64,000 nucleotides of DNA from Octopus vulgaris (taxonomy: Eukaryota). Position numbers and translations under genes: made by a program. The notes beneath the pieces are model-generated. The model searched no databases and was not told where the DNA came from. It saw only the letters and a list, made by a program, of their open reading frames with translations. Positions 1 to 64,000 of the stretch are shown piece by piece (the first letter of the stretch is position 1; each line of letters starts with the position of its first letter). The stretch spans positions 68,448,001 to 68,512,000 of the forward strand of contig OX597820.1 in NCBI GenBank assembly GCA_951406725.2, read 5' to 3'.

Positions 1-63
1 AGGAAGGAAGGAATAGGTCAATCCCCTTCCTAGGTGTCGCGTTTGGTGCCTCCTGTTGCATAG

Positions 64-108
<45 letters not shown>

Positions 109-817
109 TTATCTATCTCAATAGATAGAGAAATGCATTATACGTGTGTGTATGTATAAGCAACCAATGCATGCGTATATACACGCGTGCACACAATATA
201 TACAGATACACAGATATATAAATCCCAAAGTAATTTGGGTAGTGATATTGTTAATAGAAAAAAATCTAATAGATATATAACGAGCGTTCGTCCAGTTTGC
301 TTGCTAAAGCTTAATACAAAATTAAGCAGTGACATTATATGAAGCTCACCACCATAGATTTTTACAGTTATAAGTACAGAAAATATGTGAAGGCATAATA
401 ATGCTTGTGACATTTGATAAAATGCAAAAAAGGTTCATGAATTTTTCATATTTAATAATAAGCGCTAGACATAATGACTACAACACAATATTGGCTGCTA
501 ACAAAACCCGGAGAATATTTCTCCAAGAAATGTATCTAGTATTAATTTTATTATTGATCTGGAGAACTGTTTCGGATTGAAATATCGACAAAAATATAAC
601 AAAAAATAATAAATAAAATTAAAGGCGGGATTTGCACTGTAATAATGACTTGCCGGTGTCTTGCGATGGAAAAGTACCAGGAACCGCAGCTGCATTACCT
701 ATAAATTAGATTCTTGTAGAAAAAGTCATGTAGGGTATAATATTCGCTGCATGTAAAAAAAGAAATGTTCAATTTAAAAGAGATGTGGCAGGCAGTGTGA
801 CGCTTGCCATTTTGCTA

Positions 818-1043
818 TCTTTTATTTGTCCCAGTCATTGAAGTTCGGCCTTGAAAAATTTAGTTCAACAAATTGATTCCAATATTTATTTTCTAATTCC
901 GGTGCTTATTTCACCGGTTCTATTTTACGGAACCGCCATATCACGAGGTGAAAGCAAAACAGTAACCGGTTCTCAAGCGGTATGGTGAAAACGGTCGCAA
1001 TGAAAAAGATATACACCTAAATAACCAAATAACCAACCACACG

Positions 1044-1112
<69 letters not shown>

Positions 1113-1295
1113 ACACCCCACACACCCACCCACACACACACAAACACACGAAAGGATTCCGCACAGTGTCCGTCAACAAAATCGCCCCACAAGACATTGG
1201 TCAGCCCGAGGCTATTGCAGAAAACACTTCTCAATATCGCTCAATGAGACTGACCCCCCCCCAAATATGGTTGCAAAGTGAGTTTTTAACCATGG
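818..1295 (-). mobile_element. SINE-A, old degenerate copy with expanded (CA)n
   Basis: Residual ccggttctattttacggaaccgc and cacaagacattggtcagcccgaggctattgcagaaaacactt match the family. Confidence 0.7.
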
Positions 1296-1718
1296 AGATG
1301 TGAAAAAGGCAAGTCTGATAATTGCCTCGGGCGTTAAGTGTATATTTATTGTCGTGTCAGTCCTCGAGGCGTTTTTTTTGTATCTGGTGGAAAGGAAGAA
1401 AGGAATAGGTCAATTTAATAGAAGGAATGAAGGCGCATTAACTTCACATGTGTGTTTCCCTCTATAATAATTTTCAGAAAAATTATGTTTATATGCTCTT
1501 ACAAAACATCTTAAACTTAGTGACGTTTGACAACTTTGTGGTTTATTATCCTTACATGATTATTATATTTTTAAAAGCTTTGTTTAAGAATGAAGATCAG
1601 TGCTCTCATGACCTTTTTGATGGTATTTCGTAACTGGAATGAAACGGGATAAATATATTCGGTGTTGAAACTGAAGACCTGTTCTCAATATATATATATA
1701 TACAACAATGTGGTTTAC

Positions 1719-1978
1719 TCTGTTGTGTCTGGGGAGAGTCATTTTCTTTTTGTGCTTTATAATTTAACACACCGGTAAAATTTCCACTTATTTTTATTTT
1801 CCTAAAATATTCGTTGCGTCTTGCAGCCTTTTCAGTAGTCTTGACTCTTATTGAAAGGGTTGCAAGACGCAACAAAAATTCTAGGAAAGTAAAAATAAGA
1901 AATAAGTGGAAATTTTACCGGTGCGTGTGTTAAATTATAAGGCATAAAAAGAAAATTACTCCCCCCAGACACAACAGA
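1719..1978. repeat. ~260-bp imperfect hairpin
   Basis: tctgttgtgtctgggg...accggtaaaatttccactta...gttgcgtcttgca pairs with tgcaagacgcaac...taagtggaaattttaccggt...ccccagacacaacaga. Confidence 0.92.
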
Positions 1979-2261
1979 ATATGCTTCAACACACGAACTC
2001 ACATAAAGAATCTTGCAAACCACATCCAAAAACGAAATGTGGTTTACGCTAAAAGAACCCAAGGAACATAGTTATGTGTTAAGGCAAGAATTAGAATAAG
2101 TGTGCCATTCAGATTAAGGACTGATTCTTCTTCGAGCCTCGTGCATATTCCTTTATAAAATATTCACTTACAAAAAGCAGAAGTTACTTTGTGTATTGTG
2201 TTGTAGGATTTACCTCTACACTACATAGCTGTGGAGCGAACCTATCTGCTTAATTTTGTGC

Positions 2262-2668
2262 CTCTTTCTCTTTTCTCTTTTACTTGTTTCAGTCATTTGA
2301 CTGCCGCCATGCTAGAGCACCGCCTTTAATCGAGCAACTCGACCCCAGGACTTATTCTTTGTAAGCCCAGTACTTATTCTATCGGTCTCTTTTGCTGAAC
2401 CGCTAAGTGACGGGGACATAAAAACACCAGCATCGGTTGTCAAGCAATGCTAGGGGGACAAACACAGACACAAACATACACACATATATATACACATGCA
2501 TACAACGGGCTTCTTTCAGTTTCCGTCTACCAAATCCACTCACAAGGCTTTGGTCGGCCCGAGGCTATAGTAGAAGACACAATTGCCCAAGGTGCCACGC
2601 AGTGGGATTGAATCCGGAACCATGTGGTTGGTAAACAAGTTACTTACCACACAGCCACTCCTGCGCCC
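2262..2668 (-). mobile_element. SINE-A, full length
   Basis: Reverse complement closely matches 10361-10805. Confidence 0.9.
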
Positions 2669-3034
2669 TGTTCATTTTTTGCTTAAATGATTTTTTGCCG
2701 TTTTCACAATACAATTCAGATAATTTGTAGATGTTTTTATTATATAACGAAATATCTTTCTGTTTACTTTTGAACAATTAAGCTATTGGAATGTGAGAAT
2801 ATTGGAGCGCCACCTTTGAAAGGTTTAATTGATGAAATCAAGCCTACAAATTATTCTCTTCTCTTGCCAAAGCGCTAAATTATGGGGTTGTAAACATCCA
2901 CCTTAGCAAACGCAAATACACAGACATATATATATATATGTATTTATAAATGTATGTATGTATCTATCAATCTTTCTATCTACTCACACAAACACGCACG
3001 CACGCACACACACAGACACAGACACAGACACAGA

Positions 3035-3109
<75 letters not shown>

Positions 3110-4659
3110 TACTGGATTTGCACATTCATTAGATTTTCGGACAATTTATTTCTGTTTTAAGTCCGAACCCTAAAATCTCATAAAGGTCAGCCTTCTGTTT
3201 CATAGCTTCTGAGTTCGGTAAAAGAAATTATCATTTAAGTCCATCTACTTGACTGAGCCCTTTTACCAAATTTGTGGCATTCTGTGTATAAGAAGTTATT
3301 ATTATAATTGTTATATAGTTTATAGTTGATAATATTTTTTAACTCTATGTTAGACCGGATCGAACTTATATATATAGCCGAAGGAATGCCAGCCATTTTT
3401 TAGGTATACTATACCAATGATCACATTATCTAATATGTTTCTTTGAGGGAGATTCGCTGCTATTACAAATAGATTGTGTAACCATATAGATACTTTTTTT
3501 GGCTCGATTAATAATTTTGAAGAAAAAGTTAAATTTTAATTTCATTTCGGCAACCAGTCTTTTTATAGCTACAGGTCTTTTCTTTCGTAAGACTTGACAA
3601 GTATCAACATTTATCATTGATTTAATATATTTAACATGTCCAGAATAGTAAACTGTAAAAGGGAATAATATACAGAAGGATTTTCTAATATTGATGCATC
3701 TCACGTGGATATAAGTTAGTCACGAAACTCTAAAATTCCCAAGATACTTTGACAGGGAACTAATCTGTTCGATTTTGTCAGAAACTACGTTTATAGTTAC
3801 AGAATTCAAAAGTAGCATTAAGATAGATACGTGTTTCGCTGATGCTGTTGAACAGAGGCTACACAAAAAGAAAAAGACGATGAAGAAAAAATAACAAAAC
3901 AAACTAAGCACCAATTGAATACAAAACGATGCTAAAATAGAGGTGTTAGCGAGAAGGCTGTAGGTAAGGGTGTGATACAAATGTGGAAAAATACATATAT
4001 ATATGTATAAATAGAGAAAAAAAAACAGCAGGAGTGGAATAGTGTAAGTGAATAAAAAGAGATAGAGGCGTGGAAATGACACAGAGAAAAAGAGAAAAAG
4101 AGAAAGACGAAGAAAAGGAGTATGAGAAATAGAGAGAAAGCTGGTGTGTAACGGTAATGATAGCAAAGAATAGAATGAAATTTAACAAAATGAAATGTCT
4201 GTAATTGAATTTTATAGCCTTAAGCAGGAGCAGAACTCTTGTTTTACCTCTTTTAAGATGCCATTGTTTTTGCTTCTGTTATGCGTTTATTTAGTCTAAT
4301 TAAAACTTTTCATCACCTTCGTGTGTTGGTTTCAAAAGTAGTCCTTTTGATTTTGTCTGCAACGGAGGTAATTCTGGTGCAGTAATACTGATATATAATA
4401 TAATTATTAATATCAGGCTGCTCTCAGCGGGTTTCCTTGCAGAGAAAAATAAAACACAAGAAAAAAGTTTATAGAAAGACTAGATATAGAGGGAGAGTTG
4501 GGAGGGAAACGGAGAGAAAGAGATAGGTGAGGTGAGGAAGAAGAAAAAAAGATTGCAAATAATAACAGGCAGGCTTTATTCGCTCTATCCTGAGGGCTAG
4601 GCTAGGCGCTGATTATGCATGGGTTGGAAAAGGGTGTCGGATAAATTATTAGGCTGTGG

Positions 4660-5300
4660 ACTTACGCTTGTCGGTCGTAGCTTCGGTTCAGGCTATGGCA
4701 ATGGCGGATGGTGCAGTACGATTGCCAGCAACAGGGGTACGAGGAGGTTGACAAGAAGGAGAGAGAGAGAGAGAGAGAGAGAGAATTTCTGAGCGATAGA
4801 GACTAAAGAAAGGAGAAATAAAGAGATAGAAGGAACAATCTAAGATGTATTTCAAAGATAAGCAAAAGAGAAAGAGAATGAAAAATGAAGCATTTAACAA
4901 ATTGAGAGAGATAGAGAGGTACCGTGATAAGACAAAAAAAAAAAAAAAAAAAAGAAAAAGAAAAGAAAAGAAGAATAGAGGAAGTATCTGAAGGAGAGAG
5001 GAAAAGTAAATGAAGACGAGAGTGGGACGTTGGCGGCATCGGTAACAGGGGTGGAGTAAAGTGCGGCTCTCGTGATGCAGCTGTTTTAGCGACTGTGGTG
5101 TTAGGAGTCTTGGCTCCAAGGGTGGTTCACAACTTCCTGTGAAACAAGTTTTCTTTGTAATTTAAAATAAGGGGTAAAAATAGGGGTAGAATTTACTGGC
5201 TTTTCAATATCCCTCGTAGTCCAGTTAGGTTTGGCCGTTTGACCAGTTATTTATCGTCTCATTTTTCGAGTTTACATTTGCGAGCCAACAGCGGGAAAGG
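4660..5300 (-). other. Candidate non-coding first exon and promoter region of a minus-strand gene
   Basis: Non-repetitive, GC/CpG-richer blocks (4570-4755, 5020-5140) flank a CT-rich tract. There is a perfect minus-strand donor AAGC|GTAAGT at 4666/4665. No transcript evidence is available. Confidence 0.3.
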
Positions 5301-5404
5301 TTGCCAAGGTTACAAAGCAAAATTTAATACAGGAACGGGTTTTAAACAAGTGCCGAACATCTCGTAACTGGTAGAATGAATAAAGATTTCACACATACGC
5401 GATC

Positions 5405-5413
5405 ACACACACG

Positions 5414-5472
<59 letters not shown>

Positions 5473-5483
5473 GCGCGCGCACA

Positions 5484-5553
<70 letters not shown>
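5405..5553. repeat. (CA)n microsatellite
   Basis: Direct reading. Others at 1047-1147, 3038-3108, 47827-47892 and 59811-59855. Confidence 0.95.
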
Positions 5554-5556
<3 letters not shown>

Positions 5557-5820
5557 GCAGAAACGCACATGCTCATGCGCATAAATACACGAATATATAT
5601 GCATGTGCGTGCATGCTTGTCAACAGTGATTATTAATTGTAATAAAACACTTTGAGCTGAACTATGTCATATTTCTATGTGACTCTATCACATCAATCTA
5701 TTTTCCGTGTTCAATAATGGGGAAGTGATGACAGTGCAGGCGAGAAACTTAACAGTAGTAGAGCTGTTTAGAATCACACTCAGAAACGAGCGGTCATTAA
5801 AGTTTCAGAAGAGAAAAATT

Positions 5821-5838
5821 AATAATAATAACAATAAC

Positions 5839-5905
<67 letters not shown>
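5821..5905. repeat. (AAT)n microsatellite
   Basis: Direct reading. Others at 46010-46099 and 46392-46461. Confidence 0.95.
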
Positions 5906-5909
<4 letters not shown>

Positions 5910-6262
5910 CAATAGTTACTTTTATTTTTCTTTTCTTCTCCTACATGCAATTTAATATTACTGTCACCCTTTTTTAATTAGTTTTTAATTAATACCCATT
6001 TTGGGATATTTAGCAAAATTGGAATTTAATAGGGATGAAAGGAGCAAATTCTTGTACAGATTAATAAAAGAATGCATAGCATATTCGGACTCTTGTTTTA
6101 GACAATTTGTTTTAATCCATCCCACTGCTCTTTGAATGAACACGAAAAATATTGACGTCGAATTTTGCCACATGTCCAGTAATTTCTGGGAATGGATAAG
6201 CCGATTTTATATATATACCACATACATACATACATACATACATACATACATACATACATACA

Positions 6263-6294
<32 letters not shown>

Positions 6295-6436
6295 CATATA
6301 CATACATATATATATATATACATAGCTCGAAACGTAAAAGACTTGTTTTATTTCTATTCCTGAGCGCCATTCTAATACATTGTTTGTTTGTACTCCACCT
6401 GCCTTCGTCTTTTGTTTATTTTCGTAAACCTTCCCG

Positions 6437-6474
<38 letters not shown>

Positions 6475-6504
6475 GCATATATATATATATATATATATAT
6501 ACAT

Positions 6505-6548
<44 letters not shown>

Positions 6549-6549
<1 letters not shown>

Positions 6550-6720
6550 GGTGCAGCGGTGGCCTTGTGGTAAGTACCTTGCAAGAGTCTTCTACTAAAC
6601 CCTCGGGTTGACCAAAGCCTTGTGAGTGGATTTGGTAGACGGAAACTGAAAGTAGCCCGTTGTATACATGCATATATATACATATATGTGTGTGTGTGTT
6701 TGTGTATGTATATATGCGTG
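6549..6720 (+). mobile_element. SINE-A partial copy (head with internal deletion)
   Basis: gtggtaagtaccttgcaagagtcttctact joins the A-box region directly to the post-B-box region, then gaccaaagccttgtgagtggatttggtagacgg. Confidence 0.8.
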
Positions 6721-7438
6721 TGTGCGTGTCCGTGTGTGTGTGTCTCTCTCTCTCTGTGTATAACCTACATAGAGGGATAAAAACGATATAGTTTTATAGG
6801 CATATGTGTAGTGCACATATAGACATGCCTTGCATTTAGTTCTGAGTTATGTCCGTTCACTGAAAAATGAACATGCTATATTCATTACTTACAACTTAGA
6901 TGTTATAAAAGGTAGGGTGGCAGCAGTCTAACATCTGAACGGTGGCGCAAAAAAAAAAATAAGAAAAAAGGAAATAGGAATACTACATCAAAAGTAAAGA
7001 CCTATTCCTTGGCATGTACATGTACGTTCTGGTTATCTCCAAACTAGCCCCATATAGTGAAACGAATCATACGGTTTACACATTCAAATAAAGTGAAATG
7101 AGTGTACATTCTGTACAATTACAGGTATATTGATGAAGAAATATCATTATCTTTAAATATTAGTTGCTGCGAAGTAACATACGGAAATAAACTGCGCAAT
7201 TCCAATAACTAAAACATTTGAATGGAATCTTTATATCATAGTTGCAGCGAAATGCGGAGAGTTATCACGTTACTTACTAAAAATCATCACCGCCCTTTTC
7301 AGTTTTATAAGTAACATTTAATTACAAAATATCTAGATAATTGTAATTAGTTGCAGGATTTAGATCTCTGTGAATGTTAGTTGTCTTTAAGCAATAAACT
7401 AAAACTGGTTGTGATATTCTTCAGCTATATATAGTATA

Positions 7439-7697
7439 GGCGTATGGCTGGCTGTGTAGTAAGTAGCTTCCTTACCAACCACATGGTTCCGGGTTCAGTC
7501 CCACTGCGTGGCACCTTGGGCTATCGTCTTTTACTATAGCCTCGGCCCGACCAAAGCCTTGTGAGTGGATTTGGAAGACGGAAACTGAAAGAAACCCGTT
7601 GTATACATGTGTATATATATGTGAGTGTGTGTGTGTGTTTGTGTGTCTGTGTTTGTCCCCCCGCCCAACATCGCATGACAACCGATGCTGGTGTGTT
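7439..7697 (+). mobile_element. SINE-A, 3'-truncated
   Basis: Head and body match the family up to accgatgctggtgtgtt. Confidence 0.88.
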
Positions 7698-8119
7698 ATA
7701 TCACTCAAAAATCCCTTGTGCTAATGAATTGATTCAGATATGAACAAATATTGATCGTAAAGGAGATATTCTCTTGTGATGAACTAAAAGAGCGATTAAC
7801 TAGCTGCCGTTCCAAGCAACCGGAATGCATTATGAATAAATATGCAAGATGTAGTTCTGATGTTCGCTATTTAAGAGTTTTTAGTGACTAAGAGTAAATA
7901 TGCACCTGTATATTACGATTCATCCTGGCCCTCCCCCCAAAATCTGCCTTAACATGTTATATGTCAGTCATCAGGATTCAGTGATTGGCTTGGATGTCAG
8001 AAACAGAAAATAAATCATGTGTAGAATTAATCAAGACAAGAGTAAGGTTTATTTACAACACACCTACATACAAAAATTTTCCCACTCTCTCTCACTCACA
8101 GAGGGGCGCCATGAGTTAT

Positions 8120-8303
8120 CACTAAATCCACAAGTTTTTATTATTACTCTCTCTGTTTATTTCCCCATACTCCTTTCTGTTCAAGAGCGTAGTCTCGAAA
8201 TGTAAGAGACTTTCGCACTTTGCCGAGCATCAAACTAATACACATGTTTGTTGTTCATATACCTGACCTGTCTTCGTCTTCGGCTTTTCTGTAAATTTCT
8301 ACT
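8120..8303 (+). mobile_element. Short Penelope-like terminal fragment family ending in (TA)n (other copies 6324-6440 + and 59670-59765 -)
   Basis: Shared ctcgaaa(c/t)gtaa(a/g)agactt...ctgagc(g/a)tca...ttcgtctt...ttttc block running into (TA)n. The Penelope assignment is an inference from the hammerhead-like motif. Confidence 0.45.
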
Positions 8304-8341
8304 ATATATATATATATAAACACATACACACACACACATAC

Positions 8342-8385
<44 letters not shown>

Positions 8386-8546
8386 ATTTGGGGATGCCAA
8401 ATGTCCAGACATGTCATTTGTGTCTGTTGAACTCATAGAACTGCAGATGTAAATCAGATTCTGTTATCCATGACACGTATGTGTGATCTTTTCATTCATG
8501 TATTTACATGAGCCTATGGAAGTATATATATATATATATATATATA

Positions 8547-8934
8547 TTCTTTCTTTACTTGTTTCAGTCATTTGACTGCGGCCATGCTGGAGCACCGCCT
8601 TTAGTCGATCAAATCGACCCCGGGACTTATTCTTTGTAAGCCCAGTACTTATTCTATCGGTCTCTTTTGCCGAACCGCTAAGTAACGGGGACGTAAATAC
8701 ACCAGCATCGGTTGTCAAGCAATGCTAGGGGGACAAACACACACACATACACATATATATATTTATATACATATATACGACAGGCTTCTTTCAGTTTCCG
8801 TCTACCAAATCCACTCACAAGGCATTGGTCGGCCCAGGGCTATAGCAGAAGACACTTGCCCAAGATGCCACGCAGTGGGACTGAACCCGGAACCATGTGG
8901 TTGGTTAGCAAGCTACTTACCACAGAGCCACTCC
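8547..8934 (-). mobile_element. SINE-A, nearly full length (first few bases replaced by an inverted duplication)
   Basis: Matches 2262-2668 throughout and ends at agccactcc. Confidence 0.9.
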
Positions 8935-9183
8935 AGAACGTACATGTACATGCCAAGGAATAGGTTTTTACTTCTGATGTAGTATTCCTATTTCCTTTTT
9001 TCTTCTTTTTTTTTCGCCACCGTTCAGATGTTAGACTGCTGCCACCCTACCTTTTATAACATCTAAGTTGTAAGTAATGAATATAGCATGTATATATATA
9101 TAACGTTTATATATTCGTTTTGCAAGATTCGTGATGTGAAATCGTGTTTTGAAACACGTTTGAAACACATTTTGAAACACATT

Positions 9184-9294
9184 GTTGTATTTGGGGATGG
9201 TCATGTTGCCAGTTTAGCCAGTAAGAACGAAAAGAGCAAAGGACCACTGATGAGGTCACAGAAGTGTGACAAAGAACTCTGACCGAAATACGAT
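9184..9294 (+). ncRNA. Putative hammerhead ribozyme (best fold is type III)
   Basis: CTGATGA (9247-9253), stem II GGTCA/TGACC and GAAA (9285-9288). Stem III GTTGTAT/ATACGAT, stem I TGG/CCA and an AUU triplet at 9189-9191. Confidence 0.5.
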
Positions 9295-9462
9295 TAATGT
9301 AAAAAATAAAATACCGCTGAAGTATTGACACAAATGACATGTCTGGACATGAACATACTAAATATTATTGTCATCTCCTCAACAGCAGAATCAGACAATC
9401 AAACGTTGATCTAAAACCTTTTGAAATTTTTAGTTATGCAAAAGTATCGACAAAGAAAATCA

Positions 9463-9677
9463 TGGGTCATCCCATAAATAATGCGATTTTTTCAATTGCT
9501 TGAACTAAAAGTTGGAGGTGGACGGGATATTCTTAGTGCAAGTTTTGAAGAGTGCAGTTCGATTTTAACAGTTATTTTTAAAGCTATAATGGCAGTGAGA
9601 AAGGAGCATATTCGGCATATTTTGCTATATGAGTTCAAGAAAGGTAACAAGGTAACGGAAAATGCGAGGAATACCCA
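9463..9677 (+). mobile_element. Mariner (Tc1/mariner) 5' fragment: left TIR and start of transposase HTH
   Basis: TIR-like tgggtcatcccataaataatgcgattttt at 9463-9491. An ATG at 9589 gives MAVRKEHIRHILLYEFKKGNKVTENARN, resembling the N-terminal HTH of Mos1/SETMAR-type transposases. Truncated by (CATA)n. Confidence 0.8.
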
Positions 9678-9722
9678 ATACATACATACATACATACATA
9701 CATACATACATACATACATACA

Positions 9723-9756
<34 letters not shown>

Positions 9757-10360
9757 CTTACATACATACATTCACAAGCAAAAATGTCCTGTTATTGATA
9801 TTGAAATTCGAATGAAGGAGCCTTGGATCTAGGTTAGAAACCAGTTATTTCTCTATTGACAAGAAATCTTGAAATAAACTGAATATTGACATACATACAT
9901 AATACATACATCATAGATGCTGTGCGTCTTACATTACTGAATGTACCGTGTTATGACACAGTAAAATCTCTCAAGGAAACTCTATAGCGAGACCATATAT
10001 TCTATTTGTCTGCTTTTATTATATTACGCCATGCTGAAAGTTCCACCCATTTTAGATATTCTTGGATTTGCACACTTACAAGCAAAAATGAAATTCCCTT
10101 CATTGATGAACACTTCACTAATGGAATGGATGCTTTATCTGTTGACTGGCACCATATTGACTAGCCATCAAGTGCGGTGTGCTTCACATTGATATGCTTC
10201 GCCTTCAATCGCTTACTCACTCGCTCAATCAATCTCCCCCCCCACTCTTTCTATCTCTCTCTCTGTCTCTCCATATATAGGTAAACACATATCGAGTACG
10301 ACACACTTCGAACACAGGGGTACTGTTAAAAAAATTACGCTTACACAGCAACTCCTACTT

Positions 10361-10561
10361 AGGCGTAGGAGTGGCTGTGTGGTAAGTAGCTTGCTTACCA
10401 ACCACATGGTTCTGGGTTCAGTCCCACTGCGTGGCACCTTGGGCAAGTGTCTTCTATTGTAGATTCGGGCCGACCAAAGCCTTGTGAGTGGATTTGGTAG
10501 ACGAAAACTGAAAGAAGCCTGTCGTATATATGTGTGTATATATGTGTATATATATATATAT

Positions 10562-10597
<36 letters not shown>

Positions 10598-10805
10598 TTG
10601 TATGTCTGTGTTTGTCCCCCAAACATCGCTTGACAACCGATGCTGGTGTGTTTATGCCCCCGTAATTTAAGGTTCGTCAAAATAGACCGATAGAATAAGT
10701 ACTAGGGTTATAAAGAATAAGTCCTGGGGTCGATTTACACGACTAAACGCGGTGCTCCAGCATGGCCACAGTCAAATGACTGAAACAAGTTAAAGAGTAA
10801 TAGAG
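10361..10805 (+). mobile_element. SINE-A, full length (tRNA-derived head, internal TA/TG microsatellite, LINE-like tail)
   Basis: Pol III A box tggctgtgtgg and B box ggttcagtccc, followed by CORE-like caccttgggcaagtg. The tail is ccagcatggccacagtcaaatgactgaaac plus aagagt repeats. Many copies in the window. Confidence 0.9.
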
Positions 10806-11127
10806 TATATAAAAAAATTATGCATAGCCTATAGATTTACGTATGATTGCGGGTTTCCTTCCATTTGTATATGTTTGTGCGCATGTTAACATGTAAGGGG
10901 CAAAATATTTTGTATTTAACATCCGAATATATTCCTCACTAGAAGAAGTTCTGAATCATTCATTCTGAGTTGTGCTATTTAAGAAGTTAAGATATTTTAT
11001 CAAATGCGTCTCTTTTGTCTAAAAGTAATTCAAAGAATAAGCTCGGTAAAAAGAAATACTTATAACGTTCAATTTTTCGTTTGCATTTATTTGTCTCTTG
11101 TGTATTGTGTATGAGATGTTATTGTAA

Positions 11128-11186
<59 letters not shown>

Positions 11187-11416
11187 CATTCGTTGTCCTT
11201 TACTTCTTCCTTTCTCTCTTTCTGTCTATCTCCACAGGCATATACGTAAAATATAGGGTAGCGATTTATTATTTTTTTTTAGAAATTTCACTACAACTGG
11301 CCTAGCATGTATAAAAGGTCAATAGACTTAAATGTGGTTTTGATCGTTTTGACTACTCCTTCTAGCGTGTAAAAACTGCTTGCTGAAGGCAACTTTCTCT
11401 TGTGTTTAAATCTACA

Positions 11417-11977
<561 letters not shown>

Positions 11978-12272
11978 CACAAATACTAAAGGAAATAGAC
12001 AAACACGATCGATATAATAAAAATTTATTTACATCATAACATAATATATTATACTATAAAAGATATGTTATAATATAACAACATATTACACTATAACTTT
12101 TATAGCATATCATATTACATATTATAATGTAAATATACGTTTAATATGTCATTTGTATTTTTCCATTTGTAAATTGTAATTATACCCTTTTAGATGTGGT
12201 ATTCAACTGAAATACCTGTGAAAATTGGATGTTTTGCATCCCTTTCAAGGAATTGGTTCTTTCCTTTGTTTG

Positions 12273-12337
<65 letters not shown>

Positions 12338-15300
12338 CATGCATATAGATAGATAGGTATAAATAGGTAGTCGTTAAGGTGTTGCACTCGTGATCGCAAG
12401 TTCGTGTTTACTGTTTCCCGGACCCGAAGATATTTGTTTGAGGAAAACATTTCATTTCACGTTCTTCTGCGAACTGTACAGGTTATGTTGATATAACAAC
12501 ACTTCGCCGTTCACGATGCACTTTTTGCAATGACTCAGCCTTCAAATTTGCATTATCCCGCTGGCTAAGCGACGAACAAGCCAACACCACAACCCTCTGA
12601 TCGAAAGTGGGGTTGGAGTAACATGAAATGAAGTGTTTTGCTCAAGAATACCACTCACCACTCAGTCAAAGAATCGAAACCACAATCTAGCGATCCTTAA
12701 TGCAACAGTCTAACCCCTAGGCCACTAGCGATTAGGCTACTGACGGGAATTAAGCATCAAGTACCATCACTTCGGCATTGAATTACTGGTTTCTCAATCT
12801 TTCCTTTATCTCTGTGTTGAACCATATAAGCTTACCGAGTTTACATTCTACGTAGCTTTGTCAAGTTGGCAGTATAGAATTCACTCGATTCAAAATACTT
12901 TCTGTGGAATAGTGCTTTTTATTGGTTTTTAAATGGAAAACTCTATGCAAATACGGATCAGAAATTTTAAATAACTACTTGATTTACGAATAATGAAGAA
13001 TGAGTGGAGCAGATATTGAGGAGCTTCATGCATTTCACAGCATGGAGACAAGTGCTATGTTATCTCTCATTCTACTAGTTTCTTATTCCTGAATTTCTCA
13101 ACAAGCTTTAGTAATCTGTTTAGCATAATACCAGTATATCTAAGTATATCCATGTATCTGCAATGTTTATTAGTTTTATTAGCTTTTTTTTTTAGTTTTC
13201 TTCAAGCGTTTGTATCAGTGTCGACAGTTACGTGTAAAAATTTTATGAATCAGGTTAGTTATGTTCTTTATATTGTGAAATTAAATCTGTTTATAAGGAT
13301 ATTTCTAAATGTATATAAGGTATGTACATATGTGTAATGATTTATTTAAAGTTATCTAGGATATGTATAGGATAGGCCAATAAGATCCCGTATTACTGCA
13401 GCGTCAAATAGGCCATACGGAAATCAAATATATTCACACAGACATATATGTGTGTGTTACATAAATGGATTTACACACACGCACATACACGCTCACATGT
13501 ATAGACGCATATATATTTATACGGACACACGTACATATATATGTATATATGTGTGTGTATGTGTGTTTATGCTTGTATATATACACACACATCCAAACAC
13601 ACATACACATATACATTCATATACTTTCTCTTACTCACCCTCTCTCATGCACGTACATACACATACACACACACACTCTCTGTCTCATACACATACTCAC
13701 ACACACATATATATATATAATTCATATGTCGCATTAATGACAAAGCAACTCAGTTACTTTTTTGTTTCCTTAATGTCTGTGAAGTAACACAATAATAACA
13801 ACAACAACAACAACAATAGCATAGTTTAACTAACATTACTCTGAATACATCTTCCTTTATGAATGTACAAGTGCATAAGAAATATGGGTTAATTGTTAAT
13901 TACTTTTCCCTATTTGCTTCAGGTTATCTTGTAAAGATGTCCGGGTTTTAAATCGATTTTTCTCGTGATTAATTGGATGTTTTATGCACACAATTTTATA
14001 AGAACAATTCTGCTATTGAAAGAAAAAAAAAAAAAACAATAAGGAAAGGAATTTGCACATAAAAATGCACTAATTTTCTTCTGCTATTAGCCGGTATTTC
14101 TGTTATGTTGTTAATGATGTTAATCACTATAGATAAAATATTCTCCTTCATTTACTGACATCGATATCTCTAAAACAATATGAGTTTTGCTTTCTTTTCA
14201 TATTGTCACTGATTTCAGGGATCAGTACAAAAAAAAGAAAACACGTCTCTGAATACAGTTAATATAAAGTTTGCTTAAATTTTTGGTTCTCATTATGTAT
14301 AATATTATAATGTAATAAATATTTTATTTATGTATACAAATATAGACTTATACATACATTGATGGTTAAGTAATTGGCACGATACTAAAATTGGTTGTAG
14401 TTATAGAGACGCAATTTGACAATTCTGCTAATAATTGAAGTTTATTAAATGAAATGAGACGAATAGAAACAAGTCTTATTTGCTATGAACATGATTTTTC
14501 AGAGATGTTGAAGTATGACCGAACTGTTACAGAGAATTAGTTCTCCGCATAGAAAAACCTGAGAGGAATAAAAATTTATTTAAAAATAATACGCCACCGA
14601 AGAGCCTAACACAAATTAGGTGCTGCGTTTTTACCAGTTCAGTATGTATATTATTCAGTATTTTAATGATTCAGTTCTGTAATATAATAATTGACAAAAT
14701 TACCTACTCAACGGTAATATTAATTTAGGAACAATATAAACCTGCTTGTTAACACAAAAATTATTTATACAGTTCCTTTCGAATGCAGGACTTAATTGGC
14801 ACCATCAAGAATTTAAGTTGTAATTAGAAAATTTTTTAATAAAGACTCTGTAAAAGAAAATAGATAATGTTCCTTTACTTAACCCAAGTTGTTGTTGCGA
14901 ATTTTCGTTCTGATGCATCAGGTTCAAAGCAACGTCCATTGAGGCACTTATCTCTATTGTGCCTGTGGGAACATTTTGAAAGTTGAAACTTTCTTCACTC
15001 TTTACTTTATGTGAGACGGAGAATTATCTAGGATAGAAGACAGCAGATTACATTTGAGAGATCCCGAGTTCGTATCATGTTATATCATATGGATAAGACA
15101 CATCGATTTCAATACACTAAGCTAGAAGCAGATCAGAAAAAAATCACAACTGTGAGTTTTCCTACCTCATATAGCATCTAAATCGTTTTAGTTCCGATCT
15201 CAAAGCGTTGTACCGTAGACAGGTTTCTGTTACAATTGCCACAAACAACAAAAGCTTTATGGTAGAAAACTGAGAGATGGAAACTACGTGAAAGTCCCAT

Positions 15301-16034
15301 AGAACATTGTTTTCTAGATTTTCGTGGTAATTTTAATCCGTGCCCTTGTTTCACATCTCCACCTTATGCATGATTAATTTTATGTATTCGGGCAGGGATT
15401 TCTGTTTGAGAATAAATCCTTATTTTCCTCCTTGATACTTCCATTTGTCATGAGAAGTAATAATTGGTAAAGTCAAATGAGTTGTAATTCTCCTCTGTTA
15501 GCAGCGGCGACTTATTGCAGTTAGTGAAAAAAGCACTTTGCTTTCCAGGAGACATGGATAATATTGCTTCGGTGACGGCAGTGGAATGGAACAGGCAATC
15601 TGTTTTAAATATTCATCTTATTATGGCGGGTAGTTTGGGTAGCGATTTCTCTCATGCACTTAACACAAACAGGTCAGAAACAATAGCTTCATAAGCTTTC
15701 CTCAAGGGATTGACGCCGTGCTGACAATTATAGAATTGATGTTAGATTGTTCAGTTTCATACAAGGACCTATACAAGACCTATTGGTCCTTGAGTCAGTT
15801 TTGTTCTTTTCAGTGGATTACACACACACACACACGTAAGTATTTATACAGATATAAGTGGTAACTAAGAACTAAATGTTTCTAAACATTTTTTTATTTC
15901 CACTACGTATGGTCTGAATATCCTAACTAGCAACGCTGCTAAATACAGAAGTGAACTAACAGCTATCCTGAAAGCCAAATGGATAATGATAAACTACGTG
16001 GAGGAGCGCTAACTCATACAGATTCATGGGCACA

Positions 16035-16082
<48 letters not shown>

Positions 16083-16362
16083 TGTTGTGTAATATTTTAA
16101 TGCATTTTAATATTTTACTTTCAATTTCCATTTATTAATTATATTTTCTTTATTAATGACAATATGTATTTTAACCAAAGATTCGATGTAAGGTTTTTTC
16201 CTCGACTTTTATAATTTTATATATATTTTTTTTTTTGAGCTCATTTTTGTTTATCGCTCGAAATTGACCGTTATTTGAAAGAACCAATCAAACAAGTCCA
16301 TTTTTAAAGGTGTAGCGTTTATACTAGTCTTGATAGAATTGACATATCGGTTCTATTCTAGC

Positions 16363-16410
16363 AAAAACTGTCCGACGAACGGGAACGTGAAACTCAGAGT
16401 AACAGGTTTT
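16363..16410 (+). ncRNA. Putative minimal type I hammerhead ribozyme (U4C core variant)
   Basis: aaaaaCTGT-CCGACGA-ACG ggaa CGT-GAAA-CTC a GAG-TA-ACAGgtttt. All three stems pair, with a GUA cleavage triplet at 16399-16401. Confidence 0.75.
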
Positions 16411-16508
16411 GTTGAATTTTCTGCTGCTTTTAAATAAAGCATATTACTCTACCACTGGTATTTGAGTAATCTTTTTTCCACCTTGTTTCACATTTATGTG
16501 TTTACTCC

Positions 16509-16565
<57 letters not shown>

Positions 16566-17014
16566 TCATACTTAGAGATATATGTATGCACATAGGTAGA
16601 TATGTTTGTATGTATATATATAATTCTATATCTAGCTTTAGACGCTTATCAACGATGAAGATGAGAAAAAACCATGACCAAAAGTAATGGTGACATCAGT
16701 AAACTTGTTGAACTTTTGTTTCTTCTTTTGTTTCAAATAATTGCTCTTAAAAAAAGTATACGAAAATATTTTGTGCAGATGTTAACATCACTTGTTTGAT
16801 ATCTGATGCAAGTATCTTCGTTTTTCAAACAAATCCTTCAATAAAGCTGAGTTTTTTTAACTTTATTGATAAAATTTATGAAGAAATTTTACTAATTCAT
16901 TTAACAATAGTGACATTTGTGCCAATGAGGAGATAATATACATTCACATTGATTTTGCTTACATACGTTCATGCAAACATACATGCAATCATAATACAAA
17001 TATACATGCATAAT

Positions 17015-17087
<73 letters not shown>

Positions 17088-18382
17088 TATATATACATAT
17101 ATACGTGTATATATGTATATATGTATACATACACACACGTATATAGTTATTTCCTATGCATAGTTCAAGCTAGTCTCCCATAAATTTCTGTCTGATTACC
17201 TACACCCACAGGTAATTATTATATCTATATAATATTCCACGAAAAAAAAAAAGATATATTTCACTTCTTTGCATTGTGCATCTATATTGCTCTCTTTAAT
17301 TTTCATCTTGATTTGCTCAATTTATCATTTCATACTGTTTATTTTATGCAAACTTTTATTTTCTACTATCTTAAACATCTTCCTTCATGCCGTTGTTTAT
17401 TTCTTTATATATCTTATATTTAAGCATCATATTCTTTGAAGTTTCGTTTCTTTATTCTTAATAATTATTATTGCTTTATATTTCTCCATCAGCTGTAGTA
17501 TTTTATTTATTTTTCGTTAGATTCTCCCTTTCCCTCACATATCTGTTTTTTTTTCCCTTTCCATCTCTGTTTCTGTAAAAGCTTCTATTAAAGACCCCTT
17601 TCTTGTTCCTCCTTGTATTTCTTTATCTGTCTCAAACCATTTTTAAATCAATCTCTTTTTCTTTTTCCCTCTCTTTTTCTCTCACCCATTACCCTCTCTT
17701 TGCCACCCCTTCTCTGAACTTCACACAAAATCCACGCCTTTCCACCGTTTTTAGTCTATCCTTAAAAAACAAAAAAACACAAAAAAACCCACAGTTAAAT
17801 GAAAGATATTAGCGAAATGTTTATGATGAATACGGCTGCTGTTGAATTAGGCGACATATTACAATGATAGCAATGAGAAAGCATCGCCCCAATGGTACCT
17901 CTTAGTCAGAAGATTTTCTTTTCCCTATTTTACTAATTTTTTTTCCTGTATATTTTTGTTCCAAACAACCGGTTTCGCAGTTCTAAGTCACGCCTCTTCT
18001 GTTTCGAGGAGAAACAAGAACAGTTGAAATTTAAACAACCCTCGACTTGTTGTGATCGAGAACGTTGTAGAGGGGCGATCCTCTGCTCTATAATCAGTCA
18101 CCTTTTAAGTCGTTATTACATCGGAAAAGAGTTGTGAAGCTTAGCTGGTTGAATAGCAAGACTGTGATTATCTCGTCAGCGCAGAGGAAAGGGGTGATTA
18201 GAGGAAACGGAGGCGGAGGTAAAGATTTGATATAAGAGCCGAATCATAACATAGAAGGAAAAACGCTCTTATTTAGCAGAACAGAAACACCAGTAACCAA
18301 TGACAATGGGTAGTAACTGGTGACGTCAATAATAGTTGATGTAATCATTACTCTGCTAAAGTCTATTTAACGATCAGACCTG

Positions 18383-18460
<78 letters not shown>

Positions 18461-18716
18461 CTGTATGCATATGTCTGTATGTGTGCATGAATGTATGTTC
18501 ATACGTAATTATGAATACGTATTTATGTATGTATATATGTATGATACTTGCAAACATTCATTTCTGGAGGCAACAAGCCTATAAGTGTGTTCTTAATTGA
18601 GTGAAAATTGATAATATATATGTATGCGTATGAATCGCTATGATTAATTTTTCAAAGAAAGAGAAACGTCTATGTAAAGAATTGGTTACATTTGAACAAT
18701 AAGAAGAGAAAATGGA

Positions 18717-18782
18717 GAAGAAGAAGAAGAAGAAGAAGAAGAAGAAGAAGAAGAAGAAGAAGAAGAAGAAGAAGAAGAAGAA
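18717..18782. repeat. (AAG)n microsatellite
   Basis: Direct reading. A (TTC)n tract lies at 36305-36378. Confidence 0.95.
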
Positions 18783-20165
18783 AACATAGGGAGGACTTAC
18801 TGCAATATGAGATAAATATATATGTTGCCTGTTAGTTTCCTGTGTTAACAGTAGATATTTGAATTATTCAATTATTATTAAATTGTTAAATAAATACACA
18901 TTCCTACCCATGGGATGTCTGTTGTCAAACATCCTAAAACACAATGCTATCACCACCACCACGACCACTATCCTCATCTTTGATGTTAGTGGCAGCAGCA
19001 GTAGAGGCAGCAGCAGTGGCAGCAGCAGTAGTAGTTGCAGTATGAATTGTACCATTGTTATTAACCACCACTTTCCTCTGTACCAGTTGTCACCAACTAA
19101 ACATATTTTGCCTCTTATTTCAACACATTGCCTATACGAACTGACATTTGTCAAAAATTTTCTGTTCTTTCGCTTCCTCCTCATTATCTTCATCAACACT
19201 TCCAACGTCATCACCATTCTTCTCCCCATCCCTCCCCTTCATCGTAAATATTATTATTTTTGTTGCTTAGTCACTACTAAGTACTGATAGAATATGCTTT
19301 TGTTCAACGCATTGCAATTCCGATCATCCTATTATATTTTAGTCAAAGTGTATCAAAGACTACAATTTCATATGTACTTTCTTTTTATTTTTATAAAGAC
19401 AGTTGATTGAACAACTAGAAATGTAGAATTACATGATTGTTTTAGGTGCAGGAGTGAATGTTTTGCGCCGTTTACCTGCCTTCTTCGTCCCTACATATTC
19501 AAATCCCAACAAGATAACATTTTACTTTACAATTCTCTCTCTCAAATCATCCGTTCTCATTCCATTGATAGTAGATTTGCAGCAACTTTACAGCGTCGGA
19601 CAAAAAGCTTTACAATACATAGTGGATAACAGGATATTTACCTTGCAATCAGCAGAATCGAGATTTTCCTGACCGAAGGTTTTAGCAAAATACTTTACTC
19701 ACCCCTAGAACAAGCGGATTGAAATAATAGAAAGAACTGGATTTAACAAATCAAAATAATCTTACAGAAAGATTGACATTTTTTCCTGACGCCACCCCCC
19801 ACACTCATGTTGTCGAAGTCGGTCGTGGATGTTGCTGTCTGGCCTTCAGTTGTTGTCCGTTGCCTTTTCTTATTCCTTCTCTTTCAAACAATATAAAGTT
19901 ATTGTTTATGTTTTGTCGATCGTCTCAAAGCTTGTCTGCTGCAGAGTTGACATAAGGAGACCTTTGTAGCGTTGAAGAGCACGGTTTGTCTTTCCCTAGT
20001 TGCCAGATCGCCGACGTTATTTGACAAGGAAGTCATTCATCGCTCATCATGGCCGGCCCATCGAAAACAATGTCTAACAAATAGGGATTTGACGGTGTGG
20101 ATATTCGCTTTTTCAATCACAGAGTTATTGGAGACATAGACAAATTACTTGATGTTCACGACAGA

Positions 20166-20237
<72 letters not shown>

Positions 20238-20459
20238 AGATCCAATTGATAAAAGAGTTCGAATTACTGATGTCTGCTTAGCGAAGGCATCTGGATTATG
20301 TATAACTGCTCTCAGGTCAGCTCGATATCTATGTGCATATATTGGCTATGAATATGAACCTTTATATTAACTTCAATTATCTTTTCAACCTGATGCAAGT
20401 GTCTCTGCACGACCTCACAAACCCTGCAGATATGCAGGCTGCATGAAACACCCGACTCC

Positions 20460-21070
20460 TTCCCAGACAGAGCTTTCATAAAGCTGATTGGTAGGGTATT
20501 CAAAAAGACGTTATGGAAGAAAACTGGTCAACAAGTTTCTCTACGCAAGATATTGACATAAAGCCATAGCATTTAATGACAATCATGAATGACTAATGCA
20601 GTAAGTTTGCTTTAGAAAAAATATAAAAAACAAAAAGACAACTCTCATGTATAAGAAGATTAAATGAGACGACGAACAAAGATCTCAAACTGTCCAAGTG
20701 GGCAACTAAAGGAGAACGAAGGATCTTATCTCAGGCATAACTTGCTTGAGATTAAAAATGAACTCAATCACGCCCGTGAAAAGCAAAGGGCAGAGAAAGA
20801 ACCCATGGCTACAAAAATGTAATGACAAAACCGAAAACCTTCAATATATTTGCAAAAGAGTGCAATATAGGGCCACTGTTCGAAAGAAAATGGCTCAACG
20901 ACTGTAGACCTTCAGATGGTAGTGAAATCCCGAAGTTGCAATAGAAAATTGTTTTCACAACTTCGCTGAGACACTTGAAATATTCGGCGAGAGCTACTGT
21001 TTCTTTTTCAAGGCCGACACATGTGAGTGAATGTGACAAGAGACAACCCCAAGCAATCAAGGCGCTGTAA
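20460..21070 (+). mobile_element. Ancient, heavily decayed fragment of the same LINE (endonuclease-RT linker)
   Basis: Colinear nucleotide similarity: ctttcataaagc (20474 vs 50921), atgagacgacgaacaaagat (20664 vs 51123), tttgcaaaagag and atagggccactgttc...atggctc (20850-20897 vs 51309-51370). No ORF remains. Confidence 0.7.
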
Positions 21071-21635
21071 ATTTAATCTGTCAAGTGGTAGAGTGGACAA
21101 AAGTTGTTTGTCTGTAGTCCATTTGCCGCATGGGTATGAACTGTAGGTAAGTATGTATGAAATCTTGTTCTCCACTAAATTCGTACATCAGTGTCATGCA
21201 AGTAAGAGTCACGAATGTGAGCAAAGTTTAGGTTTTTGGCTGAGTAAATAATTTCTTGCGCAAAAATATTGTCATATGACATTTAACACAGACGTAGCGA
21301 GGAACTTACAAACATGTCTAAGACTAACCACGTCATCATCCTTTGCCAGTAAAAATGTATCCTTTGCAGATACTAGTTTCAGCCATGTTCTATCCATAAA
21401 AAATAACGAGAGAATTTTCAAACTCCGGTCGAAAGCAATATAGTCGCGGCATAGCATCACGTCTTTGAACCTGATATAACTTTTCAAAATCCGCAACGTA
21501 TGTGTGACCGCAAAATATATGAACCAAAATAAAAGATTCTCAGTTCATTTTCAGCACCTTTCTTCTATATTTCTACCCGTGCAGAATAATATATATATAT
21601 ATATATGTAAATGTAATATGTGACAATTATTCGGT

Positions 21636-21706
21636 AGCCATGCTAAAACTCTGAGTTTCGGATGCCGAAGTGGAAATCCACGCGCTATCTCTTCAGTTAT
21701 CCGGCC
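21636..21706 (-). ncRNA. Putative type I hammerhead ribozyme
   Basis: The minus strand reads ggccggaTAA-CTGAAGA-GAT...(gtgga tt tccac)...ATCC-GAAA-CTC a GAG-TT-TTAgcatggct. It has a canonical core and the same stem III as the 16363 motif. Confidence 0.65.
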
Positions 21707-21809
21707 ATTGCAAACAATGCTATGAAAATTCGATTACATTTACAGGTAAATTCCTCTATTTACATAATGTCGAGGCCTCCTTCATTATTTTTTTGTCTTA
21801 CCATTTTTA

Positions 21810-21849
<40 letters not shown>

Positions 21850-21856
21850 CACACAC

Positions 21857-21903
<47 letters not shown>

Positions 21904-21989
21904 TGTGCCTGTATGTATGTGTGTGAATGTTTGGACAATTATATAATAACTGACGGAAAGCTAGATATATCTTTTTATATGCATGTAGT

Positions 21990-22365
21990 ATACTCTTTAC
22001 TCTTTTACTTGTTTCAGTTATTTGACTGTGGCCAATGCTGAAGCACCGCCTTTAGTCGAACAAATCAACCCCAGGACTTATTCGTTGCAAGATTAGTATT
22101 TATTCTATGGACTTCTTTAGGTCGAACTGATAAGTTACGGGGACTTAAACACATCAACACACCAAGTAATGATGGGGGTAGGGGTGGACAAGCAGAGATA
22201 CACAAGCACATATATACGACTAGCTTCATTCAGTTTCCGTCCACTCGAAAGGCTTTGGTCGGCCCGACGCTATGCTAGAAGACACCCAAGTTGCCACGCA
22301 GTGAGACCGAACCCAGAACCAAGTGGTTGATAAGCAAGCTTCTTACCACACAGCCACTCCTGTGT
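21990..22365 (-). mobile_element. SINE-A, diverged
   Basis: Tail tactctttactcttttacttgtttcag and head cttaccacacagccactcctg. Confidence 0.85.
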
Positions 22366-22553
22366 ATAAATTTTCATTGATTTATTCATATATATATAAC
22401 ACCCCCATAAACGAAAGACATGCACAGACTTACATGTACACTTACATATATAAATGCCAAGAAGAAAGCTCACGTGCACACATACAAATACACTAGATAT
22501 ATAAACAATCCTATATATCTTTATTCCTCTCTCACCCGCTTTCTTCGTTAGTG

Positions 22554-22605
<52 letters not shown>

Positions 22606-22700
22606 CATATGTATATACATATGTATATACATATACATATATATATATTTATATTTATATATATATACATATACATATATATATACATATATATACATAC

Positions 22701-22747
<47 letters not shown>

Positions 22748-23662
22748 TATATGTTCGAAAACAGAGTTTCTACTGTATATATTTATATGCATGCAGGTGT
22801 ATCTATATGTAAACATATGTGTAAGTGTATGACTATATGTGTGTGTGTGCATGTGTGTGTGTACGTGTGTATGTGCGGGTGCATGTGTGTCTGTATGTGT
22901 TGGTCAGTTTGAGACATCTACTAAGTTGAATTACGAACTCACTGCTCTTGTGATTTTGCTAGTGAATTTTACAAATTATGATATTTTATTTAAACAAATT
23001 GACTGATCTCCATTTTAATGTTCAACCGCTAAACACACACACACACAGACACACACACACACGCACGCACACACACTTACTCATACACACGTCCAATCAC
23101 ACTAGCATGTATATGTGTATGCTACATATATCTGCCTGCTCTTGTTTACATATAGATTTCAATTTCATTCAGTTTTTCCTTCTATTTTATATGTTAAATA
23201 TTTTTTTGTCGACGTCCTTTAAAACCAACTCCTCCTGATGCATTTACCATTATATATCGCAGTTAAGAGCATTTACAATACAATGTTAATGTATGTACAT
23301 TAAATTTCATACATCAAAGATGTTCTTTTACTGCCTTCTTGTATTCTTTCCCTTTATTCTTCTTTTATCGCTATTGTTTTGTCTTGTTCTTTTTTTTTCA
23401 TCTAGATTATCTATTTACAAGGTTTGTTTCTTTTCTTAATTAAAAACCTCTCTGTTCTTGATTATTTTAGATTCTATTTTAGCTTGTAGTTTTTTCTGTT
23501 TTTCAATATTTGATTATAACACATCTAAAGTATTAGAAATACAACTGAACATGATTTAATCAACACAATGAACATAATGACCACGTTGTGCTGGGAAACC
23601 GACCAAAAGAAAAAGAAAAGTAATGTACACACATATGTATGTATGCATGTATGTACGTATGT

Positions 23663-23721
<59 letters not shown>

Positions 23722-23783
23722 GAGAGCGAGAGAAAGAGATAGATAAATAGATATATATACGTCTATCCGTGTGTGTGTCTATG

Positions 23784-23822
<39 letters not shown>

Positions 23823-23859
23823 AAAGGAATACATATATAATACATATATGCATACAACG

Positions 23860-23919
<60 letters not shown>

Positions 23920-25784
23920 TTGTGTGTGTGTGTGTTTATATGTATATGCACTTGTTTGTATGCAACATAGTTTGGTGTGAATGACAGACCTTATGACATG
24001 GAAAACTGGTCTTTGGCGGGTGGTCGCCCGTAGCTAGGGGCTCAAAGAATCAAATAAAATCTAGGACAACCTTTAACTGGAAATAAACGTCAAGAGCGAA
24101 AATAAATATATGTAAAAAGAAAGAAACTAAACAAAGAAAAAATATAAAGAAATAATAGCAATGGTTCCATAGCTCTTTTGAGTAATTGGAAAGTAAAGCA
24201 ACATTGAACGGAGGTATCGAGTATTAGTGTGGCCAGAGCTGAGAAATTGCTATAATTATTTTCTTCGCAACTAATTGTTTTTTCCTTCTTCTATTACGCA
24301 TTTTTTCTAATGCACAATCCTCTGGGCTATAGGCTTGGAAATATTTTGCTGAGGACAGTACATCGTTACTGTTCGGACGAGAGCAATAGTGGACGTTAGG
24401 ATTCATTAATTTCATCAGAAAGTAATTTTTTTTACGTAAATACATATGTTTAAATGTATGTGATGTGTATGTTGAATGTCTGTGGTGGGAAAACCATATG
24501 GAACTCTCGTCTTAGTCGCTATTTATATCAAACGGATGGAAGCCTTTATTTAAGTGCAATGTGTTCTCTATTTCACATTAGTTAATGCTTTTATTAAGTT
24601 CGTTTTTTTTTGTTATCTTTTGTTCCATACTTCTTTTAAAATTATGAATGCTTTTGTTTCGACTTGACTCCTTACTGTAACGATGCATTTGCAGTAAAAG
24701 AAAATAAAAAAAATTTTTTAAAAGACAAGAAGGGAAACATTTCTAGATTCATAAGAATTGTCTAATGTTGTGCTTACAAAGAAGAAAGATGTAAAATATT
24801 TGAGAATAGGTTAAACATTTGTAAAATAGTATCCCAGAAGATGTATTTAGCATATCTCGAATAATGAACTGTATAAAATACTTTAGTACAGAAAGAAATG
24901 TATAATATTCATGAAACTCTTCCAGTGCAAAGTACATTTTTAAGCGACATCAACCTACTTTGGAATTCGATTTGCGAATTAAATTCATCGAAAAACTTAT
25001 AGCTATTTTCCGAGTCACCACATGGCTCAGGCGTTCTAAAAGTAGAAATTGTGTGCTATTCAATCAGGATAAGAGGAATATTGAGTAAAATAAGCGTCCA
25101 TGTCATTCCAAAAGAATGTTAAGGAAAACCTACATTTGTTAATGATTTCGCTACTTACAAATATCTGTTAATGTCTGGGATATTTATAAATTTCAGAATT
25201 GCTATACATTTGAAATTCTAAAACAGGAAACAAAATATATAGGAATGTATACACAGAAATATCTGACAGTAATTTTGTTAAATCTTAGTATAATAGAATA
25301 TCGCTGCTTTCGTATATAAAAACTTACTTTTTTTGTGTGTTATTGAATTTCATTGTATGGAAACAAAGCTGATATGACTGAAGGAAAATTTCATATAAAT
25401 GATATATACACTGGATCCATAGTCAATAATTCGATACGCTTTAAATCGTTGAATAGCAAATCTTGTGATATTCGTTTCCGTGTTTTGTGTTCAGGGTTCA
25501 AATCACTGTCACTTCCTACCACTCGAAGTCGAAACAAATGGAAACATCCACGGTTTCGGGTGATTCTTTTTTGTCTTTTATCCATCTCTTTCTCTCTGGA
25601 AAAGAAAACCACGTATATTCAGATTTCAAATAGATCGAACTCGTTATGTGTTTAAAATGCCCACGAAACTCCGTATGTTTCAATTTTTATTGGATAAAGG
25701 TTAACATGAATAATACATTATTTTAAATGATATAAATTCATATTTATTCATATTCCTTCTTTGTAATAAATATTGCAATTTACG

Positions 25785-25968
25785 CAGGGCAAAATGCTTA
25801 GTAGCATTCGTCCGTCTCTACGTTCTGAGTTCAAATTCCGCCAAGGTGGACTTTGCCTTTCATCTTTTCGGGGTTGATAAAATAAGTGCTAGTTAAGCAC
25901 TGGACTCAGTGTAACCGACTTAGCCTGTTCCCCGAAAATGCTAGTCATGTGCCAACATTTGAAACCAA
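25785..25968 (+). mobile_element. SINE-B, alternative tail, 5'-truncated
   Basis: ctacgttctgagttcaaattccgccaaggtggactttgcctttcatcttttcggggttgataaaataagt. Confidence 0.82.
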
Positions 25969-27576
25969 TAAATATAAAAATTCCAGTAATCTCGAGATAT
26001 AAATATTATTTAATAATTTGATAGATTAAAAATATTTGCTCAATTATTCGAGATTAAAGCTACCTGTCATATCTCCAGTGCATCCTAGATGTGAACAGAT
26101 TTATAAAGCAGGAAAGACCAAGGATTTTTCTTACTGTAAGTAAACTGGAAAGGATTGAAAACCTGTCGCTAAAACCATGATTCACCTAAATTGACCCACT
26201 ATCTTGCAGTCTTCGCCAATGTAAAAGAAAAGAAAGAAAGGTAGACGTTTGAAGAAAATAAATATCTTGCTGAAAATATGCTTCCTTATAAAAGAAAAGC
26301 CTACTTCAATTCTATAATTAGTGACATTAATAAAACTTAATAGAACCTAATTCTAAAATGAATTTTCATTTTATATAAAACAAATAAATAAATAGATGAA
26401 TAAATAAACCCTTTTGAAGAAGTTTTCGTCAATACCTAATGGCGAATTTTTACTCAAAATACTTGCAGCCATAGGCACAACATATTCTATGTTCGGAAAC
26501 CTTTCGCATTTCTGACGATATATCCGCCGGATTATAGAATACCAGACACGAAAAGGAAGAGCATAATTAGGCTGACTAGGGATATAAGAAACACCTAAAG
26601 TTCAGAAAGAAGAAAATTTCTTTAATTTTGCTGGAGGAAGACGCTATATATTTTTGATGTTCTCATTGGCTTTACTTATTAACATTGCAGTAAAAATGAA
26701 TGACATGCTGTCGGCTCACTGGAAAGCGAATCAGTATTTATACAGGATATCCATGTTGTTTTCAAAGCCCTATATTTACGTAATTTAATTTTTTTGAAAA
26801 ATAATCTTTTCCTTTGACATTTCAATGTATTTTTATCATTTTGCTTTTAATTAATAACAGAATATTTTTAGATAATATTTTTTTCTCTTTTTGTTTAAAA
26901 ATCAATAAACTTACTTGAACCTAAATCCTTTACTGCTGATATTTATGTGAATTTTAATAAAATAAATACATTTAAATTCTACTTTTATATTAATTAGGAT
27001 CTTATTAAATAAAGTGGGTGCATATAAAACATTGGCATTATACTTGAATTTGAAAACTTTTAGTATTAGAATATAAAATTATTTCAATGTATTATCTGAA
27101 TTTGACCAATAACACACGCATATTATTCATAAGTAACAAAAAACTGTAAAAAATTGAAATTCTCTTTCAAACACAGAAAATTTACGGTTCCTCAACTTAC
27201 CAAAAAATGCCACGAACTAACTAAAATAACCGTGGTTAGACAACATAAAAGATGGTACGTATTAATTCGAAGATGACGGAGAAGAGAAAAACACAATCAG
27301 CTAGAAAACGAAAGTTAGCCGAAACATAGTGTCTCATACGCAGAGAAACGCATACATAAAAAAAAAGATGGGTTAACAAGGTTAGACCATCGAACTGAAG
27401 CCTATTGCACATACATAATATATGTTATCATAGTGGAATGCCGTATTATGGCATATACAACAAATATAGCTAGACAGTAGCAGAAAACGAACAAAAATTG
27501 GTAAATAATTGCACACGCAGAGTTAGATTTCATATATTTTGGGATAGTCTAGTGTCCTTTCCCCCCAAATATAAAT

Positions 27577-27633
<57 letters not shown>

Positions 27634-28883
27634 CTCTGTGTGTATAAAGAAGATGGATGGATACTTTGATCCATTGATATGTATTTCGATCAAATCGATA
27701 AACAGACAGGATAAATTGAAAGAGAAAGAATTTCTCAGGGTGAGGTAAGAAAAAAAGACAAAGTCAAAGCTATACTACATTGACAATGTTAGAGAGATTT
27801 AAAGAAATGACCAGACATATTCCAATAGAAAGAAGTCGAAAAATAAAAATTTGTAAAATGGAAGCTTTAAGAATTGTTTGAGTTTAGTATTGTTCTTTAT
27901 ACTTTAGATTTCAGTTCCACGGGGGCAGAAATGCAGATAAAACGATTAGACAAATATCTATCTTAGAATTTATTATGATGAAAGAATCTGTTACTTCTAC
28001 AATTCCATAGTCTGAAAATATCAGAGTTCAAACCGATCTCACATGTGACCTTTAAATAAGAAGCAAGACTTAACACATTTATAAGACTTCGAGTAAGTTC
28101 TGTGAGGTAAAGAATAGATTTGGCTTTTAAATAACATGTTTTGTTCAAAGGTATGAACAATAGATATAGTAATTAAATTAAAATAAATGTATTTTGTGAA
28201 GCGAAAGTGAGACATGAGAATTTTATGTAATTATATAGACATATATAACAAGTGGACATTTTACTGTGGTTCTTGTAGGAAATATTAAGTGAGAACAAGT
28301 GGTAAACTACACCAGTGGGAAAATTCAAATATAATACAGTTATGGGGAAAGGGAATTAAATTCAGACTAACACCAGTATACTAACATGAAGCGATTATCT
28401 ACCTTCATTACTGCGTGAATATTTATTGAAATAAGAATTATAACCAAGAAATATATTAAAACGTTGCAAAATGTGATGCTAACCTTCGGGAATGCTGATA
28501 AAATTATAACATTTCAAGAAATTCCTGTTTGATGCAATTTAATACATTTAGAAATACTGTATCCAGAATTAGAACGTTAGCACATTATAATTTCAAATAG
28601 AAATTGGAAGAGTTTATTAACCAAAAACTACCATACTACTGTTGGTTAGTTTTGGAAAAACTCTGATCAACCATACCAACGATAAACCGTAATTCAACCA
28701 TGACACTTCTGATGATTTTTCAATAATAGTGCATCGTTTTCGTAAATACAGAAATCTCTGATCTGAAGGAAATTTGACGGGAAACTTTAAAGTTGTGCTA
28801 CAGCAATTACACCTCCAGCTTTCAGCTTAAATAAATGTGACATCCTTGAGGAAATTCGAAAGATTTTTAACGCGAAATATATT

Positions 28884-29279
28884 TCTTTCTTTATTGTTCA
28901 CATGGGGCTGAACATGGAGAGGACAAACAAAGACAGACAAAGGGATTAAGTTGATTACATCGACTTCAGGGTGTAACTGGTACTTATTTAATCGACCCCG
29001 AAAGGATGAAAGGCAAAGTCGACTTCGGCGGAATATGAACTCAGAATGTAACGACAGACGAGATACATATTTCTTTACTACCCACAAGGGGCTAAACACA
29101 GAGAGGACAAACAACGACAGACAAACGGATTAAGTCGATCATATCGACCCCAGTGCGTAACTGGTACTTATTTTAATCGATCCCGAAAGGATGAAAGGCA
29201 AAGTCGACTTCGGCGGAATTTGAACTCAGAACGTAACTGTAGACGAAATGTCGCGTAACTATTCTGCCAGCTCGCCGCC
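28884..29279 (-). mobile_element. SINE-B head-to-tail dimer with a single flanking TSD
   Basis: Two units of ttctgagttcaaattccgccgaagtcgactttgcctttcatcctttcggggtcgat. Flanking repeat ttaacgcg(a/t)aatatatt at 28867-28883 and 29280-29296. Confidence 0.88.
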
Positions 29280-29919
29280 TTAACGCGTAATATATTAGAG
29301 TATATAAATGATGAACATTGATTTTTTTTCGTCAGAGGAGAAATCAAATTTTAGGAGAAGATAATAGCAATAAAAACAAAAAATATATTTTCTTAGACAC
29401 AGAGCAGGCATGACTGTGTAGTTAAGAAGTTCACTTCGCAACCATATTGTTCCGTGTTCGATTTCGCTTTGCAGAACGTTGAAGTAATCCCTTATACCAC
29501 ATCTAGACAATAAAGGTCGGAAATTTTGGGGAAGGGGCAAGACGATAATATCGATCCTCATTTTATAGGCACCAAAATGAACAAAGACAAATTGATCTCG
29601 GTGGGGCTAGAACACAAAGAGTAAAGAGTCGGAAGGAAGGTTACTAAGCATTTTCTCCGATGCACTTACAATTAAACAAGCTAACCTCTTTTCTTTCAAT
29701 ATTTGGGAAAATGCTTGTAATTTTATGTGCGTAGGAGGTTATACGATCACATAGACCCAACCTCTAAACTCAAACTCTATTTTATCGAACCTAAGAGGAT
29801 GAAAAACAACATTTATTTCAGCTGGAATTGAACCCTGAAAGTAAAGAGCTGGAGGAAACGTCAGTAAACACTGTGTTCGACACGCTAGCGATTGCGTCAG
29901 CTCACAAACGTCTACTGCT

Positions 29920-30310
29920 ATATCTTTTATAGTTTACTTGTTTCAGTTACTGAACTGTGGCTATGCTGGAGTACTGCCTTGAAGGTTTTAGTCAAGAAGT
30001 CGCCTCCGACATTATTCTACCTGTCACTTTTTGGGAACCTGTTACAGGGACGTATACAATCCAGTACCGGTTGTCAAGCGGTATGAGAAACACAAAGAAA
30101 TACCTACACCCATTTAGATATGTAAATATATATACATATACACAATGGGAATCCGCATAGGTTTCCTCTACCAAATCTATTCGCAGGGCTTTAGTAGAAG
30201 CGTTGGCTTTAGCAGAATACACTTCCCCAGGGTACCGCTCAGTAGGACTGAACCCAAGACCACGTGATTTAAAGGGGAACTTTGTTACCAAAGAACCATG
30301 CTTGCGCCCG
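29920..30310 (-). mobile_element. SINE-A, old degenerate copy
   Basis: tacttgtttcagttactgaactgtggctatgctggag, ccggttgtcaagcgg, ctaccaaatctattcgcagggcttt and ggactgaaccc appear in family order. Confidence 0.75.
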
Positions 30311-31165
30311 TATAATAATACGTTTATCACAATTCAGCTGTTGTACATAATGTCAGCACATAATGAAGTTGTCCTTGTAAACGCTAAAAGTCTGAACTTG
30401 TTCACCCGTGTTTGCCTTTTCCTTGTTCATTTCTTAATCATGATATTCCCATATTGTACAATAGCATATACTGTTATCTTTTGTCGGCGTTTGAAATCTC
30501 AAACTATCCGTCGTAGTCCCGTGAGATAAGAAACGAGATTAATTGTCACTTTATTTGTACAAACTGTATAAATTCATGCCGTCAACTGTCACAAACATCT
30601 AAAAACAGATTATTTATTCATTCGCTGAACTGTCATTCAATCATTGAATCGTTTTCATTCAAGCACAGTGTAAACTGTGTATGTGTGTGTGTGTTAGTGT
30701 TGATCCTTGGCATCCCGTAGGAGATGATGTTACTCATTTGATGCAATAAATGCCAATTACTGAGTGGGGCTCAATTATACTCCTGAATGGTATCGGGTTT
30801 CACTAGTTTCACACCAACAGCGCAATGTGTGTGCACAGTCAGTAAAGTGTTTGAGAGAAAGAGAAAATTTGATCTAACAGTCGCTGACTTCTGATATAAT
30901 GGACGTAATGCTTCACAACACATACACTCCCAGACATGTGAGTGTGTGTATATATATATACACACTCACACACACTTATGTGTCTGGGAGTGTATGTGTA
31001 CATGTTTGTAGACACACACACATATATTATATATATATATATGTATGTATATATATATATATGGATGTATATATATGTATATATATATACATATGTATAT
31101 ATGTATATATATATGCATATACGTATATATACATGCATATATGTATATACATATATATACATGCA

Positions 31166-31243
<78 letters not shown>

Positions 31244-31345
31244 TATATCAATATTTGATCTATCTGTCTACCTACGAACATATATATATATATATATGCT
31301 TATATATAGTAATATACGCTCTCCATCCTTGATTCTCTCTGTATG

Positions 31346-31442
<97 letters not shown>

Positions 31443-32402
31443 CAAATATGTGAGTGTGTCTCTTCACATATGCATAAATATACAGACAGACTCATACAAC
31501 CATACACGTACCTGTCATGCTGTCAAGTCATCAAAATGGGATGAGATGTTGTAACAGTAATTCATTATCAAAGAAAAGTTATTAATATGAATGAATAAAA
31601 TAATAAATTTTGTAGTACATCAAGGCTGGTTGTTAGCGTGAGCGTAATTTGATGAAAATCACATATTAAAAGAGGTTGAATACCAGTTTGCAGCTGTGAT
31701 TTCCTTTATTTTTTGTAAGGTGCCGGGACTTAAAAGTGAAACAGCTCTCAGATACAAACAGACATATGCACAAACATACACAGTCCACACAGTATTGGCA
31801 AGGAAGAGTATGCATATATTAGATGTAATAAATATGTATTTGTGTGTGTGAGTATGTGTATAGTAACTGGCATTATTCTCACACTTAGCTTTTCAGACTT
31901 CTCTCTCCACGCAAGAAATGTCGTTGCATTTGACACAGCTATGCGTTTCGTTATGTCTAACACAATCACTTACGAGCCAGTAATAAATATCTTCAAAGCA
32001 GTAAAAATTCTTTGACCTGACAATAAATTTGATGTGCTTGTAAGACTATTTAAAAAAAAAAAGTTTTTTTTGGAAATGAACATTTCAAAGCAAATCGAAG
32101 AAGTTTTCCTGCAACATTTTATATCCTAGATATACTATTCTCTTGCATGCAAAAACATTTTTTTGTAGAGTTTGTATATATTGAGGTTTGACTATTATGT
32201 TATTTATTATCCCAGCATCTATTACGTGCTGTTTGAATTCAGGGCAGAGCTATGCCGGTGAATATATAAGATAACCTGTGCAAATTCGATGAAAATATAA
32301 TAACACAGACAGATACATTCATTGCAAATTTACGTTATTTTCTCTTCGTTTAAACGTACATGCACAAGAACAATATTTTACAAAACATGTTCTTAAAATA
32401 CT

Positions 32403-32633
32403 TATTTCTGTACTACCCACAAGGGGCTAAACGCAGAGAGGACAAACAAGGACAGACAAACGGATTAAGTCGATTATATCGACCCCAGTGCGTAACTGGT
32501 ACTTATTTAATCGACCCCGAAAGGATGAAAGGCAAAGTCGACCTCGGCTGAATTTGAACTCAGAATGTGAAGACAGACGAAATACCGCTAAGCATTTCGC
32601 CCGGCGTGCTAACGATTCTGCCAGGTCGCCGCC
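32403..32633 (-). mobile_element. SINE-B monomer with TSD
   Basis: Head ggcggcgacctggcagaatcgttagc and B box gagttcaaattc. TSD ttaaaatact at 32393-32402 and 32634-32643. Confidence 0.9.
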
Positions 32634-32919
32634 TTAAAATACTATTAAACTAGTCATGCGGTGTCTGTAAGTAGGTATTCATTCTCTATATTTCACCATT
32701 AGTAATACATTATGGTTTGTGATGTGGTATTTTTCAATCTAACGTAATCTTTAATACTTTGGATTATTTTTGCTTGGGATGGAACTATCAAAGTTAATTC
32801 ATGCAATATTCTGTAGACTCGTACCTAATTATCTTTTGTAAAACGTTTGTAAAGCTTGATGTTGTGATTCATTAAAAGTTATTTGAAAAATACACATGTG
32901 GTTATACTCGGCTTTTAAT

Positions 32920-33266
32920 TGACGTTTACGACCACAGTGCATAACTGGCACTTATTTAATCGACCCCGAAAGGATGAAAGGCAAAGTCAACCTCGGCGGA
33001 ATTTGAACTCAGAACGTAGCGGCAGACGAAATACCTATTTCTTTACTACCCACAAGGCGCTAAACAAAGAGGGGACAAAACGGACAGACAAAAGAATTAA
33101 ATCGATTATATCAACCCCAGTGCTTCACTGGTGCTTATTTAATCGACCCCGAAAGGATGAAAGGCAAAGTCGACTTCGGCGGAATTTGAACTCAGAACGT
33201 AACGACAGACGAAATACCGCTAAGCATTTCGTCCGGCGCGCTAACGTTTCTGCCAGCTCGCCGCCT
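32920..33266 (-). mobile_element. SINE-B dimer (second unit 3'-truncated)
   Basis: Two copies of aatcgaccccgaaaggatgaaaggcaaagtc. The junction at about 33030 matches that of the 28884-29279 dimer. Confidence 0.88.
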
Positions 33267-33704
33267 TTTCTACTGAATTAATTATGTTGGGCAGGAGATT
33301 GAAGACTGGTTTTTCATATACGTCGATTTTTCGTTTGGCCTTTTAAAACTGGAGTATTATATCTTTTTTAGACTTGAAATTTAAATTTAGAAAATATTTA
33401 TCTATGACAAAATATTTCTACTGTAAGTTTTTGGTTGAAGGTCCCTTAAACATGTATTTATATTAAACCAAATAAATGTAGACACTCACAAATACACACA
33501 TGCACATTGCACAAAAACTCATAAACACACATCAAACATACACACACACACACACGGCGGCCGACAACTGTTCAGAAGTTTTAAAGTTAGTGCGGTTTTC
33601 TCCGGTGATTCATGTTCTTATTTGCTTAAGATAATTATATCATTCTATCATAAATACATAAGAAACTATGTATACATGTATATATATATATATGCATATA
33701 CATA

Positions 33705-33741
<37 letters not shown>

Positions 33742-33745
33742 GTAT

Positions 33746-33781
<36 letters not shown>

Positions 33782-34229
33782 GTATAAATATATATTTATA
33801 TATATATATATATTTAGGTATATATATGTATGCATATGCCAGTGTGTGTATGCATATACATGTATATATATATATAAATATATATACACAATGTTTCTAA
33901 AACCCGCACATTCGTGCTCATTCACACTTATAACTATGTTTGTTTCTGTGATGGAGAAACATTTGGAAGTTAATTTGATTAAAATAAAGGAACGTTAAGC
34001 CTTCCAACGTTGACTACCAAATCCCTATTTCTTCTTTTAGAATCAAATTGGTGAAAACCCCTATGCGAATGTCTTCTCGAATTTATGTCAACTTAATGAG
34101 TTATTTCCTTTATTCTTTCAAAGCTGCAAACAAATGTATGTATATATGTGCATATAAATGTATACATACATACATTTATATATATATATATATACATATA
34201 TAAATATATATATACGCATACATATATAT

Positions 34230-35170
34230 AGTTCTAGTATTTGTGATACCGAAGTTTGGCACAAGTCTTTCCAGAATCTTCCAGATGTATATTATGGCAT
34301 ATCTTTCCCGCCGACGCTCTAAGGAATAGAGTCTTAATCTCTTGAGTCTTTCCCTGTAGCTTATATGCTGCATAGAGGCTAACTTCTTCGTGTAGCTTCG
34401 CTGGATTGCCTCAAGTTTTGAGATTAATTTGACACTGGTTGGAGACCATAGCTGAGAGCAATAGTCAAAGTGGATCAGGACAAATGTCCTCCAAGCGACC
34501 ATCAGGATTTCTTGACTTCTTGTTCTAAAAGTTCTAAGAATCCATCCGGTCAGCCGCCTGTATTTCATTGCCAATTTAGCAACATTCACATTGAAAGATG
34601 CATCATTATTCATGTAAATGCCCAGGTCTCGCACTGAATGTGCCTATGGGATTGCAATCCCTCCAGGCCCAGTGTATTTAATAGGTATTGCATTTAGTTT
34701 TGCATGCTGATAGCGCAAGGCTTGAAACTTTTCAGCATTAAACTTCATGCTGTTCTTTTCAGCCTACTTGTATATTTCATCCTGCTCACATAGCAGCTGC
34801 ATATTCTCTTCAGGATTCTGTATTACCTCTGAGACTTTTGTATCATCTGCATAACTTGTGATCGTAGCTCTCGGTGTGGCTAAGATAATGTCTGAGAGGG
34901 CAATTAAGAAGAGTAGTGGCCCCCAAAGAGTGCCTTGCAGAACACCGCTCAATATTTGCGTGTCATTATCTACTACTACCTGACATCTATCCTTCAGAAA
35001 GTCATGAAACCATTCTCCTAATTTTCCAACTATGCCGAGATCACGCAGTTTGTGACATATCATTCTATGATAGACTTTATCAAAGGCCTTTACAAAGTGG
35101 GGATATATCACTTCCACATTTGAGTGGTTGAGCAGTTGTTTCAGCACCCTGTCATAGTGTTGTAAGCGCT
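34230..35170 (-). mobile_element. Decayed CR1-clade LINE fragment (RT and C-terminal region), related to the 50449-53225 element
   Basis: Minus-strand ORFs 34764-35321 (KAFDKV, SYADDTKVS) and 34176-34634 (RDLGIYMNNDASF, FDYCSQLWS, YSLERRRERYAIIYIWKILE) align by eye with the plus-strand copy. Both ends lie in TA/CA microsatellite. Confidence 0.9.
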
Positions 35171-35183
35171 GAGTCTTATGTAT

Positions 35184-35237
<54 letters not shown>

Positions 35238-35343
35238 ATGTATGTGGGTGGGTGTGTATGTGTGTGTGTATGTATATATAATTATGTGTATATATGTATA
35301 TATGTATATATATATATGCATATAAATATATATATATGCATAT

Positions 35344-35395
<52 letters not shown>

Positions 35396-35661
35396 ATCAT
35401 ATACATATATATATGTATGTATGTATATGTATATATGTATATATGTATATATGTATATATATGTATATATATGCAAATATATATATATATATGTATATAT
35501 GTATATATATATGTATATGTATATACAGCTACATATGTTTATATATATAGGTATATATATGTGTATATGTATATATGTGCCTATATATGTATATATATGT
35601 ATATATATATGTGTGTATATACATGGATATATATTTGTGTGTATATATATGTATATATACG

Positions 35662-35729
<68 letters not shown>

Positions 35730-37113
35730 TACACATGCACATGCACACAGGATGTAGACACGTATGATTTTAGATTTTATTTTGTCTATATATACATCTC
35801 GGTGAATGCGGCACACGTCTTGTATGTATGTATCTAAGTGAAAGCAATTATATACATGGAGGTTGTTTATTTATTGATCATCCTCTACTCTACATTACTC
35901 TTCCTTCTGCATCTTAGTGATGCTGAATTAACTTTTTATTTTTATTTTTCTTAGAATATTTCGAAGCCGAAAACAAGATTTTTTTTTTGTTTACTTCATG
36001 CTACTATTAAGCAGAGCATCTACTGGAGTGAAAGACAGGCGAGAATACATTGTTTTTATAGTAACATTTGACATGTGATCATGTTATTGTCAGTACGAAT
36101 GTCAACAATAAGATTTGACGTCGAACAGAATAATTGAAACAAGTGAGGCGTTGCCTCAAAATAGGAGAGTAAATCGACTTCTATTGCATCCAACGCGCTT
36201 CTATACTTTAGTACGTTAATTAGAACCATTAGCCATGCTTTCTCTCTTCATTCTTCTTCATCGTCAACTTCGCATCTCCTCCTCCTCCCCCTCCTCTTTC
36301 TTTTTCTTCTTCTTCTTCTTCTTCTTCTTCTTCTTCTTCTTCTTCTTCTTCTTCTTCTTCTTCTTCTTCTTCTTCTTCAACTTCAAATTTAGCCTCTAGG
36401 CTTTTAATGAAATTTTTATTTTGTTTTAACTATTGGAAATTTTAATGGCGTGAAAGGTCAAAAATGAAAGACAAATAGCTGAACAAATAAACTAGAAAAT
36501 ATCAATTCCTTTCGCCTTATTAGCTTAAAAGGATATCACCAAATGAAAGGCGTATAAGATTTAGTGAGGTGTATAAATCTTTGAAAATTGCAATCGTCAT
36601 TCATGCAAGAGATACGATCCTTGATGAAAGCAACTGAACTTCAAGCTTTGGTATGCCGCAAAATTAGTATTTTTCATATTATTACCACTAAAGTTTGGCG
36701 ATGAAACTTCAGTTAGACTTTAACATAAATCTTTTACACCTCTATTCTGTTACTTGTTCTGCTCGTTGGATTGTTGACATGTGAAAGACAATCAATGGTT
36801 TCTGTCAATCGGCTATATTTTAATAATATTTCAGTCGGCTATTATTTTATTGACTGTTGGAGGAGAACTGTAATTTACATTTTCGGTAAAAATGTTGTGA
36901 AAATAATGCAACTCGTCTCACCAAGATATATTGAAAAAACCTATTTATATCGGTAATATACTCGAGCATAAACACACAGGCACACACAAATCTAAACCAG
37001 CGCCCGAACAGGTTAGAAATACTGTTTCGAGTAACGTAACAATGTGAATGATTGTAGCTGCTTACAAAATATTCCCAGACACGTTCACAGAGTCGCGAGT
37101 TACGCTACCTACC

Positions 37114-37182
<69 letters not shown>

Positions 37183-37936
37183 CCTATGACGAGTAACTTT
37201 GAGTGCATACTTCTACCGGTATGGAAAATATCAGGAAATATGTCATATATACAATAGTTATGTATATGTTTCTTCAATTTACTTGGTGCTGATACGAAAT
37301 AATGAAATGAATACTAATTTTCAATAGACAAAAATATTTATTACCTTAAAACAAATTAAATAAAGCCAATTTCTCATGGGTATATTTGCAATAAATATAT
37401 GATATTTCTTCTAAATTTTTCAAACGTAATCGTTCTTTACGCTATCAAAACTTATTTCTGCAAAGTTTCTTTAAAAAAATATGCATTTATGCAAATATAA
37501 AACACTCGACTTGCACTTCGTATGTTAAATAGCTATGCATCTCCCTCTGGACACGATCACTCTTCTTCTCTCAATTATTTCTGTATTATATGCATTTAGG
37601 AGTTAATTGGAGTGAAGTCCATTCTTTTTCCGGTCTAAATACAATAAACAGCGGGGTGACAAAAAGAAAGGAAAGAGAGAATTATAAAGAAGGAAACAAG
37701 AAAAGTATTGATCACAAAATTAAACTTAGCCTCAGGTCTTACTAAATAAGACTAAAAGACTTGAAGACTAAGTTGACCTCGACTTGGTTTAAATTCAGTT
37801 AGTAGAAATGCAGAAAGTGTATCGTTAAGGAATCTACACATTATTCAAGCTTCTTATATTTACCTATCTTGTTATCTATCCATCTACTTACCTATGGATA
37901 TATATATATATAAATACAAAATGGGACAAGAACGCA

Positions 37937-38010
<74 letters not shown>

Positions 38011-38433
38011 ACTAAATAATTTGAAACTTCGTATACTGGTAGAGTGTCTCAAAAGAAAACACTAGTTTCAACTTGTTTATTTGAGAAAAATGTATTTTAT
38101 AACTTTAAGGGTAGATTAAATCTGCGAATTTTAACCAATCGTATTGTTTGTTTTCATTTCAAATAATTAACTGCATTATCTTAGTGTGACGTAGAAAGCT
38201 ATTTTGTGACGTAGACAGCTGTGCGTAGGTCTGTGTTTTGTGTGCGTGTGTTTGATGGGGTGTGGGAGACAGAAAGTATGTTTTGTAAGTGAAGTACTTC
38301 TGTTAGTGTGTGTGAAGAGACAGAGAGTAATGTGTGAAAGAGAGAGATAACTGAAATTTTTTACTCGGTGTATGTGTATATGTATGTATGCATGTATGTG
38401 TGTGTGTGTATGTATCTATGTATGTGTGTGTGT

Positions 38434-38682
38434 GTATGTGTGTGTATGTATGTGTGTGTGTGTATGTATGTATGGCCGATTCAGTGTTTACATTATTTCG
38501 AGTTAAAACGAAAGATTACCAAAAGAATTTTGTCTATATCTTCGATCACTGTCATTATTCCATTGAGTCAACCTCATTATTTTCTACATAGCAAAGGTAA
38601 TCTTTCGTTTTAACTCGAAATAATGTAAACACTGAATCGGCCATACATACATACACACACACACATACATACACACACATAC
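38434..38682. repeat. Perfect 87-bp inverted repeat with 75-bp spacer
   Basis: 38434-38520 is the reverse complement of 38596-38682, including the microsatellite part. Confidence 0.95.
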
Positions 38683-40231
38683 GAAAGATTGTCAAAGATA
38701 AAAAGTTACAGAAATAAAAGTTACACGAATAAAGTAAGGAATAAAAATCACAAAAAATATACGAAAATTTACAAAAACTAATTTAGTTATATAATATATA
38801 AGTTTAATATATAAGTTAGTTAATAATATATAAAAAAAATGTGAATAGAAACTGAAAGTAACCGGGTGTTTACATTTCACGTATGTTAAATACGTCAGCA
38901 TACGTCTATTGAGACGGAGTAAATAATATGAAGCCGAAAGACCGAATATCATTGGTTAAAATTCTAATTATTAAACAACGTTAAACTTTGAAATTACAAT
39001 TCCGTTTTCATTCTGGTTTACAATTATGTTTTCTTTTGACACATTCTACCAGTATACGAAGTTTCAAATTGTTTGGTTAAGTAGGAAAAATCTGAAAAAA
39101 CAGGCCTTGGAAATGAAAAGATCCAAACTAAGCTACGAGCATTAGATTTCTTGGAAAAAGGATCGAATTTATACGAAACAAGGACAGAAAAACGGACGAT
39201 GCCACACGAATATAAATACAAAAAACAATAATAGTAATAACAGGACAAAAACAGCGGGTGTCTTACGACTTTAGACAGTTCAACTTAGCCTAGCTGGCGT
39301 ATTTGGAAAAAAATGCCTTTGCGGCAGACGAAGAAAACGATGTTGTCATGGCGGTGGTCAGAAGCCGAAAGGATAGTTGACCGGCGGTCACGTGAGAGGA
39401 GGAGAAGAGAGAGAAAAAAAAGGGGGCAAAGGAATCAAAGAGAGAGAGAAAAAGAGGGACAAAAGCACCAAAGGGGGGGGGGAGAAGAGAGAGAAAGAAG
39501 GTATTAAAGAGGGGAGAAGAAAGAGAGCGTGCCAAGGATTGGCTTGGCGACAGAATCAGTGAGGTGCAAAGTGAGAAAGACAGAGAAATGTGTTAGAGTG
39601 GGGAAGAGGAGACCAAAGAATCAGAGGCAAGAAAAGAGAAAGACAGAGACTAGTGAAGTATAGAGAAAGTATGTGTAGAAGTCGTACAAATGCTTACATA
39701 CATAAGGGAACAAGATGTACGTTACGCCGCAATATTATATGTATAAAAAATATATATAAAAATACAAAATGGGACAAGAACGCAATATATATATATATAT
39801 ATATATATAAATATATATATGTACATGTAAAAAAAACACAAACTGGGACAAGAACGCAAAACATTTAGAAGACGATACAAAATATACGCACGGGACATTC
39901 GAAGCCTTCGTGGTGTGTATTCGGTTTCCTTGTTTATCTCCACTGTCATGTTTTTGTTCCCAACTTTGACCCTCCATAAATCCTAAATTTTATTTTATAA
40001 TTTATGGGACCAAGTGTCTTTGAAGACTCTCATTGCTGTTAAATGCTCGAAATGAGGAGTAAATTGACAGCCAACTGATGAAGGATCCTTTTCCGTGTTA
40101 ACTTGTCCTGTTTTCCATTTTTTCTGTTTTTACAGAATTTATCTCGCTCCTACGTTTATTGATTAAACTATGACCAGTATCAGCGCTTATCACATTTGAA
40201 GAAATAAGTTTCATTACAGAAGGGTAGAGGA

Positions 40232-40313
40232 CCGCGAAGCGAACTGATAGTGGTGTCGAAGGCCTCAAAGGTGCCTTCCGCAAGAGCTAGCCTAAGTGCC
40301 ACCTGAAGAGCGG
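40232..40313 (+). ncRNA. Hammerhead-like relic with type II topology
   Basis: CCGC-GAAG...TA-GTGGTGT...GTGCCAC-CTGAAGA-GCGG. Stems I and II sit correctly next to the core, but A15.1 is G and stem III is broken. Confidence 0.4.
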
Positions 40314-40939
40314 CTTCAAGGCTGTTATGCTAAATTTGATTAAATTAAACTTCTTGGCAAAATGTGGCTGAGAGCTGAATCATATTTAAAGTTTATGTTC
40401 TCATTTATTACAGACTACACACGCCCCCAGTGTAACCCAAGTTTATGGATACCAAATATAAACTTGTACGAATTTGCTTTGTTTCTTATTAATTTCTTTT
40501 TAATGGATGCTGACAATCATTAATTAGTCGGAAATTTTGGATTCACAGATAAATATTTACATCGAAGCAACCCAGAAAATTACTGAATATCAGTTTCATA
40601 AAGATGTACCTAAAAAAAAAGCATGAAGCTAAAACAGATATAGAATATAAAATATAATTTTATTGATATGTTAATTGTCTTTTCGGATAATATATTAGTC
40701 GAAGAAACATAAGCTTCTATCACGGCGTTTCCAATTTTAATGAAACTTCGGGATTCGTGACTTCTCCAAGACATATCCATCACACTTCATTAATGAATTT
40801 CCAGGTACTGAATGTGTAATTAACTTGCCATACGTTATAAGGTCACCATATTCTTATATTCATTTGATATATAGTTAATGTGGTAACATTTTAAAATCAA
40901 AGGCGTTTTCGTTATTCACCAGCGCTAAAACATTATTAA

Positions 40940-43473
40940 CCCTTGGTCTACCAGAGAAAATGTATGTCACTAATTACTAACAGGGTCCAGTGGACCCAAT
41001 GTTTTTCTTTTAATTAAATTTGATTCAAGCTACCACTATTTCTTAGATACATTATATATGCCATCAGCTGAATGAAGAATTACTGTTTCTCATGAGTCGA
41101 CCTCAATAATTATTCTTTGTTAAGCCATGTACTTATTCTATCGGTCTCAGCTTACACGATATATTACAAATTTAAAAAATTTCAAATGTGCAGAATTGCA
41201 GCTCTTTATGGCGGTGAATGCAGACAACACTGGAATGTTCTTGGCAAACATGGATTTACAATTCTTACATGTGGTACAAGGTCACCTGTGTTTTTTTTTT
41301 TTTGAGGGGAGGGGGGTCACACAAAGAACATCTTCCTTTTTCCTTTGGCTGAGGAATCTCAAATGAGGTTGAAGATCGTCTTCTTTTCTTGCTTGGTTGA
41401 GAAATATTAGCGGAACTAGAAGATTGTTTGTCATATTCTTGTTTATCATTAACTCCAGCAAGTTCCTTTCGTAACTGAATTAGACACTGTCTTCTTTTAT
41501 CCTTGAAACATTTCAAGTGAAGCTGTGTAGCAACAATGAAAGCATTCACTCCACGTATATTAATCTTGTAGAGTATAACTATAGGCCATCTTCGAGTCAT
41601 TCTTTTGCAAGTGTATGTCCTTACCATCTTATCTAGGGTATTTACTCCTACTTTTGTTTTGTTGCAACGTAATAACTTCAGGTTTCTTTTCAGCAATTTT
41701 TGAATCAATTGAAGGCTGAGAGCGCATTGTACTCAAAAGTGTGACTACGTAATTTATTTTGGGACAATAAAATAGGATCATAGAATCCTTTTGAAATCCA
41801 AATATTGTGCTGTTGATTTCTCTTTCTTTTCAATTTGTGAAAGCACTTGGAAGTTCAACTCTGCTCTTTCTAACTGTTCCAACTAAAGTAATTTTCTTGC
41901 TAGGCAGCTTTGGAGCCAATCCTAGATTTGTAAAAAAGATTATCACAAGTTATATTGCAACCAGTATTTTCAAGTTCTTTTACTAGGTCTTCAACAATAC
42001 TTAAACCTTGATTTGTCTCTCTCTTTCCCTTATACCGGTTCTTTTCGAGTGTAGATTTGCATTTTTCCGGACATAAGATGTTTTCACCGTCGCATATTGC
42101 TCAAATTTTAATTCCATATTTGCCTGGTTTTGAAGGAATATATCCTTGGAATGAACAGCACCCTTTAAATGAAACTAATTGTTCATCAGCTGTCATGCAT
42201 GAACTTGGAACATATCCATTTGCAAATTCTGATTCCACATTTCAAATACTTCTCTTATGGGCTCTAATTTATCATCACTTCTCTTTTTTCTTTCTTACAC
42301 TAGCATCATCAAAACGTAATACTTGTAAAATCTGTTGAAATCTTCCCCGGCTCACAATGTTTTTGATTATTGGTGGGGGTGTGAGGGACATCTTGTTGAC
42401 TACATAACTGTGTGACATTTCCATGTTTAGATTTACAAACACCTATATGAATAATCAGTACTACAAATTTCTTTAGTTCAAAGTGATCAATTTCCTTCTA
42501 TTTATATTTGTAAACAACCTGACCTTCAACATTTGTCCATTTAAGAATTACTTCAAGAAGATTCTGCCGCATAAACATAGTAAAGCATTTTTCAATGCTA
42601 TCGCGCGAACATTTAGCAAAACGGGATGGTCCTCATTCTTGGTGCACAATATTGCAAGATAAGGTTCTTACTGCTGTTTGAGTAAGAGGATCAGAATGCC
42701 AAACTTCTTATCTGTCTCTAGAAACATATTGCTCATTCATAATTTGGTGGCTTGCAGATGATTCTTTTTGAGTATCTTCATCATCTCATGACACAGAACT
42801 CATGTCCAAACACGATCACTTTCACCATCATATTCTTCCCATTCTTTATTTAATTCCAATAACTTTTTCGATATTTGGATTTCACTCAAGTTTTCAAGCA
42901 TAACAGAACTATATGAAACTTGATAGCAAACTAAAGGCAGATATTGCTCTCTCACATAAACATATTCTCCTGAAAGATGTTGCAATATATTGTAAGAATT
43001 GCGCCATCACAGAAATATTGCATCAAGCTATAACCTAGTAGAATGAAGGTGATGCAATACCATACAAATTTACAGGAATATTTTCATATTTTCCTATCTT
43101 ATCTAAAATCAGCAATTTTTATCTATTTTATACCTGATAAATATCTAGAAACATAATATCTGAAACTGCTTTTATTCTGTTTAGAATGACAAGAGTATTG
43201 TCTGAATTTAATTCGAGGGTCCAGTAGACTCACACGGTAATTAATGTATAAAATGAAAGTTTCTAGCTTTTATGAATATACGGAACATTTCCCATTTGTC
43301 AAATAAAAGAGAGTCAAGAAAAGATAAGAGTCACGAGAAAACAGCAGAATCAAATAATATAAACAGTAGGAAAAAGCAACTGAAAAACTGAAAGGGTCCA
43401 TTGGACCCGTTGGTAGATGTAATATACATATATACCTACAAAACAATATCAATATGTGTAGACGAAAATGTCA
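40940..43473 (-). mobile_element. Decayed piggyBac DNA transposon
   Basis: The left end is TTAA (40936-40939) followed by CCCTTGGTCTACC. A subterminal palindrome GGGTCCANTGGACCC occurs near 40983 and 43394, with a degenerate copy near 43217. A transposase remnant lies inside. The right terminus is degenerate and its position is approximate. Confidence 0.85.
41170..42830 (-). pseudogene. piggyBac (PGBD4-like) DDD transposase pseudogene
   Basis: Manual translation of the minus strand gives TADEQLVSFKGCCSFQGYIPSKPGKYGIKI* (about 42200-42100) and NITCDN (about 41955-41938). ORF 41265-41708 gives NKTKVGVNTLDKMVRTYTCKRMTRRWP and a Cys-rich end (KGRCSLC). Many stops and frameshifts. Confidence 0.9.
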
Positions 43474-43944
43474 TGAGTTCTGCAATGAATGAATAAATTA
43501 GTGGATGACAAAGTTTTTAACTATTATATAGACAATCAATAAAACCTCGAGGATTTCGATTTGTTTATGAATTTTCTTCCTTAAAAATAAAAACACTGAT
43601 TTCATACTGCTATCGTTTGAATTACGGTGAGAAGTAAAGATAATCACTCAAAAATCATCGACCTCTAATAATGCCAGAACTATCAAATTTGAGTAGTTGG
43701 TATTTTTTCACCATATTTTAACATGAACATTACAGCGTTCAGTGATATCTAAGGAAAATATGTTACAAACGTACTGTGTAAAGTCATTTGGCACATCTTC
43801 AAGACCGAAAAAAAAGGAGGAAATATATTTTCCGATGGTCTTGCGATTCAGTTAGCATATCCGGCTTGCTCTATCTAATAAATAAACTTGAGCATTTGAA
43901 GTCAAAACGTTTACGCTTGTAAATACAACGCACGTGTGTGCACG

Positions 43945-43978
<34 letters not shown>

Positions 43979-44187
43979 TGTATGTATGTATGTATGTATG
44001 TATGTATGTATGTATGTATGTATGTATGTATGTATGAATGTATGTATGTATGCATGCATGTATGTATGTATGTATGCATCTATGTGTATATGTAGGGATG
44101 GATGAATTAATTAATAGACATACAGAGAGAGTGAGAGAGATGGACAGATAGGTAGATAGATAAGGTAGATCGATAAATAAAAAAATA

Positions 44188-44268
<81 letters not shown>

Positions 44269-44299
44269 CAGACATATGTATCTAAATATGTCTGTATTT

Positions 44300-44540
44300 T
44301 AGCCTTTATCTTTTACATGTTACAGTTATTACAGGACGGTCATACTGAGGCAACTTGAGAACTTAGTCGAAGTAATCGACTCCAGTACTTCATTATTTTA
44401 GGCCTTCTGCTTATTCTATCCAATTCCTTTTGTCGAAACGTTATGTTACAGGGACGTAAACAAACCAACACCGGTTGTCAAGCGGTGGTGAGGCAAACAC
44501 AGAGACACACATACGCATATAAAACACATATATTTATATA
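44300..44540 (-). mobile_element. SINE-A 3' half, degenerate
   Basis: gggacgtaaacaaaccaacaccggttgtcaagcggtggtgaggcaaacacagagac. Confidence 0.7.
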
Positions 44541-44945
44541 TACTGTCACATGCACATATATATCTATATCTGTTTTTGTGGGTGCTTGTGTGTGTGTGTG
44601 TGTGTGTGTGCTTTGTTTGGAGAGATGAAATTCGAAACATCTGGCAGTGTTGTAAGAAGACAATTAACTCGAAGTATACTTAAAACTTTTGCATTATTTA
44701 ATTCTTTCTTATTTTGGATAACTACAACCACCTGATCGAAATCTCTATCTCTCTCTTTTAATATTTTTAAACACACACACAAATATACACAAACATTCAT
44801 ACACTAACACACACAAAGACATAAATATATATATATATATATATATATAGTGAAACATACATATATGTACATACACACATACATATATATATATATACAC
44901 ATACATACATACACACATGCATACATACATACATACATACATACA

Positions 44946-45005
<60 letters not shown>

Positions 45006-46053
45006 GTAGTTAGATAGATAGGTAGATTATAATTGATTTACTGCAATATATATGTATATGTACTGATATAATTCTGTTATAAACGATGCTATTAATCATA
45101 ACTATTTCTTGGAGTACAATTTTTGAGAAATTGGAACCTTCAAATCATTCAGTCTGTAAACTAAACTTAATCTTGTAAGAGAAGAAAACGATTTTAAAAT
45201 GTGACATTATCAATTAACTTCGTATTACAGAACGTGAGAAAGACAACAGTACAAGAAATCACAGCTCTTCTCTCTTTCTTCCACTCGTTATAACTCACGC
45301 ATATTCCACTACACTCATATTCCCATTAGATGTACAGATACACACATTGACATACATAATACATTGTTTTAATAAAATATTTTTCAACAAATAGTAATGT
45401 TTACAGCGCCTGTGGCTCTATCATGTCTAGATAATACGGCTTTTCTATTAGTTCCTCACGACATTTTTAAAATGCTTTTTTTTCTTCTTCTGTAATATAC
45501 ATTATATACATATGTGTGTGTGTATGTGTCAGTGTGAGTGTTTGAATGTGTGTGTATGTTATCTTTATATATGCATGTGTTATATAAATATACATATATA
45601 GCTATGTATGTATATACAGGTACCCATTGATAATATGTATACTTATATTTCATATGATCGCACTCATACCTCATTGATGTCATAAATTCCTACACACACG
45701 CAAACACACACACACACACAAACAGACAAACACACACACTCATCATAGATAGATCGATATGTATATATATACATATAGATACATTTATTTGTTTATCTAA
45801 CTATCTATACGCACACAGAGAAACACACACACACAAACGCACACACACCTATATATAGGTAGACAGACAAATCGATAGCTGGATGGATGGATAGATAGAT
45901 GTGTAGATAAGTATGGATGTGTAAATTCATAGTTATGTTTGCATTTTAATTATTACTTGCCAGTAATGTCGCTAAGAATGTGGCATTTAACATAAATATG
46001 CGTATTTTTTGATGATGATGATGATGATAATAATAATCATAATAATAATAATC

Positions 46054-46099
<46 letters not shown>

Positions 46100-46414
46100 G
46101 GAATGATCAAGAAGGGAACCGAAAATTATATGAGAATGATCCCTGGTTTACCATCCCTGCAAGAAGTGCAAAAGATTGTCTTAACTGGTACATCACACGT
46201 ATTGAGAAGAGCATTGTCGATGTGAGAACTATTACTACCCATGTATTTTAATTTAACTTAAAAAAAAAAATGAACGAACTAGTGAGTTTAGTTTAATGGC
46301 TTACCAATGTATACTATGAGTTTCTTTGCCCTAGGAGTCGGGAAGACACTCGGCAAGAAATGGAAGCAAATTTGAAAGAAGAAAAAAAAAGATAATAATA
46401 ATAATAATAATAAT

Positions 46415-46445
<31 letters not shown>

Positions 46446-47752
46446 GTAATAATAATAATAATCAACAACAACAAAAACAACCGCAACAACTTTCTAACAA
46501 ATGTCACAAAATTCCACTTCTTTTTCACACACCGACTGCTCTGCTCGGTCTGCCAGAAACTTCAATCGTTATTTCTTCCCAAAATCTCACTACAGTCTTC
46601 AAATATACAAGATACTATCATTGAATACTGGTTACTCCACAGCGGGAAATATAAGTGTCACTTCAGTTAAAGGGTTGTTCCAAATATGTCTGTTTGTCAT
46701 AGTTTCAATATTTTTCACAAAAGTATACCTTGACTACAACATCTACGAACTACCATAAAGAAAGCTCTAAATCATCTCAAATTGTATCTATCACAATTTA
46801 CAAACTTCTCACTCGGAGATAATGACGTTCTATATCCTCACAAGGAATATCAGCAATTGCAACTTATTAACAGATAATCTCTGTTTTCATTTATCGTCAC
46901 AAGACTGCACCGAATATATTTAACACTAAGCGTTTCATACGATAAAGTAAATTTTTGTAACCGTGATACAAAATATAAAAGAAATTCTACAATACTTAGT
47001 CAGGGTTGACATTGCAACTCATTAAATACAAGGATATAAAATAGCAGAAACCAGACATATCTCTTAATGTTGGGAATATATGTGTTAGGGATTGGGAGAT
47101 TTGGTAGAGTGCTTCTCTACAGTATTTGGTCCGAAGTTTTAGGCTCTAAGATCAAGTAGCGCTGGGATAGGAATTTGTCCTTCACTACGGTAGGATCGAT
47201 GATATCGAGACGTGTCCTGAATCATATAATGCTTATCATTATTCCATAACGAAAAGGAAATGTCTACTATTTTTTCTGAACAGCGGCGAACTAAATTAAC
47301 TTCATTTACCTCTATACTAACTAATTTACCTCTAATAGAGGTAAATGAACTTCATTTACCTCTATTTTCCTTTCGTTTATAAAACTCTCTCTTTATATGT
47401 AACCCATGCAAGCTTAACATTTCACCCTGTATTGACATACATGCTTGTTTGAACTCAAAAGAGAACTATAAAAGCAATCGTTAATTTCCTACATTGAAGA
47501 TTACTAACATAAATATGACATTCATCTCTTGTCTGTCTCTCCCCTCATAATCGTTGGCGTATTTTTTTACTTTCTCGGCACAATTACTTTCACTACACTT
47601 GCAATTAAACTACTAAAAACTCTTCTTTATATCCCATAAAAACAGATTATAAGCCATTTGTTTGAAATCAGCATGTTCTGTACGCAAGATCAATCAAAAT
47701 ATATACGTGCGAAATAACTAGAAAACCTTTAGCGACTGACAAAAACAATATG

Positions 47753-47900
<148 letters not shown>

Positions 47901-48121
47901 TATGTACATATATATACTCGTATATAAATAAGGATCAGATCGTTAATTTAAATATCGGTCTTATCAAGCGGCCAGCATGGGAATAAAAACCTTCAAAGGT
48001 AATAATTATTATTAAAATTATAATTTAGGGTACCTAAATGCTGGAAATAGCAGCCACAACTTGATTCTAAAAGCACATTAAATGCTCATACAGCACTATA
48101 TATATATATATATTTATATTT

Positions 48122-48500
48122 AGGAGTGGCTGGGTGGTAAGTAGTTTGCTTACGAATCACATAGTTCCGGGTTCAGTCCCACTGCGTGGCACCTTGGGAG
48201 TCTTCTACTATGGCCTCGAGCCGACCAAACCTTCTGAGTAGATTTGGTAGACGGAAACTGAACGAAGCTCGTCGTATATATGTTTGTGAGTCTGTGCCTC
48301 TCGCCCACCCGAACATTGCTTGACAACCGATGCTGGTGTGTTTACGCCCCCGTCATTAGCGGTTCGGCAAAAGAGACTGATAGAATAAGTACTAGGCTTA
48401 CAAAGAATAAGTCCTGGGTTCGATTTGCCCGACTAAAGGCGGTGCTCCGGAATGGCCACAATCAAGTGACTGAAACTAGTAAAAGACAGAGTAAAATAAA
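48122..48500 (+). mobile_element. SINE-A, near full length
   Basis: Head aggagtggctgggtggtaagtag...gggttcagtccc and tail gtgactgaaactagtaaaagac. Confidence 0.88.
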
Positions 48501-49563
48501 GAAGAATCATATATTCTGTAACATAGACCTGGATGCAGATTGCTCCTAAAACAAAAGACGGGATGATCATGAATAACAAGAATAACTTTGATCCTAAGAC
48601 CGAAGACGTAGATCTATGCACATTCTATTTAATTATTTTTTTGGAGTTCTTTTTTTTTAGCAACAGCTACGTTTGAACCAAACTTAAAGCCATATATATA
48701 TGTCATTCAAATTTTGGGAGACTTATTGTTTTCTTGATTGTATCGTATGATTTAACTTAATGCTTGCTTAATACTGGTGAATGGTCAGACTTATTCTCTC
48801 TCACAAACGCCCTTAATCAAATATTGATCAATTTAGATTCCAAACTGGTTTACGTTGTCTCCTGAAAAAATACTCATCGTAAATGATAACACACGTGTCA
48901 TCTTAAAGGATAAAAGTTTCTTGATGTATTCATTAAATGAAGTAATTTAGACCTACCTAAATATTAAACAACGTTAGGTTGGTTTGGTTTTCTCTTTATA
49001 AAATGTGAATGGTAATATACTAGTAATATTTTGGAGAAAAAAGCATCATCACCTTCAATTGAATTTTAAAATTCCTCTGTCTCTACGTGAAAGTGTTCAA
49101 TATCGCAATTGAATGAACACCGAACTGAAATAGTCACCTAATTTACATTAGATAATTATCATATTGACAGAAACGTAACAGACCAGACAGGCAGGCAAGA
49201 AAACGGTTGTTTAATGACCGTAATTGTCTAAAAGATCTTCCTCTAAAAGACAGGAAAGATTCCCACGTAAATAAAATTCTGTCTTCACTATATAATAGAC
49301 TTTTGGTTAATTTATTAAAGTTTTATTCGGTTCAACCATGAAGAAGGCTCCACCTATTTTGTTGTCGTTTAAATGCAAAATATCGGAAATGACTTCTTAC
49401 ACCTTTAAAATAAATTCCTCTGACAACTGTTTCATTAAACTCACACAGTGACACTTAGGAAATATAGAAATGGGGTCGAGAGAGGAGGTTGGGACAAAAG
49501 AGGAAGAGAGAGAGAGAGAAAGAGAGAGAGAAAAGTGGGAGAAGTGGAGAGAGAAAGAGAGAA

Positions 49564-49822
49564 AGAAAGAGTGTGTGAGAGGAAATGTAAGGGTAGCATC
49601 TGAGAGCTTGACTCTTTATCAGATTAATTAGATGAAGTAACAACTGAATTATAAAAAAACAATGGAAGAATTTTTACGTGACATCTTATATATATATATA
49701 AGATGTCACGTAAAAATTCTTCCATTGTTTTTTTATAATTCAGTTGTTACTTCATCTAATTAATCTGATAAAGAGTCAAGCTCTCAGATGCTACCCTACA
49801 TTTCCTCTCACACACTCTTTCT
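49564..49822. repeat. 259-bp near-perfect palindrome centred on (TA)7
   Basis: Arms 49564-49693 and 49694-49822 are reverse complements except for a 1-nt indel. Confidence 0.95.
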
Positions 49823-49966
49823 ATATATATATCTATAATCTAAAGTAGCTGATTTTAAAACCTCTGAAGAAGATTCACATAGTAACACCACTAAACACTA
49901 ATGTTTGTTTACACTTTTACATGGCTGTTCCATGTAGAACCATGTTACTATATTTTAACCCTATAG

Positions 49967-50428
<462 letters not shown>

Positions 50429-50448
50429 TATATATATATATATATATA

Positions 50449-53225
50449 TCAAATTGTACACATAAGACAACTGAATATCGTCATGTGCACTACATATCGC
50501 CCACCAGATGCCCCAAATCACCCAGGCATGTTTGAAGACTGCCTAACAAAAATAGAAGAAGTCCTCACCAAACCTGAACAACACAACAGTGTATTCTTCA
50601 TGGGTGACTTTAACTTCCCCAATGTGGAATGGCCTGGGGGGGCAGATGCTCTCAGGGATGACACACCATCAGCAGGCACAGGCAGAGTCCCTGCTCCATC
50701 TCACAAATACCTCTTTCATGGAGCAAATAGTTCTGCAACCAACAAGGGCAGATAATATACTGGATCTCTGCTTCACACACAATATGGATATTATCCATAA
50801 TGTTAAAGTGATGCCGACAATGATCTCAGATCACAACATAATAGAGCTGTCTATGTATGGGCCAAAAGCCCCCGTAGTCACACAGCCTATACGAAGCATC
50901 CACCATCTCTCCAACTTAAACTTTCATAAAGCAAACTGGAAGTTGATTGAGAAAGAGATCCTCAAACAGGATTAGCCTAAATGTCTCTCCACACCGGACA
51001 TTAACATGAAACACAAACACTTCATGTCCATAATACAAGCCATATGTGACAAATATGTCCCAGTGTACAGGGCCAGCACACACAAAAACAAAAACAGGAT
51101 CCCTAGAGAAAGGAGGATTCTTATGAGACGACGGACAATGATTGCGAACCGCCTGAGCAAGCACACCAAAAGTGGTGAGAAGTCTCGGCTCGAGAGAATG
51201 CTAATGGAAATTGAGAAAAATCTGCATCAATCCCATGAAAAGGAGAGAGCAGATAAAGAAGTTTGGGTAATATAAAATATAAAATCAAACCTTGAAGCTT
51301 TCTTTAAGTTTGCCAAAGAGACAGCCACAGTGCACCAGAGAATAGGACCTCTCTTCCAAAAAGATGGCTCTCTCACAGGAAATCCCACGAGGATAAGTGA
51401 AATACTGAACGAACAATTCCAAAGTGTGTTCACTACACCTCTGGGACACAGGCAAATAAACAACCCAGAAGAATTCTTTGCCACTTTACCTGCGGCCAAA
51501 GAGGCAAAAATTGAGTTCATTAACATTTAAGATGATGATATCACACTAGCCATAGATGAGATTGACACAAACTCAGCTGCTGGACCTGATGGATTTCCAG
51601 CGATCCTTCTCAGATCGTGCAAACGAGCCCGTGCAAAACCGCTACAGCTTCTTTTTCAGAGCTTCCTTGCAAGTGGTAAGCTCCCAGTCAAATTGAAAGA
51701 GGGGGTAATATGCCCTATCCATAAGGGAGGTAGCAGAGCAGATGCTAAAAATTATAGGCCTATCTCTCTGACCTCACACATCAGTAAAGTCATGGAACGA
51801 ATAGTCCGCAAGAAACTAATCATGTTCCTTGAAGAAAATGACTTGCTGTCTGACACCCAACATGGATTTCGACCAGGTAGAAGCTGCCTAACACAGCTCC
51901 TGCAACACCATGACTGGGTGTTAAAACAGCTACTAAATGGCTCAAATATGGATGTAATATATCTCGACTTTGCAAAAGCCTTTGATAAAGTCGACCATGG
52001 TATGATCTGTCACAAACTGCGTGGTCTCGGCATAGGCGGAAAACTTGGAGAGTGGCTGCACAACTTCCTAAAAGACAGAAGACAGGCAGTTGTGAGCAAT
52101 GGAGCTACCTCCAAGGAAACACAAATAACAAGCGGTGTTCCACAGGGTACTATCTTCGGGCCACTGCTGTTCATAGTGGCCCTTTCAGACATACCTTCAG
52201 TTTCTACGATGGCCACCCTTGCTTGCTATGCAGATGACACAAAAGTCTCCCACACAATACAAAACTCTGAAAATAGTGCGCATCTGCAACAGGAGTTGGA
52301 TAAAATATACAGGTGGGCGGCGGACAACAACATGCAGTTTAATGTAGGTAAGTTCCAGGCCCTGCGCTACCGGCACACAAAGGTAAACGACGTGCAGACT
52401 GGATACACTGGCCCAGGAAGAATTGCAATCCCTGAGTCAAAATCAGTGCGTGACCTAGGCATTGACATGAGCAATGATGCATCTTTCCAAGTGCATATTA
52501 CTAATCTGGTGATAAAATGCAGACGGCTAGCTGGATAGATTCTCCGAACTTTCAGAACAAGAGAGAAGGAGACACTGATGGTCCTCTGGAAAACATTCGT
52601 CCTCAGCCGCTTGGACTACTGCTCCCAACTATGGTCAGCACACAATATAAAAATAACAGCAGAACTCGAAGAAATTCAGAGAAGCTACACAAAGAAGATC
52701 GTCTCAATGCAACTTATCAGCTACTGGGAAATACTGAAAGTATTAAACCTCTTCTCCCTAGAGCGGAGGCGGGAGAGATATGCGGTGATCTACATCTAGA
52801 AAATCCTGGAGGGTCTTGTCCCAAACTTTGGCATTCAAAGTTACCCCAACCGCAGAAAGGGGCGCCACTGCATGGTGCCAAAGATCCAACATCACCATCA
52901 AAATACAGGACCAGATACTGCAACAGCTTGGGTTTCAGAGGACCACAGCTCTTTAACATCCTCCCTAAATGCCTAAGAGACTTACTTGATGTGGATGTGG
53001 GTTTCTTTGAAACTAAACTGGATCTCTTCTTGTTGGGAGTCCCAGATGAACCTACCTCACGACAGGAGACGCAGATGCGGGCAGCAGCATCGAACTCCCT
53101 TGTTGATCAAGTGCCACGTATCAGAGGTGGATTCACATATTAGTGTAGCTCATTCAGCGGTGGTGCCCTAGCATGGCCGCAGCCTTCGGGCTAAAACATT
53201 TTTAAGGATTTTTTTTTAAAGGATT
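50449..53225 (+). mobile_element. 5'-truncated CR1-clade non-LTR retrotransposon (ORF2 APE endonuclease + reverse transcriptase), disabled by stops and frameshifts
   Basis: Endonuclease motifs YRPP, MGDFNFP, ILDLCFT and SDHNII (50490-50845). RT motifs NYRPISLTS, QHGFRPGRSC, YLDFAKAFDKV, SGVPQG and YADDTK (ORF 51693-52538). C-terminal RLDYCSQLWS and SLERRRER. In-frame stops near 50973, 51273, 51528, 52536 and 52797. The 3' tail carries a hairpin, and both ends abut (TA)n. Confidence 0.93.
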
Positions 53226-53261
53226 TATATAAACATATATGTATATACATATATATATATA

Positions 53262-53447
53262 TTAGATATCCTCCTGTTACGGGTTCCAGACGAGACTAAC
53301 CTCACGGCAGGAAGCACAGATGAGGGCAGCAGCATCAAACACCCTCATTGACCAAAAGCTACATATCTGAGGAGGTTCCAAATAATGGTGTAGCTCAGTC
53401 AACAGTGATGATCCAGCATGACAGCACCTCTGCAGCTGAAACATTTT
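53262..53447 (+). mobile_element. Second, diverged 3'-end fragment of the same LINE family
   Basis: ccagacgagactaacctcacggcaggaagcacagatgagggcagcagcatcaaac matches 53042-53095 (ccagatgaacctacctcacgacaggagacgcagatgcgggcagcagcatcgaac). It ends in ccagcatg...gctgaaacatttt. Confidence 0.85.
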
Positions 53448-53470
53448 ATAATAGTTAAAATTAAAATATG

Positions 53471-53537
<67 letters not shown>

Positions 53538-53643
53538 GTATATATATGTATATATATGTATATATATGTATATATATATATATATGTATACATATATGTA
53601 TATATATATATGCATATATATATATGTATGTATATATATATGC

Positions 53644-53693
<50 letters not shown>

Positions 53694-53694
53694 A

Positions 53695-53913
53695 CACCAA
53701 TCCCTCGCTATATCGTGGTTCACCTATCGGGGTTTATTATTTAATCTTACATTGATTCTTCCGTGGTATTGTTTTTCACTTACGATAAAATATAGAGACT
53801 ATAAAAAAAAAACAATAAACAAATATACAGTACAGTACTGTTTCTACTTCGTGGATTCTCACTTGTCACGGATATTTTGGAACGTGATACCCGCGATAGT
53901 CGAGAGATTACTG
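53695..53913. mobile_element. Tigger/pogo-type MITE (219 bp)
   Basis: Imperfect TIRs caccaatccctcgctatatcgtgg and ccgcgatagtcgagagattactg, each flanked by TA. No coding capacity. Inserted in (TA)n. Confidence 0.75.
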
Positions 53914-53921
53914 TATATATG

Positions 53922-54001
<80 letters not shown>

Positions 54002-54080
54002 AAAAGACAGAAAGAGAGAGAAGGAGGGTCATAGAAAAGTTACTTTCTTTATTAAACTCTATTTTAATATTTATACAGAT

Positions 54081-54285
54081 GGGGCGACGAGCTGTCAAAA
54101 TCGTTACCTAGGCGGACAAAATGCTTAGCGGTATTTCTTCCGACTTTACGTGCCGAGTTCGAATTCCGCCAAGTGAATTTGCCTTTCATCCTTTCGGTGT
54201 GTATAAAATAAGCCCCAGTTAATCACTGGAGCCGTTGAAATTGACTTAGCCACTCTCCCTAGATTACTGGCCTTGTTCCAAAACC
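54081..54285 (+). mobile_element. SINE-B, alternative-tail subfamily, with 15-bp TSD
   Basis: TSD aatatttatacagat at 54066-54080 and 54286-54300. B box gagttcgaattcc and core gcctttcatcctttcgg. Confidence 0.88.
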
Positions 54286-54814
54286 AATATTTATACAGAT
54301 CTAGAAAGAGGTAGCTCTGCCCTAACAGATAATAGTTTCTCTGGGTAGCAACCAACGTAAAGTGGCAACTTGATTTGAACTTCACATAGTCGTAATTTGA
54401 TGAAGCTTAATCCTGGACTTGATAATCACTTGCTGTGGAATGCATTTGACTTGGAACAACGTTTCTGAATATAAATTGGCAAATGTAAACTGATGTGCTG
54501 GTAAAGTTATGATTATTTAAAATATAGGACGACGAACTGACAGTATCGTTTGTCGGAAAAAGTGAACTGCTATATTTCTACCAACTCACTGAGTTATGAT
54601 TTCGAATCTCTTCAGACCATTTTACTTTTGATCTCTCAGGAATGGCTAAAATAATGTATTTCTCAAGTATTGGGTTAAATGGTATCGGATAATTACCTTC
54701 ACTTAAAACTGAGAGCCTCGTGCCTAAATTAGGAACTGTTATTTGAAACAGAGTTGGCATATGAATCGTGTTTACACAATATCTATGTTTGAAAGAGTTT
54801 ATATTAAGCGATAC

Positions 54815-55203
54815 GTGGAGGCGCAATGGCCAAGTGGTTAGGGCAGCGGACTCGCGGTCATAGGATTGCGGTTTCGATTCCCAGACCGGGCGTTGTGAGT
54901 GTTTATTGAGCGAAAACACCTAAAAAGCTCCACGAGGCTCCGGCAGGGGATGGTGGTATCCCTGCTGTACTCTTTCACCACAACTTTCTCTCACTCTTAC
55001 TTCCTGTTTCTGTTGTACCTGTATTTCAAAGGGCCGGCCTTGTCACTCTCTGTGTCACGCTGAATATCCCCGAGAACTACGTTAAGGGTACACGTGTTTG
55101 TGGAGTGCTCAGTCACTTATACGTTAATTTCACGAGCAGGCTGTTCCGTTGATTCGGATCAACCGGAACCCTCATCGTCGTAAACGACGGAGTGCTTCCA
55201 TCC
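54815..55203 (+). mobile_element. SINE-D (tRNA-derived head), full length with 12-bp TSD
   Basis: A box tggccaagtgg and B box ggtttcgattccc. TSD attaagcgatac at 54803-54814 and 55204-55215. Confidence 0.88.
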
Positions 55204-55228
55204 ATTAAGCGATACATAAAGTATATAT

Positions 55229-55646
55229 ACTCTTTACTCTTTTACTTGTTTCAGTCATTTGACTGTGGCCATGCTGGAGCACAGCCTTTTAGTCGAGCAA
55301 ATCGACCCCAGGACTTATTCTTTGTAAGCCTAGTACTTATTCTATCGGTCTCTTTTGCCGAACCGCTAAGTTACGGGACGTAAACATACCAGCATTGGTT
55401 GTCAAGCGATGTTGTGAGGGGGAAACACACACACACACACATACACACACATACACATATACATATATATATATACGTATACCTATATACGACAGGCTCC
55501 TTTCAGTTTCCGTCTACCAAATCCACTCACAAGGCTTTGGTCGGCTATAGTAGAAGACTCTTGCCCAAGATGCCACGCAGTGGGATTGAATCCGGAACCA
55601 TGTGGTTCATAGGCAAGCTACTTACCACACAGCCACTCCTGTGCCT
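55229..55646 (-). mobile_element. SINE-A, full length
   Basis: High similarity to 2262-2668. Confidence 0.9.
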
Positions 55647-57119
55647 AGGTATTGATAACATTTTAATTAAACTTTACTTAACTGATAATGTGCATGTGTG
55701 AATTGAAATTTTAGATAATGACATTCGAAATACTCTCGAAATAACAGGATATTTCGCAACTGGAATGACTATGATTATAGGTCCGCTCGATTAAGTTTGC
55801 CCCAAACACTAACAGCATTCAAGCTTTGTATTAAATCTTACGTCATCTGTCGAACTACTACAGACAACGTGTCACAGAAAAGATGTGTGGCTAAGTTTTC
55901 TATAGCATATACTAAAAAGTTCGTTAGCATGTGCTTTCACTAACAGTGCAGAGTGTTTATGCGGCGAGAACCGAGAACGTAAGCACTTGTACACACAAAT
56001 ATATAAGCAGTCGACATATGAGGCAAAATGTACACAAATTAATATAGCAAGAAAGTCAAAGGCACACATATACTCCTCCACACACACTCACACACACACA
56101 TACATACCCCTCCACACACACACACATGCACATACAAAGCTGTGCTCATGTAAGTTTAAATGCGTACAGATTCCTTAAGAGTATACTTTCATGGTTTAAA
56201 TTTGTTCTAAAATCTAGCTCAATGAAACTGAAAATCGACCATGTTAAACAAGATGAAGATCTTAGATTGACTCTTGATAGTACTGGCTTCCAAACAATAA
56301 ATATGTTGTAATTCTGTGATCTTCAGCCTTTGTTATAAAAGGTTGTAATTCTTCTTTTAATGTCTCCCTTATTTTATCGCTTTCTCTCTCTACTCCCTCA
56401 ATGTCTCATTGTCCGATCGTCTTTTTCGAGCTCTCTCTCTGTCTCGTTCAATTTCTTTCATTAGCTAACCCTTAAGGCTCTATTCTTCCTGAATATCTCT
56501 CATCATCTCTCTATTCATAGCAGGGGAATTTTATATCTAATTTTATTCACAGCTATAAAAATCTTTATCATTCTTTAGATACATTCGAGAAATTAAATAG
56601 GGCAGACATTATACGCTGCTCAAAAAGAGTTGCTTTAACAGTACATTTTTTCTTATCTACATTTTCAATATTTGATTATTAAATGTTTATACGAGACGTT
56701 ATTAAATATTTATCCTGTAATTAAACTCAACGATATGTATTATTATTCAGTAAAAACAAATAAATTTATCATTGATTTTGTATTAAAATTCTAATGATTT
56801 ATAATATTTGTTATTGTTTTTGTTATTAAAGAAATGTTATTAAAGAATAATTAATATTAATAATTATTAATATTAATTATTATTTCAGTTTTTTATGTTT
56901 ATTTCAGGTTTTTAATCAAAACTGATTGGAGATCTGCGTGTAATGGGTTCGTGTAGTATTTTGCAACGCTTCTGTTTATTTTTTCTATTGTATTCTACAT
57001 AATATTTGTGCAAAGGCTTCTAGTGTATGCCGTGTCTATTTTTTTAGCACTGAATTCTTTTATGAGAGTATTGTAATTTACATTGTTGTTAATTATTGCC
57101 AAACATACCGTAATACTAC

Positions 57120-57290
57120 TCTTGAGAAAATGTTCAGCGGCATTTCTTTCGGCCTTACAATCCACTGAGGTCGACTTTGCTTTGCGTCCTCTCAAGTTCG
57201 ACAAAATAAGCACCAGTTGAGTACTGGGGTTGATGTAATCGACTTTCGCCCTCTCTCAAAATTGGTCGGCTTGTGCCAATTTAGAAAGAC
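57120..57290 (+). mobile_element. SINE-B, degenerate
   Basis: gaggtcgactttgctttgcgtcctctcaagttcgacaaaataagcaccagttgagtactggggttgatgtaatcgact. Confidence 0.7.
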
Positions 57291-57332
57291 TTATAAGAAT
57301 GATCGACATCGCCATCACTAATGTAATCATAA

Positions 57333-57733
57333 ACTCTTTACTCTCTCTTTTACTTGTTTCAGTCATTTGACTGTGGCCATGCTGGAGCACTGCCTTTAGT
57401 CGAGCAAATCGACCCAAGGGCTTATTCTTTGTAAGCCTAGTACTTATTCTATCGGTCTCTTTTGCCGAACGGATAAGTTACGGGGACGTAAACACACCAG
57501 CATCGGTTGTCAAGCGATGTTGGGGGCACTACACAGACACACAAACGTATACAAACATATACATATATACGACGGGCTTCTTTCAGTTTCCGTCCACCAA
57601 ATCCACTCACAAGGACTTGGTCGGCTCGAGGCCATAGTTGAAGACACTTGCCCAAGGTCCCATGCGGTGGGACTGAACCCGGAACCATGCGGTTCGTAAG
57701 CAAGCTACTTACCACACACCCATTCCTACGCCT
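57333..57733 (-). mobile_element. SINE-A, full length
   Basis: High similarity to 2262-2668. Confidence 0.9.
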
Positions 57734-58366
57734 ATTGCAGATTTATTTTATATTTTTCATTGCGTATTTTCTCAAGAAAATCTATTATAGCTCTGTGTAC
57801 CTTGGGTAGGCAGAGCTTGATATTTAGAATGTTTTTCTGCAGTATCTTACGTAAATTGTGTGCAATGTGTAACATTGTTTTTTTTGCTTATAAAACAAAC
57901 TCTTATATGTATTAGTGTTTGATTACATATCCATCTGCATGTTGGGTATATTTTAATTATTCTCAAAGTTCCTAGGGAATAAGTAGAACACACAGGTATT
58001 CATTCCGTTTTTAATCTCCCATTGTACCTCTCTAATTTCGAATCTCTATATTTGCAAGATTTCTGAATTTCTTTACAAGATACCTTATGGTCTTTTGGGT
58101 ATGTTGCTTGGATTAGAAAATATCTCTTTTTCCAAGCCGGTCTTTTAATAACATCTACTTCAGTCGCTCTTTTTGAATTGGTATGTTACAAAGTATGTTT
58201 ACTTATCATTCTCTGAGAAAATTTCCAGCTTATATCTATTCAGATTTTTTAATGTATTTTTCTGATTAACATATATTATGTCTGAGTGTAGCAACTTGCA
58301 CATATGTACACGCACACACATACACACATATACGCGCATGTATATATATACACGCACACACACACG

Positions 58367-58434
<68 letters not shown>

Positions 58435-59081
58435 CATATATATACATATATACATATATACATATATATATATACATACATACATACATACATACAAACA
58501 TAAATACATACATACATACATACATACATACATACATACATACATTTATGCATATAGGAGTGAATGTAACGATATGCAAGTTAGGCAAGTTGATATACGA
58601 AAGATATTAGATACATTTAATAAAAAACATGTTCATATATATATATAAGTCCGACTCACACAGAAAGGAAATTAAGGTGGGTTGAGCAGGAATTTTATGA
58701 GTCTATCAGCTGTTACTGGGGGTTTGGTAGTCCCCCCACCAAATGCTTATTACTTGATTCCATCATCAGATTCCACCGGCCTCCGTCTTCAGGGAAGAAT
58801 TTTACATCTGAGTCTTGACAGAAAGGCGTTTAAACAGCCATTGGACTCCTAAAACTCCTACTCAATCTCTTTAATTACTGACATCATTTCCATTTTGTGT
58901 AAATCGGATTTTTTTATATGCATACTCCTGTACATGTTTTGTTTTATATGTATCTAATATTTTTTTCATATTGACTTGTCTAACTTGCTTGTCCTTACAT
59001 TTACTCCTCTATCTGCTCAAGTTCAAATCATTAGAGCACTACGAATTGCATTCTATATTGGGAATACCTGTCTCTAATCTG

Positions 59082-59232
<151 letters not shown>

Positions 59233-59418
59233 GTCAATATATCTATCTATTTATGTATGTATGTATGTATGTATCTATCTATCTTTCTATCTAGCAGCTA
59301 GCTAGCTAGCTATTTTAAATTAGAATAATGAGGTTAGAAATTGATATCAATCGATTAACATTAAATATAAACCAGTGGTCTAGTATATTAAAAAAATCCG
59401 AAGATTTAAAAATTATAT

Positions 59419-59649
59419 TACAATTATTAAGAGGAATGACCACTGAAGTTGATTCCTATACGCTATAGATAGACGTCAAATTGCCTTACCACAAAGAGTG
59501 TGTTCTCAATAATAAGCAAGGCAAATGAAAATTTACATTTTTTACATTTTGGCGTTTGCTGAGAACACACTCTTTGTGGTAAGGCAATTTGACGTCTATC
59601 TCTAGCGTATAGGAATTCACTTTAGTGATCATTTCTCTTATTAATTGTA
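59419..59649. repeat. 90-bp imperfect inverted repeat with 51-bp spacer
   Basis: 59419-59508 vs 59560-59649. The inner ~41 bp are perfect, with about 7 mismatches in the outer part. Confidence 0.92.
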
Positions 59650-59806
59650 GTATCTATCTAGCTGTATATATCGTTAATCGAAACATGAACAAAGAGAAAA
59701 CATAACAACGCGAGGACCTGGAACAAGTATAGTGTTATTTGACGCTCAGGAAAGGAAAGAAAGATATACATTTATACATAAAGTTGTCTGTAAGTTTTGT
59801 GTATTG

Positions 59807-59858
<52 letters not shown>

Positions 59859-60018
59859 GCTGTATGTGAAGATAGATATAGAATATAGATAGACATAATT
59901 TCTCTCAGTAAATAGTAATAACCTGTTTCAGTGAGGACTGAAGATAATATGAACCCTAGGCTTATTAAGTACGGTCAATATGATTGGAATTTCCTATTTT
60001 TCATTCTTGTAATTATAA

Positions 60019-60180
60019 GTGCAGGAATGGCTATGTGGGTTAGTAGTTTGATTTCCAATCACATGGTCCCGAGTTCAGACCAAGTGCGTGACACCTTGTG
60101 CAAGTGTCTTCTACTATAGCCTCGGGCCGACGAAAGCCTTGTGAGTGGATTTGATAGGCGGAAACCGAAAGGAACCCGTC

Positions 60181-60238
<58 letters not shown>

Positions 60239-60460
60239 ATGTGTGTGTGTGTGTATACGTCAGTAAGTCTGTTTGTACCCCCACCATCGCTTGACAACCG
60301 ATGTTGGTGTGTTTACGTACCGTAACTTAGCGGTTCAGCAAAAGGACCCGATTGGATAAGTAGTAGGCTTAAAAAGAAAAAGTCCTGGGGGTTGATTTGC
60401 TCAACTAAAGGCGGTGCCCCAGCTGGGCCGCAGTCAAATAACTGAAACAAGTAAAAGAGC
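60019..60460 (+). mobile_element. SINE-A, full length, diverged
   Basis: Head gtgcaggaatggctatgtggg, internal (TA)n(TG)n and tail ggccgcagtcaaataactgaaacaagtaaaagag. Confidence 0.88.
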
Positions 60461-63400
60461 AACAGAAGTAAAGAATGCGTCTTCAATAAAAAGAAGATAA
60501 CAAGCTGGCTAAAATGTCTTCAAGAATCAGTCGGGCTGCTACAGAGAATCACCAACCCATGTTAAAATTACTTCCTGATATTGATCCCATGAAGGACTTG
60601 GTGATGGAATTTGCAATATCGCTGTTACTCATATATTACAAGAAGCTAGAACTCACTCATACTTTTCATAAAACATACACGGACACACAAACATATGCCT
60701 ACATGTTTTTTGCATTGTTCTTTGTATGTGTGTCTGTATGAATATTTGTGTTCGTGTGTATGTTTATATGCTTACTTGTCGGTATTCCCGTTAGTACATA
60801 GGTGTATTTTATTCTCATTAATACGATATTAACTGTTTCAATTAGCTAAAAATTCCTCCATCACTCTTCGTTCCGTTTAATTTACCTTCATACGATGTCT
60901 CAATACGAGAGGCGACTGAAGGACTTTGCAAACCTAGCTAACTATTTAACTGAATATTTGATCAAACAATCGATTAGTTTATTGGTTAACTATTAATAAT
61001 AAAGGAAATGAAATAGAGCCAGTGCGTGTCTTTATCATTGGCATAATGAACCTCCCGAGATACTGCAAAATCTATTTCAACACTAGAAATCACATGCAGA
61101 ACCTTGCAGCCCATCCTAAAAAGATCACACATAATTAAAAGTAAAGAAAGCATTCATATTATGCCTCGTTCTATGCTGACGAAAAATATGTTCCAAACAA
61201 TTCCTCTGATATTGAACTTGAAAATCACATTTCTTAAATATTCGATTTGCTTCGCTCATAGTAAGAACAATGAATTAAAACAGATTTCCACATTGTTATA
61301 TATTTTTACTAACGGGACTTCTCATGATTTCTTAAGGAACTGCAATAAATCTGAATTTTAGATCTTAATATTTTTTATCTCACATCCATAAAGTAAACCC
61401 TCGCAGTATAATAAATATTATTCAGTAGGTTCAAATTGGTATATTGTAATTAAGCAGTGAAACAAATATATTCCCTACACCCGCGTTACCATTTTCCATC
61501 TCCAAATTTGTAGCTATGCACCTACATTTAACAAACTATATTCGATGATCATCTGTTCGATTAGAATATTCTGATCATATTTAGCTCAACAATAAAGAAC
61601 TCTAGAAACCTTTTACCACGTGACAAAATACTTTGGGATTGTAAATACTTTAGTCGCAATCTCTTTACGCGTTAAAAACTTTGACCTTTAGAAAAATAGC
61701 AAGTGGGTTCATAAAATTCCCAGACTAACAGCGTCTAATTCCTCCTCCCTTTTCGGTATACTATTTCTAAATGCTTCTACTTTATTCTCAAATGTTGCTA
61801 CATATTTGAATACTCTTATTCCAGCTCGAATTTCTATCCACGATACTGAGTTTTCTTTCTCAAGGCGCTACAATAAACTGGATGAATAAACATTACCCTC
61901 TTCAAATGAAATATCGAGTAATCGCTAGCTTTCGCATCATGTGTTATAGCTATCGTAGTTGTAATCATTAAAATTCCAAGCAAAAATGGAAAACATATCA
62001 AGCACGTGCAACTGTTCAAATTTGTCTCTGTAAGAGAATACCTATAGGGTATGGCACTACACTGCCTCTCAAGATTACATGATATACTTAGTTCATAATT
62101 TCTACCTTACTTAAAACGATATCATATCACAGAATGTACTGATTGTATTAAATATCAATAGTAGCTTCTTTATATTTTTTAATAAAGCAAATTGGATATC
62201 TTTTTTTAAAATTTTACTTTAGAATATTTTACATGAAAAATATCACGCTTTTACTTATTGCTAAAATTTCCCATCAAATAGATTTGAAGATCAATAGTGT
62301 TTCTTAACGTATCAGTAAAGTTATTTAATGGATATATATTCACTTCCGCAAAGGCGGTTGAATAATGTTGTAAGCTTTAACAGAAAAGATAAGCAAATTA
62401 TAAATAAGCAGAGAATATCACACAGAATGTATGTAACGTGGCTAACAACTCAAAATATTCTAATGTTGTCTTAGAATTTCGTTCCTAAGATTTTAACCAA
62501 AGTTTAGATCTAGTTGATCTATCACAAAAGGCGCGCCACACATGCCCATACTGTATATGATTTAACCATAGTATAATTGAAGTTACATTATATTAAGTAT
62601 TCATCATCTATTTTAAGATAGCATGATATGATGTTTTGAGGTTCATGTGATTGCTATTTTTAGCTGGCTGGAAGCCTGCCCACGCAAGTTCCATAATGGT
62701 TTCGTATTAATACCAGTCATACATTAAGACCTATCAATTCTCTAATACTATTTCTCTATATTTAGTCTTATGCCGTAGCCGATAATTCACGACTGAGCCA
62801 ACTTAATAGTTAAAACTTCTGAGAAAATAAATTAAACTTCTCATTTTCCATAAACATTTACCATTCTCTTCACTGCGAATGTGTTCTTCAGGTAATTTCT
62901 ATATACTCATATCTATCACGAGACAAAAAAGAGAAGTAAATGAAGATTAGTTGATGTATAATATATATAATTATTCTTACAATATTCTACCATATTTTTT
63001 GCTCATGCTCTCCACTGGAAGTATGGCATTTTATTGCAATCACCAAAACAGTCATAATTTGAAAACGAGATTTTTTTTTCTCTATTCGTATCCAGCACGA
63101 ATGTATTCTTTTCTATCATTTTCTAATAATATTCTTTTATTTTCCACAACGATAATTTAATAATTCTTAGGATAGTATTCCTTTAGTATATCACAAAGGG
63201 AATGCTTTACTTTTCCGCATTTGTAATAATATATTCTACATCTTCTTTGTATTATCCTACATACAGATATTTGCTAGTAATCTTATCCTTCATACGGTTT
63301 ATCTTTTTTTCCCTCTGCATCACACAGAATGTGTCTGTACACGATCTTCTGAATTTTGTTACTAATGGTTTATAATGCTACTCTGTAAAACCTCAAGGAT

Positions 63401-63675
63401 GAAGTGGTTAAATTATTCGGCACTTCCTTGAAGTGTAAAATATTAACATCAGTTGAGAAATAATGCCAAGGATTCTTTACATTCTTATCTCATTTCTGAT
63501 TTCTTTATATATTCACTTCCACGAAACGTGTATTACGGATTCGAATTACCACCACTAATCAATCGAATTTCACTGAAGTGATTCTACTCTAAGTAATATT
63601 TTACTTAATGAAATACACCAGCATATATATGCATATATATATATACGCGTATATATATATATATATATATATATA

Positions 63676-63807
63676 CGACAGGGTTTCAGTTTCCGTCTAC
63701 CAAATCCACCCAAAAGGCATTGGTCGGCCCGGGGCTATAGCAGAAGGCACTTGCCCAAGATGCCACGCAGTGGGACTGAACCCGGAACCATGTGGTTGGT
63801 TAGCAAG

Positions 63808-63810
<3 letters not shown>
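63676..63810 (-). mobile_element. SINE-A fragment bounded by (TA)n
   Basis: tttcagtttccgtctaccaaatcc...gggactgaacccggaaccatgtggttggttagcaagcta. Confidence 0.85.
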
Positions 63811-63874
<64 letters not shown>

Positions 63875-64000
63875 TATATATGTACATGTCACTGTGAAAT
63901 GGTGTCTTTTGAAGACTTTTCGAAAGGCTGGAATAAGGGGTCGAAGCGAATGGCTTCAATACCATTTAGAATCTCTACGGTCTGGTGCGCTCTCAACTCA

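What the first reader, a model, noticed from the sequence alone, without database searches (positions are those of the whole stretch)
21600..21730. Second hammerhead on the minus strand shares helix III (GAAACTCAGAGT) with the 16363 motif but has unrelated stems I and II
Seen: the minus strand has a canonical CTGAAGA core, a long stem II carrying a GTGGA/TCCAC hairpin, and GAAACTCAGAGT identical to 16389-16400. About 35 nt later it runs into (TA)n. Inference: two different short-element families keep the same helix III. This could allow hetero-dimeric trans-cleavage between families, since helix III is the dimerisation interface of minimal hammerheads.
Basis: partly seen in the sequence, partly recalled or inferred. 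Interest (0 to 1): 0.75.

Follow-up and report, generated by a model that had tools for sequence, protein, structure and literature searches.

The report
Penelope transposon hammerheads share one palindrome
The motif is a worn end fragment of a known kind of jumping gene (a Hydra-clade Penelope-like element) that likely cuts its own RNA as a same-family pair; a second family carries the same short palindrome, but the two are predicted not to cut each other because their other pairing arms do not match.

Summary
The 12-mer occurs 18,499 times in the genome (control 311), and 13,155 copies lie behind a hammerhead core. Both window motifs are 3' pseudo-LTR fragments, inserted in (TA)n, of two autonomous Hydra-clade Penelope-like retrotransposon families (A, B; proteins 42% identical), not short-element families. 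Only the arms ACTC/GAGT are shared; the centre base varies within both families. The identical 12-mer is already tabulated for a Hydra element in a 2021 supplement, and other families in this genome use other palindromes. Hetero-cleavage is poorly supported. By topology, each core of a double hammerhead also needs helix I (or II) between the two units. A and B form 0 helix-I pairs at the junction (predicted probability at most 0.001, against 0.60-0.98 for intact A or B homodimers), and no A/B chimera was found beside 19,266 pure junctions. Full-length B copies carry two hammerheads in cis. The window copy is decayed. Cleavage is untested. This scan reported such hammerheads before on other DNA of this genome. 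New member of a known kind.

The parts
21615..21728 (-). 5'-truncated 3' end (pseudo-LTR fragment) of family B Hydra-clade Penelope-like element, holding the hammerhead
   Evidence: blastn to full-length B1, 83% over 115 nt, and to an older B copy
21741..21812 (+). Inverted fragment of the same element's extreme 3' end (tail present at one end only)
   Evidence: blastn to B1 positions 2538-2630, 85%; inverted 5'-truncated copy and one-sided tail described in PMC8557442
21697..21708 (-). Helix I, 5' strand (GATAA next to the core)
21690..21696 (-). Core CUGAAGA (C3-A9), intact
21660..21689 (-). Stem II; in this copy one substitution and a 1-nt deletion weaken it (-7.4 against -14.9 kcal/mol in a B2 copy)
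21648..21659 (-). GAAA plus palindromic helix III ACTC-A-GAGT (the shared 12-mer)
21646..21647 (-). Predicted cleavage site after U17 (GUU); inferred, not tested
   Evidence: hammerhead numbering applied
21635..21646 (-). Helix I, 3' strand; TTAGC instead of the family's TTATC, leaving 3 contiguous pairs
21589..21606 (.). (TA)n target tract, one side
21813..21846 (.). (TA)n target tract, other side
16191..16444 (+). 3' end fragment of family A Hydra-clade element, between (TA)n tracts, holding the 16363 hammerhead
   Evidence: blastn to A1, 81% over 276 nt
16363..16410 (+). Family A hammerhead: helix I CTGT/ACAG, core CCGACGA (16372-16378), 3-bp stem II with GGAA loop, same helix III (16392-16400)

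Best explanation
The motif is a decayed pseudo-LTR fragment of a Hydra-clade Penelope-like retrotransposon (family B) inserted in a (TA)n tract, and its minimal type-I hammerhead likely works in intact elements as a same-family double hammerhead that would cut the tandem transcript into unit lengths. Shown: family membership, copy number, two hammerheads 2,589 nt apart in full-length copies, stem II and helix I pairing across subfamilies, decay of this copy. Inferred: the two cis copies pair through the palindromic helix III and both helices I. Family A shares the helix III arms most likely by descent (or by drawing on a small set of palindromes), while helix I has diverged and keeps the families apart, so an A-B pair would be a non-cutting duplex.
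For: EN/RT ORFs upstream of both hammerhead types; B ORF of 717 aa with RWK, DKT, CxCx5C, CxxC and CxH, the Hydra diagnostics of PMC8557442 section 11; all 150 scored EN hits 100% identical in protein, so B1 is young; 2 of the 4 fetched full-ORF B copies have two direct hammerheads (L141 1404/3993, L144 1376/3954); 88% of cells paired and 9 of 26 pairs with two-sided change in 24 B copies, against 35-48% for slid controls; identical 12-mer in Penelope-3_HM and ACTC-N-GAGT in 5 of 25 Hydra-clade families; compensated palindromes in other families here: ACCA/ACCC/ACCT in H subfamilies, ACGATCGT/ACAATTGT in Z; A-B helix I 0 pairs both ways, inter-unit helix I probability <=0.001 against 0.60-0.98 for intact A and B homodimers; chimeras 0 and 0 against 8,736 B/B and 10,530 A/A; dimer cleavage of PLE hammerheads reported in PMC4209133.
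Against: No cleavage, RNA end or strand data: only contigs of runs guessed to be RNA. The cofold model also fails to predict the family C homodimer (probability 0.001), so it is a rough guide. Descent of the arms is not proven: A+B as a clade is rejected (p-AU 0.009), A+B+C is not rejected (0.144), the best tree puts B with X and H, which carry other palindromes, and the tree is unrooted. Tree rows were stitched from tblastn pieces using A as query for C and B for X and H, which may bias the grouping. Pfam gave no family for either ORF at E<=0.1. Outer helix III pairs in alignment A1 are fixed by my selection pattern. PMC4209133 reports only low in vitro activity for such motifs.
Confidence: 0.85

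Rival explanations
1. One reading: A and B hammerheads form hetero-dimers through the shared helix III and cleave each other in trans.
For: Helix III hetero-duplex predicted as stable as the homoduplex (-7.4 kcal/mol; pair probability 0.96-1.0 within an A-B dimer). Both families are abundant. The B 5' stem-II arm can make 3 pairs with the older A 3' arm.
Against: The first helix I pair at the junction is impossible in both directions; probability <=0.001. The stem-II-exchange route would have to melt B's own stem II (-14.9 kcal/mol) for 3 pairs; this route is pseudoknotted and was not folded. 0 chimeras, although cleavage without re-ligation would leave none.
Confidence: 0.04
2. The arms are shared by convergence: only two base pairs of the palindrome are free, so unrelated families often land on the same one.
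For: 16 possible arms; 100 of 600 ordered family pairs (17%) in the published Hydra table share arms (my count); ACCA-N-TGGT recurs in several families here with different stems (judged by eye); arms changed quickly among H subfamilies; A+B clade rejected.
Against: A, B and C all carry ACTC, and retention needs only two changes (Z; X+H) on the six-family tree; ACTC also occurs in cnidarian and echinoderm Hydra elements.
Confidence: 0.3
3. The shared arms let A and B RNAs form non-cutting duplexes that compete with homodimers, a decoy effect between families.
For: The A-B helix III duplex is predicted without helix I; thousands of truncated copies exist.
Against: An interrupted 8-bp duplex in trans competes with a cis partner that adds two helices I; A-B dimers are about 5-6 kcal/mol worse than the two homodimers together; no expression data.
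Confidence: 0.06

Closest known systems
Hydra-clade Penelope-like elements and their hammerheads (Craig et al. 2021, PMC8557442; seen: passages, section 11, supplement search and part 2 of 59 with Files S1 and S2)
   Same: RWK, DKT, CxCx5C linker, CxxC and CxH motifs, single ORF, under 3 kb, (TA)n targets, inverted 5'-truncated copies with a one-sided tail, hammerhead in the pLTR; Penelope-3_HM has the same 12-mer.
   Different: Families A, B, C, H, X and Z match no hammerhead row of File S2 that I saw; the one octopus entry (Hydra-1_oBim) has ACCA-A-TGGT and matches another family here.
Minimal type-I hammerheads of metazoan PLEs (Cervera and de la Pena 2014, PMC4209133; read parts 1-2 of 4)
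   Same: Short helix I, palindromic helix III, extra nucleotide beside stem II, many families per genome, opposite-strand pairs 100-700 bp apart, presumed dimer action.
   Different: Helix III is a 4+1+4 palindrome, longer than the minimal form; U4C core variant in the youngest B subfamily; cross-family sharing is not discussed in the parts read.
PLE hammerheads that cleave as dimers (Lunse et al., PMC5785218; not held, seen only as a title and as summarised in passages of PMC6765202 and PMC6466107)
   Same: Palindromic stem III and tandem arrangement needed for dimer cleavage.
   Different: I could not see whether heterodimers were tested there.
Non-LTR retrozymes (PMC7229834; passages)
   Same: Type-I hammerheads in animal repeats; some act as dimers.
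   Different: Retrozymes are non-coding 170-400 nt tandem units; A and B encode RT and EN.

Membership tests
Hydra-clade PLE (family B) | Single ORF, RT then C-terminal GIY-YIG-type EN, element under 3 kb | tested here: met
   717-aa frame, 2,589-nt unit; domains read from motifs, Pfam gave no hit
Hydra-clade PLE (family B) | N-terminal RWK and DKT motifs | tested here: met
   RMRWKA and SDKTKN in L141; definition
Hydra-clade PLE (family B) | CxCX5C linker; CxxC and CxH around E and N | tested here: met
   CSCRNKELC, CGLC, CPH
Hydra-clade PLE (family B) | (TA)n insertion, pLTR tandem and inverted truncated copies | tested here: met
Hydra-clade PLE (family B) | Placement with reference Hydra RTs in a tree | not tested
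   reference proteins were not obtained; the trees hold only this genome's families
Hydra-clade PLE (family A) | EN motifs and homology to B | tested here: met
   42% identity over 501 aa, CxxC and CxH present, second linker Cys is F in the copies read
Hydra-clade PLE (family A) | RWK and DKT motifs | not tested
   only 5'-truncated A ORFs (up to 507 aa) were fetched
Minimal type-I hammerhead | Core CUGANGA, GAAA, UH in type-I order | tested here: met
Minimal type-I hammerhead | Helices I and II supported by variation | tested here: met
   family level; this copy is weakened
Minimal type-I hammerhead | Palindromic helix III | tested here: met
Minimal type-I hammerhead | Self-cleavage as a dimer | not testable with these tools
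   no raw RNA reads offered
Non-LTR retrozyme / non-coding short element | Non-coding 170-400 nt tandem monomer | tested here: not met
   both families have coding parents
Productive A-B hetero double hammerhead | Inter-unit helix I (or II) besides helix III | tested here: not met
   computed only

The most novel reading that the evidence does not exclude
Penelope-like families sharing one genome use a two-part address (helix III palindrome class plus helix I sequence) that is kept orthogonal by selection, and families in the same helix III class interfere with each other's RNA processing through non-cutting duplexes, or, for C on B, weak one-way trans-cleavage. That would be ribozyme-mediated competition between transposon families.
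Probability: 0.07. Interest if true: 0.6.

Novelty: new member of a known kind. Interest (0 to 1): 0.17.

Why it matters
As it most likely stands it is ordinary: one more set of Hydra-clade Penelope hammerheads, and this copy is decayed. Two side results are useful. Family B1 is young, with intact ORFs and two cis hammerheads, so it is a good natural substrate for testing what PLE hammerheads do, which PMC8557442 calls unclear. And this genome offers a panel of natural helix III and helix I combinations for testing dimer specificity. If cross-family interference were real, it would be a new way for transposons to interact.

Tried and rejected
Rfam: only microsatellite-driven miRNA hits among the 150 of 268 rows listed for the window, none at 21600-21790. 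Single-strand folding is no better than shuffles, as expected for a dimer-type motif. The one-mismatch 12-mer at 46313-46324 has no CUGANGA core upstream: not a hammerhead. Pfam: no family for either ORF. Pattern CYGANGA..GAAACMRNYKGT was not enriched over its control (1,282 against 1,225), so it was used only to see families, not as a count. Family X: no clean hammerhead in 30 loci with my first descriptor; its palindrome (about ACCAATTGGT) rests on two worn copies. No EN was found beside the G, I, K, N, ACTT and ACAC families, so they are not on the tree. Expression: no RNA holder listed on record; contigs of four runs guessed to be RNA cover the B1 element but show no molecule ends; no evidence either way. 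The careful 32-row tree did not finish; an 18-row LG+G4 tree did. Lunse et al. could not be read. Four paper searches listed no paper whose title or abstract start deals with cross-family hammerhead heterodimers in PLEs; the library is incomplete and 58 of the 59 parts of the Craig supplement were only searched, not read.

Full report
Observation. The minus strand reads helix I 5' arm (21708-21697), CTGAAGA (21696-21690), a 30-nt stem II region, GAAACTCAGAGT (21659-21648), T, then TTAGCATGGCTA, with (TA)n about 41 nt after the 12-mer. The same 12-mer is at 16389-16400. The genome (2.8 Gb) holds 18,499 exact copies against 311 for the control, and 13,155 of them have CYGANGA 8-38 nt upstream, control 0. 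Of the first 30 loci, 15 belong to the 16363 family (A), 11 to the 21650 family (B) and 4 to a third family (C) (sorted by eye). The organism is likely an octopus: one family here differs by one letter from the Hydra-1_oBim hammerhead (inference).

What the families are. Upstream of both hammerhead types lie endonuclease-coding frames. Full-length B has a 717-aa frame with RWK, DKT, CxCx5C, CxxC and CxH, the diagnostics of Hydra-clade Penelope-like elements (PMC8557442 section 11). Two of the four full-ORF copies fetched carry two direct hammerheads, 2,589 and 2,578 nt apart. All 150 scored hits of the B endonuclease were 100% identical, so B1 is young. A is 42% identical to B over 501 aa. The window copy is a roughly 200-nt insert between two (TA)n tracts: a 5'-truncated 3' end (21615-21728, minus) plus an inverted piece with the tail (21741-21812, plus), the arrangement described for PLE insertions. 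No PLE protein is encoded in the window.

Structure. In 24 B-type copies (23 of the 24 picked for diversity from 51 distinct ones, one deletion copy dropped, the window copy added) 88% of cells pair and 9 of 26 pairs change on both sides, against 35-48% for slid controls; the shuffled control is close (86%) because copies are related. The window copy has a helix I substitution (3 contiguous pairs against 5-6) and a weakened stem II (-7.4 against -14.9 kcal/mol); its homodimer helix I probability is 0.13. It is likely a dead copy.

What is shared. Seven of the twelve letters are hammerhead consensus. A further 6,271 core-linked copies have C, G or T at the centre. In the window-B subfamily the centre is G 49, A 49, T 1, C 1 of the first 100 listed, and in the window-A subfamily T 41, A 27, C 24, with 8 arm variants (both hand counts). 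Part of this may be CpG decay (inference). Family C has the full 12-mer in 22 of 26 copies. The conserved thing is thus two base pairs, with a free centre, as expected if the centre is a mismatch in a dimer. Other families use other palindromes, with compensated changes between close subfamilies: ACCA, ACCC, ACCT arms in H and ACGATCGT/ACAATTGT in Z. In the published Hydra table ACTC-N-GAGT occurs in 5 of 25 families, Penelope-3_HM has the identical 12-mer, and 17% of family pairs share arms (my count). On EN-region trees B groups with X and H (98/98), not with A; A+B is rejected (p-AU 0.009) and A+B+C is not (0.144). Retention from an ancestor needs two changes on this tree; convergence remains possible. 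Rows were the best-covered copies, stitched from tblastn pieces, so the tree is provisional.

Hetero-dimer test. PLE hammerheads with short palindromic helix III are reported to act as dimers. By topology (my inference), when helix III forms between units, A15.1 of unit 1 pairs with U16.1 of unit 2, so the cut site and the 3' strand of helix I in that core come from unit 2 and must pair with the 5' strand of unit 1; the alternative is to exchange stem II. A and B make 0 helix I pairs at the junction in both directions, while each of 16 copies tested makes 3-8 with itself. Cofolding gives inter-unit helix I probabilities of 0.88-0.98 (A-A), 0.60-0.67 (intact B-B) and at most 0.001 (A-B), while the A-B helix III duplex forms at 0.96-1.0. 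The same model misses the C homodimer (0.001), which limits its weight. C as enzyme on B makes 3-4 wobble-rich pairs (+1.8 kcal/mol), the only cross-family pair with a full helix III half and at least 3 helix I pairs in that table. Genome-wide there are 0 B/A and 0 A/B junctions across the palindrome against 8,736 B/B and 10,530 A/A: no trace of ligation or template switching there, though this does not exclude cleavage alone.

Mechanism committed to (0.85). Intact elements are transcribed through both pLTRs; the two identical hammerheads likely pair through helix III and both helices I and would cut unit-length RNA for retrotransposition into (TA)n. Helix I acts as the family-specific part. 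Cleavage is untested; the RNA data offered were contigs only.

Comparison and verdict. It is a member of the Hydra clade by motifs (tree with reference elements not run) and works like the minimal PLE hammerheads of PMC4209133. Earlier notes of this scan reached the same class for other copies in this genome; my reading was fixed before I saw them. New member of a known kind; interest 0.17.

Noticed in passing
L141:1366-1416 and other B1 copies; families C, I, N: The youngest, ORF-intact B subfamily has the core variant CCGAAGA (U4C) while older B subfamilies have CTGAAGA; the older A subfamily also has C4.
   Followed up: partly
L266:2900-4700 (G000:C1:22621412-22623148): Four head-to-tail units of about 562 nt, each with a family G hammerhead (ACAG-G-CTGT), preceded by an inverted fragment; looks like a rolling tandem insertion or a retrozyme-like unit.
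   Followed up: partly
L414:2507-5611: Family Z Hydra-type ORF with long Asn-rich inserts between RT and EN, a roughly 58-nt stem II and 8-nt palindromes.
   Followed up: partly
L062-L089: Family D hammerhead with a loopless ACGT helix III dominates the first 100 rows (14,203 matches, control 4,388); parent element not identified.
   Followed up: no
G000:C1:149487387-149487440: A hammerhead-like match with a compact stem II unlike the PLE families.
   Followed up: no
window 51531-53143 (+) and 34764-35396 (-): Frames resembling a non-LTR retrotransposon reverse transcriptase, broken by a frameshift (by eye, not searched).
   Followed up: no
window 38431-38685 and 49589-49798: Long inverted repeats between microsatellites that score as miRNA hairpins below threshold; possibly other inverted PLE-type insertions.
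   Followed up: no
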